This document shows positions 1 to 36,637 of a DNA stretch of 36,637 nt, piece after piece. A program made the position numbers and the translations under genes. The stretch is from the NCBI GenBank assembly GCA_038061595.1, contig JBBTYZ010000024.1, positions 1-36,637 of the forward strand, given 5' to 3'. Numbering within the stretch: the first letter of the stretch is position 1; each line of letters opens with the position of its first letter. The DNA comes from Patescibacteria group bacterium. Lineage in GTDB: Bacteria > Patescibacteriota > Minisyncoccia > UBA6257 > GWB1-50-10. The notes under the pieces are model-generated. The model did no database searches, had not been told where the DNA came from, and was given only the letters and a program-made list of their open reading frames with translations.

Positions 1-1006
1 CTTGCAAACTACCAGCGCTTGCGACGACGGAATAAGCGTTCCCGCTACGAAGCATGGATTCCAGTGCATTGTTTCTTTCGAAAAGCGGGGTGACTCTTTC
101 TGAAAGTTCGGGATTGATACGAACGTCATTGGGACACCAGTAACCCTCGGGAGAATGGTAAACCTCCCAAGCATGACCAGGAAGTCCGCCGTCTAGACAT
201 GGCTTGATTCCACTTTGCGCCTGATCCAATGCGATGTCTATCGCACGATCACCGCCCAATGCGATGGCAAGCGAGAGACCTCCACGACGAAGCGTATGTT
301 TCACCACGTCGTTCATATAATCCACCACAAGATGTCGTGGTTCTATGTTCCTATTTCCGTGAGTGGATTCCAAAAACAAAAGATCCAAGCCCCGAATCTC
401 TGGAGGAACGTTCCAAGGACTCATCCCCGCTAAAGTTGGGGTGTCAGAAGTAGAAACGTCTCCGCTGAAACCAACTCTCTTGCCGTCAGCCTCGACAACT
501 ATGTAGGCCGACCCACGAGTGTGTCCGTTGGAGTTGAAATAAACACGCACTCCGCGCTCGAGGTGCATCCAACCAGGCCTCGTAACGAGAATGGTTCTCT
601 TCCGAATGTCTTCGTGAAGAGCGATGTCATACGGGACAAGTCCAGGATAGTCGAAAATCCTAGCCATCCTTGCAAGATCAGACCAGCTCGAACCCAGAAA
701 ATGAAAAGTAGGAAGCGTTGTGATGAGAGTCGCTTTCGGAAACTTCTTCATAAGCCACGGCACCATTCCGCTGTGATCGTTGTGCCGGTGAGTAAGAAGA
801 ATATAATCAATCTTTTCGAGATTTGATACGCTCTTTGGCGTAACCGCCCTTTGAGTATTGCCGCTAGAGTCTTTTAGTCGTTCGTACCCGATACCATAGT
901 CCACGACCATGGTAACTCCCTGCTCTGTTTGGAGCAGGTTGCCTGAAGCGGAAAATCCGGAACCTCCGGACTTCCCCGGACAGGCCCCTAGAATTGTGAC
1001 TTTCAC
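1..1006 (-). CDS. MBL-fold beta-CASP ribonuclease (3' end outside window)
   Basis: Manually translated; absent from the ORF track because it runs off the edge. GTG start at 1006 after AGGAGGGAGG. Motifs: VVDYG, LLTHRHNDHSG (HxHxDH), NGHTRGS, FSGD, LFLESTHG, RRGG, VVASAGSL. Confidence 0.9.
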   Translation of the reverse strand, partial: MKVTILGACPGKSGGSGFSASGNLLQTEQGVTMVVDYGIGYERLKDSSGNTQRAVTPKSVSNLEKIDYILLTHRHNDHSGMVPWLMKKFPKATLITTLPTFHFLGSSWSDLARMARIFDYPGLVPYDIALHEDIRKRTILVTRPGWMHLERGVRVYFNSNGHTRGSAYIVVEADGKRVGFSGDVSTSDTPTLAGMSPWNVPPEIRGLDLLFLESTHGNRNIEPRHLVVDYMNDVVKHTLRRGGLSLAIALGGDRAIDIALDQAQSGIKPCLDGGLPGHAWEVYHSPEGYWCPNDVRINPELSERVTPLFERNNALESMLRSGNAYSVVASAGSLQ

Positions 1007-1084
1007 ACGACCTCCCTCCTCTTTGTTGTACCCACCCACCAAGGGGTGGGGTTTTGCAGATATTACCTCAAGGTTCTGAGCGGA

Positions 1085-1113
1085 ATTCTAAAATAAAAAA
1101 TAGTTTATGTCAA
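1085..1113 (-). promoter_or_regulatory. sigma70-type promoter for the beta-CASP gene
   Basis: Minus strand TTGACA-N17-TAGAAT, about 80 nt upstream of the GTG. Confidence 0.65.
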
Positions 1114-1135
1114 TCTTTAGATATAACTCATTATT

Positions 1136-1166
1136 AAAACAAAATCGGGAGGATTTCTCCTCCCGA
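1136..1166 (-). terminator. intrinsic terminator
   Basis: Hairpin TCGGGAGGA-N4-TCCTCCCGA (1145-1166), followed on the minus strand by TTTTGTTTT, just after the stop at 1180. Confidence 0.75.
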
Positions 1167-1179
1167 CACTACTAATTAT

Positions 1180-1854
1180 TTATATTTGAGCTGCAAGCAA
1201 CGCAGACGGCGCCACTTGTGAAAGATCCGAATCGGTTGGTCCGAACCTCTCTACTCTGAACACAACAAGATCATCGCCGGATGCCCAATCCGAATGGAGT
1301 TTTAGAAAATACTCCTCGCCGGAAAATCCGACGACCCTCAACCAAACGGGTTCGAATCCCCACTGTTCGCCCCATTCTTTAGGGTGAGTGCCCGGAATGT
1401 AGTCCACTAGCGGACCGGCCAAAGCAGGGTGAGCCCTGAAGTTCTCTCGGAAAGGGTGTGGTCTCCCAAAACCGAATTTCACCTTTTCGGACTCGCGCAT
1501 GCAGAAAGCTTTCACTCCCGGCAAACGAAACAGAGTCCATTCAAAACAAGGGGGAGCGATTCCCAAAGACTTGAGTTCGCTCAATGTCTCGCCACACGAG
1601 AAGAAAACTGATCCAAATGAATCCACAAGCGAGTCATTATGATTGGATTTGAAATACAGCCTGTGCGCATCACTAAGAGAATGGTGACGAAAGATAGGGT
1701 CTCCTGGATTGATGCCGGCCACAGTCTTTTGCGCCACCATCCTCAACGCTTCTTCTCCGAAAAAGACCATGCCCAGGCTTACGCCGAGGTCTTCCGAAAT
1801 CGGGAAAAATCTCCGAGTGTAATCAGGAAGGACTGCCCTTGCTCCGATTGTCAT
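1180..1854 (-). CDS. hypothetical protein
   Basis: ORF 1180..1908. Likely start is MTIGAR at 1854, which has an AAGGAG SD and an ATGA overlap with the upstream stop. No family recognised. Confidence 0.7.
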   Translation of the reverse strand: MTIGARAVLPDYTRRFFPISEDLGVSLGMVFFGEEALRMVAQKTVAGINPGDPIFRHHSLSDAHRLYFKSNHNDSLVDSFGSVFFSCGETLSELKSLGIAPPCFEWTLFRLPGVKAFCMRESEKVKFGFGRPHPFRENFRAHPALAGPLVDYIPGTHPKEWGEQWGFEPVWLRVVGFSGEEYFLKLHSDWASGDDLVVFRVERFGPTDSDLSQVAPSALLAAQI

Positions 1855-2597
1855 TTCGAACTCCTTCGGGTTTCTCCAGCACAGTAAACGCATCCGGGAA
1901 CTAGGCACTCGAAAACCGGGACTACGTCCCTGCCTGCCACGAAAGCGTCAAACCACAAAGAGAAAGCGTTGCGATGATCCGGAGCAAACTCAGCACCGAA
2001 TTCGCAAATTTCTTCTGGGGTTAAAAGATAATGCGCGGAGAGCTCGTCATGAAGACTAGGAGAATCGTTCTCAAACTGAATATCACATGCGAATATCGCT
2101 CTCACGTGGGGAATCTTTTTTTCTGCAAATTCCCTACGTTGATTCGGAATGTGACTCTCCAAGACCTTGGTTAGCGAACCGAAGTTACGAGGCAAGATAA
2201 CACAACCGATTTCTTCGAAAACTTCAGAGGCTGCTGTTGTCTTTAGAAGAAGATCCCATCCAGGACTACTCGCAATGCCACGCCATGTTTTTGCGGCGTC
2301 TTCTATGCTACCCAAAGCTGAGTAGCGAGCGAGATCGAGTCCAAGGCCTTCTAGTTCTTTCATCGAAGAAACCTTTGATGCGAAGTTGCCGATAGTTACC
2401 ACATCGCAACCTCCACCAGGATGCTTCACGTACGTCTTGGGTGACTCAGAACCATCTTCTTTGTCCCGAATGATGTGAAACACGCGTTCGTTCGAAACAA
2501 TATCCTTGGGCACTATACAGAATGCCGCAATGTCTGGAAGAACCGCCATAGGCGTTCCTTGATGCTGCTGGGCGAGAGCTGTCGTTGCGCTATTCAT
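1851..2597 (-). CDS. Nudix-fold-like protein with interrupted Nudix box and C-terminal Cys cluster
   Basis: KHPGGGCD ... TAASEVFEEIGC resembles the two halves of GX5EX7REUXEEXG; C-terminal CLVPGCVYC; GAAGGAGG SD before ATG 2597. Confidence 0.6.
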   Translation of the reverse strand: MNSATTALAQQHQGTPMAVLPDIAAFCIVPKDIVSNERVFHIIRDKEDGSESPKTYVKHPGGGCDVVTIGNFASKVSSMKELEGLGLDLARYSALGSIEDAAKTWRGIASSPGWDLLLKTTAASEVFEEIGCVILPRNFGSLTKVLESHIPNQRREFAEKKIPHVRAIFACDIQFENDSPSLHDELSAHYLLTPEEICEFGAEFAPDHRNAFSLWFDAFVAGRDVVPVFECLVPGCVYCAGETRRSSK

Positions 2598-2701
2598 GCG
2601 CACCTCCTTCTGGTTTTTGGTCTCTCTTATCCCGTTAAAACAAATAATGTTGTCGTGGTGCTAGAAACAGTTTTACAACAAAAGTTTTAAAAAGTCAACT
2701 A

Positions 2702-2977
2702 TTATTGCAAAAGATCGTTAAGGTCATCGAATGATTCTTTTTCTTTTTCCAAACCATCAAAACCGGCGGGAGCAGAAGATTTTCTAGATGAGGTTGGCGC
2801 GGGATCGGAATTTGCGGGTGGTGTGAGTGGAACAACTGAAGCCGTTTCGTTCCCAAAGCCCGAATCAACCGGCCTTGGATTTGTTTGAAACAAAAACGGG
2901 ACAAAAGAGAAGACCATGCCCGCAATGACTATTGAGACCACAAAAATTGAAAAATTCTTTTTTGTTTTTTGATCCAT
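2702..2977 (-). CDS. small membrane-anchored hypothetical protein
   Basis: 91 aa; N-terminal hydrophobic helix, Pro/Ser-rich tail; co-oriented with upstream genes. Confidence 0.7.
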   Translation of the reverse strand: MDQKTKKNFSIFVVSIVIAGMVFSFVPFLFQTNPRPVDSGFGNETASVVPLTPPANSDPAPTSSRKSSAPAGFDGLEKEKESFDDLNDLLQ

Positions 2978-2997
2978 AAATTAATTAATAACGTGTT

Positions 2998-3567
2998 TCA
3001 TCCAAATAGTTGGGTCTGCGAGGAAGCTTCTTCTTTATACATCAGCGGAAGTTTATGCATCTGCGCAGAGTTGCGTTCTGGAATCCAAAGATATCCTTGG
3101 TTTTTTATAAGATCGAATATCTCTTTAGTTATCTTAACATCTTGCAAACAATAATTTTTAAGCTTCTCCATCTCTCCATTACGATAGAGTGCGATTGCCT
3201 CAAGTCCATGACCCGTCTTTGACAAACCAAGATTAGCTTCGCCCAAAACACCCAAACCGACTCTTCGGCCAAAAGTTTTTTCAATTTCCTCTAATATATC
3301 GAAATGAGGTATTGAATCTATTTTAAAATTAAAATATTTTTCAAGAACTGGAATATCAAAACGCTTACTTGAGAACCCAATGACAAGACTGGCGGTTTTG
3401 AACAACTTTCCTAATTCATCGAGTTGGTTCTCGTCAAAACAGAAATATTTGTCTTCATTATAAGAATAAGCGCCCACAACCGAAACCTCTAACTGCCTTA
3501 GATTCTTGTCCCCGCCTACGTCCGCGAAAGAATTCTTTGTTTCAATGTCAAAAACTATTTTGTCCAT
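2998..3567 (-). CDS. RNase H-like (DEDD, YprB/RNase_H_2-type) exonuclease domain protein
   Basis: IVFDIET (ExoI), GFSSKRFDIPVL (ExoII), YCLQDV (ExoIII). Confidence 0.85.
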   Translation of the reverse strand: MDKIVFDIETKNSFADVGGDKNLRQLEVSVVGAYSYNEDKYFCFDENQLDELGKLFKTASLVIGFSSKRFDIPVLEKYFNFKIDSIPHFDILEEIEKTFGRRVGLGVLGEANLGLSKTGHGLEAIALYRNGEMEKLKNYCLQDVKITKEIFDLIKNQGYLWIPERNSAQMHKLPLMYKEEASSQTQLFG

Positions 3568-3573
3568 TCTAAT

Positions 3574-4059
3574 TTATACGTGCCTATCTGCAACCTTCGA
3601 GGCGGCATAGCTATCCGGTTTAGTTTTTGCTTCAAAATTATTAGCTCTTATCATTCCCACCACTTCCTGGATAAGCGTTTTCGTCTCTCCAACTTCGCCT
3701 ACGTCTGCATGGACCTCAAAGTCCCAGTTTGTGAAAGACGGCATTTTTTTAAGTTCGGTTAAAACCTCGTGGGCGACATCGATTGAGAGCAATACTTCTC
3801 TTATAATACGGTCGCGAAGAGTATAAAATTTGCCGAGCTCTGTTCTCCTCCAAAAATAACGGCCTCCGTTTCCAAGACGATGAACGACAACTGCGGTCAC
3901 AAAATCAGCATCTTTAGAAGCAAGTTGTTCGGAATCTGATCCTATAATAACTTTATAATTCTTTTTTGGATCGCTTTGCATAAAGCGAATAACTTCGGCA
4001 ACCACGTCTCTGGTTCCTATTTTAAGACCGAATGAAGTAGTGAAAAGATTGTCCTCCAT
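3574..4059 (-). CDS. ribonuclease H-like YkuK (DUF458) family protein
   Basis: VIIGSDS, FVTAVVVHRLGNGGRYF, EVHADVG, KPDSYAASKVADRH. Confidence 0.85.
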   Translation of the reverse strand: MEDNLFTTSFGLKIGTRDVVAEVIRFMQSDPKKNYKVIIGSDSEQLASKDADFVTAVVVHRLGNGGRYFWRRTELGKFYTLRDRIIREVLLSIDVAHEVLTELKKMPSFTNWDFEVHADVGEVGETKTLIQEVVGMIRANNFEAKTKPDSYAASKVADRHV

Positions 4060-4064
4060 ATATT

Positions 4065-4334
4065 AGAACCTATCCCAATAATAATTCCTAACGCGCTACT
4101 TGCCAATTTGGTTTAGAACAAGGCGCGACGACGAGATGTACTCAGACAAGAGTCCATCAAGGAGAAGCAACGCAGTTATAAATCAAATTGGCTGTATCCC
4201 TTCGGGTTGCTGGCCAAATTTAAGATTTCTGCGTTACGCCTCGTCGAAGTATTGACACACATCTCCTCGGCAAGCCTGGAAATCTTAAATTTGTCCAAGC
4301 AACGCGTTCCGGGATTATTATTGAGATAGGTTCT
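4065..4334. repeat. 270-bp palindromic (MITE-like) element, copy 1
   Basis: Terminal IR AGAACCTATCCCAATAATAATTCC / GGGATTATTATTGAGATAGGTTCT (22/24 match), plus two internal IR-bounded arms. Confidence 0.75.
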
Positions 4335-4358
4335 TAAGAACGATATTCTTGGGCTGAA

Positions 4359-4374
4359 TGTTTGTCAACAAACA
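4359..4374. promoter_or_regulatory. 16-bp palindrome TGTTTG-N4-CAAACA (candidate protein-binding site)
   Basis: TGTTTGTCAACAAACA, identical to the copy at 21982-21997. Confidence 0.55.
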
Positions 4375-4381
4375 AATGTAG

Positions 4382-4465
4382 TGCCGAGGGAGAGATTTGA
4401 ACTCTCATGCCCTTGCGGGCGCTAGCTCCTAAGGCTAGTGCGTCTGCCAGTTTCGCCACCTCGGC
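4382..4465 (-). tRNA. tRNA-Leu (anticodon TAG)
   Basis: GCCGAGG...CCTCGGC acceptor stem, CTAGC-CTTAGGA-GCTAG anticodon arm, long variable arm, GTTCAAATC T-loop; CCA not encoded. Confidence 0.95.
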
Positions 4466-4590
4466 CGATTGAACCCCCTGGGCTCATTTCTCGATTAATT
4501 TATTGTACTTCGTTTCACGAAGCGATTGGAAATCCGAACCTCGCAAGCTCGGTGGGATTTCCTAATCGATTGTATCAAATAAGCCCTGTA

Positions 4591-4619
4591 TTGACAAATC
4601 TATTTAATTTTGTTATGAT
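4591..4619 (+). promoter_or_regulatory. sigma70-type promoter
   Basis: TTGACA-N17-TATGAT, 47 nt upstream of GTG 4667; GAGGAGG SD follows. Confidence 0.7.
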
Positions 4620-4666
4620 ATATGCAGAAGCTTAACAACACAAACAACTGACCCGAGGAGGGCGAA

Positions 4667-5578
4667 GTGTACACAATCTTGACGTTGTTGCTGCTCGTTG
4701 TTGCTCTGTGGATTCTCGTGGCCGGTTGGCGCGATATCACGAACAACACAATCGCCGCAGCCTACCTTTGTGGTAGGTATTGGACGGCGCTGGAGCAAGG
4801 ATGGCAGTGGTGGTGGCCTTGGCCCTTTGGGCGCCACGAGGAATACTCGAGAAAGCCGATACCGATTTCTGACACGGTGAAGGTCAATACAAAAGAGAGC
4901 GATGGAGACAAGCCGGGTGGATCGAATAAGGTGACCCTGGATTACTCGTTCACCTTCCAGCCCGACTTCAATCTTCTGGGCACCTACCGGCGATGGGATG
5001 TCGAAACAATCGTAGCCGACTTGAAAGCCGAGATCAGATCACAACTCTCGATCTTGGGCGGCAAGCACAGCTACGCAGACTTCATCAAATCTCATCGGGC
5101 AATCGAAACAATCATCGACTGCCTGCTCCGACTGGATGTTCTGCCACATTACGATCCCAAGAGCTTCGGCTTGACCGGAGTGGATGTCGTTCCGCCGGAC
5201 AAGCGGATTGCTTTCTACGACGAACACCATCACGAGATCAACCTTCGGTTGAAGAGTGAGGTTGATCGACCGGGACGCATTTCGAGATTCGAGGAGAAGT
5301 ACGGAATAGACATCGGTGGCTTCCATCTCGATCCAGCCGCCTTCTCTCCTGAGCTGACGGCAGCGCTTGAGCTCGAACGAGGGACCAAGCAGAAACTCGC
5401 TGCGGTGGATGCTGTCACCTCGAAGATCGATGAGGTGACAAAGAAACTGCCGAAGCTCCCGATTCAAGAAGCGGCAGATCTCGTCCAGGCAACACTCGGC
5501 GTTCCGACCAAGATCATCAAGGTCCGGAGCGGCGGCGCGGTGGACGTCTGGCTCACACCCGACGCGGAGAAGGTATGA
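4667..5578 (+). CDS. SPFH/band-7-like membrane protein
   Basis: N-terminal TM; GRYWTALEQGWQWWWPWPF matches the band-7 start pattern; EEKYGIDI followed by a helical tail. Confidence 0.7.
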   Translation: MYTILTLLLLVVALWILVAGWRDITNNTIAAAYLCGRYWTALEQGWQWWWPWPFGRHEEYSRKPIPISDTVKVNTKESDGDKPGGSNKVTLDYSFTFQPDFNLLGTYRRWDVETIVADLKAEIRSQLSILGGKHSYADFIKSHRAIETIIDCLLRLDVLPHYDPKSFGLTGVDVVPPDKRIAFYDEHHHEINLRLKSEVDRPGRISRFEEKYGIDIGGFHLDPAAFSPELTAALELERGTKQKLAAVDAVTSKIDEVTKKLPKLPIQEAADLVQATLGVPTKIIKVRSGGAVDVWLTPDAEKV

Positions 5579-6063
5579 CCGACAACACTGTAGTGCCTAG
5601 CGAGGATGAAGCGGTGAAGCCGGCCACGCACAAGGCAGGTTCCAGGAACGTGATCGCATTGATACTTTCCGTATTCATTTTCATTGCGCTCATCACGATC
5701 ATCGCGAAGATCGACTGGCAACTCCCGAAGTTCGGGTCTTCGTCGAAGGCGCCGCCAGCATCAACGCAGTATCCGGTCTGCCTCGGCGCGGAGAACTCGA
5801 GCATCACTTTCAAGCGCGGCGAAACGAAGAAGGTTGTGAAGCCGCAAGAACACTGCTTTGGACCGTGGGTGAATACACCTCCGGGGTCAACCTGGAGGGT
5901 GACGCCCACAGAAGGGAGACGGGCAGAGATATTGCTTTGGGACGGATCTGGTCCGTACGGAGTGAGTGCGGACACGAACATCTGGCTCGGAGAAGTGCAT
6001 CGGGCAATCTTCCGAGTCCGGGGAGCAGATTCCGTCATCGTCACGGTTTCGGGCAAGAGTTGA
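5575..6063 (+). CDS. membrane-anchored hypothetical protein
   Basis: ATGA overlap with the SPFH gene; single TM, then a beta-rich-looking domain with a Cys pair. Confidence 0.7.
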   Translation: MTDNTVVPSEDEAVKPATHKAGSRNVIALILSVFIFIALITIIAKIDWQLPKFGSSSKAPPASTQYPVCLGAENSSITFKRGETKKVVKPQEHCFGPWVNTPPGSTWRVTPTEGRRAEILLWDGSGPYGVSADTNIWLGEVHRAIFRVRGADSVIVTVSGKS

Positions 6064-6085
6064 GCGCTCGGAACAATCAGTAAAC

Positions 6086-6118
6086 AAAAGCCGCGAGAGA
6101 AATTTCTCGCGGCCTTTT
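6086..6118. terminator. bidirectional intrinsic terminator
   Basis: AAAA-GCCGCGAGA-N6-TCTCGCGGC-CTTTT between convergent genes. Confidence 0.8.
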
Positions 6119-6140
6119 GCTTTCTAGTAGAAAATTGATT

Positions 6141-6509
6141 TTAGAACGCGGGGTTGGTACCGGTTGGAAGAGTTGTTGGGACACTAATGCCAACGAAAGT
6201 TCCGAGAATGGCCGGAATAGCGAAGGCTAGAGCGGCAATGACAATCGCAACGACAGCGTAGGTCAACTCCTGTTTAGCCTTCTTCACTTTTTCTTCATCG
6301 CCAGCCGCAGTTAAATATGTAAATGCAGCCAAAATAATGAAAAGCGCCGCGACTATGAAGAATAGATAAGCGGCTATATTAACCACTTGTTTTACCAAAT
6401 TTAAGACGGCATCTACAGTCGTCGGGGCGGCAGCGAAAGCCAAAAAAGGCATTGCAACAAGACCAACGATAACTGATTTTACTACGATATTTTTTAATTT
6501 TAAATTCAT
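6141..6509 (-). CDS. TrbC/VirB2-like pilin
   Basis: Signal peptide ending AFA; two hydrophobic helices flanking YLTAAGDEEKVKKAK. Confidence 0.85.
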   Translation of the reverse strand: MNLKLKNIVVKSVIVGLVAMPFLAFAAAPTTVDAVLNLVKQVVNIAAYLFFIVAALFIILAAFTYLTAAGDEEKVKKAKQELTYAVVAIVIAALAFAIPAILGTFVGISVPTTLPTGTNPAF

Positions 6510-6562
6510 GGAATTAATCGGATAATTCGACCTTTTGAATTGATTTTATTATATCACAATCA

Positions 6563-6925
6563 TTACGAGCCGCTACCAAGGACGCTTTTTATAATTAGCG
6601 CCACCCCTCCGCTTAAGAGTATTATTGTGTATCCGATAACTGCGTAAAGGATGGTCTTTTTCCCCAACTTGAACTTCTCCGGATCGCCTCCGGCGAACAT
6701 CATTTGATAGGCGCCTATGATAATCATTCCGGCAACTATTGGGGCGGCAACCACAATCAAGAAATTAATTATCTTTGTTATGAGCTCAGAAACATCGCTC
6801 ACTCCCAATGGGTTTGCAAGATCTATCGTTCGCGGATTTGTACCACCCGTATCTGCAAACACAAAACTCGAAGACATTACAGAAAGGAATGCGACTAATA
6901 CTGAAGTTTTTAAAATCTTTAACAT
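6563..6925 (-). CDS. TrbC/VirB2-like pilin
   Basis: Signal peptide, LANPLG, MFAGGDPEKFKLGKKTILYAVIG. Confidence 0.85.
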   Translation of the reverse strand: MLKILKTSVLVAFLSVMSSSFVFADTGGTNPRTIDLANPLGVSDVSELITKIINFLIVVAAPIVAGMIIIGAYQMMFAGGDPEKFKLGKKTILYAVIGYTIILLSGGVALIIKSVLGSGS

Positions 6926-6938
6926 CTTTTTAATTATA

Positions 6939-7298
6939 TCAAGAACAGGTGATGCTTGCCCAAGGATAATCAGGGTTGCCGGTTAATACATGAAGAAGGG
7001 TTCCAATTATAACCCAAGCGACCAAGGCAATGGACAATCCGATAACAGCGCTTGTTATTATCTTTTTTCCAGTTGCGAATCGCTCCTCGGAACCTGCCGC
7101 AAACATTAGTATGATGGCGCCATACACCATCATTATAACCGCGATGGGGATGGAAACTTGAAATAGAAATTTGACGATATTCGAGGCAACTACAACCGCA
7201 TCGCAAAAATCACACGGGCCTTTTATGTTGCAGGTTATTCCGCCAGCGCCAGTATTCTGCCAAATATTTATAAATTGAGCCAAAAAAAATTCTTTCAT
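6939..7298 (-). CDS. TrbC/VirB2-like pilin with Cys motif
   Basis: CNIKGPCDFCD, then MFAAGSEERFATGKKIITSAVIG. Confidence 0.85.
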   Translation of the reverse strand: MKEFFLAQFINIWQNTGAGGITCNIKGPCDFCDAVVVASNIVKFLFQVSIPIAVIMMVYGAIILMFAAGSEERFATGKKIITSAVIGLSIALVAWVIIGTLLHVLTGNPDYPWASITCS

Positions 7299-7427
7299 CC
7301 CTCACCCTTGAAGGATTGCTGGCCTCAGCAATACCTTGTTGTTGCTTTTGATTTGACCTTTGGTATTTATGTTCTGGTTCATTGTTTTTATGAATTATTG
7401 ATTGCTGATCCTTCAAGGGTGAGGGAT
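7297..7427 (-). repeat. hairpin element A between stop and start codons
   Basis: Perfect 20-bp IR ATCCCTCACCCTTGAAGGAT (7297-7316 / 7408-7427), overlapping the upstream TAA and the downstream ATG. Confidence 0.85.
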
Positions 7428-8725
7428 TATAGTCTTCTTTGCATAAATCCGGACACTAATTCTTGGGCTTCTTTTAATACTCGAAGCGCATCTTGCCCAG
7501 ACAAAACCGATACTATCATGTCGGAGAAAACTTTGTCGGTCGCAGCGTTGTCAATCTGTGGCCAAGATTTTACAATAAGGGATTGTTTCGCAAAAACATT
7601 CAAATCAAGATCGTTTAAATATTTATTTATCAATTGACGCAAGGCCGGCGGGCGGCGCGTGATTTTGAGATAACTCTCTGCGTTATTTACATCTCCCGCA
7701 AGCGAGACCACAAAGTCGGCGGCAAGATTCAAGACCTTGCTCTGCCTTGAAACTCCGGTTGCCCAGTAATTAGGATAGCTTATTTGTTTTTGCGCTCCCT
7801 GCGGTTGGGGGATATCGGAAACGGAAAAACTCAAGAACGGATTTAATATTTTTAATTTAGGAATTACGGACTGGTAGTCAAAAATCATCGCTACCTTTTC
7901 TCCGCTAAAATCTCTCAAAGAACTGAACGAATCGTCATTCCAGGTATAAACATTGCTCCTTGGATTAGAAAATTGCGTATAAAAATTTAGAGAGTTCAAG
8001 CCTTCGTCGCTCGCGAAGGTCGCCGCCCGGAGATCGTCTGATACCATTTTTGTTCCGGTCTGGAGCATAAGAAAAGACAATAAATCTGGGGCCGAACCAA
8101 TGCTCTTCTGTGATCCACCTATTGCCGCAGCGGCGCGGACAAGTTTGCCCGATTCAGATTTTGTAAGCCGTGGGATTATCGCTTGCAAATCTTCCCAGGT
8201 TTTTGGCGGACCGCTTATCGCCGCCCCGTTAAAAAGGTCTGTATTGTAAATCAAGGCAAGCGAATCTATATACATAGGTAAGGCGTATATGCTTCCGTTC
8301 GCGCTTAAGTCTTTCTCAACTATTTGCGGGAAAAGGTTTCTTAGTTGAACAAGCGAAATCATTGTTGTGGGCAACGGGTACATTTTCCCCATATTCCTTG
8401 GAAGAGAGTTGTTGCGAATCATAAAAACGTCCGGACCCTTTCCTGTAGCAAGAGCATTCAACAAGGCCGGCTCGTAATCAGTTACAGAATCAAAGCCCCT
8501 GTATTCAACCGAAACATTCGGATATTTTATTTTGAAACTCGCTATCGCGGTATCATAGGCGGCACGAGTGTCGAAAACTCCCCAAAATTTGAGATTAGCC
8601 TGTATCTTCGTGGCATCATTGCTAGTATTTAGACCCGGTATCACGCCCGATAAGACGAGAACAACAATAATAATCACAAGACCTATTGATCCTGCTATTA
8701 TAAGTTGGGTTTTATTTAAATTCAT
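7427..8725 (-). CDS. extracellular solute-binding protein, family 1 (sugar-type)
   Basis: N-terminal TM, LKFWG, ALATGKGPDVF, IYALP...DSLALIYNTDLF, PPKTWEDL, FSGEKVAM. Confidence 0.9.
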   Translation of the reverse strand: MNLNKTQLIIAGSIGLVIIIVVLVLSGVIPGLNTSNDATKIQANLKFWGVFDTRAAYDTAIASFKIKYPNVSVEYRGFDSVTDYEPALLNALATGKGPDVFMIRNNSLPRNMGKMYPLPTTMISLVQLRNLFPQIVEKDLSANGSIYALPMYIDSLALIYNTDLFNGAAISGPPKTWEDLQAIIPRLTKSESGKLVRAAAAIGGSQKSIGSAPDLLSFLMLQTGTKMVSDDLRAATFASDEGLNSLNFYTQFSNPRSNVYTWNDDSFSSLRDFSGEKVAMIFDYQSVIPKLKILNPFLSFSVSDIPQPQGAQKQISYPNYWATGVSRQSKVLNLAADFVVSLAGDVNNAESYLKITRRPPALRQLINKYLNDLDLNVFAKQSLIVKSWPQIDNAATDKVFSDMIVSVLSGQDALRVLKEAQELVSGFMQRRL

Positions 8726-8733
8726 GATTTATA

Positions 8734-11178
8734 TTATAGAGAAACCACCCCCACCAATACATCTCCCTTAGCAAGATTCATTATTCTAACCCCTTGAGTT
8801 GCGCGACCCGCAATTCTTACATCGCTCATTTTAGTCCTTAAGGCCTGACCCTTCTCAGAAAAGGCTAGTATTTCGTTGCTTCCATCGGTGACAATCGTTG
8901 CTTCAATTACTGGTCCGGTTTTTTCTGTAATCTTTGCAGTTTTTATCCCAGAGCCGCCTCTCTTTTGAACCTTATATTCAGAAAGGGGTGTGCGCTTAGC
9001 ATAACCATTCGCCATCACCGCCAAAACGTGCGGATTTTTGGACTTTATTTCTCCTTCCTTAATTATATCAAGACCGGCAACCGAATCACCCTTCCTCAAT
9101 CTTATCGCAGTTACGCCAGAAGCAGTTCTACCCATTTCTCGAATGTCCTTCTCCTTAAATCTTATGGCTTGCCCCAAGGCGGTTACTATTATAGCCTCGT
9201 CTTTCCCAGAAGAAGGCCAAACCCAATTAAGGAGGTCGTCCTGTTTTAATTTTATGGCGAGTATGCCGGTGCGCCTTACGTTTCCAAAATCTTTAAGCGC
9301 TGTCCGTTTTATAAGACCTTTTTTAGTGGCCATCACCAAGAATTCCTTTTCTGCTACATCTGAGGGATATGCCACAATAGCGCTTATTTTTTCTGCAGGG
9401 GGTATTTCCAAGAAATTGTGAATTGACTTTCCTTTAGAGGTACGGCTTGCGGCTGGAATTTCATAAACCTTTGTTTGGAAAACTTTCCCATGGTCGGTGA
9501 AAAACAAAATATTGTCATGCGTGTTCGCTCCCACAAGTTTTTGAATCGCATCTTCTTCCTTGAGCTCAAAACCAATAAGTCCTTTGCCGCCTCTTTTCTG
9601 AGACTTAAAAGCGCCCCAAGGCAACCTCTTTATATAACCACCCCTGGTAAGCGTTATCACCGCTTCTTCTTTAGGCACAAGGTCTTCTTCTCTAAATTCT
9701 TTTAGACCTGAGGCAATCAGTTTTGTTTTACGCGCACTAGGAAATTTCTCTTTAAGTTCAACAAGTTCTTCTTTGATAATACCAAGCATTTTCTTGGGGT
9801 TTTTGAGTATCAATTTAAGATCTTCTATTAATTTCCTTTTCTCTTTGAGCTCTTCTTCAACTTTCTTGGTTTCTAGCGCCGCCAAGGTCTGTAGTTTCAT
9901 CTCCAATATCGCGTTAGCTTGGATTTCAGAAAGCGCAAATTTCTTTATCAGATTACCTTTTGCATCTTCACGATCTTTTGATTTTTTAATCGTCGCAATA
10001 ACAGCGTCGATTTTATCAAGTGCTTTAACTAGACCCTCTAAGATATGCGCACGCTCTTCTGCCTTTTTTAAATCAAACTCGGTGCGTCTTTTTACCATAC
10101 TTTTCCGATGCTTGATATACTCTTCTAAAATATCCTTAAGTGATAAAATTTCTGGTTGAAGACCGTCAACCAAGGCGATCATATTAAAATAAAAATTTTT
10201 CTGAAGTTCTGTGTATTCGTAAAGTTGGTTTAGGACCTTCTGGGGGGAGGCATCATTTTTAAGCTCTATTACGATTCTCATTCCGTCTCGGTCAGATTCA
10301 TCTCTTATGTCTCTCACGCCTTCAATTTTTTTATCCGTTACAAGCTCCGCCATCCTTGTTATCATCTCAGACTTATTAACTTGGTAAGGAATTTCGGTGA
10401 TTATGATTTGGAAGCTCCCGCTTTTGCGTTCTTCAATTTCGGCGACGGCTCGCGTGGTCACCGATCCGCGACCAGTGGAATACGCTTCTTCAATTGATTT
10501 TTTATCATACATTGTTCCGCCAGTCGGGAAATCAGGGCCTGGTACGAATTTCATTAAGTCTTTCACTGTAGCGTCTGGGTTTTCGCTTAAATAAGTGATA
10601 GCGTCAACCAATTCCACCAAATTGTGAGGCGGAATACTTGTTGCCATGCCTACTGCGATACCAACAGTTCCATTCAAAAGGAGGTTGGGTATTTTGGCCG
10701 GCAAAAATTTGGGCTCTTCTCTTGATCCGTCATAATTGGGTTGCCAATCAACGGTTTCTTTCTCAATATCAATCAAAAGCTCTTCTGCAATTTTAGAAAG
10801 ACGTGCTTCGGTATAACGCATGGCGGCTGGCGCATCTCCATCAACAGACCCCCAATTGCCCTGACCATCAATCAGTGTGTAGCGAAGGGAGAAATCTTGG
10901 GCCATACGAGCAAGCGCATCATAAACAGCGGAATCTCCATGCGGGTGATATTTACCAAGCACTTCACCAACAACGTTCGCTGATTTTTTGAACTTAGCGT
11001 CATGTCTCAAAGCGTTATCCCACATCGCCCAAAGAATTCTTCGCTGAACCGGTTTCATGCCGTCACGCACATCAGGAATGGCGCGGGAAACAATAACCGA
11101 CATCGCATAATCCAAATAAGACTCCTTGAGTTCGGAGGTTATTTCTCTTTTTTCAATTCTATCCGTATCCTTTTCCAT
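8734..11178 (-). CDS. gyrA: DNA gyrase subunit A
   Basis: [39 protein letters not shown] (catalytic Tyr), GyrA-box QKRGGKG. Confidence 0.98.
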
Positions 11179-11181
11179 TTT

Positions 11182-11616
11182 TTATTTAGCCAAATTTATT
11201 ATTGTTTTCGGGACAGGATCTTCGTCGACAAATAAAAAACTCTTGCCGTCTCCGTAGAAAGAATACTCGTTTGTTTCTTGAGCCCGTGATTTAAGATTAT
11301 TAAAGGTTTTTTTGGTGCTGTCTATCGTCGTCGCTATCTGACTACCAAGATCCGAAGCTATCTCCCTAGAGCCACGAGAAAGAGTTGCCCAAAATGAATT
11401 TTCATTATTTTCTACGCTCGCTTTTTCTTTTATGGGTATTAAACTGGGAATGTTCAGATTGAGATAAATAGCCCACAAGCCGATTATAAATAACATGCAA
11501 ATACTACACAACACAATAAGGTATTTTTTCTTGACCCCATCATCCGCCCGTTGAATTTTTCTAAGTCGGTTAGCGGCTCCCGACAATAAATTGTCCAATT
11601 TCGAAATATGATACAT
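11182..11616 (-). CDS. membrane-anchored hypothetical protein
   Basis: 144 aa, single TM, tightly packed upstream of gyrA. Confidence 0.75.
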   Translation of the reverse strand: MYHISKLDNLLSGAANRLRKIQRADDGVKKKYLIVLCSICMLFIIGLWAIYLNLNIPSLIPIKEKASVENNENSFWATLSRGSREIASDLGSQIATTIDSTKKTFNNLKSRAQETNEYSFYGDGKSFLFVDEDPVPKTIINLAK

Positions 11617-11617
11617 C

Positions 11618-12205
11618 TTAAGATTTAAGACATTTGATTTCCATCGTCCCAGGACGTAAATCTTTTTTCTTAAATACTAACTTTTCTTCCAGCTCTAGTT
11701 TAGACTTTCCGAATTCCTTATAAAATTTTGACGGATCTTTAGAAGAAACTATTACAGTAGCCGGCTCAAGTCGGCGGACAAGCTTGGCCGCAACTTCTTC
11801 AGATAAATACTGCTTACCCACTGGAACAATCAAGACATCAGCTCCTCTAAGATTTCCTTCCAACTCCTTATCCGGCTCTTTGTGTATTTGTCCCAAGAGC
11901 ACTAGGTTTATTTCATCAATGAGAACCTTATAAATAGTCCTTTCTGTGTTTGTTTTTTCATCATATCCTGCGCTGTAACCCCGGACATTTACTTCGCTCG
12001 CCTCAAACTCGCCTTGATGATCAATCCAAACAAAATCACCCTGGCCGGGCAGGCCATCTCCGTCTGGAACGGAACTTGATGGCTTAATCGTGCTCAATAC
12101 CACCTGCGCGCCCCTCAAAGACCTAGCGTTTGTAGGATCAACGAGAACGACAGTATTCCCCGACTGAATTTTGAAATAATTATCACCCAGACAATTTATA
12201 ACCAT
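11618..12205 (-). CDS. MBL-fold (Lactamase_B_3-like) protein, degenerate metal site
   Basis: MVINCLGDNYFKIQ..VLVDP, GEFE, ADVLIVPVG, VRRLEP. Start reassigned to ATG 12205. Confidence 0.75.
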   Translation of the reverse strand: MVINCLGDNYFKIQSGNTVVLVDPTNARSLRGAQVVLSTIKPSSSVPDGDGLPGQGDFVWIDHQGEFEASEVNVRGYSAGYDEKTNTERTIYKVLIDEINLVLLGQIHKEPDKELEGNLRGADVLIVPVGKQYLSEEVAAKLVRRLEPATVIVSSKDPSKFYKEFGKSKLELEEKLVFKKKDLRPGTMEIKCLKS

Positions 12206-12344
12206 GTTAGAGCTTTGATCGCTTAATCTTAACCCAATTTTACCCGATTTTAGACATAAAATCAAACCAAATTCGTGAGAGAAACGTTAATTCGAACGGG
12301 GTTGCCATCCCCCACAAGCCTATGCTAATCTTGCATACATTGAT

Positions 12345-13436
12345 ATGAACACGACAAATAATAAAGCTTACTTGTTGCAACTTTTAAAAAGTAGGGGGGA
12401 CATACTCTCCGTGCTTAAAGTTGGCGATCTTGTAACTGGTGCAGTATTGGAGGGGGGCGCAAATAAAATAGTGGTTGACCTAGGGAAGCACGGCACCGGC
12501 ATTATATACCGCGGGGAGATACAAAACGCCCGCGAGTTAGTGAAAAATCTGAAAATCGGAGACCCCGTGCATGCCAAGGTCGTAGAGACGGACAACAGCG
12601 AAGGCGTTGTTGAACTATCCCTAACTGAGGCGGGGAGACAGAAAGCTTGGGCAGGGATAAAAGAGATCCAAGACAAAGACGAAGTAATAAAATTCGTTCC
12701 GAAGTCATTCAATAAGGGCGGGTTGATAGGAGAACTCCATGGAATTCAAGCCTTTCTTCCTATCTCACAACTCGGCACTGCAAATTATCCTAAGGTTTCA
12801 ACTGATGACAGAACACAAATAGCAGCAGCCCTGGAAAAACTTGTTGGCAAAGAAATAGAAGCAAAAATAATCGATGTTAATCCACGAACCAATAAGCTAA
12901 TAGTTTCTGAACGAGCCGCAACAGAAATTAGCCTCAAAGAACTCGCAAAAAATTATTCCGTAGGCCAAATTATTGAAGGCGTTGTCTCTGGAGTTGCTGA
13001 TTTTGGAGCATTTGTAAAATTTACGGACAATCCAGAAGTAGAAGGCTTAATCCACGTTTCTGAACTTGATTACAAGGTTGTAGACAACCCGAAAGAAATA
13101 ATAAACGTTGACGATGTCGTAAAAGCGAAAATCATAGACATAAAAGATGGCAAAATCTCTCTATCCTTGAAAGCCCTAAAGGAAGATCCTTGGCAAAGTT
13201 TGGCTATAAAGTATAAAGCGGGCGCCGTCGTAAAAGGCAGCGCTTACGCGTATCATCCGTTCGGAGCAATTATTAATTTGGACAAGGAAATTCAGGGACA
13301 AATACACGTCTCAGAGTTCGGAGGAGTGGAGGAAATGAAGAAAGAAATTGTTCTGGGCAAGGAATATAAATTTACAATAGAAAGTGTAAATCTAGAAGAA
13401 AAGAGAATAAATTTGAAATTCAAACCCGCGGCATAG
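12345..13436 (+). CDS. rpsA: 30S ribosomal protein S1-like (four S1 domains)
   Basis: NKGGLI..GIQAFLPISQL, GVVSGVADFGAFV, EGLIHVSEL, KISLSLK. Confidence 0.9.
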   Translation: MNTTNNKAYLLQLLKSRGDILSVLKVGDLVTGAVLEGGANKIVVDLGKHGTGIIYRGEIQNARELVKNLKIGDPVHAKVVETDNSEGVVELSLTEAGRQKAWAGIKEIQDKDEVIKFVPKSFNKGGLIGELHGIQAFLPISQLGTANYPKVSTDDRTQIAAALEKLVGKEIEAKIIDVNPRTNKLIVSERAATEISLKELAKNYSVGQIIEGVVSGVADFGAFVKFTDNPEVEGLIHVSELDYKVVDNPKEIINVDDVVKAKIIDIKDGKISLSLKALKEDPWQSLAIKYKAGAVVKGSAYAYHPFGAIINLDKEIQGQIHVSEFGGVEEMKKEIVLGKEYKFTIESVNLEEKRINLKFKPAA

Positions 13437-13706
13437 TCTTCTATCTCACAAATATCACGAATTTGGCGGAGCGAATTTTGAAGACAGATTCGCGACGCGA
13501 TGAGCGAAGTGTGCCGATAGGCACATGAGCGAAGAGCAACAAAGAAGCTGGCGAAAATTCGCCCGCTCCGCAAGAAGAAACTGAATAATGAGCGCTTTCT
13601 TCGTTGCTCCTCCTCAATGTGGTTATCACCACGCTTTCGTCGTCACGCCTCGAACCCATCTCATTATTAAACTTCCAAATTTCGCGAGATTTGTGGGATA
13701 GAAGAC
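13436..13706. repeat. 271-bp palindromic (MITE-like) element, copy 2
   Basis: Terminal IR GTCTTCTATCTCACAAATATCACGAATTTGG / CCAAATTTCGCGAGATTTGTGGGATAGAAGAC; two internal arms. Confidence 0.75.
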
Positions 13707-13731
13707 AAAAAAACCCCTTTCGGGGTTTTTT
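13707..13731. terminator. bidirectional terminator between rpsA and recA
   Basis: AAAAAAACCCC-TTTC-GGGGTTTTTT. Confidence 0.75.
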
Positions 13732-14749
13732 ATTTTTCGCTCGCAATATCCGAAGTTTTCTTTTTTATAGCCTCTAACGTTTTTTTATCTTCTTTCAATT
13801 TTTCTCGAACATTATCAAAACCAACGCCTAATTTTTCTTCATTGAAACCGTAACTCGCACCGTTTTTTGTAACAACGCCATACTTAACGCCTGTGTTCAA
13901 AACATCGGCTTCATACGAAATCCCTTCGCCATACATTATGTCGAATTCCGCTATTTTAAATGGTGGGGCAACTTTGTTCTTCACAACCTTCGCTTTTGTC
14001 CGATTTCCTACAATTTCCTCGCCTTTTTTAATCTGAGCAATGCGACGAACATCGATTCGAACCGAAGCATAAAATTTTAATGCCGTGCCACCAGTTGTCG
14101 TTTCCGGATTACCATACACAATACCAATCTTCATTCTAAGCTGGTTTATGAATATCATAATCGTGCCGGACTTTGCGCAGATAGCGGTTAGTTTACGTAA
14201 GGCTTGCGACATAAGCCGCGCTTGGAGACCCATGTGTCTGTCGCCCATTTCTCCTTCTATTTCAGCCTTGGGAGTCAAAGCAGCAACAGAGTCAACAACA
14301 ATAATATCTATTATTCCGGAACGCACCAAACTTTCTGAAATATTCAATGCTTCTTCTCCGTTGTCGGGCTGAGAGATAATAAGATCTTTTACTTTCACTC
14401 CTATTTTCGCGGCATAGTCAGGGTCTAAAGCATGCTCGGCGTCTACAAATGCTGCCCTACCTCCCCGACGCTGAACTTCAGCGACTGCATGCAAAGCAAG
14501 AGTGGTTTTTCCACTTGATTCTGGTCCGTAGATTTCGATTATTCTTCCTTTCGGAAGTCCACCACCCAATGCAATATCCAAAGAAAATGAACCCGATGGA
14601 ATGGTTTCTACCTTAGCGCGAGTTGTGTCTCCAAGTTTCATTATCGCCCCTTCGCCAAAACGTGACTGCAACGACTCCATCAGAGTCTCAAGCTCTTTCG
14701 CTTTATCTTCTTTTTTTTCTATTTCTTTATCTTTTTTGATAGAAGTCAT
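13730..14749 (-). CDS. recA: recombinase RecA
   Basis: [44 protein letters not shown]. Confidence 0.99.
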
Positions 14750-14755
14750 TCTATT

Positions 14756-15409
14756 TTATAAATCGGTGTTTGTGCTTGTTGCGTAAAATATTTGTTTAGT
14801 AAATGATTGTTTTTTGCCAAGAAACTTCTTAATGTCGAAGGATAAAGTATTGAAACCAGGACCCAATGGAATATCTTTTTCGAAATCGCCGTCTTTTGTA
14901 GGATAGATCCGCTCACCATTTACTGTCAACTCATATCCCGAATCAATATTGCCCGAAAGATTAAAAACCGGACTGGCGGTAAAAACCGTGTCTTCTTTTA
15001 GATTGTTCAAACTAATTCCGTTTGCTTGTGGAAGTAATAGAAGTCCAAAATACACCACCAAGGCCATCACGAATACTAAGATCAAGATAATTTTTGTATT
15101 TATCTTTGTTGATTCGAATCTGTTTTTCGGTAATTCGTCATTTTTACCAGAACGCTTCAACGTTTCGTTGCTCTTTTGATATTCAATCCACATTTTTTCG
15201 CCGTTTAATCCGAGCGCCTCTGCTATTCTTATTAAATAACCATGAACATAAGGCGCAGCCGGCAAGTCTTCAAGATTGTCCTCCGCTAGATTTTTTAAGA
15301 ATCGCTCGGAAATTCCGGTCGCCTGAGCCAGCTTTTCAAAAGAAACGCCCTTGTTCTTTATAGCTGTTAAAAAGGCTGATGAAAAATTCTTTTGTTCCTC
15401 GTTTGGCAT
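14756..15409 (-). CDS. RodZ-like HTH membrane protein with C-terminal Ig-like domain
   Basis: HTH with LPAAPYVHGYLIRIAEALGL, one TM, GDFEKDIPLGPGFN; directly downstream of ftsK. Start reassigned to ATG 15409. Confidence 0.8.
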   Translation of the reverse strand: MPNEEQKNFSSAFLTAIKNKGVSFEKLAQATGISERFLKNLAEDNLEDLPAAPYVHGYLIRIAEALGLNGEKMWIEYQKSNETLKRSGKNDELPKNRFESTKINTKIILILVFVMALVVYFGLLLLPQANGISLNNLKEDTVFTASPVFNLSGNIDSGYELTVNGERIYPTKDGDFEKDIPLGPGFNTLSFDIKKFLGKKQSFTKQIFYATSTNTDL

Positions 15410-15413
15410 AATC

Positions 15414-17465
15414 TTAATATACTTCCCTTGGCTTTGCTCCGTCGCCAGGCCCCACAACGCCCTTCTCTTCCATTATATCGAGGAGTCGGGCTGCTCTTGC
15501 GTAACCAACCTTCAACCGCCTTTGTAAAAGTGAGGCAGACGCTTTTTTTGCCGCCCGAACCGTTTCAACCGCTTCATCGTATAATTCATCATCAGAATCA
15601 CCACTATAATTATCGAACTGAATACCACTAGCCTCCACAGGCGCATCTGCGTTAAAGACGACCTCTTCGTCGTTCTCTCCCGAGAGTGGTTTGTTGTTGT
15701 CTTTAATGAAATTTAACACATTTTTAATCTCGTCTTCGGTGAGATATGCGCCTTGGATACGTTGTGGTTTTGAAAGCTCTGCCGAAGTTAAGAGTAGATC
15801 GCCATGGCCTAAAAGTTTTTCGGCTCCTCCCGTATCAAGAATAGTTCGCGAATCCACCTGGCTTGCTACTTGGAGAGCGACCCGCGAAGTAATGTTCGCC
15901 TTGATTAGTCCGGTTATAACCTCAACCGATGGTCGTTGAGTGGAAACAACCAGATGAATTCCTGTTGCCCTGGACATTTGAGCCAAACGAATTATTGATC
16001 CTTCAACCTCTCTGCCATACGAAGACATCAGATCGGCTAATTCATCTATAACTATCAATAAATATGGAAGTTTATAAGAATTTTTATTGTAACTCTTTAT
16101 ATCTCTTGCTCCTGCTTCTAAAAGAAGCTGATAACGCCTATCCATTTCTTGAATCGCCCAACGGAGCGCTCCCATGGCTTTTTTATTCTCTGTTATGACC
16201 GGTGACATAAGGTGTGGAATACCATCATAGATAGAAAGCTCAACTCGTTTCGGGTCAATCAAAATCATACGAAGAGTATCTGGTGAATTTCTGTATAACA
16301 AAGAAATTAAAAGAGAGTGTATAGTTATGGATTTTCCACTACCAGTTGCGCCAGCAATCAAAAGATGCGGCATCTTTGCAATGTCCGAAAAAATAGGATC
16401 TCCGCTTACGTTGCGTCCCAAAGCAAAAGCAAGAGGAGAACCTTTTTCAAAATCAGGATAAAGCAATAAGCTTCCCAAACGCACAAGCGCGGCCGACTTA
16501 TTAGGCACCTCGATGCCGACCAGTGATTTGCCGGGAATCGGCGCCTCTATTCTTATCGGATGGGCGGCAAGTGCAAGAGCAAGATCCGAATTCAATGCTG
16601 TTATTTTAGAAAGCTTAACTCCTTCTGCGGGTTTTAGAGTAAATCTTGTGACCGCAGGACCAATAGCTACTTCCCCCATCTCAACCGATATTCCAAAACC
16701 ATCAAGGGTTCTTTTTATAATATTGGCGTTAGCTCGAAGATCGCCTATGGTTGGTTTCTCAATTGTTGAAACCAAAAGTTTCAAAGGCGGTGGGGTATAA
16801 TTTTTTATTCTTAATGCTTTGAATTCAGAAGAAATCTTCTTTTCTTCTTTGGTTGTCTTCTCCAAAACCGCCTCAGCCGCCACCTTGTTTTGTTTTATTT
16901 CGGAATCTACAGCCAAATCAGGCACATTGGTTGAGATAACCGGTTCCACCTCATCTTCTTCATCATCTTTCTTGTTTCTGCTGAAAGAAAATCTAATCGG
17001 TCGATTCAGAGTCACCAGAAATGATACAAACAATATAGTAAGGGTTATGACTACCGAAGCAGGTACCCCAAAAGGATCCTTGAGCGATCCAACCAAAGTT
17101 CCGGTGAGCCCCCCGCTTCCAGGATAAACAATGTCCATAAAACCTAAGCCGGCCATCACGAAAAGAATGCCACCAACAAGAGTTAGTCCAAAAAATTTGC
17201 GAGCTGTGGTTATGAAAGAAAACGCCAAGAGGAAGGAGGAAAGCGGAAACAAGTAATATCCCCAACCGAACAGTTTGTTAAATGTAAGATAAAACTTTTC
17301 GCCCCAGGGCCCAGCTTGCGACACGCCAGCCAAAATAAAAAGTACCGCTATGCCTAGAAAGAGTATCGTCCAAACCGTTTTCCTTATATCTGGATGAATA
17401 TTTGTCTGGATATCGCCAATCCTACCGCCTTCCTCGCGTTTTTTATTTTTGGGCTTGCGAGACAT
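15414..17465 (-). CDS. ftsK: DNA translocase FtsK/SpoIIIE
   Basis: N-terminal TMs, RIEAPIPGKSLVGIEVPN, GATGSGKS, IDELADLM, gamma domain LQRRLKVGYARAAR. Start reassigned to ATG 17465. Confidence 0.97.
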   Translation of the reverse strand: MSRKPKNKKREEGGRIGDIQTNIHPDIRKTVWTILFLGIAVLFILAGVSQAGPWGEKFYLTFNKLFGWGYYLFPLSSFLLAFSFITTARKFFGLTLVGGILFVMAGLGFMDIVYPGSGGLTGTLVGSLKDPFGVPASVVITLTILFVSFLVTLNRPIRFSFSRNKKDDEEDEVEPVISTNVPDLAVDSEIKQNKVAAEAVLEKTTKEEKKISSEFKALRIKNYTPPPLKLLVSTIEKPTIGDLRANANIIKRTLDGFGISVEMGEVAIGPAVTRFTLKPAEGVKLSKITALNSDLALALAAHPIRIEAPIPGKSLVGIEVPNKSAALVRLGSLLLYPDFEKGSPLAFALGRNVSGDPIFSDIAKMPHLLIAGATGSGKSITIHSLLISLLYRNSPDTLRMILIDPKRVELSIYDGIPHLMSPVITENKKAMGALRWAIQEMDRRYQLLLEAGARDIKSYNKNSYKLPYLLIVIDELADLMSSYGREVEGSIIRLAQMSRATGIHLVVSTQRPSVEVITGLIKANITSRVALQVASQVDSRTILDTGGAEKLLGHGDLLLTSAELSKPQRIQGAYLTEDEIKNVLNFIKDNNKPLSGENDEEVVFNADAPVEASGIQFDNYSGDSDDELYDEAVETVRAAKKASASLLQRRLKVGYARAARLLDIMEEKGVVGPGDGAKPREVY

Positions 17466-17513
17466 TTGTTTACTACATTTAACCCCAAAAACGTTTCGGG
17501 GGCAATACTTGAG

Positions 17514-17544
17514 AAACAAAAAATCCCGAAGTAATTCGGGATTT
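17514..17544 (-). terminator. intrinsic terminator
   Basis: AAATCCCGAA-GTAA-TTCGGGATTT with a T-tract on the minus strand, 6 nt after stop 17551. Confidence 0.7.
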
Positions 17545-17550
17545 AAATAG

Positions 17551-18846
17551 TTACTGAATGGTTTTGAGATAAAGTCGTAGATACGTTTCTGGCACAACAT
17601 CCTCCGGAACAAGGCCCAGCCCTTTTACCTCGCCCTCCAAGTCTGCGTTGATATCGTGTCCTCTAATCTCGGTGAAATCACCCAGCTTGTCAACGGAATC
17701 CAAGGACAAAACAAATCCGTTCTTTCTATAAATAGTCCTTTTCTTAACAAAGGTCACGATTTCTGTGAAATTCCTCAAAGCCCTTTCCGTCTCAGACTCT
17801 GAAGACAGAGGGATAACAAGTTTCGTTCTCGAGTTCAAGCCGTTCGGTCCCCACTTAAAGACGAAAAATGTGCCGCCGGAGGTTTTCCTCAAGTGGAAAC
17901 ATTCGTCATTTGTGAGTGGAGCAAGGCCATTCTTTGTTAGGTAAATGTCTGTTTCGGTTGTTGCCGAGTCAAGAAACCAGCCCATTTCCCGAAGCTTATC
18001 ATCACGAACATGACCCCTGATTTTAATTTCTTGCGGTTGGACGACCGCTTTCTGTTTCATCAAGCCAGGCTCTTCTATGAATACTTCGTCCTCAGAAACT
18101 CCAAGATTTTTTCTGACAGTTTCAACTAGCGAAGCGATAATCACTCCCTTCACCTCATCGATGCTTCGACCAGTCGTGTCAATCTTGAAAATTGGAATAC
18201 CTGGAAGTTCTCTTTCAATAAGCTCGGAGGTCTCAACCACGCACGCCAACATTTCATCCAACGATTTCGGATTCATCCTTGATCCATATTTGGGATTCGG
18301 ATCTTTGCCGTATTCCCTGACGAGCGCTTCCTCGACCGAGCAGGCCAGAAGCACAACAGCATCAAGCGATTTTATCCAAGGACCAGTTAATGCGAATGTT
18401 TTGTAAGCCTCGTACTGTTCTTTGGTAACGGCGCCCTTTCTCAACTGCCACCCAAGATGAACCAAGTTATCAAAAAGACCTCGGTTCAAAAAGACTGCGT
18501 GAAACCTTCTGTCAGAATTTGCCTGGATAAGGTTTTGGAAATTATAAGCGAAGTGGGTCATCTCAAAATCATAAGCTCCAACCCTAGGAATCCCTCTCGT
18601 CATTTCTGATTCGGCGCTCTCTTGCCGAATTAGAAACTGGAATCCCTGTCGCCTAAACCAACGCTCAACCTCAACAAGCTGCCTATCCTTGCCGGCTTTT
18701 GCTGTCCCAAAAAACTCAACGATGATGGGTTTGATAGGGATATCTGTTTTCTTCCGTGGAGCATCGAGCCGCTCAAAGATGGCTTTTGCTGTCGCAGAGG
18801 TACGCGCTTCATCAAAAGGCATGATTTCGGTGAATAGAATCGACAT
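17551..18846 (-). CDS. P-loop (dNMP kinase-like) plus CYTH-like domain fusion
   Basis: EFFGTAKAGKD Walker A, FLNRGLFD, IDTT; C-terminal EIK, ETDIYL, LRK, KKRTIY, LDSVDKLGDFTEI. Start is ATG 18846 or TTG 18870. Confidence 0.75.
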   Translation of the reverse strand: MSILFTEIMPFDEARTSATAKAIFERLDAPRKKTDIPIKPIIVEFFGTAKAGKDRQLVEVERWFRRQGFQFLIRQESAESEMTRGIPRVGAYDFEMTHFAYNFQNLIQANSDRRFHAVFLNRGLFDNLVHLGWQLRKGAVTKEQYEAYKTFALTGPWIKSLDAVVLLACSVEEALVREYGKDPNPKYGSRMNPKSLDEMLACVVETSELIERELPGIPIFKIDTTGRSIDEVKGVIIASLVETVRKNLGVSEDEVFIEEPGLMKQKAVVQPQEIKIRGHVRDDKLREMGWFLDSATTETDIYLTKNGLAPLTNDECFHLRKTSGGTFFVFKWGPNGLNSRTKLVIPLSSESETERALRNFTEIVTFVKKRTIYRKNGFVLSLDSVDKLGDFTEIRGHDINADLEGEVKGLGLVPEDVVPETYLRLYLKTIQ

Positions 18847-18950
18847 TTTCCTCTCATCATCCTTTTTCAAATGTTATTTTGCTGACCTCATACTATTTGT
18901 TTCGGAGCCTTTGTGTCAAGCCAAGCTTTGGGTTTATGATAATAAAAACA

Positions 18951-19526
18951 ATGAACCAGATAAAAAAGCCGACCCTAGGCTTAGATTTAGACGGAGTTAT
19001 CATCGATCACACCGAAAACAAGAAAAAACTGGCAAAAGATTTCGGTTTTGAGATCGCTACAAACGAAACACCAACCGACATAATAAAACATAAATTACCA
19101 AAAGATGTTTGGAGAAAAATCCAAACGCTCATTTATGACGATCCGGTGGTTGGTTTTTCTCCTCCGCTTGTAAAAGGTGCGGCAGCTGGCTTAGAATTGC
19201 TGAGCGAAACCGGATTTAAATTCTTCTTGATATCAAGAAGAAAATCAGAGGGATTGCCGATAGAGCTTTTAAAACGAGTGGGTCTTTGGCCTCGTTATTT
19301 CAATAAATCAAATACCTATTTCGTGAAAGACAAGGAAGCTAAAAACGAAAAGGCCCGAGAATTGGGGGTAAGCGCATACATCGACGACCAACCTTCTGTT
19401 TTAGAAAAATTATTGTCTGTACCTAAAAAAATATTGTTTGACGAATATGGGGTGTTCCCAGAAAGCAAAAATTACACGAAAATTAAAACATGGGCAGAGT
19501 TTCTGGAAATACTAAAAAGTTTATAA
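18951..19526 (+). CDS. HAD-family 5'(3')-deoxyribonucleotidase-like protein
   Basis: GLDLDGVIID (motif I), ISRR (II), K (III), YIDD (IV). Start reassigned to ATG 18951. Confidence 0.8.
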   Translation: MNQIKKPTLGLDLDGVIIDHTENKKKLAKDFGFEIATNETPTDIIKHKLPKDVWRKIQTLIYDDPVVGFSPPLVKGAAAGLELLSETGFKFFLISRRKSEGLPIELLKRVGLWPRYFNKSNTYFVKDKEAKNEKARELGVSAYIDDQPSVLEKLLSVPKKILFDEYGVFPESKNYTKIKTWAEFLEILKSL

Positions 19527-19897
19527 ATCCGGATATTTTCCGGGCTTACGACATACGCGGTTTGTATCCCTCGGAAATCGACGAAAGGGCGGTCTTTAAC
19601 ATCGGACAAGCGCTTGCTCCTTTTTTTGGTAGAGGGAAGGTTGTTATTGCCCGCGATGGACGCATTAGCTCGCCACGACTTTATCGGGCACTCTGCCGAG
19701 GTCTGAAAAAATCAAACCTTATAAAACTAGGACTTGCGACAACGCCGATGTTTTACTATCTCGTGGAACGCCTCGGGGCGAGAGGCGGTTTAATGGTGAC
19801 CGCCTCGCATAACCCAAAGGAATGGAATGGTTTGAAGGTGGTCGGACGAAACTCGGAAATGATAAGCGGTTATGCAATACGCAAAATTATATTTTAA
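19490..19897 (+). CDS. phosphomannomutase/phosphoglucomutase, domain I part
   Basis: IFRAYDIRG, RDGRISS, TTPM, VTASHNP (phosphoserine loop), NGLK. Confidence 0.85.
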   Translation: MGRVSGNTKKFINPDIFRAYDIRGLYPSEIDERAVFNIGQALAPFFGRGKVVIARDGRISSPRLYRALCRGLKKSNLIKLGLATTPMFYYLVERLGARGGLMVTASHNPKEWNGLKVVGRNSEMISGYAIRKIIF

Positions 19898-20687
19898 ATT
19901 TCTTAATAGACAGGCAGCGCTAAAGAGGCCGCTGCGAGTTATTTTTGATTGCTCAAACGGCCCAGCCGGTCTTGTCTTGAAAAATCTAAAGATAAAAAAC
20001 ATAAAAGCCACGATAATAAATTCCCGAATTGACGGTCGCTTTCCGGCACACGGCCCCAATCCTTTGGTTAAAATGGCCACAAATCAATGCGCCAAAGAAG
20101 TACGAAGCCGAAAAGCTGATCTGGGCGCGGTTTTTGACGGCGACGCCGATCGGGTAATGTTTATTGATGATTTGGGGCGGCGAATACCGGTTCATGTTAT
20201 AACCTATCTTCTTTCTCTTAAAACTCCACCACCCTACGTCGCGGATTTGTACATCTCAAGAACCCTAACGCACCTTAATTTGCTAAAAACGGTGGATTCG
20301 AAAGTCGGCGCTTATTATATGAAAAAAACCATGAAAAGAGTCCGTGCCTCGTTCGGGGCCGAATTTTCCGGCCATTATTATTTCAAGGAAATGGGAAATG
20401 CAGACTCCGGCGTTTTAGCAACGATTAAGGTAGCAAACGCCCTATCCGGACTCCCTTATAAAATCAGCCAATTTTATGATTCACTACCGGAATTTTACTT
20501 TGAGCAATGGAACATTGGGATTAAACACAAAGAGAGGGTGGAAAAAAAAATAAAATCCAAGGCCTCAAAAGATTTGTTTTTAATAGTTCGATCATCCAAT
20601 ACCGAACCAGCGACTAGATTCTTTCTCGGTTCCCGAAACAAAAAAATTTTTCAAAAAGAACTTAAAAGGCTTCAAAAAATACAATAA
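19872..20687 (+). CDS. phosphomannomutase/phosphoglucomutase, domains II-IV part
   Basis: DCSNG, DGRFPAHGPNP, FDGDADR (metal loop), GAEFSGH (sugar loop), RSSNTEP. Confidence 0.85.
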   Translation: MQYAKLYFKFLNRQAALKRPLRVIFDCSNGPAGLVLKNLKIKNIKATIINSRIDGRFPAHGPNPLVKMATNQCAKEVRSRKADLGAVFDGDADRVMFIDDLGRRIPVHVITYLLSLKTPPPYVADLYISRTLTHLNLLKTVDSKVGAYYMKKTMKRVRASFGAEFSGHYYFKEMGNADSGVLATIKVANALSGLPYKISQFYDSLPEFYFEQWNIGIKHKERVEKKIKSKASKDLFLIVRSSNTEPATRFFLGSRNKKIFQKELKRLQKIQ

Positions 20688-20695
20688 AACTTATT

Positions 20696-20724
20696 TTGAC
20701 AAGATAGCTTCGGTGTATTAGTGT
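20696..20724 (+). promoter_or_regulatory. putative sigma70-type promoter
   Basis: TTGACA-N17-TAGTGT, 40 nt upstream of ATG 20765. Confidence 0.5.
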
Positions 20725-20764
20725 TGGCTTCAGTTACTTACCTTCACGCCACAGGAACCGAGCA

Positions 20765-21160
20765 ATGGACTCCACGATTATCTTGATCTGGGCCTTGATT
20801 TGCATGGGTTGGTTTTTCTGTCTGATCTCAGGAGAGATGCGTAAGATTGGAACCGAAACAGCTAGAATCCCTAATTATCAAGCACTACATATCTATAGTC
20901 TCAAAACAAGTCTGCGCCTTTGGGATTCAGCAACTATTTCATTTTCGGCGGCCTATGTAATTCTCTTTGGCAAGATGCTCAGCTTCCTGTTCCTAATATT
21001 GTTTGGAGCAACAGCAAACCCAGGCATCTTGGGTCAACTCATGGTGATTCCTTTCGCGGCCCTGACATTTTTTGCCGCGAGATCAACCGCAAATTATTTA
21101 GTAAGAGAAATTTCTGGACATAGATTTTCTATTCTCCGAGGTTTCTTACAAGAGGCGTAA
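20765..21160 (+). CDS. hypothetical membrane protein (about 3 TM)
   Basis: 131 aa hydrophobic ORF bracketed by a promoter and a terminator. Confidence 0.7.
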   Translation: MDSTIILIWALICMGWFFCLISGEMRKIGTETARIPNYQALHIYSLKTSLRLWDSATISFSAAYVILFGKMLSFLFLILFGATANPGILGQLMVIPFAALTFFAARSTANYLVREISGHRFSILRGFLQEA

Positions 21161-21169
21161 TAATATATC

Positions 21170-21196
21170 CCCCGACATTTGTCGGGGTCGTTTTTT
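21170..21196 (+). terminator. intrinsic terminator
   Basis: CCCCGAC-ATTT-GTCGGGG-TCG-TTTTTT. Confidence 0.7.
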
Positions 21197-21243
21197 AATC
21201 AGAAACAATAAATCGTAGGCAGATTTCTATGCTTCCGTTATAA

Positions 21244-21272
21244 TTGACAAAATTGCTAATATATGTTATCAT
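21244..21272 (+). promoter_or_regulatory. sigma70-type promoter
   Basis: TTGACA-N17-TATCAT; AAGGAGG SD before ATG 21312. Confidence 0.65.
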
Positions 21273-21311
21273 TACTCCAGTTCCTAAATACGCCACCTTC
21301 AAGGAGGGCTG

Positions 21312-21770
21312 ATGAATTCGATCTTCTATTACACCGAGCTTGCTCGGGGAGAACTGAAGTTTTTCTTTATCGTTCTCTTCGTTCTTCTCGGCTTCGAAGC
21401 GGCAGAGTACTCGGCGAAGCGCCTCCTATCCGGTAAGAAGAGGAACGACGAGAACCACTTCGATTGGAGCCGTCGGTTCGAGAAGTTGAGTACGTGGTCG
21501 TTCTTCGTCGCCTACGCGCTCCTCGCAACGCGCGTGATGCCGCTCATTCTCGCAATCGCGAGAAGCGCGGATGGTTGGCCAAAATCTGATGCCTGGGCCG
21601 ACATTGCGACTTACTCGTTGATGACTTGCGTGGGGCTCGTTTGTCTCCTTGCAAGCCTGTCTACGAAGGACAGAATAACCGAGCAGGCATTAGGCACGCC
21701 GCTTCTGCCGGCGAAGAGGCACAGAGACGATCCGTGGAGAACGAGAACGTGGATCCACCGGATGCCGTAG
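21312..21770 (+). CDS. hypothetical membrane protein (about 3 TM)
   Basis: 152 aa ORF with strong SD, own promoter and terminator; visibly GC-richer than neighbours. Confidence 0.75.
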   Translation: MNSIFYYTELARGELKFFFIVLFVLLGFEAAEYSAKRLLSGKKRNDENHFDWSRRFEKLSTWSFFVAYALLATRVMPLILAIARSADGWPKSDAWADIATYSLMTCVGLVCLLASLSTKDRITEQALGTPLLPAKRHRDDPWRTRTWIHRMP

Positions 21771-21788
21771 TTTCGGCCACAGATAGAT

Positions 21789-21823
21789 ATCGCCCCCGAT
21801 AACAAGTCGGGGGTGATTTTTTT
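21789..21823 (+). terminator. intrinsic terminator
   Basis: ATCGCCCCCGA-N7-TCGGGGGTGAT-TTTTTT. Confidence 0.8.
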
Positions 21824-21981
21824 ATTAAAAACACAGAAAACACAGAAAAGTTAAAAAACCCGATAGTCGCATGAAACCTACACTGCTTGACCAAAAGTAC
21901 CAAACAATGTGAAACGCTGTGTTTTCTTAACAAGCCAATAATGCCATTAAACCTATGTTTTTCATTTTTTATGTTTAAAAA

Positions 21982-22060
21982 TGTTTGTCAACAAACATTT
22001 TAGAAGCCCGTTTTGTTTGTCAGCAAACAATTTGGGGTCAGAAATGTTTGCCGACAAACA
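21982..22060. repeat. three phased 16-bp palindromes TGTTTG-N4-CAAACA
   Basis: Copies start at 21982 (inner TCAA), 22014 (TCAG) and 22045 (CCGA); periods 32 and 31 bp. Confidence 0.8.
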
Positions 22061-22090
22061 ATTTGAGGGTTAAAATACTAAAACCCGATA

Positions 22091-22462
22091 ATGAACCAAA
22101 AATCACAACTTGGACGAGAGGGTGAAGATTTCGCCTGTGAATATCTCGTGGATAAGGGTTTTAAGATAATAGACCGCAATTGCAGAAAACCGTGGGGCGA
22201 ATTAGATATAGTGGCCATTTCACCAGACAAAACCCTTGTTTTCGCAGAAGTTAAAACGATGTCCGGATTTAATGATGGTGGCCTGAAACCAGAAGACCAG
22301 ATGAGTCGTTCAAAAATAGAAAGGTTCAGAAGGGTCGCCCAACTTTATGCTGGTTCAAATGAAAAATTGATAGATGAAAATAAGGGTTGGCGCTTGGATC
22401 TTATATCCTTGACAAAAATTGGAAAAGATTTTATTTTAAAACATTACGAGCAAATTGTCTGA
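22091..22462 (+). CDS. yraN: YraN family endonuclease
   Basis: GREGEDFACEYL, RN, GELDIVA, LVFAEVKT, WRLD. Confidence 0.92.
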   Translation: MNQKSQLGREGEDFACEYLVDKGFKIIDRNCRKPWGELDIVAISPDKTLVFAEVKTMSGFNDGGLKPEDQMSRSKIERFRRVAQLYAGSNEKLIDENKGWRLDLISLTKIGKDFILKHYEQIV

Positions 22463-22507
22463 GTTATTGACACACAACGACAGATTAATATATCGTTATT
22501 AAAACTT

Positions 22508-22843
22508 ATGACCTTAAGAGAAAGCCAAATAAAAGATTTTGAGAAAAAATTAACCTCTAAAAAAGACGAGTTAGAAAAACAAATCAAAGATTCTAAAAAG
22601 GGATTGGACTTCGGAGACGACACCGATCACTTCGAAGAGGAGGAGGACGAAACCGAAGAAATGGCCAACTATCTTGCAATGAAAAAAGTACTTGATGAAA
22701 AAATCGAACACATCGATAGAGCTCTCGCAAGGATAAAAAACGGAACATACGGCATTTGTCAGAATTGCGGAAAAGAAATAGACATTAAGGTTTTGGACGC
22801 TGAGCCAGAATCCAATTTGTGCCGAGACTGTAAATCACAATGA
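22508..22843 (+). CDS. TraR/DksA C4-type zinc finger protein
   Basis: Acidic coiled coil, ALARIKNGTYGICQNCG...LCRDC. Confidence 0.9.
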   Translation: MTLRESQIKDFEKKLTSKKDELEKQIKDSKKGLDFGDDTDHFEEEEDETEEMANYLAMKKVLDEKIEHIDRALARIKNGTYGICQNCGKEIDIKVLDAEPESNLCRDCKSQ

Positions 22844-24372
22844 AGTCGGTTCCGCGATTATATTCTGCGGAGTTGGACGGGATCAATGCGGAAATAGTTG
22901 AGGTGGAGGCCGACTTAAATGTTGGCCTTCATTCGTTTAATATAGTTGGTCTTGCCGACAAAGCCGTCTCGGAGGCCAAGGAGCGGGTCAATTCAGCGCT
23001 AAAAAACTGCGGCATTAAACCACCCACAAAGGAGAATAGAAGAATAACAATAAATTTGGCTCCGGCTGATATTAAAAAGGCTGGGTCAAAATTTGATTTG
23101 CCGATAGCAATTGCATATCTTCTGGCGAGTGACCAACTAAAAGAGTTTGAGACAAAAGATAAGCTGTTTGTTGGCGAACTTTCTCTTGATGGGACGCTCC
23201 GTCCAGTGAGTGGTGTCTTGTCAATCGCAATACTTGCGAAAGAAATGGGATTAAAGTATTTATTCGTTCCAGAAGAAAATGCCGCAGAAGCCGCATCAAT
23301 TTCTGAAATCAAAGTTATACCAGTGAGGAGACTGAACGAGCTCATAGAACATCTTGAGGGCATAACTATAATAGGGGCGCAAGAAAAAACAAATATTGAG
23401 GCGGTTTACCCGACTCATTTTGTGAGAATCAGCGAGATAAAAGGTCAGTTTGCGGCTAAACGCGCGCTTTTGATTTCAGCTGCGGGTGGCCACAACTTAC
23501 TAATGTCTGGTCCGCCGGGCACTGGCAAAACAATGATAGCTCAAGCGTTGGGTTCGCTTCTTCCTCCGCCGACTAAACAAGAAACTATAGAGATAACACA
23601 AATTTACAGCTCCATCGGACTAAACAACTCAAAAGTCATAAACCATAGGCCATTCAGGGCGCCTCATCATAGTGCATCACTCGTATCTGTAATCGGTGGT
23701 GGGGCAAACCCGAGACCCGGAGAGATAAGCCTGGCTCATCGCGGTGTTCTTTTCTTGGACGAAACTCCGGAATTCCACAGAGACGTTTTAGAAGGATTGA
23801 GACAGCCGCTTGAAAATGGTTCGGTACACGTCGCTCGAGCTAAGAAAAGTCTGGTTTTTCCGGCAAGATTCCAACTTGTCGCAGCAATGAATCCTTGCCC
23901 TTGTGGATATTTTGAAGACCCGGATAAAGAGTGCCGCTGTACCGCGAATGAAGTTTTCCGATATCAGAAGAAGCTGTCTGGCCCACTTTTGGACCGGTTG
24001 GATATACAAATTGAGGTTCCTAGAATTCCAATTGAAGAGCTTAGAAATGTGGGGATAGACACAAAAGCGGAAAACGAGATGAGAGATCAGATTGTTGCGG
24101 CGAGAAAAATACAAGACATGAGATTTCAAGAAACAAATCCAAGAATATTCTCCAACTCCGAGATGAACTCAAAGATTGTAGACAAGCTAATAAAACTTGA
24201 TAATGCCGCAGAAAACTTTTTAAAACATAAACTAGAAAAATCTTTTGTTTCGGCGAGGGGGTATTACCGAATTTTAAAAGTAGCCCAAACAATAGCTGAT
24301 TTGGAAAACTCTCCGGATATAAAAACGGAACACCTTGCAGAAGCGTTCCAGTATAGACTTAAAAACGATTAG
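22840..24372 (+). CDS. comM: YifB/ComM Mg-chelatase-like AAA+ ATPase
   Basis: INLAPAD, GELSLDG, GPPGTGKT, RPFRAPHHSAS, LAHRGVLFLDE, AMNPCPCG, SGPLLDRLD. Confidence 0.95.
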   Translation: MKSVPRLYSAELDGINAEIVEVEADLNVGLHSFNIVGLADKAVSEAKERVNSALKNCGIKPPTKENRRITINLAPADIKKAGSKFDLPIAIAYLLASDQLKEFETKDKLFVGELSLDGTLRPVSGVLSIAILAKEMGLKYLFVPEENAAEAASISEIKVIPVRRLNELIEHLEGITIIGAQEKTNIEAVYPTHFVRISEIKGQFAAKRALLISAAGGHNLLMSGPPGTGKTMIAQALGSLLPPPTKQETIEITQIYSSIGLNNSKVINHRPFRAPHHSASLVSVIGGGANPRPGEISLAHRGVLFLDETPEFHRDVLEGLRQPLENGSVHVARAKKSLVFPARFQLVAAMNPCPCGYFEDPDKECRCTANEVFRYQKKLSGPLLDRLDIQIEVPRIPIEELRNVGIDTKAENEMRDQIVAARKIQDMRFQETNPRIFSNSEMNSKIVDKLIKLDNAAENFLKHKLEKSFVSARGYYRILKVAQTIADLENSPDIKTEHLAEAFQYRLKND

Positions 24373-24374
24373 GT

Positions 24375-25343
24375 TTATTTTACTGCGAACGGGTTCTTAG
24401 CTCCGTAAACTTCGAAGTGAACATGACACCCAGTAGTACCGTGAACGTTCCCCGTATTACCAATCTGAGCAATCTCGTCACCCTGCGAAACATAATCCCC
24501 AACTCTTACAAAATTTTTCTCAGTATGGGCGTATCTAGTACGAGTTCCGTTGGGATGCTCGATCATAATATAATTCCCAAAACCAACATTCCAAAATCCG
24601 CGACCAGACTCTTCGGTAACCAAGCCCTCGGCAGAGGCATAGATAGGCCTACCACAGGAATCTGCTATATCAACCGCATTGTGATCATGGAGCTCGCCCC
24701 AATTGTAGCCACGGGCGGGAAGTATGAAATAATTTACTAAATCGGCAAGGCTATCTACGTATCTATTAACATATGCGATACGACCTTGCGGCTTGGCATA
24801 AGGCAAAACTATGTTGTTCCCGGTCGAATCAAAGAGTTTTTGATAACTGGGATTGTATTGTTTTATGAGGTTGGGGTCAATTTTATAAGCTGCGGCAACG
24901 GATTCCACCGAATCGCCGTCTTTAATTTCGTATAATACTCCCGAAACAGGCAAAATTTTTATCCCATCCCCAGGATGAATAGAAGAGCGAATTTGCGGGT
25001 TTGCCCAGCGAAGGGTTTCTATTGAGACGTCAAACTCGGCAGCTATTTTCGAAAGCGTATCGCCTGGTTTAACTTTATAGTTTTGTAAGCCGTTGCGCGC
25101 TTCAACCAGATTATTAGATGGGCTTGAACCGCCCTCAACTATCCCGAAGACAAGGGGCGTCTCACGAGCATCGGAAGAAAAATCCGAACCAAATGATGGA
25201 TCTATCAAATCTAGGATTACCGGCTCACGATATTCTTCCTCGGGACCACCAAAACCATAATCGTTTGAGTTTTCTGAGTTTTTAATCATTCCACCACCAA
25301 AAACGACCACTAAAATCAAAAACAATGACCACGCGCTAGTCAT
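24375..25343 (-). CDS. LysM + M23 family metallopeptidase
   Basis: Two LysM repeats (YKVKPGDTLSKIA; YEIKDGDSVESVA), HNAVD, YAH, HVHFEV. Confidence 0.93.
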   Translation of the reverse strand: MTSAWSLFLILVVVFGGGMIKNSENSNDYGFGGPEEEYREPVILDLIDPSFGSDFSSDARETPLVFGIVEGGSSPSNNLVEARNGLQNYKVKPGDTLSKIAAEFDVSIETLRWANPQIRSSIHPGDGIKILPVSGVLYEIKDGDSVESVAAAYKIDPNLIKQYNPSYQKLFDSTGNNIVLPYAKPQGRIAYVNRYVDSLADLVNYFILPARGYNWGELHDHNAVDIADSCGRPIYASAEGLVTEESGRGFWNVGFGNYIMIEHPNGTRTRYAHTEKNFVRVGDYVSQGDEIAQIGNTGNVHGTTGCHVHFEVYGAKNPFAVK

Positions 25344-25438
25344 TCTTGGAAAACCCTTAAAACAAAGCTTTATTTCAGCAAGTATTGTACTAATGAAAAC
25401 ATATTAGCATACTGAAGAGATAAGCTCAAAAACCAACA

Positions 25439-26233
25439 ATGAGACAACGCCTAGGCCAACACTTCCTTATTAATAAGGGGGTTATACAGAAAATAGTTAA
25501 TGCCCTATCTCTCAAAGAAGGGGATTTTGTGGTAGAGATAGGCCCCGGACACGGGGAGCTCACAAAAGAGCTTGTAAAGCATGATCCAAGACTAAATATT
25601 GTCGCCATAGAGAAAGATTTAGGATTAGCAGCGAGCATAAGACTTTTGATGCCTAACCAAGACAAAATCGAGGTTGTTGAGGGCGATGCGCTCAAAGTAT
25701 TAGGGGGGATAATCTCTAAACATAGCCTTGAAGCCCGTGGATACAAAATCGTAGGCAACATCCCTTACTATATAACTGGTTATTTGCTCCGATTGATATC
25801 TGAACTAGAGAACAAGCCCGAACTTGTCGTTCTCACGATCCAAAAAGAGGTTGCGGATAGGGTTTGCGCTAAGCCGCCGAAAATGAACCTACTTGCAGCA
25901 AGTGTTCAATTCTGGGCGGAGGCCGAAATCATTGAATATGTTCCCAAAGAAGATTTTAGCCCCGCACCAGAAGTAGACTCGGCAATCATAAGACTAACCA
26001 CAAGAAATTTTGATAAAAAAACATCAAAGAAATACTATGAAACAATAAGGATTCTTTTTAAACAGCCAAGAAAAACTATTTTAAACAATATTTTGGACTA
26101 TTTTTCGGATACCGAGGTGGATAAAAATGAAATCAACGAAAAACTTAGAAATTTGGGCATAAAACCATCGGAAAGAGCGCAAAACTTGGATATAGAAACG
26201 ATAAAAAAACTCTCTCAGGTATTGTATAATTAA
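25439..26233 (+). CDS. rsmA: 16S rRNA dimethyladenosine transferase
   Basis: LGQHFL, VEIGPGHGELT, IEKD, GDAL, VGNIPYYIT, QKEVADR, FSPAPEVDSA. Confidence 0.97.
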   Translation: MRQRLGQHFLINKGVIQKIVNALSLKEGDFVVEIGPGHGELTKELVKHDPRLNIVAIEKDLGLAASIRLLMPNQDKIEVVEGDALKVLGGIISKHSLEARGYKIVGNIPYYITGYLLRLISELENKPELVVLTIQKEVADRVCAKPPKMNLLAASVQFWAEAEIIEYVPKEDFSPAPEVDSAIIRLTTRNFDKKTSKKYYETIRILFKQPRKTILNNILDYFSDTEVDKNEINEKLRNLGIKPSERAQNLDIETIKKLSQVLYN

Positions 26234-26235
26234 AG

Positions 26236-26595
26236 GTGGTGGAAAATAATTTTGTCACCAATTTTCTTGTGCGCAGAAAACTGCTTTCGGTTGGTTTGAT
26301 TTTTATCGCAATGTTATTAATTTTCGGAAGAGCAAGGGAAGTTTCGGCGATAGGCTTATTGAGTCCGTTCGGCGGAAGGATAATTGCTATATCGCCCAAC
26401 CTAGATGCTCTGTGTCCAGTCGGGACACACATAATAACGATTGGGTTACCAAAACCAAGAGTGGCAATTTTCACCAATACTCCCCCCTTAGTAAAAAACG
26501 GACCGGCTAGAGTTGGAAAATGGGCAATTGGATTAACATTGCCTGGAATACCACCATGTTTGCCGGTTGTAAGAACAATGGGTGTAAGCAAATGA
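26236..26595 (+). CDS. small exported hypothetical protein (PFGG motif, Cys pair)
   Basis: Signal-like hydrophobic stretch, SPFGGRI; ATGA overlap with the next gene. Start uncertain. Confidence 0.65.
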   Translation: MVENNFVTNFLVRRKLLSVGLIFIAMLLIFGRAREVSAIGLLSPFGGRIIAISPNLDALCPVGTHIITIGLPKPRVAIFTNTPPLVKNGPARVGKWAIGLTLPGIPPCLPVVRTMGVSK

Positions 26596-27395
26596 GAAAA
26601 AATATAAATACAAAAAGAGTAATCGCTGTTGCTTTGGTTGCTTCGGCTGCCCTAACTTCTTTTTTAATAATAAAATCAGGGAGTGAAAAAAATAATGCCG
26701 CGGCCCTGAACGTTGTGACCAAAAATAACATTGGCACAAATTTTAATTTTGATTCAACTGATTTTTCACAACCCGGACCGCTTTTGGCAGAAGTTTCTCA
26801 AAACGGATCAGATAAAAATCTCACCGATGCTTTTACCACATCCTATCTCTTGGAAATATTTAAAAGAAATTCAGAAAACGACTTAGGGGGCAAAAATTCA
26901 GAACTAACCCTACCTCCGCAAGAAGTTTTCGAAAGTTTGTTGGGAGAGTATGCTAGCAAAAACTTCGAGTGGGTAAGATACGGGGAAAAAGATTTAAACA
27001 TCTCGAAAGACAATTCAATTGGAAAACAAAAAGAATATATCACTGCGGTACGTGGAATACTGCAGAAAAATTTTGACGGCCTTACCGACCAGGTAATAGC
27101 TCTTGATAGTTTTTTTTCCGAAAATAATCCGAAGCCGCTTAGAGATCACGTTGTTTTCTTGAAATCACTCTCCGACGAGTCTCTGCGAATTCCTGTTCCA
27201 GAAAACAATAAAACATTCCAGCTCCAATTGGTTAATGTCTTGAAGAAAGAACATTCCATCTATAACGCAATCTTGGGCCTAAACAATGATCCATTAAGTT
27301 CTTTTTCGGCCCTAAATGAGATATTGGGAACCGCGGAGGAGCTTGGAGCCTTAAATACAACGTTGGAAGCCAGGCAAAAAGAAATATCTTCATGA
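26592..27395 (+). CDS. membrane-anchored hypothetical protein
   Basis: Start reassigned to MRKNIN at 26592 (ATGA overlap); single TM, then a helical domain. Confidence 0.8.
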   Translation: MRKNINTKRVIAVALVASAALTSFLIIKSGSEKNNAAALNVVTKNNIGTNFNFDSTDFSQPGPLLAEVSQNGSDKNLTDAFTTSYLLEIFKRNSENDLGGKNSELTLPPQEVFESLLGEYASKNFEWVRYGEKDLNISKDNSIGKQKEYITAVRGILQKNFDGLTDQVIALDSFFSENNPKPLRDHVVFLKSLSDESLRIPVPENNKTFQLQLVNVLKKEHSIYNAILGLNNDPLSSFSALNEILGTAEELGALNTTLEARQKEISS

Positions 27396-29047
27396 ACACT
27401 AAAAACACCTTAAAAAGGCTATTATCGACGACTATTCTCATGACAATGCTTGGTATCAACATGCCCTATAATGTGCCGAAAGCCGTGGCCGCTCCAAACC
27501 CATCAGCAGTAGCAAATGGTCTATCATGCCTTTCTGCAATCACGGGGATAGGAAGGCCTTCTGCGGGCGGACTAATCGGTAGCGAGGTTCCGATTAAAAA
27601 CAAACAAGGCGATAAAGACGCTTGTAAAACCTTTGTTAATAGACTGAGCGACCTTGCAGTCGTAACCGCAAGGCAGGTTCTAAAGAAGAGAATTTTAGAC
27701 ACCATGGTAGATCAAACAATTGGTTGGATAAACGGCAATGGTGATCCAAAATTTGTAACCGATTATAAACAATTCTTAAAAGACGCCGGCAATGCGGCCG
27801 TAGGAGATGTGGCTAAGGAAATTGGTTTAGGAGCGATTTGCGCACCATTTAAATTACGTCTTCAACTCGATCTCCAAGCGCCAGGACCATTCACGCAACA
27901 AGTGAGCTGTACCTTAGACAGTATAGTAGGAAATATTGAGAATTTTTACGATGATTTTAAAGAAGGCGAGTGGATTGGATACAACGAAATCTTGAAACCG
28001 CAGAATAATTATTATGGGGCCTTTCTGCTGGCGCAAGACGAAACGCTTAAGAGATCTGCCGAAGCAACCAGATCTAAAGAATTAGAAGCGTCCGCTGGTT
28101 CCGGTTTTCTTAGCACTAAACAATGCTTGGAGTGGACTGTTTATGGAAACTCAGTAGAAGAGGACGAACCGGAAGCGCATAAAGTGTCAGTAAACACTGG
28201 TAGCTTCAACTACCCAGACCCGAGCACAAAACCGCCTAATACCGCCGCCCCTCAATATACTGGTTATATGACAAGCGTCTCCTGGGAGTGTACAAAACAA
28301 AGAATTGGGACGCCCGGCCAGATATTATCAGGCGCCACACAAAAAGCTGTAAACGCACACACCGATTATATAATAAATGCGGACGACCTCGCAGAGTATG
28401 CAGCCGCCATAGTTGATGCCGGAATAAATCGTCTTGTAAAAGAGGGGGTAAAGGGTTTGTCTAATATAAACACAAACAACACGCCCCCGGGAGGTTACAA
28501 TTCGACGAATCTTCCTCCAGCCGTGAACGATCCGGCAGGAGAATATGATAATTCCAGAACTAATCAACAATTGAGCGCTGAAATAAATGATTTTAGAAAC
28601 GACCTAAACGAGGCCTCAAGCTCGTTAGGCACGGCAAGAACAAATCTAACAAGTGTCCTTGATTTTAATAACCAATTGGCGACTAGCACGCAGGACTTAA
28701 TTAATTGGTGTGGTGCCAATGGCGGAATCTCCTTACATCCGTTTGCCTGCTCTAATCTTTCTTCGGTGCTTTCTGGAACAACTCTTCGAGCGAGTACCAC
28801 GCTTCTGCAGAGCGACTCTGTTGAGGGATTAGTATCGCTCTTGTCTGGTTTCCGGTCCCAGACCACTGTGATTACCGTCTCAAATCTAAGTAGTCTTTTA
28901 AACGCCTTCCCTGCGCTTAGGGATCAAATAAATTTGGCCGCAAGCGCAGCCGAAAGTTTATTATCCGAAACACAAAACCTGCTTACAAGAATACAAACCA
29001 CCCTATCTGATTGTTTGGTGGGTGGGGGCAATTGCGGTACACCATAA
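27392..29047 (+). CDS. exported Cys-containing protein in the T4SS cluster
   Basis: Signal peptide; WINGNGDPKFVTD, ICAPF, CTLD, PQNNYYG, GSGFLSTKQC, TPG motifs; helical C-terminus. Confidence 0.8.
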   Translation: MNTKNTLKRLLSTTILMTMLGINMPYNVPKAVAAPNPSAVANGLSCLSAITGIGRPSAGGLIGSEVPIKNKQGDKDACKTFVNRLSDLAVVTARQVLKKRILDTMVDQTIGWINGNGDPKFVTDYKQFLKDAGNAAVGDVAKEIGLGAICAPFKLRLQLDLQAPGPFTQQVSCTLDSIVGNIENFYDDFKEGEWIGYNEILKPQNNYYGAFLLAQDETLKRSAEATRSKELEASAGSGFLSTKQCLEWTVYGNSVEEDEPEAHKVSVNTGSFNYPDPSTKPPNTAAPQYTGYMTSVSWECTKQRIGTPGQILSGATQKAVNAHTDYIINADDLAEYAAAIVDAGINRLVKEGVKGLSNINTNNTPPGGYNSTNLPPAVNDPAGEYDNSRTNQQLSAEINDFRNDLNEASSSLGTARTNLTSVLDFNNQLATSTQDLINWCGANGGISLHPFACSNLSSVLSGTTLRASTTLLQSDSVEGLVSLLSGFRSQTTVITVSNLSSLLNAFPALRDQINLAASAAESLLSETQNLLTRIQTTLSDCLVGGGNCGTP

Positions 29048-29055
29048 TCATAAAC

Positions 29056-30756
29056 ATGAATTCGATAAAAAATTTAAAACATAAAAATTTATTAATAATC
29101 GGTTTGATCCTTTTTGTGTTTTTGTTTTTGCCGGCTTCTAATGCTCATGCCGAGGGGTGGTTGGGCGGCTTAATAAGCGTTGGTAATTTTGCTACGGACG
29201 CAATCGCAAAAGTGCTTTATTATATTGCGCTCGTATTTAGTAGTATCGGCGGACTTGTTTTTGTTCTGGCCGCCTATCTAACAAGCTTTGCATTAAGTCT
29301 TAATTTAAATATACTCGGGCCAACAAACACGTTGGTTTCAACCGGCTGGATAATTACTAGGGACTTGGCGAATCTCGGGTTCGTTCTTGTGATTATAGTA
29401 ATCGCCTTTTCAACAATATTGCGCCTCAGAGAATACGGTAATCAAAAAATGCTTTTCAAGCTAATCGCTGCAGCTATTTTAGTAAACTTCAGTTCCGCTA
29501 TCGCGGGTGTATTCATAGATTTCTCAAATACAATAACTTATTTTTTCTTAAATAAAATTACTGATAATCCGGTTGGTATAGCTACGGCTTTGGCTGGAGC
29601 TTTTAATCCTCAAACATTTTTTGGCACTCCTAATTTTGATGGGCAAGATGTAAGCGATGTTTTTAGTGTGATTTTAACCGGTATCCAAAGTCTCGTCTTC
29701 ATCACGGTTTTCACTCTCGCTGGGGCTTTTTCATTGTTGGCGGTTGCTGTAATGTTTTTTCTAAGATATTTGCACTTAACCTTCCTTATAATTATTGCTC
29801 CGGTTGTTTGGCTCTTCTGGGTCACCCCACAATTGTCCGGTCAATTCAACAAATGGTGGAGTTCTTTCTTCAAATGGGTTTTCTTTGGGCCAGCTTCAAT
29901 GTTCTTTATATATCTTGCGGTTGCAAGCGCGCAGGGCATGAGCATGCAAGCTCAAAATTATAACGACGGCTCCGGGTTTTTTGGTTCCATGGGAGCAGTC
30001 ATTAAGGATGTTTTAGAAAAGGGCGCACAAATGGTTGTGCTTATAGGAGTATTGCTGGGTGGTTTGATGATTGCGGAGCAAATGGGAATAGAAGGCGCGA
30101 AGGGGGCTGTAAAGGGCGCTAAATTGATTGCAACTGGAAGTGCGAAAGGAATGGGTAAGTTTTTGGGACGCACAACGGGAACGGGGGCGAGGCTCGCCGG
30201 AGGAGTTGCTGCTAGAGTCCCTGTGATTGGGCCGGCAACAAGAGGGTTAGCTGGACGCCTTCAAACTTTTGCGGGAACCCCATCAACAACCGGAATAGGC
30301 AAGGGGTTACGCAGAGCGGCCGGAGCGGTAGGTGGGGCTTTGAGCGGAACAACGCCTATTATGGGCAAGGGGGGGTTGTTGCGAGAAGCCGGGCTAAAGA
30401 ATCCAGGATCATTAATTTCATCTCTTTCTTCAACAATGAAGAAGGGTGTTTGGGCCGGATTGGGTCTGAAGGATGAAAAAGACAAAAAACTAAAAACAAA
30501 ACAAGAATTTGAAAAAGCCATATCGGAATTGGAAGAAAAAATAGAGAATGAAAAAGATGAAGGTAAAAAAGAGGAGTTGGAAGAAAAATTAGAAGAGTTG
30601 GAAGAGGGGTTTGAAAAATTTGAGAATCGACAAGGGAGACGCACAACCAAAAGGGAACCGACCCGCACCTCACCTCCGCCACCAGAAGGGTTTACAACAA
30701 ATTCTCCGCCAGGCACAGAACCGACTACCCAGCCACCCACCACACCAACGACCTAA
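29056..30756 (+). CDS. VirB6/TrbL-like polytopic membrane protein
   Basis: GWIITRDLAN, LIAAAILVNFS, IDFSN, RYLHLTFLIIIAP, KWW..FFKW.FFGP; Gly-rich and Pro/Thr-rich tail; context with PrgI and VirB4. Confidence 0.8.
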   Translation: MNSIKNLKHKNLLIIGLILFVFLFLPASNAHAEGWLGGLISVGNFATDAIAKVLYYIALVFSSIGGLVFVLAAYLTSFALSLNLNILGPTNTLVSTGWIITRDLANLGFVLVIIVIAFSTILRLREYGNQKMLFKLIAAAILVNFSSAIAGVFIDFSNTITYFFLNKITDNPVGIATALAGAFNPQTFFGTPNFDGQDVSDVFSVILTGIQSLVFITVFTLAGAFSLLAVAVMFFLRYLHLTFLIIIAPVVWLFWVTPQLSGQFNKWWSSFFKWVFFGPASMFFIYLAVASAQGMSMQAQNYNDGSGFFGSMGAVIKDVLEKGAQMVVLIGVLLGGLMIAEQMGIEGAKGAVKGAKLIATGSAKGMGKFLGRTTGTGARLAGGVAARVPVIGPATRGLAGRLQTFAGTPSTTGIGKGLRRAAGAVGGALSGTTPIMGKGGLLREAGLKNPGSLISSLSSTMKKGVWAGLGLKDEKDKKLKTKQEFEKAISELEEKIENEKDEGKKEELEEKLEELEEGFEKFENRQGRRTTKREPTRTSPPPPEGFTTNSPPGTEPTTQPPTTPTT

Positions 30757-30762
30757 AACAAA

Positions 30763-31692
30763 ATGGACTACTCTTTAATTACAGAAGAAGAAGTTTCAAG
30801 AAGATTTGAATCGGCGCCATCCGCTATTTCTAATTTATTGAACTCGGCAGACGAAAAGAAAACCATTGATGAAATAAGCCGAACTCATTATTTAAATGAG
30901 GACAAAAGACTTATTTTAGAACAACTTGTTAGCCTTGTTCTTTTGGGATTCGTTTCTCCGAACGAACTCGCAACCGAGATGAGCAACGAGATTCCCCTAA
31001 ACTTCCATCACTCTAGGGCTTTGGCAAAAGAGATAGACGAAAAGGTTTTTGCGTTCGTCCGCGACGATTTGAAAAGTTCCTACGCTCCCCCGTCTGAAGA
31101 TTTGTGGGAAAAAGAAAGCGAAGAAAGACCGGAAGGACAAGAACCAATAATTCTGCCTTTTGCCTTTGGTCCTCTTGCAAAAGACAAAGCACCCGAAGAA
31201 AAAACAGGAATAAAAATGGAGCCGGGGGAGAAAGCATCACAATTAAAAGATGGTCCGCTCATAATCCATTCTGAAAAGACTTCGGGCGAGGAAAAGAAAA
31301 GGTCGTCACTTTTTAGTTTTCCTTTAAATTTAATAAAGCCGAGAACAAGAACTGGGGAGGGGGCTTCTGTTAGGGCGCACGTAGAAGCGCCAAAAGAGAG
31401 GGTTGTTCATTATAGCGAGCTTCGAACGCCTGTCTCGCCATTTGGCAAGGGAGGGAATGATTCGGTTAAATTTACACTCCCGGAAAAAACTCAAAGAATA
31501 GAAATAGCTCCAACCATAAACACTCCTGAGGAAAAACCCGTCCCTATAATAATGGAGGCGCCAAAAATACCGCAAGCGAAACCAGCTCCCCAACCAAACA
31601 TAAAAGGCTTTTGGCGCCCGGAACAAGCGAAAAAACCGGTAAGCGACAAGGCCCAGCCCAAAATTGAAGGAAACACCGTTGATTTAAGATAA
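30763..31692 (+). CDS. hypothetical protein (helical N-domain, Pro/Glu/Lys-rich tail)
   Basis: 309 aa ORF packed between the VirB6-like and PrgI genes; ends GNTVDLR. Confidence 0.8.
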   Translation: MDYSLITEEEVSRRFESAPSAISNLLNSADEKKTIDEISRTHYLNEDKRLILEQLVSLVLLGFVSPNELATEMSNEIPLNFHHSRALAKEIDEKVFAFVRDDLKSSYAPPSEDLWEKESEERPEGQEPIILPFAFGPLAKDKAPEEKTGIKMEPGEKASQLKDGPLIIHSEKTSGEEKKRSSLFSFPLNLIKPRTRTGEGASVRAHVEAPKERVVHYSELRTPVSPFGKGGNDSVKFTLPEKTQRIEIAPTINTPEEKPVPIIMEAPKIPQAKPAPQPNIKGFWRPEQAKKPVSDKAQPKIEGNTVDLR

Positions 31693-31694
31693 AA

Positions 31695-32186
31695 ATGGCA
31701 AATTTCCAAGTACCACAATTCATAGAAAAAAAGGCGAAAATAATCGGGCCGCTCACACTAGAAGAATTCCTCTACATTGCGGGTGCCGGAGGAATCAGTC
31801 TCATCGCCTTCTATGTATTTAATTTTTTCCTCTGGCTTGTAATAAGCATAGTCTTTGTGGGAGCGGCTATCGGACTAGCATTTGTGAAAATAAACGGTGA
31901 GTCTGCGCCCAAGGTCTTGCTTGCAGCGCTTAATCATCTCTCAAAACCCAAAACATATACCTGGCAGAGACAAATGATAGAAAAATCAGTTGACTTGGGC
32001 GAGTTAGAGCAAATTGAAGAACTCCGAAAAAACATGGGCCTGCAAGAAAAATTGAAGTCGGTAGCCCTAAACATAGCAACGGGTAAGATTTTTTCTGGCA
32101 AGAGAACAAAAAACGAGGTTAGAGAGTATGAAACCGTAACGTTTCTTACTGGGGAACAAAGAAAAGCAAAGAGAGTAGATTATTAA
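31695..32186 (+). CDS. PrgI family (VirB3-like) protein
   Basis: FQVPQFIE..KIIGPLT..F, two TMs, KING, PKTYTW. Confidence 0.88.
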   Translation: MANFQVPQFIEKKAKIIGPLTLEEFLYIAGAGGISLIAFYVFNFFLWLVISIVFVGAAIGLAFVKINGESAPKVLLAALNHLSKPKTYTWQRQMIEKSVDLGELEQIEELRKNMGLQEKLKSVALNIATGKIFSGKRTKNEVREYETVTFLTGEQRKAKRVDY

Positions 32187-32227
32187 AAATAGGAAATGGC
32201 AGAGAGATAAGATAAAATGATATAACA

Positions 32228-32866
32228 ATGGCAGAAACATCATTACCAACACAAAAATTTGTAGATGTGAAATCAATAAAAGATGGTATCCTTTATTTAA
32301 AAAATGGAGGGTTACGTCAATTACTAATAGTAGGTGGAATAAACTTTGACCTTAAATCCGAAGAAGAACAAAACCTAATACTTTCGAGTTTTCAAAATTT
32401 TTTGAACACGCTTGATTTTTCTGTCCAATTTTTCATCCATTCCAGAAAAATAAACATTGATGAGTATTTGGAAATGTTGGGAAAAAGAAAGACTGAAGAA
32501 ACGAACGAACTCTTAAGGATTCAAATAGAAGATTACATTTCGTTTATTCGTTCGTTTGTTGCCGAAAATCCAATAATAAGTAAAACTTTTTTTACGGTTG
32601 TGCCCTACGATCCAGTCTTTATGTCAAATAAAACAGGAGGGATTTTTAGTCTGTTTCAGAAGAAAACCGACGGGACAAAACAGCTCGAAGCCCAAAAACA
32701 AATCGAGCAATTATCACATCGCGTGAATCAGGTAATAAGCGGCTTCCAACAAATTGGTTTAAGGGCAACTGCATTGAACGACGAAGAACTTATCGAGCTC
32801 TTCTATAATATGTATAATCCCCAACTGATTGAAAAAAAGGGCCTAGAGATAGCCAAACAAAAATGA
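32228..32866 (+). CDS. VirB4/TraC N-terminal-like partner protein
   Basis: TQKFV, INFDLKSEEEQ, FLNTLDFSVQ, FFTVVPY, ELFYNMYNP; lies between PrgI and VirB4. Confidence 0.8.
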   Translation: MAETSLPTQKFVDVKSIKDGILYLKNGGLRQLLIVGGINFDLKSEEEQNLILSSFQNFLNTLDFSVQFFIHSRKINIDEYLEMLGKRKTEETNELLRIQIEDYISFIRSFVAENPIISKTFFTVVPYDPVFMSNKTGGIFSLFQKKTDGTKQLEAQKQIEQLSHRVNQVISGFQQIGLRATALNDEELIELFYNMYNPQLIEKKGLEIAKQK

Positions 32867-32988
32867 ATCCCGTTAGAGACAAACAAAGCATCAATCTCAT
32901 GATTTACAACAAAACAAAAACAATCCACACAACAAAGGTCAGGTCGTCTATCTACGGAAGCGCAATCGCTTCCTGTCTCTAACGGGAT
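32867..32988 (+). repeat. hairpin element B between stop and start codons
   Basis: Perfect 15-bp IR ATCCCGTTAGAGACA / TGTCTCTAACGGGAT; TGAA direct repeat on both sides. Confidence 0.85.
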
Positions 32989-34738
32989 GAAAATAAAGGT
33001 TCCGCAAGCATATAAACCGGGCGCCGAAGATGTCCCTAATGTAATCGCCCCTTCGGGAATGGCCGTTGAATCAAATTATCTGAAACTAGGTGATTATTTC
33101 GCAAAAACATTTTTTGTCTTTACCTATCCAAGGTTTTTATCGAGCGGGTGGTTCTCCCCGATAATAAACATGGCCGAAATGATGGATATTTCAATTTTCA
33201 CTCATCCAATGGATACCGCCTTGGCTCTAAAAAATCTAAAAAAGAAGGTTGCGCAAATTGAAGCTGAGCTTTCAGAAAAACAAGAAAAGGGTTCGGTACG
33301 CGATCCCGTCTTGGAAACCGCCTATCAAGACGTGGAAAATTTAAGGGATTCTCTTCAACAGGCGAGAGAAAAACTTTTTGAGGTTGGGATTTATATAACA
33401 ATTTACGGCTCAAGCGAAGAGGGTCTTCGCAAACTAGAAAACACCTTGGAATCAATGCTCGAATCAAAGCTTGTTTATATAAAACCGTCCCTTTTTAGAC
33501 AGCTAGAGGGTTTCAATTCAACGCTCCCTTTGGGACAAGACCGACTTCAAGCACACACGCCTCTCAATTCTGGTCCAGCTTCGTCTATCTTTCCCTTTAT
33601 TTCACCAGACCTTACTTCTGACAAAGGGATTATGTATGGCGTCAATCTCCATAACAATGGTTTGGTAATTTTTGATAGATTTTCTTTAGAGAATGCGAAC
33701 AGCGTTGTGTTCGCAAAATCTGGCTCAGGAAAGTCATATGCTAGCAAACTTGGAATTATTCGCTCTTTGATGATGGGTCAAAATGTTATTGTGATTGACC
33801 CAGAAAATGAATATCAGAACTTAGCGAATGCCGTAGGTGGAAGTTATTTTAAAATCTCGCTTACTTCCCCGAACCACGTAAATCCTTTTGATATACCAGT
33901 AATCCCAGAAGGTGAGGAGCCAGCGGATGTATTTAAGTCTCATATTCTAAATCTAACCGGGCTGGTGAAGCTTATGTTAAAAGAGGTAACCCCAGAAGAA
34001 GATGCGCTCTTGGATAGAGTTATCAACGAAACCTATGCTTCGCGCGACATCACGCCAGAAAGTTTTTCTGCAGACACAGTAATGCAACCGCCCCTCTTAG
34101 GAGATTTGCAAACAATTTTAGAAAACACCGATGGCGGCAAAAACATCGCAACGCGTTTGGATAAATTTGTGCACGGCTCTTACGCCGGTTTCACGAATGC
34201 CCCAACGAACGTAGATATAAAAAATCGCTTGATAGTTTTCTCTATTCGGGATTTAGAAGAAGAATTAAGGCCAATTGCCATGTATATAGTTTTGAACTTC
34301 GTTTGGAATCTTGTGCGATCGGAATTAAAACAACGACTTCTAATCATTGACGAAGCTTGGTGGATGATGAAATACAAAGACAGCGCCCAATTTCTTTTCG
34401 GACTCGTGAAGCGGGCGAGAAAGTATTACTTGGGCATAACGACGATTACTCAAGATGTAGAAGATTTTCTTAAATCCGAATACGGCAGACCAATTGTTAC
34501 GAATTCCTCAATACAGCTATTAATGAAGCAATCGCCGTCTTCGATTGGAGCGGTAGCGCAAGCATTCGCCTTAACCGAGGGGGAAAAAGCCTTTCTTCTA
34601 GAAGCTGGAGTAGGAGAGGGGCTTTTCTTTGCGGGCATGAAACACGTGGCAATAAAAATAATCCCTTCGTACACAGAAGACCAAATAATAACAACCAATC
34701 CAGAACAAATAATGGAAATAAAGGGAATTAAAAAATGA
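32987..34738 (+). CDS. virB4: VirB4-like type IV secretion ATPase
   Basis: AKSGSGKS Walker A, VIDPENEY, NPFD, LLIIDEAW Walker B, KRARKY, TQDVEDF, GEGLFF. Confidence 0.93.
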   Translation: MKIKVPQAYKPGAEDVPNVIAPSGMAVESNYLKLGDYFAKTFFVFTYPRFLSSGWFSPIINMAEMMDISIFTHPMDTALALKNLKKKVAQIEAELSEKQEKGSVRDPVLETAYQDVENLRDSLQQAREKLFEVGIYITIYGSSEEGLRKLENTLESMLESKLVYIKPSLFRQLEGFNSTLPLGQDRLQAHTPLNSGPASSIFPFISPDLTSDKGIMYGVNLHNNGLVIFDRFSLENANSVVFAKSGSGKSYASKLGIIRSLMMGQNVIVIDPENEYQNLANAVGGSYFKISLTSPNHVNPFDIPVIPEGEEPADVFKSHILNLTGLVKLMLKEVTPEEDALLDRVINETYASRDITPESFSADTVMQPPLLGDLQTILENTDGGKNIATRLDKFVHGSYAGFTNAPTNVDIKNRLIVFSIRDLEEELRPIAMYIVLNFVWNLVRSELKQRLLIIDEAWWMMKYKDSAQFLFGLVKRARKYYLGITTITQDVEDFLKSEYGRPIVTNSSIQLLMKQSPSSIGAVAQAFALTEGEKAFLLEAGVGEGLFFAGMKHVAIKIIPSYTEDQIITTNPEQIMEIKGIKK

Positions 34739-35052
34739 ACAAATTCAGCATATCAGAAATTACGGTAGGTGTTATGGGAACTCTGTTTGTAGACGGCGTT
34801 TCTGCTCTTTTGGACACAACTCTCATAGGGGCTGCGATAATGCCAGTGGTACAGAGTTTCGCGACCTGGTACATAGGCCGTTGGGTTAAAAGTAAGGGCG
34901 GCACAACTACTTTCCTAAGAGAGGTTGTGAAATACGCATCCAATCTTCTGCCTTGGATTCCAACAACGTTTTTAACATTCGTAGTTGTCGTTATCATGCA
35001 AAACCGCGGAGTATCGGAGCCGACCCTAAGCACCGCTGAAGCAACATTATGA
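34735..35052 (+). CDS. small membrane protein
   Basis: Hydrophobic 105 aa; ATGA overlaps on both sides. Confidence 0.75.
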   Translation: MNKFSISEITVGVMGTLFVDGVSALLDTTLIGAAIMPVVQSFATWYIGRWVKSKGGTTTFLREVVKYASNLLPWIPTTFLTFVVVVIMQNRGVSEPTLSTAEATL

Positions 35053-35717
35053 AGAAAATTAATATATCAATAATTTTTCTATCTTTTATTTTCGTGTTTA
35101 TAGCAAATGCCCAATCAAGGCCTCAGGTAATTTTAACTTGGCAAGCAAATAATTTTTACCCCTCTGATTACGAAGGTAAGGCGCTAGCGACCAAAAACAC
35201 TCCGATTTCGGTTTCGGTTGAAGTAATAAAAGATAATAAAATAATTGATTTGTCGCGCGCAAGCTTTACCTGGTACTTAGACGAAAAATCAGTGACTAGC
35301 GGTGATGGATTAAAAGACTATTCTTTTAATATAACTGAACCAGTGGGAGGAGAACATTTCGTAAGGGTGCAAATTAGACTCGGTCAAGAATTATTTGAGG
35401 ACTCTATTAGGATCACCGTGTCGCCGTTTTTAACGGTTGTTAGTATTCCATATCCGAACGGTTCAATCCAACAAGGGGACAAGGTAATAATTGAAGCAAT
35501 TCCGTATTTCTTCAACATTTCTTCTCTTGGAGATTTGAGTTTCTCTTGGCAAGTAAATAATCAAAAACAAGAGAGTGTCGGCGACAATGCTCTTAGTCTA
35601 ATTATCGGCTCGATCTCTTCTCAAAGCCAAAAAATAATTCAAATAACAACATTCGTTCAGAACAAAAAGAATCAGTTAGAGTTTTCAAACGTCAAAAAAA
35701 ATCTAATAATAAAATAA
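35049..35717 (+). CDS. exported protein with two probable Ig-like domains
   Basis: Signal peptide; WQANNFYPSDYEGKAL, FTWYLD, AIPYFF, FSWQVN. Confidence 0.75.
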   Translation: MKKINISIIFLSFIFVFIANAQSRPQVILTWQANNFYPSDYEGKALATKNTPISVSVEVIKDNKIIDLSRASFTWYLDEKSVTSGDGLKDYSFNITEPVGGEHFVRVQIRLGQELFEDSIRITVSPFLTVVSIPYPNGSIQQGDKVIIEAIPYFFNISSLGDLSFSWQVNNQKQESVGDNALSLIIGSISSQSQKIIQITTFVQNKKNQLEFSNVKKNLIIK

Positions 35718-35721
35718 GATA

Positions 35722-36637
35722 ATGAAAAAAAACATTTTATTTAAAGCCATAATCTTGATTGGTGTTTTCATAACCCTTTCTGCGGTTGTCTCGGCAGCCG
35801 AACCATTGAGTTTAAAATTCTCCGGACCGAGTGGGCCTGCGGGAGGTGATTTCATAGGTTATGTTTCGCGTTTATATGTTTTTGCAGTCGGAGTCGCCGG
35901 AGTGTTTGCGGTTGGAATGATTGTCGCAGGAGCAATAATATACTCAACCTCCGGCGGAGGCGATAGGAAAAGGGAGGGTATAAACTACATAACGTCGGCT
36001 TTATGGGGCGTGGCTCTACTCTTGGGGTCTTACCTGATTCTCAAAACCGTAAATCCTCGGCTAGTAGAATTAAGAGAGCCTAGTATTGAGCGATTGAGTC
36101 CGTGTACCGCCGCAACAGCATCGGGAACTCCGTGTACTGGTAATTATTCATATTCTTCTGCTGGCACACCGGCAGGTCAGTGTCCGAACGCATCTAATAC
36201 GTCTTGTTTTTTTAATCCGTCGGCGCCTAGTTCAACTTCCGCGTGCAATTTTCAAAACGAAGACGAATCCTGTCTATCAATAAACAAATCCACTCAGGCA
36301 TGCAGGGTTCCTTCTTTATCCAACTTCCCAAGACCAGGCAATGCCGGATGTGTTTGTCCTAACTGCACTCCTTTAATAGGCTTCCCTGTTACAGAAACTG
36401 CTTGTGGGGGCAATATAAGCCAACAAGCTGGCCTTGGTGTTTGTTTTTTGGAAGAAAGCGTTAAGGACAAGGCTCGGGTTTTCGTGGGTATTATGAGCCC
36501 ATTTAACTGGAAAATTACCGAGGGCTTTCCACCTATTAACGCGCACCAGACTACTTGTCACTATACTGGTCGCTGTTTCGATTTTTCGGTGCAATCGCCA
36601 AACTTTTCGTCTAGTGAATTTTGTACTCGGTTAAAAT
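35722..36637 (+). CDS. VirB2-like pilin fused to a Cys-rich linker and a Hedgehog/DD-peptidase-like domain (3' end outside window)
   Basis: Manually translated, open to the window end: signal peptide, MIVAGAIIYSTSGGG..ITSALWGVALLLGSYLILKTVNP (pilin), 15 Cys, WKITEGFPPINAHQTTCHYTGRCFD. Confidence 0.8.
   Translation, partial: MKKNILFKAIILIGVFITLSAVVSAAEPLSLKFSGPSGPAGGDFIGYVSRLYVFAVGVAGVFAVGMIVAGAIIYSTSGGGDRKREGINYITSALWGVALLLGSYLILKTVNPRLVELREPSIERLSPCTAATASGTPCTGNYSYSSAGTPAGQCPNASNTSCFFNPSAPSSTSACNFQNEDESCLSINKSTQACRVPSLSNFPRPGNAGCVCPNCTPLIGFPVTETACGGNISQQAGLGVCFLEESVKDKARVFVGIMSPFNWKITEGFPPINAHQTTCHYTGRCFDFSVQSPNFSSSEFCTRLK

Follow-up and report, generated by a model that had tools for sequence, protein, structure and literature searches.

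A gene-less hairpin on a pilin start codon in Patescibacteria belongs to a mini-element family with a small GIY-YIG nuclease as its likely partner

Comparison with related genomes indicates that a 131-nt hairpin separating a transporter gene from a pilin gene in a Patescibacteria group bacterium is an insertion, since orthologous junctions lack it. It is a gene-less copy of a family of mini-elements that a nuclease probably mobilises, and its 26-codon internal frame probably serves as a constitutive relay to the pilin start codon, which the stem buries. The insertion, the family and its polarity, the nuclease partner and the retention of an open frame were all established by comparing sequences. 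The window in this study is the whole stretch of 36,637 nucleotides, which is contig C24 of a source genome of 548 kb that is 93.6% complete.

The element occupies positions 7297..7427 on the minus strand, a length that includes the A of the upstream stop codon and the AT of the downstream start codon. Its arms form a 20-bp terminal inverted repeat (5′ arm at 7408..7427 and 3′ arm at 7297..7316, both minus strand); they are complementary at 20 of 20 positions and enclose a loop of 91 nt. Upstream lies a gene for an extracellular solute-binding protein of 432 residues (7427..8725, minus strand; Pfam SBP_bac_8), here called the transporter gene, and the stem begins with the final base of its TAA (7429-7427). 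Downstream lies a gene for a T4SS_pilin-family protein of 119 residues (6939..7298, minus strand; PF18895), the first of three consecutive T4SS_pilin genes on this strand, and the AT of its ATG (7298-7296) makes up the last two bases of the stem. The perfect stem linking this stop codon to this start codon had been described correctly, coordinates included, in the original prediction made from the letters alone. The 3′ arm holds the last codons and the TGA of an internal frame, a G-rich stretch 5′ of the start codon and the AT of the pilin ATG. The internal frame itself (7302..7382, minus strand; 26 codons), the predicted relay uORF, shares its reading phase both with the pilin gene and with the nuclease gene found in full-length copies. 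Its TGA is separated from the pilin ATG by 3 nt, just as had been noted.

Two smaller features of the loop that had been picked out earlier are likewise present in the sequence. The motif AAAGGTCA (7354..7361, minus strand) marks one loop lineage and occurs also in elements with a sister type of arm, one of which, with other arms and the same motif, lies within the window (32867..32988, plus strand). The distance from the motif to the end of the element is 65 nt here and 62 nt in 11 relatives. The internal 3′ hairpin (7311..7337, minus strand; core at 7332-7315) includes the innermost 6 bases of the 3′ arm, and therefore competes, as an alternative structure, with the inner end of the long stem. 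In 11 hand-picked relatives, 85.5% of the cells of this small hairpin are paired and 5 of its 10 pairs show two-sided changes. When the RNA of the whole hairpin was folded, as the original prediction had proposed, the energy was -53.2 kcal/mol (z -7.3) and 0 of 200 shuffles folded as well; no stem of at least 16 bp with a loop of at least 25 nt occurred in any of 3 shuffled genomes. The hairpin is not a chance structure. A search of the hairpin against Rfam gave 4 weak matches, all far below the gathering score and none intron-like, a search of the element for an internal sigma-70 promoter gave none, and the uORF peptide has no NCBIfam match.

Is the hairpin an original part of this junction? 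The transporter gene is present in 38 of 40 relatives, and 29 loci were taken for comparison. In none of the 28 relatives with an adjacent pilin match (L007-L035) was an arm or any inverted repeat of at least 10 bp found at the junction, and the gap is shorter than 50 nt in most of these junctions. Among 26 metagenome loci, 18 could be scored (five were truncated and three had no adjacent pilin match), and the studied arm type was at the transporter-pilin junction in none of the 18; five of them have other inverted repeats of 10-19 bp there. At metagenome locus L283, the same ATG is occupied by an element of the sister type. The closest empty site is a 176-nt contig from run X4, in which the transporter and pilin genes are joined by a 7-nt spacer and which differs from the pilin gene at 16 of 145 bases (~89% identity); this site is represented by one contig with a depth of 3.9 and 25 bases on its short side. 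Empty sites had been expected to have an overlapping stop and start codon. Empty sites were found, but the closest one has the 7-nt spacer and not an overlap. A precisely excised form of this strain was not found in the contigs of 7 DNA runs, which could miss such forms, and no RNA data set was listed among the sequencing runs with this sequence.

Where else do these arms occur? A genome scan for further arm pairs had been suggested, and its outcome was divided, with no further copy of the studied arm type in the source genome and many copies in related genomes. Matches to the arm with at most one mismatch were found in 22 of 300 genomes of the order, up to 39 in one genome, and a control in the same search gave single matches in 6 genomes. 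The right arm together with a start codon was found in 18 of 95 genomes of the family, a few of them by chance. A 16-base arm scan of all GTDB genomes gave 119 loci, one of which is a true element and the others chance matches or other repeats. Where relatives of the element or its nuclease are named, they are Patescibacteria (for example L141), and no element was found in viral contigs. The closest loop to the studied one, in genome G708 of the same family, is 66% identical. In the relatives, 98.2% of the arm positions are paired, and 4 pairs have changed on both sides.

The first census, of 75 elements selected in 16 genomes by arm sequence alone, showed a start codon followed by a long frame at one end of 60 elements and at the other end of none; in 42, the first arm base finishes the stop codon of a long upstream frame. 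A pooled set filtered for a downstream frame contains 117 elements from 29 genomes (101 gene-less, 8 of gene size and 8 compound), counts that overstate independence, as copies of the family are related by descent. Nearly all of the 117 end on a start codon, and a TA precedes the 5′ arm in 83 of them, compared with 32 of the 341 ATG starts of the source genome. The downstream genes, as assigned from their translations, presumably include ribosomal-protein, gyrase, repair, secretion and metabolic genes. Because elements with these arms number 117 in 29 related genomes of Patescibacteria, and the full-length members carry a nuclease gene only, the element is not pilin-specific. Regulation specific to pilin was rejected, since the element is missing at the junctions of relatives and is found before unrelated genes. 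The studied hairpin is one orphan copy and tells nothing special about pilin control. The idea of a small mobile element at stop/start junctions is supported by the empty orthologous sites, by the same arms at unrelated junctions in 29 genomes and by the versions that carry a gene.

The source genome has about a dozen elements with sister arms, two of which have a GIY-YIG gene and four of which have AAAGGTCA. A class-wide search of 401 genomes, 19 of them others of the same order, for this motif together with the arm found the combination in the source genome only. In sister-arm elements the two bases beyond the arms are duplicated at the start codon in 23 of 30 cases and a TA precedes the element in 1 of 30; thus, the landing pattern differs between the arm types. 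Some loci show unusual arrangements. In genome G089, the 3′ arm of L170, L270 and L271 ends without a start codon, and in at least one of these the loop frame continues without a phase shift into a pilin-like gene, whose N-terminus it provides; this may be a co-option. Genome G237 (L196, L253, L155, L199, L245, L248 and L249) has nested and tandem forms, namely a full element in which a mini-element precedes the start of the nuclease gene, and units of the order arm-loop-arm-loop-arm. Stacked elements are found among L264 (G025), L276 (G018) and C37:6525-6704 of G000; in one type, the studied arm type is inserted on an ATG rebuilt by a sister-type element, and in another, a small sister-arm unit is nested in a sister mini-element.

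How the element enters a junction was examined at its ends. Without exception, the 3′ end coincides with the AT or GT of a start codon; at the 5′ end the sequence is mostly TA-A. If this reflected plain insertion into a TAATG overlap, the empty orthologues should therefore read TAATG. In genus g114, none of the 12 junctions with an automatically matched empty orthologue did so in this test for a target-site duplication, in which spacers are poorly conserved; the spacers of the empty orthologues were mostly 1-9 nt, with one overlap of 4 and some long ones. One of five further junctions read by eye was TAATG, and the empty orthologues overall have mostly 1-10-base spacers. It is somewhat probable from these comparisons that the element replaces the old spacer. 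Such replacement is unproven, because spacer lengths are poorly conserved even at unfilled junctions (1/16, 3/17 and 2/17 have the same spacer length as in G308). In the closest relative, the empty site with its 7-nt spacer reads TAATG at either end, which fits plain insertion at a TAATG overlap too.

Does the internal frame have a role? As the arm supplies the stop codon, the loops were examined for a retained ATG followed by an open frame. Of 70 mini-elements, 28 have an in-phase frame of at least 12 codons, against 5.4 expected from loop shuffles, and the other two phases were at chance (4 and 3 against 3.4 and 2.3). Counted by loop cluster, the frame is kept in 13 of 17 clusters at 72% identity and in 23 of 40 at 80%. 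A second set, obtained afterwards, has an in-phase frame in 28 of 32 elements against 3.0 expected, one element being counted in both directions and one coming from a first-set genome. Sister-arm mini-elements have it in 26 of 27 cases (11.2 expected). Within codons 5-20 ahead of the arm stop, all 102 mini-elements together have 83, 161 and 110 stop codons in the three phases. Leaving aside genus g114, G153 and G097, a split made after the first frame counts had been seen, they number 7, 112 and 57, and within these lineages 76, 49 and 53. The 12 copies of G005, which differ by 27%, have 0 stops in the uORF phase against 18 and 8 in the others, for which a star-tree simulation gives 0.017, a value that overstates independence.

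A conserved peptide was considered for the studied lineage and rejected, as pN/pS in 11 relatives with the motif at 62 nt is 0.92 in frame, compared with 0.58 and 0.67 out of frame; a pN/pS of 0.48 was seen in G005 only. No codon run able to sense a signal is conserved. Since the peptide varies so freely and yet the frame is 23-30 codons long in 47 of 55 frame-bearing copies, the openness and length of the frame, judged by these comparisons, are kept and not its sequence. The A-richness of uORF starts does not significantly exceed that of out-of-frame ATGs (p 0.15). Copies without the frame are not more often placed directly against an upstream stop codon (29/35 against 33/44, p 0.43). The loop shares 19 exact bases, in the region of the uORF start, with the start of a HAD-like gene (18942-18960 of the window; gene start at 18951), at p 0.006 against shuffled loops, and of the 10 other mini-elements of the genome one has a match at p <0.05. 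Capture of a host start region was considered on this account; the match was read as likely convergence, and G005 mini-elements have similar A-rich starts.

In a free-fold model, the unpaired fraction is 0.18 for the pilin start region and 0.65 for the uORF start. The pilin ATG lies 128 nt and the uORF ATG 44 nt from the transporter stop codon. Re-initiation is described as needing very short distances between stop and start, falling off within about 20 nt (PMC10666635). Thus, the ribosome of the transporter gene should not be able to reach the pilin ATG, and probably not the uORF ATG either, while the 3 nt from the uORF stop to the pilin ATG satisfy the distance that the 128-nt gap does not. 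A ribosome may start in the open A-rich loop, unwind the 3′ arm, stop 3 nt before the pilin ATG and then re-initiate. Opening of a start codon by RNA unfolding and by re-initiation are both described for ordinary gene pairs (PMC12548453). In full-length copies, the frame of the nuclease gene itself would do the same job, and such a relay may keep the cost of the element low in densely packed operons. Of the translational switch proposed in the original prediction, what stands is the frame, which is open far more often than by chance and would fit ribosomes opening the stem; no sign of regulation or of a pilin-specific switch was seen. The internal frame is thus likely to be a translational relay and not a regulated switch. 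With regard to a possible role of the 3′ arm as a Shine-Dalgarno sequence, GGAG precedes 31 of 341 starts in the source genome against 10.2 expected, and no 16S was found there with five motifs.

The same mobile origin could also go with a uORF that is a functionless by-product, the stem being opened by the transporter ribosome, which melts the 5′ arm, or by RNase III. In favour of this reading, the stop and last codons of the frame are dictated by the arm, the lack of peptide constraint in the studied lineage noted above fits it as well, and in the model the pilin start region goes from 0.18 to 0.36-0.37 unpaired when the footprint of a terminating ribosome is blocked. RNase III was found in 5 of 5 genomes tested. 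Furthermore, copies of genus g114, G153 and G097 have the frame in 2 of 39 cases and lack it in 37 of 39, with ribosomal-protein genes downstream; therefore, the relay is dispensable in these lineages, and their frame-less copies may rely on an upstream ribosome melting the 5′ arm or on cutting by RNase III. However, a by-product would not account for one specific phase being open in 13 of 17 clusters, whose loops are mostly less than 72% identical, nor for the frame in the second set or the empty phase of the diverged G005 copies, and I regard this reading as rather unlikely.

The preferred reading, a family moved by its own nuclease, takes its partner from the full-length elements. These have the same arms, are 291-303 nt long (about 295 bp) and have as their sole gene a GIY-YIG nuclease of 87-88 residues, as assigned by Pfam. 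The gene starts just inside the 5′ arm and ends at the arm-encoded TGA, exactly as the uORF does. All gene-carrying versions found encode a GIY-YIG protein only. A tree of 31 small GIY-YIG proteins groups the 12 that have the studied arms on one branch (98/96), two of them lying at contig ends with the left arm only and one having an arm displaced by a nested mini-element, and 3 proteins with sister arms form a separate clade (98/99). In this tree, nuclease clade and arm type co-segregate. The best matches of the nuclease among solved structures are the UPF0213 proteins PDB 1zg2 and 1ywl (E 1e-4 and 3e-3), which are distant from it and neither of which is recorded as part of a mobile unit. In the mini-element L280, the nuclease gene has undergone a direct internal deletion (p 0.005), and 1 of 70 loops is derived from the gene at p <=0.01. 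The studied loop was also considered as a recognisable deletion of the gene; the alignment by eye was good, and a shuffle test rejected it (p 0.70). The source genome, 93.6% complete as it stands, has no nuclease of the clade of the studied arm and two of the sister clade (43-45% identity); therefore, the copy is an orphan, or its partner is unassembled. On this evidence the nuclease likely mobilises the family. It would recognise the arms, probably in single-stranded DNA. One join would link the 3′ end with a start codon's AT, the other would link the 5′ end with a nearby upstream TA, and the old spacer would at times be lost in the process.

As side observations, a third small GIY-YIG gene without inverted-repeat arms lies at C37:13205-13432 of G000, flanked by a tRNA-like gene and a duplicate of the 5′ part of that gene. 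Neighbouring GIY-YIG lineages with other arm variants (L405-L408 and L462) suggest more pairs of arm and nuclease.

Could an ordinary transposase instead have moved the element, as a classical MITE or REPIN, with the GIY-YIG gene as mere cargo? Bacterial MITEs such as Correia/NEMIS, ERIC, RUP and YPAL, as described in PMC2229807, are similarly shorter than 200 bp, intergenic and AT-rich inside, have terminal inverted repeats and form a long stem-loop in transcripts, and some MITE frames fuse to host genes. The present element likewise is 131 nt long, encodes no enzyme, has 20/20-bp terminal inverted repeats and is known as dispersed copies with filled and empty sites, and genomes G005, G279 and G025 have many mini-elements and no nuclease of the clade. 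In contrast to the MITEs of that account, a TA duplication does not show clearly, with at most a shared AT seen at the target site, insertion runs strictly in one direction so that the 3′ end lies on a start codon, and the internal frame ends beside a host start. Arms shared with a transposase-encoding insertion sequence were not found; the full-length partner is a lone 88-residue GIY-YIG protein. In a search confined to this family, a Y1 transposase (PF01797) was missing in 4 of 5 genomes tested, including the source genome and the two richest in copies. REPINs with their RAYT (Bertels and Rainey 2011, PMC3116915) resemble the family in that inverted arms and a spacer form one hairpin unit that is non-autonomous, extragenic and tied to one single-copy enzyme, as described there, but the enzyme here is GIY-YIG and not Y1, the arms are not palindromic REP units, and the position is fixed on start codons and not random in extragenic space. 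The lack of Y1 in these genomes, the co-segregation of clade and arm type and the end of the nuclease gene being built into the arm make an ordinary transposase improbable.

Among the systems compared, single-domain GIY-YIG proteins of ~90 residues flanked by their own repeats are known as Ssn nucleases with NTS/SRM repeats, and Chenal et al. 2025 (PMC11893778) liken the Ssn layout to an insertion sequence. As presented in that paper, SRMs are short self-contained hairpins, whereas here half-arms lie at opposite ends of the unit, and the SRM pattern was found in 0 of 83 elements and nowhere in the source genome. The main text of the paper makes no mention of Patescibacteria or start codons. 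In ordinary translational coupling, as described in PMC12548453 and PMC10666635, a start codon hidden in a structure is similarly opened by a ribosome that ends a few bases away; here, however, both the structure and the upstream frame are brought by a mobile element. In sum of these comparisons, the element resembles a MITE or REPIN in its working but lacks the transposase feature of both, and it lacks the SRM motif of Ssn. A full-text search, which mostly excludes subscription journals, found no literature on such elements in Patescibacteria, and the GIY-YIG mini-element family is apparently undescribed.

A dedicated conditional switch that controls pilin translation through the competing internal hairpin appears very improbable. 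Such a hairpin is present and has two-sided changes in the 11 chosen relatives, but the transporter-pilin junctions of relatives lack the element, and it lies alike before ribosomal-protein, repair, secretion and metabolic genes. The features of a regulatory leader peptide or attenuator are also missing, as no fixed gene family lies downstream and neither a peptide (the pN/pS of 0.92) nor a signal-sensing codon run is conserved, so the pilin-specific switch of the original prediction was abandoned. Least probable of all is an intervening sequence cut from the mRNA with its ends rejoined, for although removal at the two AT ends would yield a canonical TAAUG overlap and RNase III is present, no Rfam match is intron-like, the loops vary widely in sequence and length, and a frame that splicing would make needless is kept in ~9/10 of sister-arm mini-elements and in many of the studied type.

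Patescibacteria genomes are very small and tightly packed and leave little room for insertions. The family shows one way in, which is to land on a start codon, rebuild it and carry a frame that would feed ribosomes to it. If the 88-residue nuclease suffices for movement, the full-length copies would be among the smallest self-mobilising DNA units and would represent a new role for GIY-YIG proteins; the matching of arm type to nuclease clade provides ready test substrates. A bolder formulation, which I hold only tentatively and think doubtful as a whole, is that these are a new class of ~295-bp transposon in which a lone 88-residue GIY-YIG nuclease would swap the stop-start spacer for the element, and in which gene-less copies would be selected for a relay frame free of content. 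If it is true, a selfish element would rewire the translation of essential operons without breaking them.

Several other repeats were seen near the locus and in the genomes studied. Two units of ~270 nt bounded by inverted repeats, with GC-rich interiors and arms unrelated to the studied ones, lie at 4065-4334 and 13436-13706 of the window; the type of the former recurs at C12:17763-18033 and C19:8037-8305 of the source genome, and a similar end is found at the transporter-pilin junction of L298. At C18:6085-6490 and C6:27839-28453 of G000, pairs of 28-30-base palindromes surround single small genes. Three short direct repeats with a palindromic core lie at 21959-22083 of the window, upstream of a UPF0102 gene, and a related sequence is found at 4359-4382, beside a tRNA-like gene.

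Follow-up and report, generated by a model that had tools for sequence, protein, structure and literature searches.

The window, the whole 36,637-nt stretch analyzed here from a Patescibacteria genome, carries virB4 as two ORFs with a hairpin-bearing repeat, element B, at their junction (Table 1). The VirB4/TraC architecture is present: there is a P-loop ATPase domain, and the TraC_F_IV profile is spread over both ORFs, with its positions 133-173 in the 212-aa ORF and its positions 276-374 in the 583-aa ORF (both matches below the Pfam cut-off). The original prediction had placed B before virB4, and this had to be corrected, in that B sits between two ORFs that jointly form a split virB4. Its description of the sequence itself was accurate, and the stem, both TGAA copies and the 39-codon upstream ORF with the predicted peptide are all present. 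Reading through the junction, the upstream ORF ends in AAA TGA and is followed by A, TCCCGTTAGAGACA ... TGTCTCTAACGGGA and TGAA. A second hairpin element, element A, lies on the opposite strand at a T4SS pilin gene.

Table 1. Features of the two element-bearing loci, in window coordinates
Feature	Position (strand)	Details
T4SS pilin gene, 119 aa, host of A	6939..7298 (-)	T4SS_pilin E = 2.5e-10
Element A, 129 nt	7298..7426 (-)	arms TCCCTCACCCTTGAAGGAT, differing from those of B; last A is the A of the pilin ATG
virB4 N-terminal ORF, 212 aa, separate gene	32228..32866 (+)	stop TGA 32864-32866
Original virB4-C start codon plus AA (ATGAA)	32863..32867 (+)	5' TGAA copy of the target duplication at 32864-32867
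Relic ORF, 39 codons	32863..32982 (+)	opens on the old ATG; TAA at 32980-32982, 4 nt before ATG 32987
5' terminal inverted-repeat arm of B	32867..32881 (+)	
Element B, gene-less copy, 120 nt	32868..32987 (+)	TCCCGTTAGAGACA...TGTCTCTAACGGGA
CAAAGGTCA motif in B	32933..32941 (+)	common to element A; as AAAGGTC in copies of other genera
Subterminal hairpin of B	32956..32973 (+)	GGAAGCG-CAAT-CGCTTCC; directly 5' of the 3' arm
3' terminal inverted-repeat arm of B	32974..32988 (+)	last two bases, A 32987 and T 32988, start the rebuilt ATG
virB4 C-part ORF, 583 aa	32987..34738 (+)	starts on the rebuilt ATG; P-loop_TraG E = 2e-27
3' TGAA duplication copy	32988..32991 (+)	

Homologues of the virB4 N-part were found in 40 of 41 genomes, with an open frame of 213 to 263 aa in 36 of the 40 rows, and as judged from sequence the split of virB4 is ancestral. 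The junction was insert-free at 20 of 25 loci (4 ATGA overlaps and 16 short spacers); one of the overlaps, the equivalent of the empty site in G020 (L057), reads ATGAAAATAAA. In one other genus (G019), a copy of the same element family lies on the ATG of virB4-C, and the upstream stop there is a separate TAA; this second insertion at the virB4 site was probably independent. B and the G019 copy are far less alike (z = 4.1) than B and its paralogue at an unrelated gene of the same genome, which are 81% identical over a gap-free alignment (z = 13.4). Translational bypass, or ribosome hopping of the T4 gene 60 type (AAA-UGA ... AUG-AAA), was rejected on two grounds: the split is ancestral, and in relatives the stop and the start are separate codons. 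B landed on the ATG of the downstream virB4 half, a start codon that shared bases with the stop of the half before it (ATGA).

The terminal inverted repeat of B has 15-nt arms that are 100% complementary, with 92 nt between them. The predicted fold reaches -38.3 kcal/mol versus -17.6 +/- 3.2 for shuffles (z = -6.46), and none of 200 shuffles was as stable. The covariance model R1, which has B itself among its building sequences, scores B at 116 bits. A search of Rfam with the element returned no match at either the gathering or the E-value threshold, which rules out a known RNA family, and a role for B as an intrinsic terminator or promoter was discarded as well, given that no terminator-like site was found in the element and no promoter-like site on the + strand.

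Next, we considered how virB4-C could be translated. The downstream half is presumably still translated despite B. Ribosomes that end at the UGA at 32864-32866 could plausibly restart at the AUG at 32863 by termination-reinitiation; they would then translate the 39-codon relic ORF across the stem, terminate at the UAA at 32980-32982 and begin again at the AUG at 32987. The original prediction had proposed such a relay through an upstream ORF, and as a conserved feature it did not survive comparison with other copies, which was a refuting condition named in that prediction. A relay ORF reaches the 3' arm in 4 of 8 copies from this genome and in 5 of 18 aligned copies, versus 14% of shuffled interiors. 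Furthermore, differences between the relic ORF and its paralogue number 5/11/9 at the three codon positions, without an excess at the third, and the ORF shows no coding constraint. Most gene-less copies lack a relay ORF, and some of their host genes are essential. The relay in B may be a leftover of the design of a nuclease ORF, described below, and not a conserved requirement of gene-less copies.

B belongs to a repeat family. The 547-kb genome holds 13 copies with CCCGTTAGA-type ends, B included and one of them nested, and we assessed their placement using the 12 non-nested copies and element A. Twelve of these 13 elements end exactly on the start codon (offset -1) of an ORF of 100 to 726 aa. 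Predicted start codons make up only 15% of TGAA sites outside ORFs, so that the probability of at least 12 in 13 is 1.4e-9; the copies are not randomly placed relative to start codons. Their orientation is the same throughout, such that the last base of the element (A or G) and the duplicated TG form the rebuilt start codon of the host gene. The 5' flank is NTGAA in nine elements (ATGAA in 6, GTGAA in 2, TTGAA in 1), and the duplication is absent or degenerate in four (C11, C27 8526, A, C29 [TTGA]). The start codon of smc orthologues corresponds to the one rebuilt by the element here, and the smc start is element-free in 23 of 25 loci.

These placements change two parts of the original prediction. 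Insertion had been tied to ATGA overlaps, and the target is instead the start codon of any gene: an ORF ends on the 5' TGA in only 2 of the 13 elements, and the upstream stop in G019 is set apart from the virB4-C start. Preference for T4SS and pilus genes, with co-option for their regulation, had also been suggested. The host genes are diverse, among them thrS, smc, clpP, pilM and a cohesin-domain gene, and therefore there is no T4SS link. The hairpin at the virB4 locus is thus not a T4SS-specific regulator. What did stand is the reading of B as a non-autonomous, structure-conserved repeat with a 4-bp duplication, placed so that stop and start signals survive.

Whether A and B form one family, as was proposed at the outset, was answered in part. 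Both have TCCC...GGGA ends, an ATG on the 3' end, the CAAAGGTCA motif (five occurrences genome-wide, of which A and B account for two) and a small 3' hairpin, and the stem of A is 20 bp and perfect (fold z = -7.2). A covariance model of B-type copies matches A over its full length and on the right strand (23.1 bits, rough E 0.03). The interiors of A and B aligned no better than shuffles (z = 1.3, with 238 of 2,000 shuffles reaching the score), and the plain MAFFT alignment of the two was set aside as uninformative, the shuffle test being without significance. A may be a sister subfamily of B's, a weakly supported placement.

The same ends and arms as in B also bound two 277-nt copies elsewhere in the genome, one of them on contig C16 (7805-8081). 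Each carries a 94-codon ORF that matches the GIY-YIG nuclease family PF01541 (E = 1.7e-17 and 2e-16; 63.9 and 60.5 bits, the cut-off being 22.6). The ORF shares its frame with a GTG or ATG in the 5' flank, which is the host's original start, and its TGA stop overlaps the rebuilt host ATG. In 13 of the 14 closest homologues across genera (one row being this genome's copy), an ORF of at least 139 aa opens on an ATG or GTG that the nuclease stop overlaps, and three of these homologues have no start codon except the flank ATG. The two long copies differ from each other at 9/4/19 sites by codon position, with 17 synonymous versus 10 non-synonymous codon changes, and at the sequence level the nuclease ORF shows purifying selection. 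Apart from the ends and the stretch before the inner repeat, where 20 of 27 bases agree by eye, the interior of B is only loosely like the long copies, and a gapped alignment gave no convincing overall match.

The nuclease is a catalytic domain of 87 to 94 aa without a separate DNA-binding domain. In 14 nuclease sequences, Y4, Y6, Y17, G19, R27 and H31 are invariant and E51 is nearly so; we take these conserved Tyr, Tyr-x-Gly, Arg, His and Glu positions to be the catalytic ones. The predicted structure (pLDDT 89.5) has the GIY-YIG fold, with 1zg2 (UPF0213 BH0048), Slx1, 1ywl and HIGLE as its best matches. Foldseek ranked 1zg2 first (E = 1.9e-4); Slx1 and HIGLE chains came next, and I-TevI and UvrC ranked below them. 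UPF0213 was also the nearest solved sequence (E = 2e-9 to 1zg2), and in NCBIfam there was a weak match, below the cut-off, to a group I intron endonuclease family.

The original prediction had expected the autonomous partner to be an insertion sequence with a transposase; what we found is the 277-nt form with a GIY-YIG ORF only, in two copies. The terminal inverted repeats and target duplication are the usual anatomy of a MITE, and in an assembly of 40 contigs that is 93.6% complete a transposase gene could be missing, such that B would be an ordinary MITE of a conventional (DDE or HUH) insertion sequence in the unassembled part and the GIY-YIG ORF a passenger. We consider this very improbable. 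Searches with four families, Y1_Tnp (PF01797), TnpB (PF07282), DDE_3 and DDE_Tnp_1, gave no match in the genome, and those with PF01797 and PF07282 do match in control genomes. Moreover, both arms are coding in the nuclease ORF, an arrangement kept in 13 of the 14 closest homologues (again counting the own copy) and unlike that of a passenger, and the selection on the ORF likewise argues against it.

We then looked at how the family is distributed across relatives. The nuclease was present in 48 of 61 genomes and the short-element pattern in 33 of 61, while the reversed-pattern control was found in none. Taking one locus per genome, 15 of the 33 pattern matches lie on a start codon; by length these are 13 of 21 at 100 nt or more and 2 of 12 among the shorter ones. 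In 15 of 21 copies, a long frame begins at an ATG directly next to the hairpin-proximal end. The 4-bp duplication starts with the TG of the start codon, being TGAA at B and TGGA, TGAG, TGTA or TGAT elsewhere. The stems covary, as a check proposed in the original prediction brought out: the covariation score was 0.343 versus 0.147 in shuffles, none of 500 shuffles reached it, and in the subterminal hairpin both sides change in 6 of 7 pairs across 24 copies with 93.5% of cells paired, values that are biased for helix 2 because 20 of the 24 rows were hand-picked, among the matches listed, for showing the hairpin.

Covarying stems and a fixed orientation to the host gene also fit a hairpin that acts chiefly in RNA, its stem hiding the AUG of virB4-C (or, in A, of the pilin gene) so that translation is set by upstream ribosomes, by temperature or by an RNase III cut that leaves a near-leaderless mRNA. 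The A and U of the AUG are inside the 3' arm, the RNA folds of B and A are very stable (z = -6.5 and -7.2), and read-through is expected because the element has no terminator-like site. However, DNA hairpins recognized by a nuclease should show covariation and fixed orientation just as much, and the same arms bound the nuclease gene in the long copies, where they are coding. The host genes are also unrelated (thrS, smc, clpP), the relay ORF is not conserved, and Rfam gave no match. We regard a primarily RNA-level role as quite unlikely.

Metagenome contigs from the same groundwater communities indicate that the elements are very abundant there, with a depth of 87 to 226 over the arms versus 5 to 14 in the flanks. 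In contigs of four metagenome runs, which drop rare variants, none joins across B, so that an empty allele did not come to light; other metagenome contigs have loose ends that start at 32991-32994. This abundance is what would be expected if the elements spread by homing, in which the GIY-YIG enzyme would cut element-free start regions and the element would be copied in by recombinational repair, with a filled allele or an ectopic copy as template; microhomology used in repair would then account for the short "duplication". GIY-YIG enzymes are, in published accounts of the family, classical homing endonucleases, and single sites have been struck in more than one genus, namely the start of virB4-C in G000 and G019 and that of smc in G000 and G015. 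Yet copies lie at many unrelated genes of one genome, and gene-less copies at different genes can be 81% alike. Cut-and-insert events are marked by defined inverted-repeat ends and by a 4-bp direct repeat whose sequence varies, and the protein is without the DNA-binding domain of known homing enzymes. Homing is thus an unlikely route of spread.

We favor the reading that B, 120 bp long and non-autonomous, belongs to a Patescibacteria family of miniature mobile elements whose full-length form of ~277 bp has as its sole gene an 87- to 94-residue, Slx1/UPF0213-like GIY-YIG nuclease, and we put its probability at roughly three in four. B has the features of a MITE: terminal inverted repeats, a direct duplication, many copies at unrelated places, the ends of a longer coding element and an empty site in relatives. 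The nuclease from the two long copies would move B-type copies in trans. It may recognize the hairpin or cruciform structure that the arms and the subterminal hairpin adopt in DNA, and the stem would therefore be primarily a DNA-level feature. The link between nuclease and mobility is only associative.

A bolder version, which we advance tentatively and at somewhat less than even odds, is that the family represents a new class of prokaryotic transposable element, at ~277 bp the smallest autonomous one. Its sole enzyme, the minimal Slx1-like GIY-YIG nuclease, would act on the element's own hairpin or cruciform ends and insert it on start codons by a 4-bp TGNN stagger, always in one orientation. 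The long element would borrow the ribosome-binding site and start codon of the host and return the ribosomes through an ATGA overlap, and gene-less copies would be moved in trans. The choice of start codons would then be mechanistic, depending on some feature of initiation regions, and not only the outcome of selection; for how start-codon specificity could arise from a duplication as unspecific as TGNN, this model as it stands offers no explanation. Landing on and rebuilding start codons would explain low-cost spread in a genome that is ~88% coding, even onto the essential genes thrS, smc and clpP. In the annotation of Patescibacteria genomes, failure to recognize the family will lead to misread start codons, small ORFs and "intergenic hairpins".

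Among known systems, bacterial MITEs with a parent insertion sequence, such as Correia/NEMIS of Neisseria, RUP and ERIC, are ~100 to 150 bp long, have terminal inverted repeats and a short target duplication, occur in many copies, are cotranscribed with genes and share their ends with a longer coding element. In contrast, the parent here is only 277 bp long, its GIY-YIG nuclease is not a known insertion-sequence transposase, and insertion is at start codons in one orientation with the ATG rebuilt. The IS200/IS605 and REP/RAYT systems combine DNA hairpins, a short asymmetric target and insertion that is specific for strand or orientation, and they give rise to gene-less palindromic repeats that form families. 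Their transposase is a Y1 HUH enzyme, and both terminal inverted repeats and a target duplication are absent from them. Unlike them, the element described here has both of these features, and the genome gave no match to Y1 or TnpB. We know of no insertion-sequence family that uses a GIY-YIG nuclease for movement. If the nuclease does move these elements, the enzyme would be new among insertion-sequence families, and the minimum size known for autonomous mobile DNA would drop.

Slx1-like/UPF0213 proteins (BH0048, 1zg2; EF2693, 1ywl) and Slx1-Slx4 have the same minimal GIY-YIG fold. UPF0213 BH0048 and Slx1 are structure-specific nucleases. In the account given in PMC1564403, the prokaryotic Slx1-like/UPF0213 proteins are treated as vertically inherited repair enzymes; unlike these, the gene here is multicopy and bounded by inverted repeats. 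Free-standing GIY-YIG homing genes such as T4 Seg, as portrayed in PMC2330249, resemble the present case in being selfish genes between intact host genes. Homing enzymes have a DNA-binding domain and one cognate site, and they are not known to have inverted-repeat ends or gene-less derivatives.

A literature search found no description of the element family, and the closest published system was Ssn/NTS, the Ssn nucleases with their NTS/SRM hairpin repeats (Chenal et al., Nat Commun 2025, PMC11893778). By that account, Ssn is, like the nuclease here, a single-domain GIY-YIG protein (~94 aa) whose gene is flanked by inverted hairpin repeats, with many scattered gene-less copies, and its authors liken the NTS architecture to an insertion sequence. 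Ssn is classed in CDD family cd10448, and reports of it come mainly from Pseudomonadati; the word "Patescibacteria" does not occur in the main text of that paper. Site-specific cleavage, restricted to single-stranded DNA, counts among the traits that define Ssn. Very small nucleases that recognize one defined DNA hairpin could serve as tools, an argument made there for Ssn. The nearest solved relatives of the present nuclease are UPF0213 and Slx1, and start-codon placement, target duplication, coding arms and translational hijack, all found or proposed here, are not among the features described for Ssn/NTS in PMC11893778.

The upstream ORF in the window closes with the stop TGA at 32864-32866 (...AAA TGA), which is followed by A, TCCCGTTAGAGACA, a 92-nt interior, TGTCTCTAACGGGA and TGAA. 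Element B, the gene-less 120-nt hairpin element occupying this site (32868-32987, plus strand), has the arms, the TGAA and the 39-codon ORF as the original prediction gave them. RNA folding of the region yielded -38.3 kcal/mol, compared with -17.6 ± 3.2 kcal/mol for 200 dinucleotide-preserving shuffles (z = -6.46), none of which was as stable (0/200). The element had been placed before virB4; it lies instead between two parts of one VirB4/TraC-type ATPase, virB4-N and virB4-C, the latter carrying the P-loop domain (E = 2e-27).

Coordinates of the elements, repeats and ORFs described here. C numbers are contigs (C24 is the window's contig) and L numbers are loci; G000 is the source genome and other G numbers are genomes of relatives.
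Feature	Location	Strand	Description
Element B inverted-repeat arms	32867-32881 and 32974-32988		15 nt, 100% complementary
Relay ORF of element B	ATG 32863 to TAA 32980-32982		39 codons; stop 4 nt before ATG 32987
virB4 upstream ORF (virB4-N)	32228-32866		212 aa; Pfam TraC_F_IV profile positions 133-173, below curated cut-off
virB4 downstream ORF (virB4-C)	32987-34738		583 aa; TraC_F_IV positions 276-374, below curated cut-off
Element A	7298-7426	minus	20-bp perfect stem, z = -7.2
277-nt long copies	C14 3088-3364; C16 7805-8081		Arms same as element B
13 family copies by contig	C11, C14, C16 (2), C24 (element B), C27 (2), C29, C37 (4 + 1 nested within another)
GC-rich class members	G000:C29 1763-1832; C37 6541-6614		C37 copy nested inside another element; many in G036, G013, G052
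~270-nt second repeat family	window 4065-4334, 13436-13706; G000:C19 8037-8305; C12 17763-18033

A homologue of virB4-N was present in 40/41 genomes searched, with an open frame of 213 to 263 aa in 36 of the 40 rows; the four exceptions measured 169 aa (next to a contig end), 324 aa, 405 aa and, in a fused form (G041), 816 aa. Across 25 virB4 junction loci, we found an ATGA stop/start overlap in 4, short spacers in 16 (2 of these counts reflect an upstream alternative start chosen by the script) and inserts of at least 118 nt in 5. One of the four ATGA loci, L057, reads ATGAAAATAAA, matching the window minus element B and one TGAA. These junction states indicate that the virB4 split is ancestral and that the empty site is present in relatives; the ancestral split rules out that element B interrupts virB4 or that ribosomes hop over it. 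In the related genome G019, an element of the same family sits on the virB4-C start codon and the upstream ORF is closed by a separate TAA, so the target is the start codon and not, as had been proposed, the ATGA overlap. Other inserts were seen at the same junction. Locus L052 (G013:C30), from another genus, has a 479-nt insert with a 136-aa PD-(D/E)XK nuclease ORF (1043-1453, minus strand; PF13366, E = 1.3e-17) flanked by inverted CACGAACAACACGAAC-type repeats; it represents a second type of small nuclease cassette. A hairpin insert of 122 nt occupies the junction in L056 (G037), and L044 (G003) carries an AT-rich spacer of 118 nt.

An inverted-repeat and end-motif scan of the 547,505-base assembly recovered 13 copies with ends TCCCGTTAGA...TCTAACGGGA or CCCC...GGGG. 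We evaluated gene context for the 12 non-nested copies and element A (n = 13, nested copy excluded). In 12 of the 13, an ORF of 100 to 726 aa begins at offset -1 from the element end, and the host start codon consists of the element's last base (A or G) and the following TG; the sole exception is the 70-nt GC-rich copy on C29. The 5' flanks were ATGAA (6), GTGAA (2) and TTGAA (1), each a start codon followed by AA and corresponding to the 3' TGAA; the remaining four were ATTCA, TTTAA, TATAA (element A) and a TTGA pair. Chance does not account for this placement. Among the 6294 genomic TGAA sites, 15.2% follow an A, G or T and open at least 100 codons, and just 2.4% come first among the starts of their frame; outside ORFs, 123 of 822 TGAA sites (15%) are predicted start codons. 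Assuming that all within-ORF insertions are purged, and with a crude gene mask, the probability of 12 or more of 13 was 1.4e-9; the test shows that placement on start codons exceeds the expectation from selection against gene disruption. The genes hit have no relation to one another, comprising those for threonyl-tRNA synthetase, SMC, ClpP, PilM, a cohesin-domain protein, virB4-C, a pilin and several unknowns, so the suggested link to T4SS/pilus genes is a coincidence of this window.

Two further kinds of repeat were observed. The 63- to 78-nt GC-rich class has the same CCCGTTAGA ends and two GC-rich inner hairpins, lies mostly off start codons and has TTGA(C)-like flanking repeats resembling a -35 box. 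The second repeat family (~270 nt) has 20- to 29-nt terminal inverted repeats, several internal hairpins and the conserved blocks GACGACGA ... GAGGAGGAGCAACGC; we found no consistent ORF and no Rfam match for it, and one copy adjoins the tRNA gene at 4382-4465.

The ORFs of the two 277-nt copies match Pfam PF01541 (GIY-YIG; E = 1.7e-17 and 2e-16). Each is in frame with the 5'-flank start codon, which together with the 5' arm encodes M/V-N-P-V-R-D, and crosses the 3' arm (...R-F-L-S-L-T-G) so that its TGA overlaps the rebuilt host ATG. The copies share 89% nucleotide identity, with 9, 4 and 19 differences by codon position and 17 synonymous and 10 non-synonymous codon changes, a pattern such as would be expected for a protein under selection. 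Most of the nuclease ORF is enclosed by an inner inverted repeat (GGAAGCGCTTTAA / TTAAAGCGCTTCC), at whose place element B has a small hairpin (GGAAGCG-CAAT-CGCTTCC); in the stretch before this hairpin, 20/27 bases agree by eye with the long copy. The B-type copies look like internal-deletion derivatives of the long copies, with a weak overall alignment. The predicted nuclease fold (pLDDT 89.5) is nearest to UPF0213 BH0048, Slx1 and HIGLE, ahead of I-TevI and UvrC; Slx1 and HIGLE are cutters of branched DNA. Searches of this genome for four transposase families (Y1, TnpB, DDE_3 and DDE_Tnp_1) found none.

The genome also holds a third, divergent GIY-YIG ORF (34% identical; G000:C37 ~13070-13580, minus strand, locus L003) immediately before a tRNA gene, the first ~27 bases of which are duplicated beyond the ORF. 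Distant homologues at L027 and L029 adjoin tRNA genes as well, suggesting that one branch of these cassettes targets tRNA genes. At G036:C2:16260-16367 and G017:C5:5519-5621, CCCGTTAGA arm pairs enclose an apparent whole tRNA gene.

The 39-codon ORF of the proposed translational relay is intact in element B, where it could relay ribosomes, but it is not conserved among gene-less copies. Read from the 5' start codon, the frame extends to the 3'-arm stop in 4 of the 8 gene-less copies of this genome having such a start, and to the 3' arm in 5/18 aligned copies versus 14% of shuffled interiors. By arm design, two frames stop beside the ATG while the third continues into the gene. Because the relay frame is often lost and differences between element B and its closest paralogue number 5, 11 and 9 by codon position, we infer that the ORF is a leftover of the nuclease ORF design; the comparison is evidence that the relay would be dispensable.

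Element B is 81% identical, ungapped over 130 nt, to a copy at an unrelated gene on C37 (z = 13.4); its similarity to the G019 copy at the orthologous virB4-C start is much lower (z = 4.1). Since it is nearer to the former, the two virB4-C insertions are probably independent. The smc start codon carries elements both here (C27 2714-2820) and at L138 (G015:C10), the latter with different arms (CTGACACTATCGGGAT), and is without an element in 23/25 loci, where the gene starts no more than a codon or two from the rebuilt start. The same start codons (virB4-C and smc) appear to have been hit recurrently in different genera. In contigs of four groundwater metagenome runs from two studies, among which the sample that yielded this DNA may be represented, depth was 87 to 226 units over the arms versus 5 to 14 in the flanks, and loose ends of other metagenome contigs begin exactly at 32859-32863 and 32991-32994; no contig of the four runs joined across element B as an empty allele would.

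Within the same family and order, 48/61 genomes contained the nuclease, with a maximum of 13 matches in a single genome. Among the 14 closest homologues (at least 65% identity, this genome's own copy included), the stop TGA overlaps the ATG or GTG of a 139- to 451-aa ORF in 13, one of which carries an internal stop, and most have arms of the CCCGTTAGAG type; more distant homologues bear other arms (e.g., L025, L028 and L030). Three homologues have no start codon except the flank ATG, so the nuclease ORF depends on the host start codon. The short-element pattern CCCGTTAGA-N40-140-TCTAACGGG occurred in 33/61 genomes, with up to 23 copies, and its reversed control in 0/61. Placement on start codons was more variable in relatives than here: 15/33 elements (30 loci, one per genome) lay on a start codon opening at least 80 codons, comprising 13/21 elements of at least 100 nt versus 2/12 shorter ones. 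Members of the short GC-rich class in relatives tend instead to be flanked at either end by TTGA(C)-like repeats. The duplicated sequence differs between copies (TGAA, TGGA, TGAG, TGTA and TGAT), so it is a true duplication of TG plus two bases and not a fixed part of the element.

We assessed orientation in 21 elements of 116 to 124 nt, 20 of them hand-picked among the matches listed for a visible arm-adjacent hairpin and one the G019 virB4 copy. The hairpin-proximal end abuts an ATG opening a long frame in 15; in two the frame from the ATG is just 37 or 70 codons long, one has its ATG at the other end and three have none. Aligning these with 3 copies from this genome (24 B-type copies) gave 95.1% paired cells versus 84.2% in shuffles and a covariation score of 0.343 versus 0.147 shuffled (0/500 reach it) and 0.06 to 0.11 for slid partners, helix 2 being biased by the hand-picking and nine outer positions invariant by the search pattern. 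Both sides of the subterminal hairpin change in 6/7 pairs. This covariation bears out the predicted structure conservation, which fits action as DNA or RNA alike.

Element A, flanked by the genes of a solute-binding protein and a T4SS pilin, had been assigned to the same family as element B. Its interior aligned with that of element B no better than shuffles (z = 1.3; 238/2000 reach the score), but the B-type covariance model matched it over its full length on the correct strand (23.1 bits, rough E 0.03), the best match outside the family (next, 15.6 bits). Two copies in one further genome, G037, have precisely the same 16-nt arms; all three A-type copies end on the ATG of an ORF of at least 119 aa and share an interior AAAGGTC or AAAGGCC, and one has an ATGGA duplication. 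Element A may best be called a sister subfamily of the element B type; no coding parent of the subfamily was found. Its 5' flank (~7427-7433, minus strand) reads TATAAT, the TAA being the stop of the solute-binding-protein gene, and this copy retains no clear target duplication. A tandem array of three T4SS pilin-like genes (119, 120 and 122 aa; 6141-7298, minus strand) lies here, far from the virB4 cluster and downstream of gyrA and a solute-binding-protein gene.

These results confirm the original observation and support its interpretation in part: element B is a gene-less member of a widespread GIY-YIG mini-element family that sits on start codons. In the best reading, the nuclease would recognise the hairpin or cruciform ends of the elements and move long and gene-less copies alike, the element B stem being presumably a DNA-level feature. 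Translation of virB4-C would survive via the rebuilt ATG, in element B perhaps by termination-reinitiation. The TGNN target is itself unspecific, yet the start-codon specificity goes beyond the level that purging alone would predict. What the locus adds is a split virB4 whose ATGA-coupled junction has received an insertion, recurrent start-codon hits across genera, a placement test that goes beyond purging, and evidence for the dispensability of the relay ORF.

Full-text literature searches turned up no account of GIY-YIG elements that are bounded by inverted repeats and sit on start codons, and the family appears undescribed. Passages of a 2006 superfamily survey regard the Slx1-like proteins of prokaryotes as repair enzymes passed on vertically (PMC1564403). 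The closest published system is Ssn/NTS, in which the gene of a single-domain GIY-YIG nuclease is flanked by inverted hairpin repeats that also have many orphan copies, an architecture its authors liken to an insertion sequence (PMC11893778).
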